Virus record (IMG/VR): IMGVR_UViG_3300025122_000146
Location: 1-24,691 of that record
Origin: a virus
Lineage: Duplodnaviria; Caudoviricetes
Length of the DNA stretch: 24,691 nucleotides
Reading direction: 5' to 3' (one strand)
Shown: in pieces, positions 1 through 24,691 of the stretch
How the letters are laid out: the number at the start of each line of letters is the position of its first letter
Numbering within the stretch: position 1 is the first letter of the stretch
The notes under the pieces: generated by a model
What the model was told of the DNA's origin: nothing
Seen by the model: the letters and a program-made list of their open reading frames with translations, nothing else
Databases searched by the model: none
Position numbers and translations under genes: made by a program

Positions 1-2
1 CA

Positions 3-326
3 ACTGCTATCGTCGTAGATAGGTGGGGTCGCGAGGGTAGCTCCAAGTGGAAAGGGCTTGGACCTAACAAGGAGCTTACCCTAGTGAACTGTGCTGCTGC
101 TAAGATCTGGGATCATAACGGCAGGCGAGCAGGCTACACTACTGACTGCAACACCTGTAGAATGTGTGTGCTTACGCCACGTACTAGGAATCTAGTCGTG
201 GCTTTTCCTTTACATGGAAACCACATGGCTAAGAACGCAGCGATAACTAAGATTGTAACTTGGGAAGAACTACTAACACAAATCAACAACGAGGAGAAAG
301 ACAATGGAAATCAACTCAGCCGCTGA
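3..326 (+). CDS. 5'-truncated Cys-rich phage protein (CxxCxxC...FxxHG C-terminus, probable Fe-S/metal binding)
   Basis: The frame of ORF 84..326 stays open to the window start (TAIVVDRWGREG...). C-terminus has DCNTCRMC...VVAFPLHG. An AAGGAG at 69-74 before GTG84 makes a shorter gene possible. Confidence 0.6.
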   Translation, partial: TAIVVDRWGREGSSKWKGLGPNKELTLVNCAAAKIWDHNGRRAGYTTDCNTCRMCVLTPRTRNLVVAFPLHGNHMAKNAAITKIVTWEELLTQINNEEKDNGNQLSR

Positions 327-624
327 TGTAGCTACCTACTTTGGAATGGAGCCTGGTGCTGCATGGCATCGGGTAGAGAAGGCAGTCTTTAAGGGTACTG
401 ATTGTGGTGCCTGGATTAAGTTTGAGTTTGCCGCTGAAGAGAACGGGGGGAGCTACCTACTGGTAGGTTCTATCGTTGAGGGGTCAGACGCAGACTGCGA
501 TACTATCAGGCTTAAACTACCAACTACAGGAGAAGCACTAGGAGAAGCACTAGACTGTGTGGATACCCAAGCAGCAGAAATATGGAAGGAATGGAACGAA
601 GAGGAGGAAGCAACATGGAAGTAA
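304..624 (+). CDS. Acidic hypothetical early phage protein (106 aa)
   Basis: Strong SD GAGGAG at 291-296; fits the operon packing. Confidence 0.8.
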   Translation: MEINSAADVATYFGMEPGAAWHRVEKAVFKGTDCGAWIKFEFAAEENGGSYLLVGSIVEGSDADCDTIRLKLPTTGEALGEALDCVDTQAAEIWKEWNEEEEATWK

Positions 625-680
625 CACTACACCTTGAGTCCTATCAAATAACAACTAGCCAAACAGGAGAAAGACAATGA
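615..680 (+). CDS. 21-aa mini-ORF (MEVTLHLESYQITTSQTGERQ), not in ORF track
   Basis: GAGGAGG at 601-607, ATG at 615, TGA at 678-680 overlapping the next ATG (ATGA); it fills the gap exactly. Confidence 0.45.
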   Translation: MEVTLHLESYQITTSQTGERQ

Positions 681-681
681 C
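655..681 (+). repeat. Translation-initiation direct repeat, copy A (CTAGCCAAACAGGAGAAAGACAATGAC)
   Basis: 25/27 identical to 1062-1088; core AGGAGAAAGACAATG is identical to 292-306. Confidence 0.85.
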
Positions 682-1081
682 AACAGCTAACCAATGTCCC
701 GCCGAAGGGGAGGTGCTGGCCGTATACTATAAAATAGTGGAGGTCCATAAAGGGGCAGTAAAAACGCTATTCCACGGTCTCAACGGTAGCCGCACCATTC
801 CTGTGGGCGAGTGGCTGACAGCCGATAAAAAATTAGTCCACGATGGGACATCTAAGACCCAGTATCTTTCGGGTTGGCACGTTCTGCCAACTCTGAAGGA
901 GTGCGAAGAGTACCTAGAGATATTCACTAAGCGGTTAGATCTTCTTTGTATCGTTCCCTGTGAAGTCCGTGGAGAAGTTCGGCCTAAAGTACACAGCCGG
1001 TCTAACGTATTCCTAGCTGATCAAATAAAGATACTACCGCCACTAACCCGCCTCCCGCACTCTAACCAAACAGGAGAATGA
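677..1081 (+). CDS. Hypothetical early phage protein (134 aa)
   Basis: SD AGGAG; YK...GEW...GWH...CEV pattern typical of small phage proteins; function not assignable. Confidence 0.8.
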   Translation: MTTANQCPAEGEVLAVYYKIVEVHKGAVKTLFHGLNGSRTIPVGEWLTADKKLVHDGTSKTQYLSGWHVLPTLKECEEYLEIFTKRLDLLCIVPCEVRGEVRPKVHSRSNVFLADQIKILPPLTRLPHSNQTGE

Positions 1082-1088
1082 CAATGAC
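1062..1088 (+). repeat. Translation-initiation direct repeat, copy B (CTAACCAAACAGGAGAATGACAATGAC)
   Basis: 25/27 identical to 655-681. Confidence 0.85.
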
Positions 1089-1842
1089 TAACCCTATCAT
1101 CGCTAAAATCGAGAAGCTCTTACGCTTATCTAAAGACCAGGACGGTACACCAGAAGGAGAGACAGCAGCTAGGCTAGCCCACCGTATGATGACTGCTCAT
1201 GCCATTAACATGGCACAGATAGACATCACTAAGGAGGCTCACCATGACCCTCTAGTAAGGGAGACCTTACACCCTGACCAGCAGCCTAACCGTCAGTGGC
1301 GACGGACATTGGCTAACCTCTTAGCTCGCCACTGTAACTGTAAGACTGCTTATCACAGTTACCGTAGGGGTCTCACCATCTACTTGTATGGTCACAAGTC
1401 AGACATCGAGATCATTCGCTACCTCTACGAGATCTGCGAGCGACAGCTAGAAGCTGCCGCAGCTACGTACAAGAAGAGTCTGAAAGAAAGAGAAACGTGC
1501 AGGCGTTATGACTGGGACACCAACGAGTACGTACCTGTCTATGGCTACAGCAGTGGTGAGATGCGTCGGCAGCTTAATAGCTTTAGGCGCTCAGCCTTAG
1601 ACGGGCTTGCGGATAAGCTACGTAGAATCAGGCAGGATACCAAAGCTGAAGTCGGTGCAAGCTATGCTCTAGTACGCAACCGTAAGGAGAAGGTCTCCGC
1701 ATACTATGACACCTTCACCTTCGGTGTGGCTAAAGCCTCCGCTAGGTACTCGCATAACGCTGCCGGTTACAACGCTGGTAAGAACATCAGCCTGCACTCA
1801 GGCATCAAGGGCTCAAGAACTAAGCAACTAGGAGGTGAGTGA
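1084..1842 (+). CDS. DUF2786-domain protein
   Basis: N-terminal IAKIEKLLRLS...PEGETAARLAHRMM motif, central WRRTLA/YGHKSD region and C-terminal AGYNAG. ATG1084 has better SD spacing than ATG1078. Confidence 0.85.
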   Translation: MTNPIIAKIEKLLRLSKDQDGTPEGETAARLAHRMMTAHAINMAQIDITKEAHHDPLVRETLHPDQQPNRQWRRTLANLLARHCNCKTAYHSYRRGLTIYLYGHKSDIEIIRYLYEICERQLEAAAATYKKSLKERETCRRYDWDTNEYVPVYGYSSGEMRRQLNSFRRSALDGLADKLRRIRQDTKAEVGASYALVRNRKEKVSAYYDTFTFGVAKASARYSHNAAGYNAGKNISLHSGIKGSRTKQLGGE

Positions 1843-2045
1843 TGCCCCAGAGTAATACTAAGAAGAGAAGGCTTATAGATGAGAACATCCACTGGCTGAT
1901 ACAGGATCCTCCTGTCGGCCTAACACCCGGTGACATAGCTACTCTCAGGCTAGGGCTAGAGAAGATGTCCACTGAAGCCAACGAGATTCTACGTAATAGT
2001 CTGCGCCATAACCCCCACCCCTCAAGGAGAAATAACAATGAATAG
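1839..2045 (+). CDS. Hypothetical protein (68 aa)
   Basis: SD AGGAGGT; start overlaps the upstream stop (GTGA). Confidence 0.65.
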   Translation: MMPQSNTKKRRLIDENIHWLIQDPPVGLTPGDIATLRLGLEKMSTEANEILRNSLRHNPHPSRRNNNE

Positions 2046-3645
2046 TCTTCGCCTACCCCCACTCTACCGAGGCTCCGTACCTGTCACTGTCCCTGGTGTC
2101 AGCGTACGAGGGAGCACTAACACTGGCCCACCACAGAACTGCCGTCTACTACTGAAAGGAAACGTAGTTCCTATGTCATTCACTATTGATCCGCTTGAGT
2201 CTCCCGGTAAGGAGATTCATCCTTGGGTACTAGACTGGCTCACTGACTACCAGCGAGAAGCCTGGAGGTATGCCCACAATCGTAGCGGCGCTAACCTATG
2301 GCATGCTTGCGGCGCAGGTAAGACAGCTACTGCTATCTGCTGGGCTCTCTCTGGTAGGTGGGAAGGGCCCATCATTGTAGTCACCAAGGCACCTACTAAG
2401 AGGCAGTGGAAGAGGGAAGTAGAAAGGTTAACTACTATCCACCCCACCATCCTCTACGGGCAAGACCCACAGAAGCTAGAGAAAGATGTACGCATGGTCA
2501 TCCTTAGCTGGGAGATCCTACCTCACTGGGTAGGTGAGCTTACCCGCTGGATTGGTGGCGGCATGGCTAGCGTAGTCTTCGATGAGATACACAAAGCCAA
2601 GGCATGGCAGCGTAAAGAGAAGTACGTAAAGGACGATGGCTCCGTAGGCTGGCAACCTAAGCGTAACATCTCGCAGTGTGCCTCCATCCTCTCAGCTAGA
2701 GCCAAGCGCAGGCTAGGGCTAACAGCTACTCCTGTACGTGATAGGATCTCAGACCTCTGGTCACAGCTTGACTTGATTGAGCCTGATTGCTGGGGTACTA
2801 ACTGGGAGTTCGTTCACAGGTACTGTGACGCTCAGCCAGGTAAGTTCGGTGGGATCGACACCACAGGTAAGAGTAACATAGATGAGCTACGGCTGCGCTT
2901 CTCCCAGGTATGCCACGTAGTCTCCTACACCCAGATGTCTACACAACTACCAGCTAAGCGCAGGCAGCTATGCTACCTGTCCCGTGAAGACCAGAGTAGA
3001 CCGAGTGCTTTTTCTGCTGACCTTAAGCAGGCAGCACGTAAGGGAGCCCAAGCTTTATTCGAGATGCGACTACTAGAAGCAGCTAGTCGTAAGCGTAAGT
3101 GGATAGTAGAGACAGTGGTCGAGGCAGTAGAGAACAAACAAAAGGTAGTGGTATTCACTGGCCGAAGGGTTGACTGCGAGCGTATAGCAGAGGCAATCGA
3201 GAAGGCTAAGCCTGAGCACGTACCTCTTTGGTGGGGGCATGGCGGGGTATCTACCACTGAGCGTGATGCTATGGTTGCTGCTTACTCTACCTGCGAAGAG
3301 GCGTCTGTCTTTGTTGGGACTACTGACGCTTTTGGTGAGGCTGTTGATGGGCTGCAACATACAGACCTAGCCTTGTTTGGACTACTACCATGGACTCCAG
3401 GTCAGGTAACCCAGGCAGAAGGGCGCTTCAGTAGGCAGGGATCAACGCGACCTGTCCTCATTATGTACACCGTAGCCGAGGGTACTGTTGACGAGCACGT
3501 AGCTGACATCTTGCTTAACAAACTGGAAGCAGTGGGTGAGGCTTTAGAGGATGACGAAGCGGTGGGTGTGGCTGGCACCCTGGCTGGTGAAGAGGACGAG
3601 GCAGCAATCATAGCTAACATACTCGCCAAGGCTAACGTCGGATGA
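2038..3645 (+). CDS. SNF2-type superfamily 2 helicase
   Basis: LTDYQ Q-motif, motif I CGAGKT, motif II VVFDEIH, motif III LTATP, DLWSQL, motif VI QAEGRFSRQG. Alternative in-frame start at ATG2173. Confidence 0.93.
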   Translation: MNSLRLPPLYRGSVPVTVPGVSVRGSTNTGPPQNCRLLLKGNVVPMSFTIDPLESPGKEIHPWVLDWLTDYQREAWRYAHNRSGANLWHACGAGKTATAICWALSGRWEGPIIVVTKAPTKRQWKREVERLTTIHPTILYGQDPQKLEKDVRMVILSWEILPHWVGELTRWIGGGMASVVFDEIHKAKAWQRKEKYVKDDGSVGWQPKRNISQCASILSARAKRRLGLTATPVRDRISDLWSQLDLIEPDCWGTNWEFVHRYCDAQPGKFGGIDTTGKSNIDELRLRFSQVCHVVSYTQMSTQLPAKRRQLCYLSREDQSRPSAFSADLKQAARKGAQALFEMRLLEAASRKRKWIVETVVEAVENKQKVVVFTGRRVDCERIAEAIEKAKPEHVPLWWGHGGVSTTERDAMVAAYSTCEEASVFVGTTDAFGEAVDGLQHTDLALFGLLPWTPGQVTQAEGRFSRQGSTRPVLIMYTVAEGTVDEHVADILLNKLEAVGEALEDDEAVGVAGTLAGEEDEAAIIANILAKANVG

Positions 3646-3824
3646 AGAAGAAGATAACTAAGGTTCAAGCTGATATACTAGCTAGACTTAAGAGGGAGGG
3701 CCGAGCCTTCGGACCTGTACACTCACTCAAACTACTACAGAAGAAAGGTCTAGTCGTGGGCAACAAGCGCACAGGCTGGGCATTAACTAAAGAAGGAGAG
3801 GAAATATGGACACTCTTAGGGTAA
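3642..3824 (+). CDS. Small basic winged-helix-like DNA-binding protein
   Basis: ITKVQADIL...LKLLQKKGLV...WALTKEG resembles a wHTH wing signature; ATGA overlap with the helicase. Confidence 0.6.
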   Translation: MKKKITKVQADILARLKREGRAFGPVHSLKLLQKKGLVVGNKRTGWALTKEGEEIWTLLG

Positions 3825-4027
3825 GGTGCCCCAAGTGTTGGGCAGCACCGGGTACAAAATGCATTAGTCTAAGGTGGGCAAGGTCCAGGGGGAGACAACC
3901 CGCAGTGTCTTACAGCCGCGACGGGGATTACCAAGGACGCGATAGCCCTGATGACCACAGGATTGAGAAGCCTCATAAAGAACGCATAGATAAGAGCATC
4001 ATCTCACCAGGAGCACGCTCACTATGA
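3806..4027 (+). CDS. Small zinc-finger protein (CPxCxAxPGxxC...HxxR)
   Basis: CPKCWAAPGTKC...PHKER; SD AGGAGAGG upstream. Confidence 0.7.
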   Translation: MDTLRVRCPKCWAAPGTKCISLRWARSRGRQPAVSYSRDGDYQGRDSPDDHRIEKPHKERIDKSIISPGARSL

Positions 4028-4992
4028 TCTGTAATGGCTGTGGGGCAGAAGCCTTCGGTCCATGTGGAGATCCCACCATCCCTAAAGGATGGATCAGTAA
4101 GTACTACAGCTACCACGACAGCGTGTATGGCTGCTCACAAGAATGTTTAACAATAGCAAAGGAGAAGAGAACAGTGACTAAGAAACTAATCAATGCAGGC
4201 CCATCCGAGGCAGGATGGCACAGACTACAGAGTGTGCTTAAGTGCCCACGCTACTACGTACTGGAGAGAGACCGCCCTTGGAAGTGGAGCCCTCCTCTAG
4301 TGAAGGGGTCGCTAGTCCACATTGGACTCGCCCACCACTACCGCAGGGTGCAAGCAGAACAGCAAGGGGAAGACCCTGACCAATGGTATGAACCTATGGA
4401 AGCAATCGCTAAGCTCGTCTTTGAGAACGCAGCAGACTCACCACACTGGATGGAGTATGCAGAGTTAGCCCAGGAAGCAGTGGGTAAGTACATCGTTGAG
4501 TGGGAGAGTGAGCAGTGGAAGGTACGTGCAGTGGAGCACGAGCTTCGAGCTATGGTAGACGGTAAGCACCTGTACACTCAGCGGGTGGATGCAATCTTCG
4601 AGGCTCCCGGCGGAAAGATATGGATGGTCGATCACAAGACTACCTTTCGTATCGCTCCGAAAACTATTCGACGTTACACATTGTCGGGTCAGATGCTGGG
4701 TTATCAGCTATTCGGACAGAAGCTTTATGGAGACAAGTTTGCAGGCGTCATGCTGAATATGATACAACTACCCCAAGAAGTTGGAAAGAATTACAGCTTC
4801 GCAAGACCAACGATTGAACCAGCACCCTTCGCAGTACCTAAGCTCAAACAGACTATCCTACACGCAGAAGAACTAATTGAAAGATACAAAGACAAAGACC
4901 CCATGGACGTACCCGGTGTGTTTCACGAGACAGCATGCTGGACTCCCTATGGTCAATGTCCCTTCGCTTCCTACTGTCAGTGGGGGTCATAA
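4024..4992 (+). CDS. Cas4-like PD-(D/E)XK exonuclease with 4-Cys Fe-S cluster and N-terminal zinc ribbon
   Basis: KCPR, GSLVH, EHEL, RVD...MVDHKT, QMLGY, and C-terminal C-x6-CPF-x3-C. Confidence 0.88.
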   Translation: MICNGCGAEAFGPCGDPTIPKGWISKYYSYHDSVYGCSQECLTIAKEKRTVTKKLINAGPSEAGWHRLQSVLKCPRYYVLERDRPWKWSPPLVKGSLVHIGLAHHYRRVQAEQQGEDPDQWYEPMEAIAKLVFENAADSPHWMEYAELAQEAVGKYIVEWESEQWKVRAVEHELRAMVDGKHLYTQRVDAIFEAPGGKIWMVDHKTTFRIAPKTIRRYTLSGQMLGYQLFGQKLYGDKFAGVMLNMIQLPQEVGKNYSFARPTIEPAPFAVPKLKQTILHAEELIERYKDKDPMDVPGVFHETACWTPYGQCPFASYCQWGS

Positions 4993-4993
4993 G

Positions 4994-5197
4994 ATGGGGA
5001 CCAATGATCATATTGATACTGACGTAAACTGCCCCCAACTGACCTGTGATTACTGTGGTGAGCTAGAACCCTGGCACCAGATGATGGAAGAAGGAGCCCT
5101 TATCCTAGAGGAGCGGGCGGTGGAGATACGTAAAAGTCCTTCATGGATTAAGGTCGCTTGCACTCATTGTGTGCATGTATTCAATAAAGATAACTAA
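4994..5197 (+). CDS. Small zinc-ribbon protein (67 aa; CDYC...CTHC)
   Basis: In-frame ATG4994 immediately follows the nuclease stop, which is more plausible than the 4877 start; two CxxC pairs. Confidence 0.65.
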   Translation: MGTNDHIDTDVNCPQLTCDYCGELEPWHQMMEEGALILEERAVEIRKSPSWIKVACTHCVHVFNKDN

Positions 5198-5210
5198 CTA
5201 GGAGAGAGTA

Positions 5211-6113
5211 ATGACTAAAGCTAATGAAATATTTGGGATCATCTATGGTCCCGCTAAACGAGGTAAGACAGTAGCGGCTATCCGTTCCTTCCCCACTGGA
5301 TTCTTTATCTCACCCAAGGGTGGGATGCTGAGTTCCAACTGGCTAGGATGGGAGCCCAAGAGCATAGAGGCCACAGGCTTTGACCAGATTATGAACATCT
5401 TGTCTAAGCCACACAATCACCCAGCTATCATCATTGATGACTTCAGCATCATTGCTGATGCAGAGCTTGGTAAGCTTAAGAAGACACACCGAGGGTGGTC
5501 AGCCTTCGATGTCTTTAACGCAAAGGTCTACGAGCTACGTGACTGTGCAAGGGAGGCTAACTGCCATGTCATCCTCATCATGCATGAGCAACCACCACGC
5601 GAAGTGAAGAAGGATGGCGGCGGTAAGTACATCCCTGGTGCCCCACTCATCCCTGGCTGGCAGTTACCTGAGAAGCTACCTGCTCTGGCTGACTTCGTAG
5701 CTAGGGTAGTACACACCGATGACTTCCCTGGTCCTTGGCCGTTTGTCTTTCAGACAGGACCAGACCAGAACTACATCACAGGTGACCGACTCGCCATTAC
5801 TCCACCACTTAGCCCAATGAACTTAGGGGAAACCCTACGTGCTGCTGGCTATACCATCCCTCGACCTGAGCCCCTACTCTGGATGGAGGATGCGGTGGAA
5901 AAGATTTCTCAACTATTAGTTCAACAAATGCAAAAGGAGGAGCCTAACTTTCAACCAATACTCAAGGCGGCAGCTACTAAACTAACTGCCAAGGTAAGTG
6001 ACAAGCGTCATATCAGGTGGGCTTTGTTAGACTCGTTTGATCGAGCGTACCTGAAGATTCATTCAACCAATCTAGTCGATGACTTCATTGAGTCATTCGA
6101 CGTAGCAATCTAA
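5211..6113 (+). CDS. AAA_24/Sak4-like P-loop ATPase (putative single-strand annealing recombinase)
   Basis: IYGPAKRGKT Walker A, IIIDD Walker B, HVILIMHE; typical position between an exonuclease and an SSB. Confidence 0.8.
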   Translation: MTKANEIFGIIYGPAKRGKTVAAIRSFPTGFFISPKGGMLSSNWLGWEPKSIEATGFDQIMNILSKPHNHPAIIIDDFSIIADAELGKLKKTHRGWSAFDVFNAKVYELRDCAREANCHVILIMHEQPPREVKKDGGGKYIPGAPLIPGWQLPEKLPALADFVARVVHTDDFPGPWPFVFQTGPDQNYITGDRLAITPPLSPMNLGETLRAAGYTIPRPEPLLWMEDAVEKISQLLVQQMQKEEPNFQPILKAAATKLTAKVSDKRHIRWALLDSFDRAYLKIHSTNLVDDFIESFDVAI

Positions 6114-6129
6114 AGAAGAGGAGAATTAT

Positions 6130-6669
6130 ATGTCCTGGGAAATCGAAGTCAATCTATCTGGTGTCAACGCAGCGGGGATGAATGTCCCACCAACGGAGAA
6201 GGGGCCCTACAAAGTTAAGGTCTTTTCAACTGAGAAGCGTGACACTCAAGCCGGTAACCAACGCGCCATCTTCCGTACTATCGTACAAGAAGGCAAGTAC
6301 AAAGGATGCAGCATCTCTGACGGGATTAACTTCCCCAAGGATCCTGAAGACTTTGTTAAGCGTTACTGGAAGGCAATGCTCATCTCACTTGGCTTCTCTG
6401 AAGCTAAGCTTGATAAGGGTATTAAGCTCAACGGAAGCAAACTTGTGGGGAAGATCGGCTACGTCTTCTTCTCCCCGGCTGACCAGGAAGGCAGCGGCTA
6501 CTCTTCAGTGAAGTGGATTCCTAAAGAGCAGTACGAGCAACTGGTTGCCTTGGCGGCAGCGACTAATGAGGGCTTTGATGTAGAGGAAGACAACGACAAT
6601 GGTGTCACTACCTCAACTGCTACCCCTAGCAGCGATGGTAAAGACGCTCTGTCCTTCCTCGAAATCTAA
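6130..6669 (+). CDS. DUF669-like single-stranded DNA-binding protein
   Basis: GPYKVKV...TQAGN...FRTIVQEGKYKG OB-fold-like pattern; acidic tail ending in hydrophobic residues; strong SD GAGGAG. Confidence 0.72.
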   Translation: MSWEIEVNLSGVNAAGMNVPPTEKGPYKVKVFSTEKRDTQAGNQRAIFRTIVQEGKYKGCSISDGINFPKDPEDFVKRYWKAMLISLGFSEAKLDKGIKLNGSKLVGKIGYVFFSPADQEGSGYSSVKWIPKEQYEQLVALAAATNEGFDVEEDNDNGVTTSTATPSSDGKDALSFLEI

Positions 6670-6677
6670 ACTCAACC

Positions 6678-6709
6678 TAAGGAGTCCTGCCTTCGGGCAG
6701 GGCTTCTTA
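6678..6709 (+). terminator. cUUCGg-capped stem-loop between ssb and polA (terminator/attenuator or mRNA stabiliser)
   Basis: TAAGGAGTCCTGCC-TTCG-GGCAGGGCTTCTTA: 14-bp stem with G-U pairs; weak U tract. Confidence 0.75.
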
Positions 6710-6722
6710 CCCCAGGTGGCCC

Positions 6723-9182
6723 ATGAGACCAAGATGTGATCTATGCCCTCTGCGTATGCATTGGGAGAACAAAGGTAACTGGCGCATAGTAGACTCTGAG
6801 ATTAACGAGGACACTTCTATCCTCCTGATCGGAGATGCTCCCGGTAAGCAAGAGACCCTCTTCAACCGTCCCTTCGTAGGACCAGCAGGTGTTGAAGCCA
6901 TAGGTGTTCTACGTGACTGCGGTAGGGTCAGGCACGATGTGTCATGGACTAACGTCTGTGCCTGTCGCTTCCCTAAAGACAATGACAAAGAGTTCTTAGC
7001 TATCCTTCAGAAGAGGAACAGAGCTAGGATAAAGAAAGGGAAGGAGCCTATCCCTACCCCTATGGAATGCTGCCGCCCACGACTAGAGGCAGAGATAGCA
7101 CAGTTCCCTTCCATCATTCCACTAGGGTCGATGGCTACTAAGGCTGTACTCCCAGGCAACCCAAGCCTTAGTAAGGTACGGGGTGGTCCAACAGTACATC
7201 TAAATAGGAAGGTGCTACCTACCTTTCACCCTTCGTTTGTTAGGTACAAACCTATCTGGCGAGACATCTTTCGCTCTGACATAGCCAAAGCTTTCCGTCA
7301 CTTCGAGGAGAAGCTACGCTGGAAGGATCCCCGTACTGTCTTTACACCTACACCAGCCCAGCTAGAAGCCTTTCTCAGGCACGTAGAGAAGACACGGGAG
7401 CCAGTGGCCTACGACGTAGAGACAGACGCACTGGAGCCCCTTACAGCAGGGCTAAGATGCATCGGGATTGGGACACCAGATATAGTTCTCATGGTCCCCT
7501 TCCTCTCCGTCGATGGTACGGCAACATTCTATGAGCCCCAAGAGGAACTGACGATCAAGAAACTGATGCGCGAGTTCTTCCTCAGTGAACGCATCTGTAA
7601 GGTGGGACATAACGCTGGCTACTATGATCGCTTGGTTGTCGAGCAACATTTAGGGGTAACTCCTACGCCTCTCATAGATACCATACTCTTGCACCGTTTG
7701 GCAGAAAGCGAGTACCCGCATGGCCTTGGCTACATCGGCTCGGTCTTCACTGACGTGCCAGCGTGGAAAGCAGATAGGACAGCGACTACTGCCAGTGCTG
7801 ACCACGAGCTTCATGTGTACTGCGCTACTGACGTTGCCGTCACAGCCCGCATCACTCAGCCCCTTCTAGCTAAGGCCAAGATTCGCAGGCAACGTAAGAT
7901 CTACAAAGTCGATGCAGCCTTGCAAGACTTATGCGTAGGGATGCATAGGTTAGGTATGCGCGTTGACGAGGGCAAGCGTAAAGAGTATGCCCAGAAGCTG
8001 ACGGCTGAAGTTTATGAGTGGGAGAGTCTTATTGACGATAGGCTAGGTTCTCGTACGATCAACCCAAATAGCCCTGTGCAAATGCGGGAGCTACTCTTCG
8101 ATCGATGGGCTCTCCCTCCTCATTCCTTTACGCCTACCGGCGACCCCAGTGCTAACGATGCTACCCTGCGTTCCTTCTTAGGCAATCCCTTAGTAGAGGA
8201 TGACCAGAAGGAAATCATTGATGCACTGCGGCGTTACCGTAAGGCATCTAAGTTACTCAACACTTACATCGAGAAGCTAGCACCAGGGGCTGGCGTCGTG
8301 GAAGATGGCATAGCCTACCCAGACTACAACGTACACGGTACGGTTAGTGGTAGGTTTAGTAGTTCCAACCCCAACTTCCAGAACATTCCCTTTAAGCTAC
8401 GCGATATGTTTATCCCACCTAAAGGGATGGTCTTCGTGGGTGCTGACTTCGACCAGCTTGAGCTACGCTTTGCTGCTGCGTTAGCAGGGGCTAAGCACTA
8501 CATGGATGCGTTCGAGAAGAAAGAGATAGACCCACACAACCTGACGGGTGAGCTTATGTTCGGTGAAGACTTCTGGCTTTCACCGGGAGCCCCAGCCAAG
8601 AAGATAGAGAAGGGGAAGGGTTCCTTTAAGAAGCTAAGGGATGTAGCTAAGACCATCTGCTTCTCCTCGTTGTACGGGGCATCACCTCCCAAGGTGCATG
8701 AGATCATTACCAAGGCAGAGGATGACCAGGGTACTCTCATGTACGCAGGCTATTCACTGCAAGAAGTGCGAGCCCTGCATCGTAAGTGGCTACGTGCGGC
8801 CCCTGAGTTTAAGGGATGGTGGAACGAGACACACCAGTTCTGGCGAAGGAACGGTTACGTGGAAGAGCCAGTGATGGGTAGGCGCAGGTACTTCATAGAG
8901 GATGACTACAATGCCATCATCAACTTCGGAGTACAGGCAGGCGGCTTTAGTGTAGTCGCCATAGGGATGCTGGAGTTAGTGAATAACTACCTTCCCTTTG
9001 ACTTCAAGAAGAACACAGGTCTTGTTAACCAACTGCATGACGCAGTCTTGTTTACAGTGGAGGAGGGGAAAGCAGACTGGGCACGCGAAGTTATCACCAA
9101 GGTGCTCACACGTAGGGTTAAAGCCCTACCGATTACGTTCACAGCGGAAGCTAATATTGCTAACAACTGGGCAGAAGTTTAG
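6723..9182 (+). CDS. polA: Family A DNA polymerase with N-terminal family-4 uracil-DNA glycosylase domain and 3'-5' exonuclease
   Basis: UDG4: CDLC, IGDAPG, PFVGPAG, TNVCACR, TFHPS. Exonuclease: YDVET, GHNAGYYD, YCATD. Polymerase: SGRFSSSNPNFQNIP, ADFDQLELR, RDVAKTICFSSLYG, QLHDAV. Confidence 0.95.
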   Translation: MRPRCDLCPLRMHWENKGNWRIVDSEINEDTSILLIGDAPGKQETLFNRPFVGPAGVEAIGVLRDCGRVRHDVSWTNVCACRFPKDNDKEFLAILQKRNRARIKKGKEPIPTPMECCRPRLEAEIAQFPSIIPLGSMATKAVLPGNPSLSKVRGGPTVHLNRKVLPTFHPSFVRYKPIWRDIFRSDIAKAFRHFEEKLRWKDPRTVFTPTPAQLEAFLRHVEKTREPVAYDVETDALEPLTAGLRCIGIGTPDIVLMVPFLSVDGTATFYEPQEELTIKKLMREFFLSERICKVGHNAGYYDRLVVEQHLGVTPTPLIDTILLHRLAESEYPHGLGYIGSVFTDVPAWKADRTATTASADHELHVYCATDVAVTARITQPLLAKAKIRRQRKIYKVDAALQDLCVGMHRLGMRVDEGKRKEYAQKLTAEVYEWESLIDDRLGSRTINPNSPVQMRELLFDRWALPPHSFTPTGDPSANDATLRSFLGNPLVEDDQKEIIDALRRYRKASKLLNTYIEKLAPGAGVVEDGIAYPDYNVHGTVSGRFSSSNPNFQNIPFKLRDMFIPPKGMVFVGADFDQLELRFAAALAGAKHYMDAFEKKEIDPHNLTGELMFGEDFWLSPGAPAKKIEKGKGSFKKLRDVAKTICFSSLYGASPPKVHEIITKAEDDQGTLMYAGYSLQEVRALHRKWLRAAPEFKGWWNETHQFWRRNGYVEEPVMGRRRYFIEDDYNAIINFGVQAGGFSVVAIGMLELVNNYLPFDFKKNTGLVNQLHDAVLFTVEEGKADWAREVITKVLTRRVKALPITFTAEANIANNWAEV

Positions 9183-9190
9183 GAGGACAA

Positions 9191-10381
9191 ATGCCATATA
9201 TCACCAAAATAGAAACTAACATTAAACGACCAGGGGGCGTAGTCCATGTAGGACTAGAGCCTCACATGCTGCTGATAGGAGACAACGGCAGCGGCAAGAC
9301 AGCCATACTCAATGCGATTGAGTTAGCCTTAACTGGGCAAGCTCATGACCTCGGAGGTAGGGACAACGCTAAAGCTACAGTGCTGCTTCAAAGCCTCATA
9401 CCAGCATGTGATGATTTTCTTTATAGCATCATCACTTTTGATACAGGGGCTACCGTTGAGTGGCGTATGCAGAGAGGCAAGAAGCCCACTGTTAACTGGG
9501 AGTTCACACCGACTGACCTGAACGTACACTTCCTCATGGACGAAGTAAGCGATGCGTTAACGGGCTCTTTGTTAACTACTGTACGCTTCCTCATGAAATA
9601 CTTTGGGGATGAGCCTGAGTTCCTAGAGAGGGAAGAAGCTGCACGTAGAGCAGTGAGGCGAGAGCAAGCTACCGTCCGGGCTGTGACCACAGCCATCGAG
9701 CATCTCTCCCTGGTTAATCACTCAGGAGAAAGGAAGAAGGAAGCGGTCATTGCTCAGGCTGTAGTTGACCTCTACGAGAATGCAGGCATAACTGTCACTG
9801 GTTCTCGCAACACCTACGACAAGGCTAAAGCGTACATAGATAAGCATGGTGCCCCCATAGCTAACCGCGAAAGCCTTCTCTTTGAGACGAAGAAAGAAGC
9901 AGAGGGGAGGTTGGCAGCGGCGAAGAAGCAGGCTAAGGAGAACCTTGACTACATGGTAACGTGGGTAACTGAGGAACAAAAGGACATAGAATCGTCCTTC
10001 AACCTACTTAGATCAAGGGCTTTACCGGGGGAGATTGGTTTTGAAATCGACACCACACGTATTCTATTCGGACTTAGGACGGAAGGTTCCTTTACTCCTT
10101 GGATTTCTGGGGCTGAGTATGTTGCTGTACTGGCAATCGTGGCAGCGACGGCGGCATTACGGCTACCGTCCGAGGACGTAGTGTTAATCATTACGCCCGA
10201 TCGAGCGTTATCGCACAGGCATCTACATGCTCTGGTAAATGCACTGCGACCTGTTAACCGAGCCAACATCTTTATCCAAACTCCTACAGTTGTCCCGGTG
10301 AAATCTTTCCCGGCATGGACGAAGCTTTATCTTGAGCATAGAGCCGTAGGCAAGAGGTGGATGAAGCAACAAAGTGGCTAA
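9191..10381 (+). CDS. Short Rad50/SbcC-like ABC ATPase with degenerate C-terminal motifs
   Basis: LLIGDNGSGKTAILNAIELALTG Walker A, short helical middle, ISGAE signature; strong SD AGGAGG. Confidence 0.8.
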   Translation: MPYITKIETNIKRPGGVVHVGLEPHMLLIGDNGSGKTAILNAIELALTGQAHDLGGRDNAKATVLLQSLIPACDDFLYSIITFDTGATVEWRMQRGKKPTVNWEFTPTDLNVHFLMDEVSDALTGSLLTTVRFLMKYFGDEPEFLEREEAARRAVRREQATVRAVTTAIEHLSLVNHSGERKKEAVIAQAVVDLYENAGITVTGSRNTYDKAKAYIDKHGAPIANRESLLFETKKEAEGRLAAAKKQAKENLDYMVTWVTEEQKDIESSFNLLRSRALPGEIGFEIDTTRILFGLRTEGSFTPWISGAEYVAVLAIVAATAALRLPSEDVVLIITPDRALSHRHLHALVNALRPVNRANIFIQTPTVVPVKSFPAWTKLYLEHRAVGKRWMKQQSG

Positions 10382-10458
10382 TGTCACCCGAAGAGAAGGC
10401 AGGTTATCAGCTATTCATTATAGCAATACTCATAATCTACCTTATAATAAAGTCTTAG
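10381..10458 (+). CDS. 25-aa single-pass membrane peptide (MSPEEKAGYQLFIIAILIIYLIIKS), not in ORF track
   Basis: TAATG overlap with the upstream stop; strongly hydrophobic stretch; TAG ends at the base of the convergent hairpin. Confidence 0.55.
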   Translation: MSPEEKAGYQLFIIAILIIYLIIKS

Positions 10459-10515
10459 ACGCACGGATCAACTTTTTTTGTCCTGGGGGAGAAGAGTGAG
10501 ATGGTCCGTGCGTCT
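10457..10515. terminator. Long-loop inverted repeat at the convergence of the two arms
   Basis: AGACGCACGGATCA (10457-10470) pairs with TGGTCCGTGCGTCT (10502-10515), 13/14 plus one G-U; 31-nt loop; followed by CTCTTTCT. Confidence 0.6.
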
Positions 10516-10521
10516 CTCTTT

Positions 10522-10749
10522 CTACCCTGCTGCCTTAAGCATAGCCTGTAGGAGAGGGCCACCGGCCCCCCCGGCTAAGGCTGCTCCACCAACCAGGAAG
10601 AACATCTTAGTTATCTGCGCTTGAATGTTTGTACACGTCTTCTCAATGTCCGCTACGTTAGTACGAAGCTCGATGATAGACTCGACTTGCTTGTCACTAC
10701 GCTCACGTAAGTAGCGCAGTTCGTCAAGCAGGAAATCATTCGTTGCCAT
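10522..10749 (-). CDS. Coiled-coil plus C-terminal TM protein (XhlA-like/holin-like lysis accessory)
   Basis: Heptad region then MFFLVGGAALAGGAGGPLL; directly downstream of the endolysin; ATG10749 is the likelier start. Confidence 0.6.
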   Translation of the reverse strand: MATNDFLLDELRYLRERSDKQVESIIELRTNVADIEKTCTNIQAQITKMFFLVGGAALAGGAGGPLLQAMLKAAG

Positions 10750-11191
10750 CGTCGTGCCGCTCCCAAGCAATGTAGGATCCGTCTATCTTCTTTAATAATA
10801 ACTGACGCCTGTTCTTTTTGCGAGTGGTATGGCTGATATGGATGTGACCAGTGGTCTCCTTATACCAGATAGCTTGATCAACAGGCCACCCCATTTGTGT
10901 CATCTTAACGATGTAATCCCACACTTCTGCTGTATCCACATCGGGGCAGTAAAAATCACAAGCCTCGGCAGTAACATGCTGGCTAGACTTTGAGCCCCCC
11001 ACGGTTCGGTTAACGTATTTATCCCTGAACCCAGACGTTATCTTGATCGGACCAAAGCGGTCGCGGATAGGCTGAAGGATAGCAGAGCAGAGAGCCAGCA
11101 CACGCGGGACGTAGTGGGCAGGCAAGATGTTGGTTGCCTCTACGCTCGTTACCTCAAACTCTTCGGCGCTGAAGTTAGGTGTGAGTCTCAT
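10736..11191 (-). CDS. Peptidase M15A-family Zn peptidase, probable endolysin
   Basis: LTPNFSAEEF, LQPIRDRFG, ITSGFR, NRTVGGSKSSQH, ACD, HIHIS. Confidence 0.92.
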   Translation of the reverse strand: MRLTPNFSAEEFEVTSVEATNILPAHYVPRVLALCSAILQPIRDRFGPIKITSGFRDKYVNRTVGGSKSSQHVTAEACDFYCPDVDTAEVWDYIVKMTQMGWPVDQAIWYKETTGHIHISHTTRKKNRRQLLLKKIDGSYIAWERHDDGNE

Positions 11192-13677
11192 ATCTCGTCG
11201 CCTTCTTCATCTTGCTGAAGGTAACGTCTTCCAGCTTCTGCTGGTACGAGGTAGGGAGCTATAGATTTCATTGTGTCAGGATCTTTGGAGTAAGTACCAG
11301 GGTTGGCAACTGCTTTTAGTTGATTGCTATTAAATACCATCCATTCTTTCGGGGCTCCATCTCTTATACGGACCACACTGTCATAGCCAAGATCTGCTAA
11401 GTGCTCAGTTACAGCCCTGCTAAGATCCCCATTGTCCCAGTCAATAGGTGTGTCGCCTGCCAAAACTGTGAGTTCGTGTACCTTGTCTTCGATTTCTTTT
11501 GGTAAAGGAGCATTCTTCTTTAGGCGCTGAACCATTTCCTCTATGCTGTAGCCCATCCCTTCAGATGCATTACGATACTCAAGCTCTTTCCATTGTTGAA
11601 CAAAATAACCAAGCCCTCGTTTGTGCCACTCAAAGGGGTTTTCCATCCTTACGTGAAAAGCATACACACCGGGGCGTCCTCCTTCTGCTTCTTGAAGCAG
11701 CTTATCGCGGAGTACTCGCATCAGAGTAAACTCCTCGGCTAGCATACCATCCCCATCTGCTGCACCTGGAGGAAAAGTTGAAGAAGTCGTGGTATCCTGC
11801 AATGCGTAGTTACGCTTCTGTACAGCCTCAAGTCTTTTCTGTAGTTCTTCAGGTGTCTGTTTCCACATCTGAAGCTCTTGTATCTGCCCATTTAACCTGT
11901 CAAGCGCACGCGCAGTCTCGGAAAACTCATTATCAAAGACATCGGCTTTACCGTTGTCCTTTACTCTGGCAATCTGTTTTTGTTTTATTTCTATCTGCTG
12001 CTGAAGAGTTGCAGGGTCATCCTCGTAAGTAATATTTTGTTTCTTCCATACGTCTATGGGCTGTTGGGCGTAGCCCGCTTCCTCGAATAGATTTTTCGGA
12101 CCAATACCCGTAGTACTGTAGCCTTGAGCCTCCCAAGGGTTATTAGAAAGGTAAATCCCTGCCCCAAACCAGCCTGGATCCGTCTGCTGCTGGATGTCGC
12201 TACCTGTTTTCATAGTGGTGTGGCCTGCTTTTTTTGATCCGTGGAAGAAGACTGTGGGCTCACCTACCTTAGTGCTGAGTCCTTGGTCTGCTCTCCACCG
12301 TATCGAATACCAATCACTTTGTAGTTTCTCTATCGCTTTTTCTACTTCCTCTCGCTTCAAGTACATCTCGTGCTCGCTCTCAGCCGCTATTTTATAGAAA
12401 GTATCTTTCTTACTCTCGAATCTTAAGAACGCTGTATGCCTTTCGTCTGCTGTCATGTTCTGCCATTCCGCAGACTCCGTGAGCTTCTTATGTTTAGCCT
12501 GGAGCCTCTCGATCTCTCTCCTGATATGAGTCGGGAGAAGAACACCGTCGCGCGGCCAGTTGTCCCGAGCGGTTCTACCAGATAAAGTTTTAAAGCTGTC
12601 ATCAAAGTACTCATCGAGAGCAATTTTCTCGGCTTTCATTTTATCTAGTGCGGCAACGACACCTTTATCATCTAACCATTCTCCCTTATGAAATGCATAA
12701 GGTGATCCCTGATTGAGACCCAGATGTGGTCTTTCCTGTGCCGCCTGTTCGGTCTTACCTCTCCACTCTTGAAAGCGCCCCTCCCTGCTGTTTGCAAACG
12801 CCTTCTTAGTTGCTTCTTCTTTAATGGAAGTTGCATCCCTAAAGGGTGATTCATACTCTTTAGAAGACGGTGGCAATAAGTCTTCGCCTCCCTCTAACAG
12901 ATCAACATCTGGTGTAACTTCGTCTGCTCCCTTAACGATGCCTCTTCTAGCAGCCTCTCCACCCTTTGTACCGAGCCGCCTTAAGTCTTCAACAGTCCCT
13001 GGTTTCAGAAGGTCTGGTGCTATCCGTAGTGGTCCTTCTAAAGCAGTAACTAGAGGTAGTGTGCGCCCTGTTTTTCCTAGATCCTGTGCAACCTTTGCCG
13101 CTGTCCTGACTTCTCTGGGTGCGTTCTTTGCTACTGACCACACGCCTTTGAAAGCTCCCTTAGCTAGTGGCCCGAAGACAGGGACTGCATTGGAAGCAAG
13201 ACCAAGCCCTGCTAAGACGGTAAGCGGTACAGCCCAGGGCTCTCCTCGTTCAACAGCAGCCCATGCGCGGGCAAGATCCTTAGAGTCGATGCCTGCGGAA
13301 AGCACAGGGTTAGCCATAGCTAAAGCTACTTCTGAGCCAATGACTGCCATGGGGTGCTCTTCTTCTAGCTGCTTGTAACGTGCGGCAACAGCTTTGGTCT
13401 TAGCCTTTAGCTCTACATTGAGGTCTAGTGGAGGCGTAGTCCCTAGTCCTCCTGCCTTTGCTCGCTGTATCCGTCGTGGTGCTGCCTCTTTGGTGCGCTG
13501 CTGCTTAGCGAAAGTCTCTGTTGCTTCTTTGGCTTTACCCTCTGGCCCCACAGGTTTAGGGGGAGCCACAGGTTTACCATAAGCCATGGCAGGTCGCTGC
13601 TCTTGCTTGAAGTGCTGCTTCCTATACTTATTTTGTATAGCCTGTGCAGTGGTAGGCTCCTCTACTTCTTCCATCAC
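11188..13677 (-). CDS. 829-aa protein with pre-toxin-TG-like hydrophobic segment and C-terminal ADP-ribosyltransferase (ART-PolyVal-like) domain
   Basis: VFFHGS, FGAGIYLSNNPWEAQGY, VYAFHVRMENPF, LGYDSV, EWMVFNSNQLK, NPGTYS; N-terminal LAGLGLASNAVPVFGPLAKG. Confidence 0.78.
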   Translation of the reverse strand: MMEEVEEPTTAQAIQNKYRKQHFKQEQRPAMAYGKPVAPPKPVGPEGKAKEATETFAKQQRTKEAAPRRIQRAKAGGLGTTPPLDLNVELKAKTKAVAARYKQLEEEHPMAVIGSEVALAMANPVLSAGIDSKDLARAWAAVERGEPWAVPLTVLAGLGLASNAVPVFGPLAKGAFKGVWSVAKNAPREVRTAAKVAQDLGKTGRTLPLVTALEGPLRIAPDLLKPGTVEDLRRLGTKGGEAARRGIVKGADEVTPDVDLLEGGEDLLPPSSKEYESPFRDATSIKEEATKKAFANSREGRFQEWRGKTEQAAQERPHLGLNQGSPYAFHKGEWLDDKGVVAALDKMKAEKIALDEYFDDSFKTLSGRTARDNWPRDGVLLPTHIRREIERLQAKHKKLTESAEWQNMTADERHTAFLRFESKKDTFYKIAAESEHEMYLKREEVEKAIEKLQSDWYSIRWRADQGLSTKVGEPTVFFHGSKKAGHTTMKTGSDIQQQTDPGWFGAGIYLSNNPWEAQGYSTTGIGPKNLFEEAGYAQQPIDVWKKQNITYEDDPATLQQQIEIKQKQIARVKDNGKADVFDNEFSETARALDRLNGQIQELQMWKQTPEELQKRLEAVQKRNYALQDTTTSSTFPPGAADGDGMLAEEFTLMRVLRDKLLQEAEGGRPGVYAFHVRMENPFEWHKRGLGYFVQQWKELEYRNASEGMGYSIEEMVQRLKKNAPLPKEIEDKVHELTVLAGDTPIDWDNGDLSRAVTEHLADLGYDSVVRIRDGAPKEWMVFNSNQLKAVANPGTYSKDPDTMKSIAPYLVPAEAGRRYLQQDEEGDEI

Positions 13678-13925
13678 TTGCTACCTTTCTGAGACTGCCT
13701 CACTCCTTTTTTGGATTCCTTTTTAGCTAGGTCTTCCTGGCACTCTTTAAGCTGAGAGTCCAGATGCTTAGTTGATTCTTGTAGCTTACCATGCTCGATG
13801 CGTAGCTCAGTCGTACCTTCAGGCTCAATAGTTAGCCCCAGCATGGAGCCTCCCCCGATCAGTCCTACACAAGCAAGCATGCCTGCAACTAGGGCTTTAG
13901 GATCTTTGGTATCAATCTGTGCCAT
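13674..13925 (-). CDS. N-terminal TM plus coiled-coil protein (i-spanin-like or membrane accessory)
   Basis: ALVAGMLACVGLIGGGSMLGL followed by a predicted coiled coil and a basic tail. Confidence 0.55.
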   Translation of the reverse strand: MAQIDTKDPKALVAGMLACVGLIGGGSMLGLTIEPEGTTELRIEHGKLQESTKHLDSQLKECQEDLAKKESKKGVRQSQKGSK

Positions 13926-14080
13926 TACTTCTTTCCTTTCTTCTTCTTCTTTTTCTTCTTCTCTTCCCTACACTTAGATAGTGCAATAGCTATTGCCTGC
14001 TTCTTGGGGCGACCTGACCGGATTAGCTCAGCTATGTTGTAAGCCTTAGCCTCCTTGCTGCATCCCTTCTTAAGTGGCAT
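13925..14080 (-). CDS. 51-aa highly basic phage protein (MPLKKG...KQAIAIALSK...poly-Lys), not in ORF track
   Basis: Fills the gap exactly with TAATG overlaps at both ends; matches the MPLKKG/NIxEL/KQAxAIAL pattern I recall from small phage proteins. Confidence 0.85.
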   Translation of the reverse strand: MPLKKGCSKEAKAYNIAELIRSGRPKKQAIAIALSKCREEKKKKKKKKGKK

Positions 14081-14694
14081 TATTCTGTCAGATCTTTAAT
14101 GTCGGTAATGGAATCGATAGATTCCTGTCTCTCAGCCCACTTCTCATTGATTTTGTCGGGTTGCCCCACCTTGTGCCCTGGTGTCTTCGGGGTTCTCTGT
14201 CTCATTGCACGTTCAATGTGTAGGGGTACTTTGATTTTACCAAGGTAGACCAATCTATGTAGCCGATCAAGATCCTCTGAAGTCTTAAGAGGAAACAGGT
14301 GGTGGAAATATTCCCTAAGCATCCGAAGGTTCTTCCTTCCTGCCTGAGCATCTCTCTCCGCCTCACCACCCTTCTTTTTCCAAGACCGCACGGATTCCTC
14401 TACCGTTTCGCCTCCTACTGGACTGGATGCTACTTTCATATCCTTATCAATGTTGCGTTGCTCCACGGGACCATCAAGGTCTTCGATGTTACTTCCTCCC
14501 CGCACCGTTGCTTTTTCTATCCGCTCGATCACTTCAGGTTCCTGGCTCCGCTGCCACACGTCCTTAGCTACCTTCTCCCTGAGATGCCGTTGCTGCTCAG
14601 GAGTTAACGGAACAGGCGTCCTAAACCCGTGAGCTACTGCTGGCTCCGACTTAGACTCTTCTCGTAGCGTTGTTTCTGTTGCTGTTTTCGCCAT
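14080..14694 (-). CDS. Hydrophilic hypothetical late protein (204 aa)
   Basis: SD GGGAG; co-oriented and tightly packed. Confidence 0.75.
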   Translation of the reverse strand: MAKTATETTLREESKSEPAVAHGFRTPVPLTPEQQRHLREKVAKDVWQRSQEPEVIERIEKATVRGGSNIEDLDGPVEQRNIDKDMKVASSPVGGETVEESVRSWKKKGGEAERDAQAGRKNLRMLREYFHHLFPLKTSEDLDRLHRLVYLGKIKVPLHIERAMRQRTPKTPGHKVGQPDKINEKWAERQESIDSITDIKDLTE

Positions 14695-14703
14695 TACTTC
14701 TCC

Positions 14704-15105
14704 CTACTTCTTCTTGCGTCTGATCTTAGGTTTAGATTTAGACTTCTCCTCTGTGATTTCTTCTTGCCTAGCTTCTACCCGATCAGCCTTAGCTCGCTTA
14801 CGGGCAGCAGCTTTTAGCTTGCCGCGCTTCTCAGCCCTGTCAGCCCTAGCGCGGATCTTATCAGGGTCTTGGGTAAGTAAGGGGCGTAGAGCGAGTAGAA
14901 ACATCTTTATAGCCCTAGCATCGCCACGTTCTAGGCTTCTACCTAGTGGTCCTTTGATGAAAGTATCTAGGGGAAGCAGAGCATCGATAGTCTCAGCGAG
15001 AATATCAATAGCTTTATCTTCTGATATACCCTTGTCTTTCACCCAGCCGTTTACTGCCTTAACAGCAATCGCTTTTACTTCTTCTTCATTAGTAAGGTTA
15101 CTCAT
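14704..15105 (-). CDS. Hypothetical protein with Lys/Arg-rich C-terminus (133 aa)
   Basis: SD GAGGAG; basic C-terminal half. Confidence 0.78.
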   Translation of the reverse strand: MSNLTNEEEVKAIAVKAVNGWVKDKGISEDKAIDILAETIDALLPLDTFIKGPLGRSLERGDARAIKMFLLALRPLLTQDPDKIRARADRAEKRGKLKAAARKRAKADRVEARQEEITEEKSKSKPKIRRKKK

Positions 15106-15106
15106 C

Positions 15107-15652
15107 TTAATCTCTCCTCTTCGATTCCATATCTTGTTTAATAAGATTCCAGAGATCCCACTGGCTTAGGTTCTCAAAGTGCTCTGCCACCGCTTCTTCA
15201 AAGCCAAGTACGGGATACTTCCCCTCTGTATACGCCCCTGCGTCTAAAGTCCTGGTGGCTGTCCTTTTTGTCTGCGGTTGATAATCTACGCGAGTAGGTT
15301 CTCCCTCAAACAGCCCGGTGCGGGCGTCAACCGAGCCACCTTGCCAATCAGGTGACGTTAGCTCTCTCTGCTGCTGCTGTGCAGCAAACTCCTGGTCGGC
15401 TCGTTCGGCCGATTCTCGACGGTTGATGTCAGCATCCTGCTTCTTCATGTTACGACGGACTGCCGCGTCATCGTCAAGCTCTTCCTTGATAATCGTAGGC
15501 AGGCCTGTCTCTTTATCCATGGGGGGATTAGTGGACACAGACCAAGCAGCGTTTGGGTCTACCCCTTTGTTCAAATGGAATCCAAAAGGTGCCTCGCCTC
15601 CTGCATGCTTGCGGGCGACCTCTGCTGTCTTCTTTTTTAGATCATTCGCCAT
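15107..15652 (-). CDS. Hydrophilic hypothetical late protein (181 aa)
   Basis: SD GGAGG; operon packing. Confidence 0.75.
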   Translation of the reverse strand: MANDLKKKTAEVARKHAGGEAPFGFHLNKGVDPNAAWSVSTNPPMDKETGLPTIIKEELDDDAAVRRNMKKQDADINRRESAERADQEFAAQQQQRELTSPDWQGGSVDARTGLFEGEPTRVDYQPQTKRTATRTLDAGAYTEGKYPVLGFEEAVAEHFENLSQWDLWNLIKQDMESKRRD

Positions 15653-15857
15653 CGTCTACAGCCTCCGCTAGCGCAGTGCCAGCCTTCCATGCTTCACCGA
15701 AATCAACCAGACCTTGTGCTCCGACAAGACCTAAGACCATTGTGGTGATCGAGTTAAGTGCTGCCTCATCAAGAGGGGCACCAAGTAAGTTAACAGTTGC
15801 TACAAGCAGGATTGCTGCCGTAGTCAGTAACAACTTACGTGACAGAAACTTTTTCAT
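15642..15857 (-). CDS. Putative holin (two TM segments)
   Basis: MKKFLSRKL start, two hydrophobic helices, QGLVD; SD AAGGAG. Confidence 0.65.
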   Translation of the reverse strand: MKKFLSRKLLLTTAAILLVATVNLLGAPLDEAALNSITTMVLGLVGAQGLVDFGEAWKAGTALAEAVDDGE

Positions 15858-15868
15858 AGCTCTCTCCT

Positions 15869-16813
15869 TTAGGGGTAAGCCCCTCCAAACATATAAACTC
15901 TAGCTAGCCATTTGGCTGTGTCCACGCACATGACGGCAGTTCCCAGCGTTGGGAGCCCTAACTCGTTACCTATGAACAGCGCTGGTCTGAGGTCGGTCAC
16001 ATCCAGGTCTCCGTTTTGAAGTTCCCCCACGGAGTTGAATCTGTTTAAAACAGGCAATGGTCCTATCCAGTTTCCCCATGAGTTCTGCATGCTAGGGTAG
16101 GTATTGGGACCGCCCACTAGCTGGATCGTTATTCCGTCCACGTCTGCAATGTATAGTGTCGGGGCGGAGTAGTGGTAACTGGTAACAATAGACCCTGGCA
16201 TGGCTGTAGTATATGATCTCCAGTCAGTAACAGGAACCCCGGTCCCAAACTCAAGTCTCTGAGAGACATAGCGAGGTTGCGGTGCGGTAGTTAGGTCCGC
16301 CACCAGCATGCCTGGAGTGTTCCCCAGGGCAGCAGGGGTGAGGCGCACACCTTGATTGACGAAGACGGCATTGGTAATAATCCATCCACGCTGTGCTGCT
16401 TTAGGGATCGGCGTAGCTGTCCCCGGCACGGAGATAGGATAATGAAAAGGAGTTGCCTTACAAACGACGGCGAGACAATCGTGAGGTAGCAGGGTGGTGC
16501 CTGGTCCTGGCGTCAAGGTGACCACTCCCGACGCATCTTCAAGCTCAAGGATGCCGTCCGTAAAGAGGGTTGCCTTGCGGCTACCGAGAGCACCGGCACC
16601 TTGGACTTCCCAGAGAACACCACCCGCCACATTGTGGGTAACATCACCGGGCCCTGGAACATCCCCGGCGAACCCCATGTTCTGAAAAAAGAAGTCGTTC
16701 CAACTGTCTTGGGTGGGAGCCATGATGCGCTCGTATCCACTGGTTGGAGTACGCCGAGTCGTTGTAAGAAAGCCCCAAGGTCCTGCTGGTGGAGTGGTGC
16801 GGGTATTGCTCAT
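15869..16813 (-). CDS. Putative virion structural/tail accessory protein, paralog B (314 aa)
   Basis: Gly/Pro/Thr-rich, beta-type composition; shares an N-terminal motif with 16810..17868. Confidence 0.7.
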   Translation of the reverse strand: MSNTRTTPPAGPWGFLTTTRRTPTSGYERIMAPTQDSWNDFFFQNMGFAGDVPGPGDVTHNVAGGVLWEVQGAGALGSRKATLFTDGILELEDASGVVTLTPGPGTTLLPHDCLAVVCKATPFHYPISVPGTATPIPKAAQRGWIITNAVFVNQGVRLTPAALGNTPGMLVADLTTAPQPRYVSQRLEFGTGVPVTDWRSYTTAMPGSIVTSYHYSAPTLYIADVDGITIQLVGGPNTYPSMQNSWGNWIGPLPVLNRFNSVGELQNGDLDVTDLRPALFIGNELGLPTLGTAVMCVDTAKWLARVYMFGGAYP

Positions 16814-17868
16814 GGCGAGATACCCCTAGACTTAATCCATCTATATTGCCAGTTAGTGATGACGGCGCTAGTGCAGGTGGCCCCCACCGTCTGGTTGTTA
16901 TGGATCCCCGCGAACGGAGAAAACCCATCGGCCCCTGGAACCCAAGTGGGCGTCCAGATTCCTGGTCCCAGAATAAGCATAACCACATTGGGGGTTCCTA
17001 CGGGAAAGTATGCATTCTCTTGGGGGATCTCCAATGACCACTCGTTGGAGTAGTAGCTGGAGTTCTCTACAAAGGGCTGTAGACGCGGAGATGCGGGAAA
17101 GGTAAGAGGCTGTCCGCTAGGGGGAACCCAGGCATTCGGCCACTTGCCGATGTTGCAGCACCTCTCCCACGTAGCCCCTAAGTTTTTGGCGCCTAATCCT
17201 ATCCAGCACCTGTCCCTATAGGTTCCTCCGCCTGCATAGGGGAGCGCATCTTTATAGCCGTAGTGCCCTAAGATAATGGAGGTATCCTGGTCCGCAACAG
17301 GGACACCCCCTCCGGTTCCTTGAATCATCCCTGCCACCTCAGGCTGTCGCCATACTAGAGGATACAGGTTCGACGGTCCTATTTCTGGTGGGTAAACCAT
17401 ACGTGGGACGATGTCTACGCCCGCGCTGGACGTGGACTCCTTCGCAGCGAGCCGGAGACCTATACCACTAAAGATAGGGTCGTAGATACCTGGTACGGCA
17501 GAGACATCATACATCGCTGTGCTCGTGCCTGTCGTATCCACGAACTCAAGTTCGCCGCTCTTCCAAAGAGTGATATGCTTATTCACGCCCACCTGACCCA
17601 CTCTCCAGTGAGACCCCGCAGGCTGCGTAAGCTCTGGAGTGGCAGGGTCGGGCACACCGAAAGACTCTGTCCCCGGCGTGAAGGGAATGGTCAGGTTTAT
17701 CCCAGCAGGCTTATCATCAGCAAAGCCCATGCTAGTGAAGTAGAAGTCCTTCCAGCTATCGTCAGCCATCCTCACCACAGGAATCCAGGTGTCATCGCTA
17801 GGCGTAACTCTCGTTACACGCTGGTGCGGTGACGTTCGGTATGGCTGATTGGGAGGGGTAATAGGCAT
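16810..17868 (-). CDS. Putative virion structural/tail accessory protein, paralog A (352 aa)
   Basis: Gly/Pro/Trp-rich; DSWKDFYFTSMGFA motif shared with the downstream gene. Confidence 0.7.
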   Translation of the reverse strand: MPITPPNQPYRTSPHQRVTRVTPSDDTWIPVVRMADDSWKDFYFTSMGFADDKPAGINLTIPFTPGTESFGVPDPATPELTQPAGSHWRVGQVGVNKHITLWKSGELEFVDTTGTSTAMYDVSAVPGIYDPIFSGIGLRLAAKESTSSAGVDIVPRMVYPPEIGPSNLYPLVWRQPEVAGMIQGTGGGVPVADQDTSIILGHYGYKDALPYAGGGTYRDRCWIGLGAKNLGATWERCCNIGKWPNAWVPPSGQPLTFPASPRLQPFVENSSYYSNEWSLEIPQENAYFPVGTPNVVMLILGPGIWTPTWVPGADGFSPFAGIHNNQTVGATCTSAVITNWQYRWIKSRGISP

Positions 17869-18254
17869 TAAGCAGCACCTTCAATGTCTAAGCTAATATT
17901 GATAGTGTCTGCTGCGGGCGGCGCTCCGTTTGTAGTAACAGCCACAAACAAAGAGCCACTTGAAATTGATGGCAACGCTGCTTGAAAGTAAATATCCTCA
18001 AGACTATCGATATTAGTCGGGGTAAGAGCGTATGCTAAGACAACGGGTAAGCCTGTGCTTACACCTGTTTCCTCTCGTACCTGAAGCGCGATTTGCGTAC
18101 CAGTCGAACCAGCGGCAAACTCTGCACGAACCCTACGTAAGCGACCTTCAGTAGGTACAGTGACTGTAATTTCAGTGTAACCTGTGTTATCCACATTTTG
18201 TACCGCCCCGGTGGTCCGAGAGTATACAGCTTCAGTAGATGATGGGGCTCCCAT
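17868..18254 (-). CDS. Small beta-rich structural protein (128 aa)
   Basis: Thr/Val/Ala-rich beta-sandwich-like composition; SD AGGAG. Confidence 0.7.
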   Translation of the reverse strand: MGAPSSTEAVYSRTTGAVQNVDNTGYTEITVTVPTEGRLRRVRAEFAAGSTGTQIALQVREETGVSTGLPVVLAYALTPTNIDSLEDIYFQAALPSISSGSLFVAVTTNGAPPAADTINISLDIEGAA

Positions 18255-19022
18255 TTAAAGTCTCCTTGCTAAGATATGAACGGTACAGGCAGCTTGCCCA
18301 GAGCTTACCACATGAAGAGAAGCACCAGCTTTAATCTGGCGTGTGCTTTCTTTAACAAACTGACTGCGTACAATCTCGCCGGCCTCTACATTTTCAAGGG
18401 AGAGGACGCTAGAGATGGGACCAACGCAGTTCTCAAGACGTACGTTGTTACCTTTCTTTCCTTTCATTCCCTGCTTAACAGCCCAGACATCAATAACCTC
18501 AACAGGATAGCTAAGTGGATTCAGCTTTAGCTTTTTAGTCCTGCCGTCGATGTGTGCAGTGAAGAGAAGGGGCAACGATGCTTCCGCTGCGGGTGCTACG
18601 TGCTTTCCTGAGAGGGCATTTTCGTGGTCACTCTCGGCAGTTAAGTCAAATAAGATTGCGTTATCGCTTACGACTCTGCCTACCTGGCGGACAACAACCG
18701 CATCTTTAGGTGGGGAGAAGACGTAATCTCCTTTCGTACCTAAGTAAACAAGTGAGCCTACAGGGGCGTCTAAGGTCAAGTTACGTACCAGTTCCCAAGA
18801 GTGGACCCACAACACCTGCCCTTCGCTGCGTGTCAGTAGAAGCCGACCCTTACATTGATCTTCCTTAGTTGCGTCAGCCAAATCCACCTCTGTGATATTA
18901 GCCCGGTGACCTGTTACTAGAACAAGTTTACGTGCTGCGATATGCGAGTTTGCAACTGCCCTAATAGTCCCGTAAGGATTAGCATCTTTAATCGGAATGA
19001 CTCCCGGCGCGATTCTTGCCAT
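18255..19022 (-). CDS. Putative capsid decoration/cement-like protein (255 aa, two domains)
   Basis: RAVANSHIA...DLADA...GSLVYLG...G...PP...QVGRV pattern resembles DUF2190/capsid-fibre-base domains; SD AGGAGG. Confidence 0.55.
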   Translation of the reverse strand: MARIAPGVIPIKDANPYGTIRAVANSHIAARKLVLVTGHRANITEVDLADATKEDQCKGRLLLTRSEGQVLWVHSWELVRNLTLDAPVGSLVYLGTKGDYVFSPPKDAVVVRQVGRVVSDNAILFDLTAESDHENALSGKHVAPAAEASLPLLFTAHIDGRTKKLKLNPLSYPVEVIDVWAVKQGMKGKKGNNVRLENCVGPISSVLSLENVEAGEIVRSQFVKESTRQIKAGASLHVVSSGQAACTVHILARRL

Positions 19023-19023
19023 C

Positions 19024-22000
19024 TTATTCGTCCTCCTGCCTTTTAGTTTTTTGAATCAGTTCCCAAGCGGCTTGTCTTTCAGCGGCTGAGAGTTCTTTAG
19101 TTGTAGCACGTTTTCTCCTCTCGTAACCCCACTCCATCTCTTGAAGAGGGTTAATGGGGTATGGCTTAAAGCTAGTTAAGCCTCGCATGGCATACCATAT
19201 CCCTTCGGCATTACTTCTTGCCCAGGCTGGATTCTCTGCCGCTGCCCAGAAGGTAGGAAGCTGTGTCCCTATGAATGGGAGCATACGAAAGAGGTCAACC
19301 ACCATCGCTGGTGCTTTCACCTTACTGTGGGGAGTTTCTTGCTGGGGTGTCATCCAGTCGGGATTCCCTGAACTCACACCCGGTATTAAACCTTTAAGTG
19401 TACCGTACCCAGATAGAACCTCAGCTTCACCAGGACGTAATGTAGACAAGGCACCTGATCCCCAGAAGGAATCGCCAGTTAACGAATCCAGGTAACCACC
19501 AAATGTCTGGGAAACTGGTGGCAGAAGCATATTCATTAGTGGGTCATAAGACTGTTTCATCCAGTCATCAGTCATAGGAACACCCGCTAAGTGGGCGGAT
19601 ACCCCGACCAGACCAGCCATTGTAGTCATACCTAACTGTGCCCCATCGAAAGGCGTGAAGGCAGGCATCAATGTAGTCTCATGTGTGATCCCAGACTTGC
19701 CCTTTTTCGCCCAGTATTCTCGGTCCATTGGGTCCATTGGGTAACTGTTGAGGGGCGGACGTGTATGATTCCACCAAGGACCAATCTCACGCAGCCCCCG
19801 TGCTAGAGTGTCGCCCTCTAAGGTGTTGCGCTGTTGCTGCTCACTACCCCAGTAAGTTGCATCACTTACGACATTCGTACCCTGAACCATCTGTCGCAGC
19901 TTGCCTAGAGATGTGTTGCCTGCCACAATGCTTTTAGCTGAGACAGGTGCAGTGAAAGGCTCCAGCAGCATTGAAGCTGTCTGCTTCATCATCAAGCGGT
20001 AGAACCTATAGAAGGTCGAGACCTGAGCGAAGACCTTCATCTCAACAGCAGTGAGCGGATCCTTCCAGTCATACAGAGTTCTCCGCAGCGCCTCCGTTGC
20101 CTCTTTACGATTCATCCCCTTACGTCGCATTTCCAGGTAGAAAGCCGCTCTTTGCCGTTGCTGAACAAAGGTCGCATGGGAAGAGTACATTTCACCGTGG
20201 ACGTTTTCTTTCCAGAGCTTATTCTTAAGCTTAGTTGGAAAAGCTAGGAGGGATTCTTTGGAGGCTTTCTCCGCCGCTTCTCGCAGAGTTGCATGAACAA
20301 ATGTGTCCATGACACCGTCAGCATCCAGTTGCTTACGCAAGGTGCCAACGTCCATAAGCTGATTACCCAACTGGATAAGCTGGTCATCGGCTGCTCTCCA
20401 TACCTTGTCCAAGTCAGGGTTAAAGATTGCGTTTGTTATGGGAGCTAAGACATGATCAGACCCAAGCTTGGCTTGCATCTGTAGCTGTTTGTTATGTAGC
20501 TGCCTACCCCAAGGCATGTTCATAGCGAAGTTCTGAAACGAGAGCGTAGTCGCTGTGCCCAGCCCATGCCCCCACCACATCTGAGCAAAGTCACCAAAGA
20601 TGTTGTTCACCCAGTAACGAGGGTTAGGGACGAGCAGCCCAGAAACTAGCGACGTGCGGTACAAACGCCAGAAGCCATTCATGGCACTACCTAGTCCCAG
20701 ATCATCACGCCCACGAGCATTGTATTTCCATGTCTCTTTAACAATCTTACCTGCGGCTTTGTCAATCTCACTAATCAAAGTCGTAGGTAGAAAGGAGTTA
20801 ATCCCGTCAGGGTTCTTAGAGATCCTTACGAGATCGATCACCTTTCGTTTTTGCTGCGTAACCAAAGTAGGATCAATGACAGAGATGCCGTAACGTGCCA
20901 TGGCATCAAACCCAGCGGCAATACGAGCATCCGTGACATCTCCCACTACCCCTGCACCACCTGGCGTAGCCAATAGCTCCTCAGGGTGCCACTGTAGCTT
21001 CTTGCCCTCTGCTCTGGCGCTCTTTGCGATTGCGGCACCACCACCTGTGAGGATGTCGCTAGCATCAGCAGCAGCTTGCGTCGTAATCCCCCCGACCATC
21101 TTAGTTGCTGTGCGTGCGGCGTCATTAAGCACCATTGCATGCCCGATCCCTAAAGCCCCGAAGGAGTAGGCTTTGGTAGCATCATCAACGCTACCTGCTC
21201 CGCCCCAGTTAAGATTAAAGGTGTAGCCATCCTTTTTGCTATGAGCCCCTGCGTTCTTCGTGGCTTTCTTCATCTCTAGCATTAAAGCATTGAAGTCCAG
21301 AGCATCGTCATCATACTGTTTCTTAATGATGTTGTAGGCAATCTTCCGTAGCTCAATCATACGTCCTGGTGGAAACGTCTCTTGCGGGAGCCATGCCCGT
21401 GCGATGGCATCCAAAGCTTTGGTGTCCCCTACGTCTTCGGCTAACTTGTCTGCCTTAAGGATAACCTTGCCACCTTTCTCTTCGATTATCCGTGAGTCTT
21501 CCACGATCTGCTCAACACCTTTCCGGTAGATAGATGCGGAACCGGTGTTGACTGAGGTCCATCCGTTACGTAGCTTCATGGGGTTCGTGGACATTAGGTA
21601 CGTTGCAAGTACCCGAATAGGGCTATCATTAGGATTCAAGCGAATCAAATCATGGATCTCATCTTCAAACTTAGCTCTTACCTGAATGGACCGCTTTAGG
21701 ATCTCAGTCATGTCTTGGCCCAGATCACCAAGTCTTTGAGAGGCAGGGGAGATCTTCGCGAATATCTTGCGAGGGACACGACTTAGATCAGCCGCATACT
21801 GCCATTTACCTAGCTCTGTGAGCTTAAAGCGTACAGGTAAATAAGGCGAGTGCATAGCATTCAGCAGTACCTCTGCCTGCCGATGGCTGGCAAACTTACC
21901 CCCAATCATAGGGGCTAGCCTCTCCAGAGCTTCGACACCTGCCTGGAAATCGGCAACTTCCTTCCCAGTCAAGACAACCCTATCTGACGTAGCCTTTTCA

Positions 22001-24690
22001 GCCTTCAGCTTCGCTATGACTCGACCGAAGCGTGCGGCCTCTTCCCCTCCTTGGACGTTAAAGGGGCCCATAACTGTCTCGTCAAAGGTATCGTCGATGG
22101 ATTTTACGAGGATGTTTGGGTCTACTATCCTCTCAAACTCAGCCAGTTCTTTCTTTGTCGCCTTGGCTAAGATGTCTGCCCCGGCAGTAATCCTAGACTG
22201 TACACCCTGTAAAGGAGTTTTCCCTGTACGTGCGTGCTTGATTATAAGACCAAGCAGATCGGCAACTTTACCCATCTCCTCACGGTATAGCTCTTCGACG
22301 TTAAGGATTCGTCGTTGCTCTTCTGCTATTGCTACTTTGCGGCCTGCCTTTGCACCCGCAGCCCTAATAGCTTGCTTGCCATGCTTATCCTGCATCTTCT
22401 GTAGTCTTTCAGCTAAGCCAGCACGGGTCTTTGCAGGTTTCCCTTTAGGCGTAAACTTCCCTGGCTTAACTCCTGCCTTAGCGTTTAACCGCTGGGCCAA
22501 GCGAGCCTGTTGGACGCGCATCTTTTGAAGCCTGCTCTGTGCAACCATAAAGCCTGCGTGTTTCTTAAACCAGATTAGGTTAGCCATTCTGCCTTCGAGT
22601 AAGGCTCCTCGCTCCAAGAACCGTAAGCTGGTGGCAGGCTTAGGGAGCATAAGAAGATCAGTCGCAGCCTCTGCCTGGGCTTTTGTCCAGCCTTGGAGGA
22701 CTAGCTCCTCTTTAATGCCGATCACCCTTGCGCCTTTTTTAGACCACCCTGGTCCTGGTTTAGGCTGGCGTAGCCCTTTAAGCCCTCCATCGTAAGTCCC
22801 ATCAGCGTGCCTGACGGCTTTAGTTTTAAGGTAATGGTGTAATAGGGATAGTTTCTCTGTTGAAATACCAGTGTCATAGATTTTCCTCAACGCTTCTGTA
22901 AGCTCAGGGAGTTCTTCTAGTTGTTGCCTAGTCCTCTCTGCGGCTGCTGGTAGGCCTTTCTCTAAACCCTTCAGTCGCTGTGCAAAGAGGGGAAAGGTCA
23001 GTACTTTACCGGCTTTGTCTTTTAAGACGAACCCTGGCTTGACATTCAGGAGATCTGTCTCTAGCTTCATAGTAGCTTTCGCTGCGTCTAAAGCAATGTC
23101 AGCCGCTTCAAGCTCTGTCTCTGCCAGCTTAACTTCAGCCCTGAACTTCTCTTCTTTAAGCCAGCGTACTCTGGCCGCATCCTCTGATAGCTTGATCTTT
23201 CCCTCAAGCCCCTCAATCTTCTTCTGGGCAGCTTCTTTACCTCTTTGTAGCCCGACAAGATGGACCTCTTGTACTGGCTCAGTACCAACACGTAGCCCTA
23301 ATGCTGCGGCAGCATAGTCACCTAGTGCTTGGTCCTGATGACGTAACTCGTTGATATGAGTTGCTATAGAGGAATCAAACTCAGTGGGATCCTCCAGCTT
23401 TGGTCTTAAGAGAGCCTCGTCTGGTAGCAGGCTCTGCTCTCTCGCTAGCTTCTCAGTCTTCTGTAACTTATGTACCCTAGTTAAAGGGATCCTACCGGAC
23501 CTCCATAACGCTTTCACAGGTTTCGTAGCAGCAAAGATTGGTAGCGTTAAGATGTCTGGGTCTAAGAGAATAAGACCAAACATCCCTGCTAGTCCAAGAG
23601 CCACCTCTGGGCCTCTGTTCCCTAGCTGCTCTCGCTGCAAGGATGGCGGAGTAAGGAACTTAGCTACGATACCGAAGTCATCAGTAATGTCGTAGCCTTC
23701 ACGGATAAGTTTGATATGCTCGTCACTTCCCCATTCCCCGGCGTGAAGTGCTGCTCCCACCATCGTCGAGAGAGCTTGTCTACCAAACCATTCGAGACCC
23801 CCTTCCTTACCGAGAGTCTCTGGGGCTCGACCAAAGTATTGATCCTGCGTCTGTAGACCAGCCCACATTGCCCTAATAGGTGCCGTTACCCTTCCACCTG
23901 CCCAGGCTGGGTTGTTGATAATATTCTGGGTTGTACCGTCAGGATCCACATCAACCCAAAGGGTTCCTGTGTTTAAAGCTGTGATCTCCCGCATTCGTTT
24001 CTTTGCGCGTTCTAGTGACCTGTTAAAGAGATCTTCATCCTCTTCTTTTGATAGGCTAGCCCAAGTCCGACCTGCATGTGCCATCTCCTCCATCCTATAA
24101 GACATCGCTAAGCGACTGATGGAATCATACACATCGATTGCTGTATCCCCTTGCAATGAGTCTGTGAGAGGGAGTACAAATCGAGCCCCGCGTTTACGTT
24201 TATGCTCAGCTATCTGGGCCAATCGTCTGCCTTCCGGGGTGTCTGTCCGTGTAACAGCGTCCTCGAAAGTTACAACCGTCCCCTCTTTGTCAGATAACTC
24301 TTGGAGTAGCTCCCACTCTAACTTAGAGTGTGCCAAAGCTTTTTGGTAATCTGCTGGAATGACATTGATTGTTTCTAGCACACCCTCAGGAGTACCTACC
24401 TTTTCAATTCCTTTAGTAAAACGTCGATGCTTAGCGGCTTCTGTTTCTTTCTCAGTCTTTATACGTGAAAGCTCTAGGTACTGAGGGTTACCTTCTGTGT
24501 CTGTGTATTCTGCACCCCAGACCTGTAGGTCTTTTGGTGTTAGCTTGTCGCGTGCTAGATCTAAAGATTCCTTAGCCTTTTCGCTAGCAACCAGCATCGA
24601 GTAGAGTTGAGGGGCTTTCTCTTTTGGTAGGATATAACCAAACCGTTTCTTTAACTCAATCTCAGCAAGCTTCTGTACATTCTCGTCTTT
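19024..24690 (-). CDS. Giant (>1880 aa) probable internal virion/DNA-ejection protein, 5'-truncated
   Basis: The frame stays open from 24597 to the window end. Largely helical, with NPRYWVNNIFGD and a C-terminal amphipathic region (RMLPF) typical of large podovirus-type internal proteins. Confidence 0.75.
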   Translation of the reverse strand, partial: KDENVQKLAEIELKKRFGYILPKEKAPQLYSMLVASEKAKESLDLARDKLTPKDLQVWGAEYTDTEGNPQYLELSRIKTEKETEAAKHRRFTKGIEKVGTPEGVLETINVIPADYQKALAHSKLEWELLQELSDKEGTVVTFEDAVTRTDTPEGRRLAQIAEHKRKRGARFVLPLTDSLQGDTAIDVYDSISRLAMSYRMEEMAHAGRTWASLSKEEDEDLFNRSLERAKKRMREITALNTGTLWVDVDPDGTTQNIINNPAWAGGRVTAPIRAMWAGLQTQDQYFGRAPETLGKEGGLEWFGRQALSTMVGAALHAGEWGSDEHIKLIREGYDITDDFGIVAKFLTPPSLQREQLGNRGPEVALGLAGMFGLILLDPDILTLPIFAATKPVKALWRSGRIPLTRVHKLQKTEKLAREQSLLPDEALLRPKLEDPTEFDSSIATHINELRHQDQALGDYAAAALGLRVGTEPVQEVHLVGLQRGKEAAQKKIEGLEGKIKLSEDAARVRWLKEEKFRAEVKLAETELEAADIALDAAKATMKLETDLLNVKPGFVLKDKAGKVLTFPLFAQRLKGLEKGLPAAAERTRQQLEELPELTEALRKIYDTGISTEKLSLLHHYLKTKAVRHADGTYDGGLKGLRQPKPGPGWSKKGARVIGIKEELVLQGWTKAQAEAATDLLMLPKPATSLRFLERGALLEGRMANLIWFKKHAGFMVAQSRLQKMRVQQARLAQRLNAKAGVKPGKFTPKGKPAKTRAGLAERLQKMQDKHGKQAIRAAGAKAGRKVAIAEEQRRILNVEELYREEMGKVADLLGLIIKHARTGKTPLQGVQSRITAGADILAKATKKELAEFERIVDPNILVKSIDDTFDETVMGPFNVQGGEEAARFGRVIAKLKAEKATSDRVVLTGKEVADFQAGVEALERLAPMIGGKFASHRQAEVLLNAMHSPYLPVRFKLTELGKWQYAADLSRVPRKIFAKISPASQRLGDLGQDMTEILKRSIQVRAKFEDEIHDLIRLNPNDSPIRVLATYLMSTNPMKLRNGWTSVNTGSASIYRKGVEQIVEDSRIIEEKGGKVILKADKLAEDVGDTKALDAIARAWLPQETFPPGRMIELRKIAYNIIKKQYDDDALDFNALMLEMKKATKNAGAHSKKDGYTFNLNWGGAGSVDDATKAYSFGALGIGHAMVLNDAARTATKMVGGITTQAAADASDILTGGGAAIAKSARAEGKKLQWHPEELLATPGGAGVVGDVTDARIAAGFDAMARYGISVIDPTLVTQQKRKVIDLVRISKNPDGINSFLPTTLISEIDKAAGKIVKETWKYNARGRDDLGLGSAMNGFWRLYRTSLVSGLLVPNPRYWVNNIFGDFAQMWWGHGLGTATTLSFQNFAMNMPWGRQLHNKQLQMQAKLGSDHVLAPITNAIFNPDLDKVWRAADDQLIQLGNQLMDVGTLRKQLDADGVMDTFVHATLREAAEKASKESLLAFPTKLKNKLWKENVHGEMYSSHATFVQQRQRAAFYLEMRRKGMNRKEATEALRRTLYDWKDPLTAVEMKVFAQVSTFYRFYRLMMKQTASMLLEPFTAPVSAKSIVAGNTSLGKLRQMVQGTNVVSDATYWGSEQQQRNTLEGDTLARGLREIGPWWNHTRPPLNSYPMDPMDREYWAKKGKSGITHETTLMPAFTPFDGAQLGMTTMAGLVGVSAHLAGVPMTDDWMKQSYDPLMNMLLPPVSQTFGGYLDSLTGDSFWGSGALSTLRPGEAEVLSGYGTLKGLIPGVSSGNPDWMTPQQETPHSKVKAPAMVVDLFRMLPFIGTQLPTFWAAAENPAWARSNAEGIWYAMRGLTSFKPYPINPLQEMEWGYERRKRATTKELSAAERQAAWELIQKTKRQEDE

Positions 24691-24691
24691 C

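Follow-up and report, generated by a model that had tools for sequence, protein, structure and literature searches.

The window analysed here (the whole stretch of 24,691 bases, a virus record from an uncultured marine phage, estimated to be 47% complete) contains a reading frame in which a uracil-DNA glycosylase (UDG) fold precedes a proofreading family A DNA polymerase (PolA). The original prediction described the glycosylase as apparently intact and suggested that the polymerase might excise uracil during replication. The fusion itself is already known, and Czernecki et al (2023) left undecided whether domains of this kind work in uracil repair or only in support of processivity (PMC10201439). 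The question raised by this locus is what the UDG domain does for the polymerase that carries it.

A family-4 UDG fold joined to a family A polymerase

The frame encodes 819 amino acids without an internal stop (6723-9182, + strand; Table 1), and Pfam recognizes in it the three predicted domains: UDG (aa 26-177, E 1e-16), DNA_pol_A_exo1 (aa 210-382, E 8e-12) and DNA_pol_A (aa 420-818, E 2e-52). AlphaFold2 modelled the protein from a 113-sequence alignment with a mean pLDDT of 94.5; a model of the UDG domain folded from its single sequence (pLDDT 34.5) was discarded. Foldseek matches were dominated by polymerase chains. Residues 1-197 of the model aligned with the Thermotoga maritima family-4 UDG 1l9g (Z 21.8, rmsd 2.4 Å, 172 residues) and with Thermus thermophilus 1ui0 (Z 20.7), and family 4 was nearer than 2d3y (Z 17.4) or MUG 2c2q (Z 13.3); the UDG fold on which the prediction had been made to depend was thus recovered. 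The exonuclease and polymerase part adopts the Klenow fold (1d9d, Z 34.6, rmsd 3.4 Å, 560 residues aligned), and the Exo I-III and Pol A/B/C catalytic residues that define a family A DNA polymerase are present. Position 647, equivalent to E. coli 762, is Phe.

Table 1. Features of the polymerase gene and its neighbourhood in the window (counts are loci carrying the neighbour among 81 compared, many of them short)
Feature	Position	Strand	Evidence
SNF2-type helicase, replication module	2038..3645	+	Pfam; 58/81 loci
PD-(D/E)XK exonuclease	4024..4992	+	Pfam, PHROG; 45/81 loci
Sak4-like single-strand annealing protein	5211..6113	+	PHROG; 75/81 loci
Single-stranded DNA-binding protein (SSB)	6130..6669	+	Pfam, PHROG; 63/81 loci
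Stem-loop, SSB gene to polymerase start	6675..6716	+	-25.6 kcal/mol, z -3.2
UDG-exo-PolA gene, 819 aa	6723..9182	+	ORF, Pfam, AlphaFold2
Family-4 UDG-fold domain, aa 1-197	6723..7313	+	Pfam, HMMER alignment, fold match
Basic-helix insertion following motif 3, aa 88-104	6984..7034	+	Alignment gap, model
3′-5′ exonuclease, aa 210-382	7350..7868	+	Pfam, conserved D231, E233, D302, Y366, D370
Family A polymerase domain, aa 420-818	7980..9176	+	D575, K643, F647, Y651, H772, D773
SMC/SbcC-like P-loop ATPase, directly downstream of polymerase	9191..10381	+	Pfam; 64/81 loci

The fusion of the UDG domain to the polymerase in one chain is real. An assembly or frameshift artefact was ruled out because a 55-kb contig (L150) carries the same gene at 99% identity, because a contig of sequencing run X3 spans 6700-7345 with 8 differences and 0 gaps, and because most of the 120 top homologs listed have this three-domain make-up as well. 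Within the UDG part, L150 and the window differ at 8 synonymous and 0 non-synonymous codons. Apart from the possible source run, the two other runs sharing at least half of the sequence words were, by the tool's count, marine or seawater metagenomes, and no RNA dataset sharing them was among the runs listed.

The homolog search retained 527 proteins out of 7,999 scored candidates, the top 72 being 51-67% identical to the window protein (the query itself set aside). Among the best 150 clusters at 50% identity matched by the UDG domain, PolA was found in all 124 proteins of at least 600 aa, and "uncommon", as the fusion had been called, is therefore too strong. Among GenBank phages, identity was ~25% and 77 of 50,697 records covered 80% of the protein; the best match was the Rctr197k PolA (APU88859.1; 25.7%, E 5e-65). 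These cluster counts and identities indicate that the fusion is widespread and that the clade of the window protein has no close cultured member in the GenBank phage collection. The 642-aa members of one cluster, which seemed to be UDG-less, start at an internal Met, and at the one locus inspected (L013) the upstream frame is open. A search of shorter proteins gave 26 matches, two being contig-end fragments of relatives and the others distant UDG-type proteins, with no close stand-alone UDG copy among them (12 inspected). Single-protein and exact-DNA scans of viral contigs returned no match, and identity as DpoZ was rejected (67.9 bits against a cut-off of 500). Inteins or LAGLIDADG domains were seen in 13 of 26 scanned longer UDG-PolA relatives (P0199-P0289). 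A literature search, whose scope excluded most subscription journals, found no paper on this clade or on the decay of its pocket.

The precedent that had been cited from SPO1-like phages holds, with SPO1-, N4- and SP15-like UDG-PolAs all published. According to Czernecki et al (2023), the N4-like enzymes are inactive, and the SPO1-like and unclassified ones keep catalytic residues (PMC10201439). The window protein lacks the properties by which the N4-, SPO1- and SP15-like groups are defined, which leaves it with the unclassified UDG-PolAs; its similarity to those groups was gauged by pairwise BLAST and one profile comparison. The SP15-like polymerases of phiLo and YerA41 likewise have an N-terminal UDG followed by exonuclease and PolA, the phiLo UDG being type IV with E53, N177 and H178, and the group is recognized by a length of at least 1000 aa, two inserts and a C-terminal domain (Missoury et al, 2026; PMC13697223); the window protein is shorter and has neither large inserts nor the C-terminal domain. 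YerA41 has 1306 aa compared with 819, its gp144 gave no significant BLAST match to the window protein, and whole-chain fold matches to SP15-like structures were weak (9qlh, Z 17.8; 9qhs, Z 14.8). N4-like PolAs of cluster 17 resemble the window protein in having 800-900 aa and unmodified DNA, and a processivity role was proposed for their UDG domain after its inactivation (PMC10201439). However, the catalytic residues of the N4 UDG are gone, whereas the window protein keeps the fold, the Fe-S ligands and four of six residues, and the N4 domain did not match the UDG profile of the window's clade (E 0.65). SPO1 gp31 is also a family-4-like UDG-exo-PolA, ~25% identical over 538 columns. Its UDG part (L121:12242-12832) lacks the Fe-S cysteines by alignment and shows QENP in place of motif 1, M in place of F54 and S in place of N80, making it less canonical than that of the window; SPO1 has been placed among the active fusions (PMC13697223).

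The groups also differ in gene content, for which we relied on relatives because the window is only about 47% complete. SP15-like genomes carry T-modification genes, PolX and a ligase, and SPO1 has hmU DNA and a dUMP hydroxymethylase. In contrast, dUTPase, ThyA (the thymidylate-synthase homolog), dCMP deaminase, ThyX and ATP-dependent ligase were each found in 0 of 23 related records, 15 of them at least 90% complete and one (G003) 100% complete and of the same sub-lineage as the window; control genes were detected in 5-12 of 14 genomes. When 12 near-complete genomes were compared with Pfam, no PolX, AP endonuclease or base-modification family came up; the comparison covered 77 of 82 shared clusters (the other five had been covered with the window itself) plus 134 singletons of at least 110 aa, leaving out 112 shorter ones, and most proteins had no match of any kind.

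The uracil pocket in the window protein and in its clade

Residues were mapped by HMMER alignment to Thermus UDGa (1ui0), in which E41, G42, E47, F54, N80, N89 and H155 correspond to D38, A39, E44, F51, N77, D86 and H169 of the window protein. The motifs quoted by the prediction are all present: those of the pocket, KQE (E44), PFVG (F51), TN (N77) and HPS (H169), make four residues the same as in Thermus, and CDLC (C5, C8), ACR (C81) and ECC (C117) supply four cysteines that align with the [4Fe-4S] cysteines of T. maritima and that we take to bind such a cluster. Two pocket positions differ. Motif 1 reads GDAPG (aa 37-41), as had been noted, rather than the family-4 GE(G/A)PG, so that D38 replaces E41; and the motif-3 Asn expected of family 4 (N89, which positions water in Thermus) is replaced by Asp86, a change that had been overlooked. 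The domain scores 70.8 bits against the NCBIfam model TIGR00758, under its curated cut-off of 125.3, and 51.4 bits against the UdgX model TIGR03914 (cut-off 189.95). No UdgX-type His lies within aa 81-117, and the place of the His-bearing loop that marks UdgX is occupied by the His-less helix aa 88-104. This insertion of ~20 residues is a gap in the Thermus and Thermotoga alignment and is missing from cellular family-4 enzymes. Thus, the stand-alone enzymes (1l9g, 1ui0) have in common with the window protein the fold, the Fe-S ligands and E47/F54/N80/H155, and differ from it at E41 and N89 (both Asp here), in the extra basic helix and in the polymerase fusion.

Substitutions at these positions have been assayed in Thermus UDGa on A:U, T:U, G:U, C:U and single-stranded U (Xia et al, 2017, Table S1; PMC5387724). 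On these substrates, in that order, E41D had 0, 4, 0, 9 and 0% of wild-type activity and was the most damaging of the four substitutions assayed at E41, while N89D had 5, 96, 70, 100 and 36%. E47D, E47S, H155A and H155S left activity near zero, and E41Q also lost binding to uracil-DNA (PMC5387724). These effects come from a single thermophilic enzyme and depend on context (i.e. G42D rescues E41Q; PMC5387724). Excision of uracil from single- or double-stranded DNA by the window protein is therefore predicted to be probably weak or absent. The description "apparently intact" is doubtful and appears overstated, because E41D is the most damaging change at its site, N89 is altered, and the pocket is gone in most of the clade.

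The last point emerged from 191 full-length homologs, 122 of which were retained at <90% identity and split on exonuclease and polymerase columns into clade A, which includes the window protein (73), clade B (43) and six others. On the same columns, an IQ-TREE tree of 50 rows gave 99/97 support to clade A, to clade B and to the window's sub-lineage; its base did not resolve and its outgroup branch was very long. No UDG-less full-length homolog was found among those examined. Of the 70 clade A proteins that could be scored (three gapped ones were dropped), none has the complete pocket E-E-F-N-H, compared with 27 of 43 in clade B. Clade A displays 35 distinct pocket states, and only three of the 70, the window protein included, keep all of E47, F54, N80 and H155. 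At the E47 position, clade A has D in 43, A in 20 and S in 4 of 73 proteins; the H155 equivalent is retained in 45/73, and Asp86 is near-fixed (69/73). The clade A changes at E47 and H155 match ones that eliminate or reduce activity in Thermus, which supports the interpretation that activity is weak. In clade A the pocket sites evolve at a median rate (48-58th percentile). They underwent 63 changes there and 22 in B (Fisher p 0.03 relative to the remaining domain), although matched resampling of this rate contrast gave p 0.079.

The scaffold around the pocket is constant. The Fe-S cysteines are retained in 122/122 (C81), 121/122 (C117), 116/116 (C5) and 117/117 (C8) proteins, and C81 and C117 in 150/150 of the wider set of best 50%-identity clusters. 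N99, within helix 88-104, is invariant (116/116 in A and B together), and P113, G135, R153, G154, D186 and the basic helix itself are unchanged in both clades; the median net charge of the C81-C117 segment is +5 to +6. Exonuclease residues D231, E233, D302, Y366 and D370 are invariant (122/122), and both clades show no or almost no variation at the carboxylates of the exonuclease and polymerase.

The two clades also differ at position 647, with Phe in 69/73 of clade A and Tyr in 43/43 of clade B. Among the unclassified UDG-PolAs, QDP60221.1 falls in clade B, and the Rctr197k PolA has the four Cys and a full pocket, with an insertion at the corresponding site; clade B has Tyr at 762, whereas the window's clade combines Phe with a decaying pocket. 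Phe or Tyr at this site has been linked to virulent phages (Nasko et al, 2018; PMC6302109). A coupling between Phe762 and pocket loss (full pocket in 4/76 Phe compared with 86/150 Tyr proteins) is unsupported, because only 8 independent pairs were available (p ~1) and the association is inseparable from ancestry.

On a tree of 240 proteins the pocket state changed at least 24 times, the direction of loss or regain resting on tree tips and a distant outgroup. Of the 148 clusters at 50% identity that could be scored, the other pocket residues were intact in 64/100 with E41 but in 4/20 with D41; the link of D41 to decay (p 0.0004 in raw counts) is not significant over independent pairs, which divide ~6 to 2 (p 0.29). 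The remainder of the pocket is intact in 13/67 of all D41 proteins and in 5/6 of those in clade B. The window's own sub-lineage of eight proteins, diverging down to ~58% domain identity, shows one change at the five pocket sites compared with 4.35 expected at the rate of the rest of A (P 0.069); this expectation is probably inflated by saturation, and the lineage had been selected for its intact-looking pocket. The clade B rate would give 2.4. P0078, which lies outside A and is 44% identical, has the same D-E-F-N-H pocket and Asp86.

Possible roles of the UDG domain

Editing and processivity roles have both been proposed for UDG-PolA domains (PMC10201439), and in the literature searched we found no demonstration of a processivity role for any of them. 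On balance, we consider it somewhat probable that the UDG domain of the window protein is an Fe-S-stabilized hold on DNA whose glycosylase activity is weak or absent. Two of its substitutions cripple the model enzyme and most close relatives have lost the pocket, so that DNA gripping is likely the main reason for its retention. In the model, the UDG fold, the proofreading exonuclease and the polymerase form one chain, and the exonuclease and polymerase residues are complete. In phiLo and YerA41 the UDG lies between the fingers and the exonuclease and contacts single-stranded template ahead of the active site (PMC13697223), and by analogy the domain would sit on the template side in the window protein. 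Judging from their conservation, the [4Fe-4S] ligands, R153-G154, R192 and helix 88-104 may hold the fold together and bind the DNA backbone, and such a grip would make the polymerase more processive or better at strand displacement in a phage without a recognized clamp. The Thermus mutants suggest that E44, F51, N77 and H169 could still accommodate a flipped uracil, although D38 and D86 would strongly slow its excision. Any abasic site would depend on host repair, since no thymine-modification or repair genes were recognized in these phages, and glycosylase activity would be dispensable and repeatedly lost. Of the functions originally suggested, the fallback of a processivity module or sensor thus fits the evidence best, and excision is made doubtful by D38/D86 and by pocket loss in the clade.

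The main alternative, which we judge possible but unlikely, is that D38, A39 and D86 are co-adapted in a functional glycosylase that, like the phiLo enzyme, removes template uracil just in front of the polymerase. Across from the resulting abasic site the polymerase would insert dA, leaving host enzymes to finish the repair, and dUTP misincorporation would thereby be corrected. Missoury et al (2026) determined structures of the phiLo and YerA41 proteins and described their uracil excision, establishing this mechanism in SP15-like enzymes; the main text mentions only exonuclease mutants (PMC13697223). Loss of motifs is no proof of inactivity, because YerA41 is reported to excise uracil with only VLIGY/MYSL as motifs (PMC13697223). 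Retention of the E47, F54, N80 and H155 equivalents, the 13 D41 proteins with an otherwise intact pocket and the main-chain contact of Thermus E41 with uracil (PMC5387724) are consistent with activity, as is the stable pocket of P0078 and of the sub-lineage, where a single change among eight proteins leaves a useful activity possible and counts against a domain that only grips. However, the sub-lineage result is not significant and concerns a lineage chosen for its pocket, E41D is the weakest of the four Thermus substitutions (PMC5387724), and 67/70 of clade A lost at least one of the four residues. Moreover, there is no ligase in the 23 relatives and no PolX match in the 12 near-complete ones.

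We regard as improbable a pocket that holds uracil or some other base uncut and thereby makes the polymerase pause or change its route, or a pocket of shifted specificity. Base-contacting residues are kept in the window protein, the altered positions are tied to placing H155 and water (PMC5387724), and the near-fixation of D86 would suggest a directed shift and not random decay. Nevertheless, Thermus E41Q also lost uracil-DNA binding (PMC5387724), the binding residues are gone too in most of clade A, E44, the gate that excludes thymine, argues against 5-substituted bases, and the relatives lack modified-base genes. We accordingly give little credence to the specific proposal that the D38/D86 pocket is a read-ahead sensor of template uracil built on an Fe-S glycosylase, the clade recording a passage from enzyme to sensor to DNA clamp. 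Finally, we consider it very improbable that the fusion serves specifically to overcome dCTP-deaminase or dNTP-depletion defences of the host: a general proposal of this kind exists for SP15-like phages (PMC13697223), but it requires an activity that is itself doubtful, dUTPase is found in 0/23 relatives, and repeated pocket loss (at least 24 state changes) indicates no general need for such a role.

What is new here is a series of compact polymerases of 820-880 aa with full, nearly full or ruined uracil pockets on a constant Fe-S scaffold, in phages without recognized base-modification genes. Three or four proteins of the series could address the choice between repair and processivity directly, and the series could reveal reuse of an Fe-S glycosylase fold as a built-in processivity module. 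Its value is moderate, chiefly for polymerase specialists.

Genome neighbourhood

The near-complete relatives have genomes of 46-60 kb. Six related contigs from metagenome-assembled genomes (33-42% identity) belong to several phyla and are too distant to name a host. The stem-loop ahead of the polymerase gene is a possible attenuator, and the terminator scan made no call there; long hairpins of unrelated sequence lie 3′ of the SSB gene in several relatives (34 loci, without a control). A D5-like primase-helicase, absent from the window fragment, occurs in 7/7 clade A genomes examined (e.g. G001, L085:3432-5906).

Beyond the ATPase gene, transcription directions converge at a Peptidase M15 endolysin-like gene (10736-11191, -). 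It is followed by a gene for an 829-aa protein (11188-13677, -) whose residues 471-568 form an ART-PolyVal ADP-ribosyltransferase domain (E 2e-10), a domain also found in a relative (L114:6291-7811). An ORF of at least 1857 aa without a Pfam or PHROG match (19024-24690, -) reaches the window end, and its cluster is present in 12/13 genomes. The related phage G002 carries a gene resembling that of the flagellar chaperone FliS (L087:8522-8941, E 6e-15).
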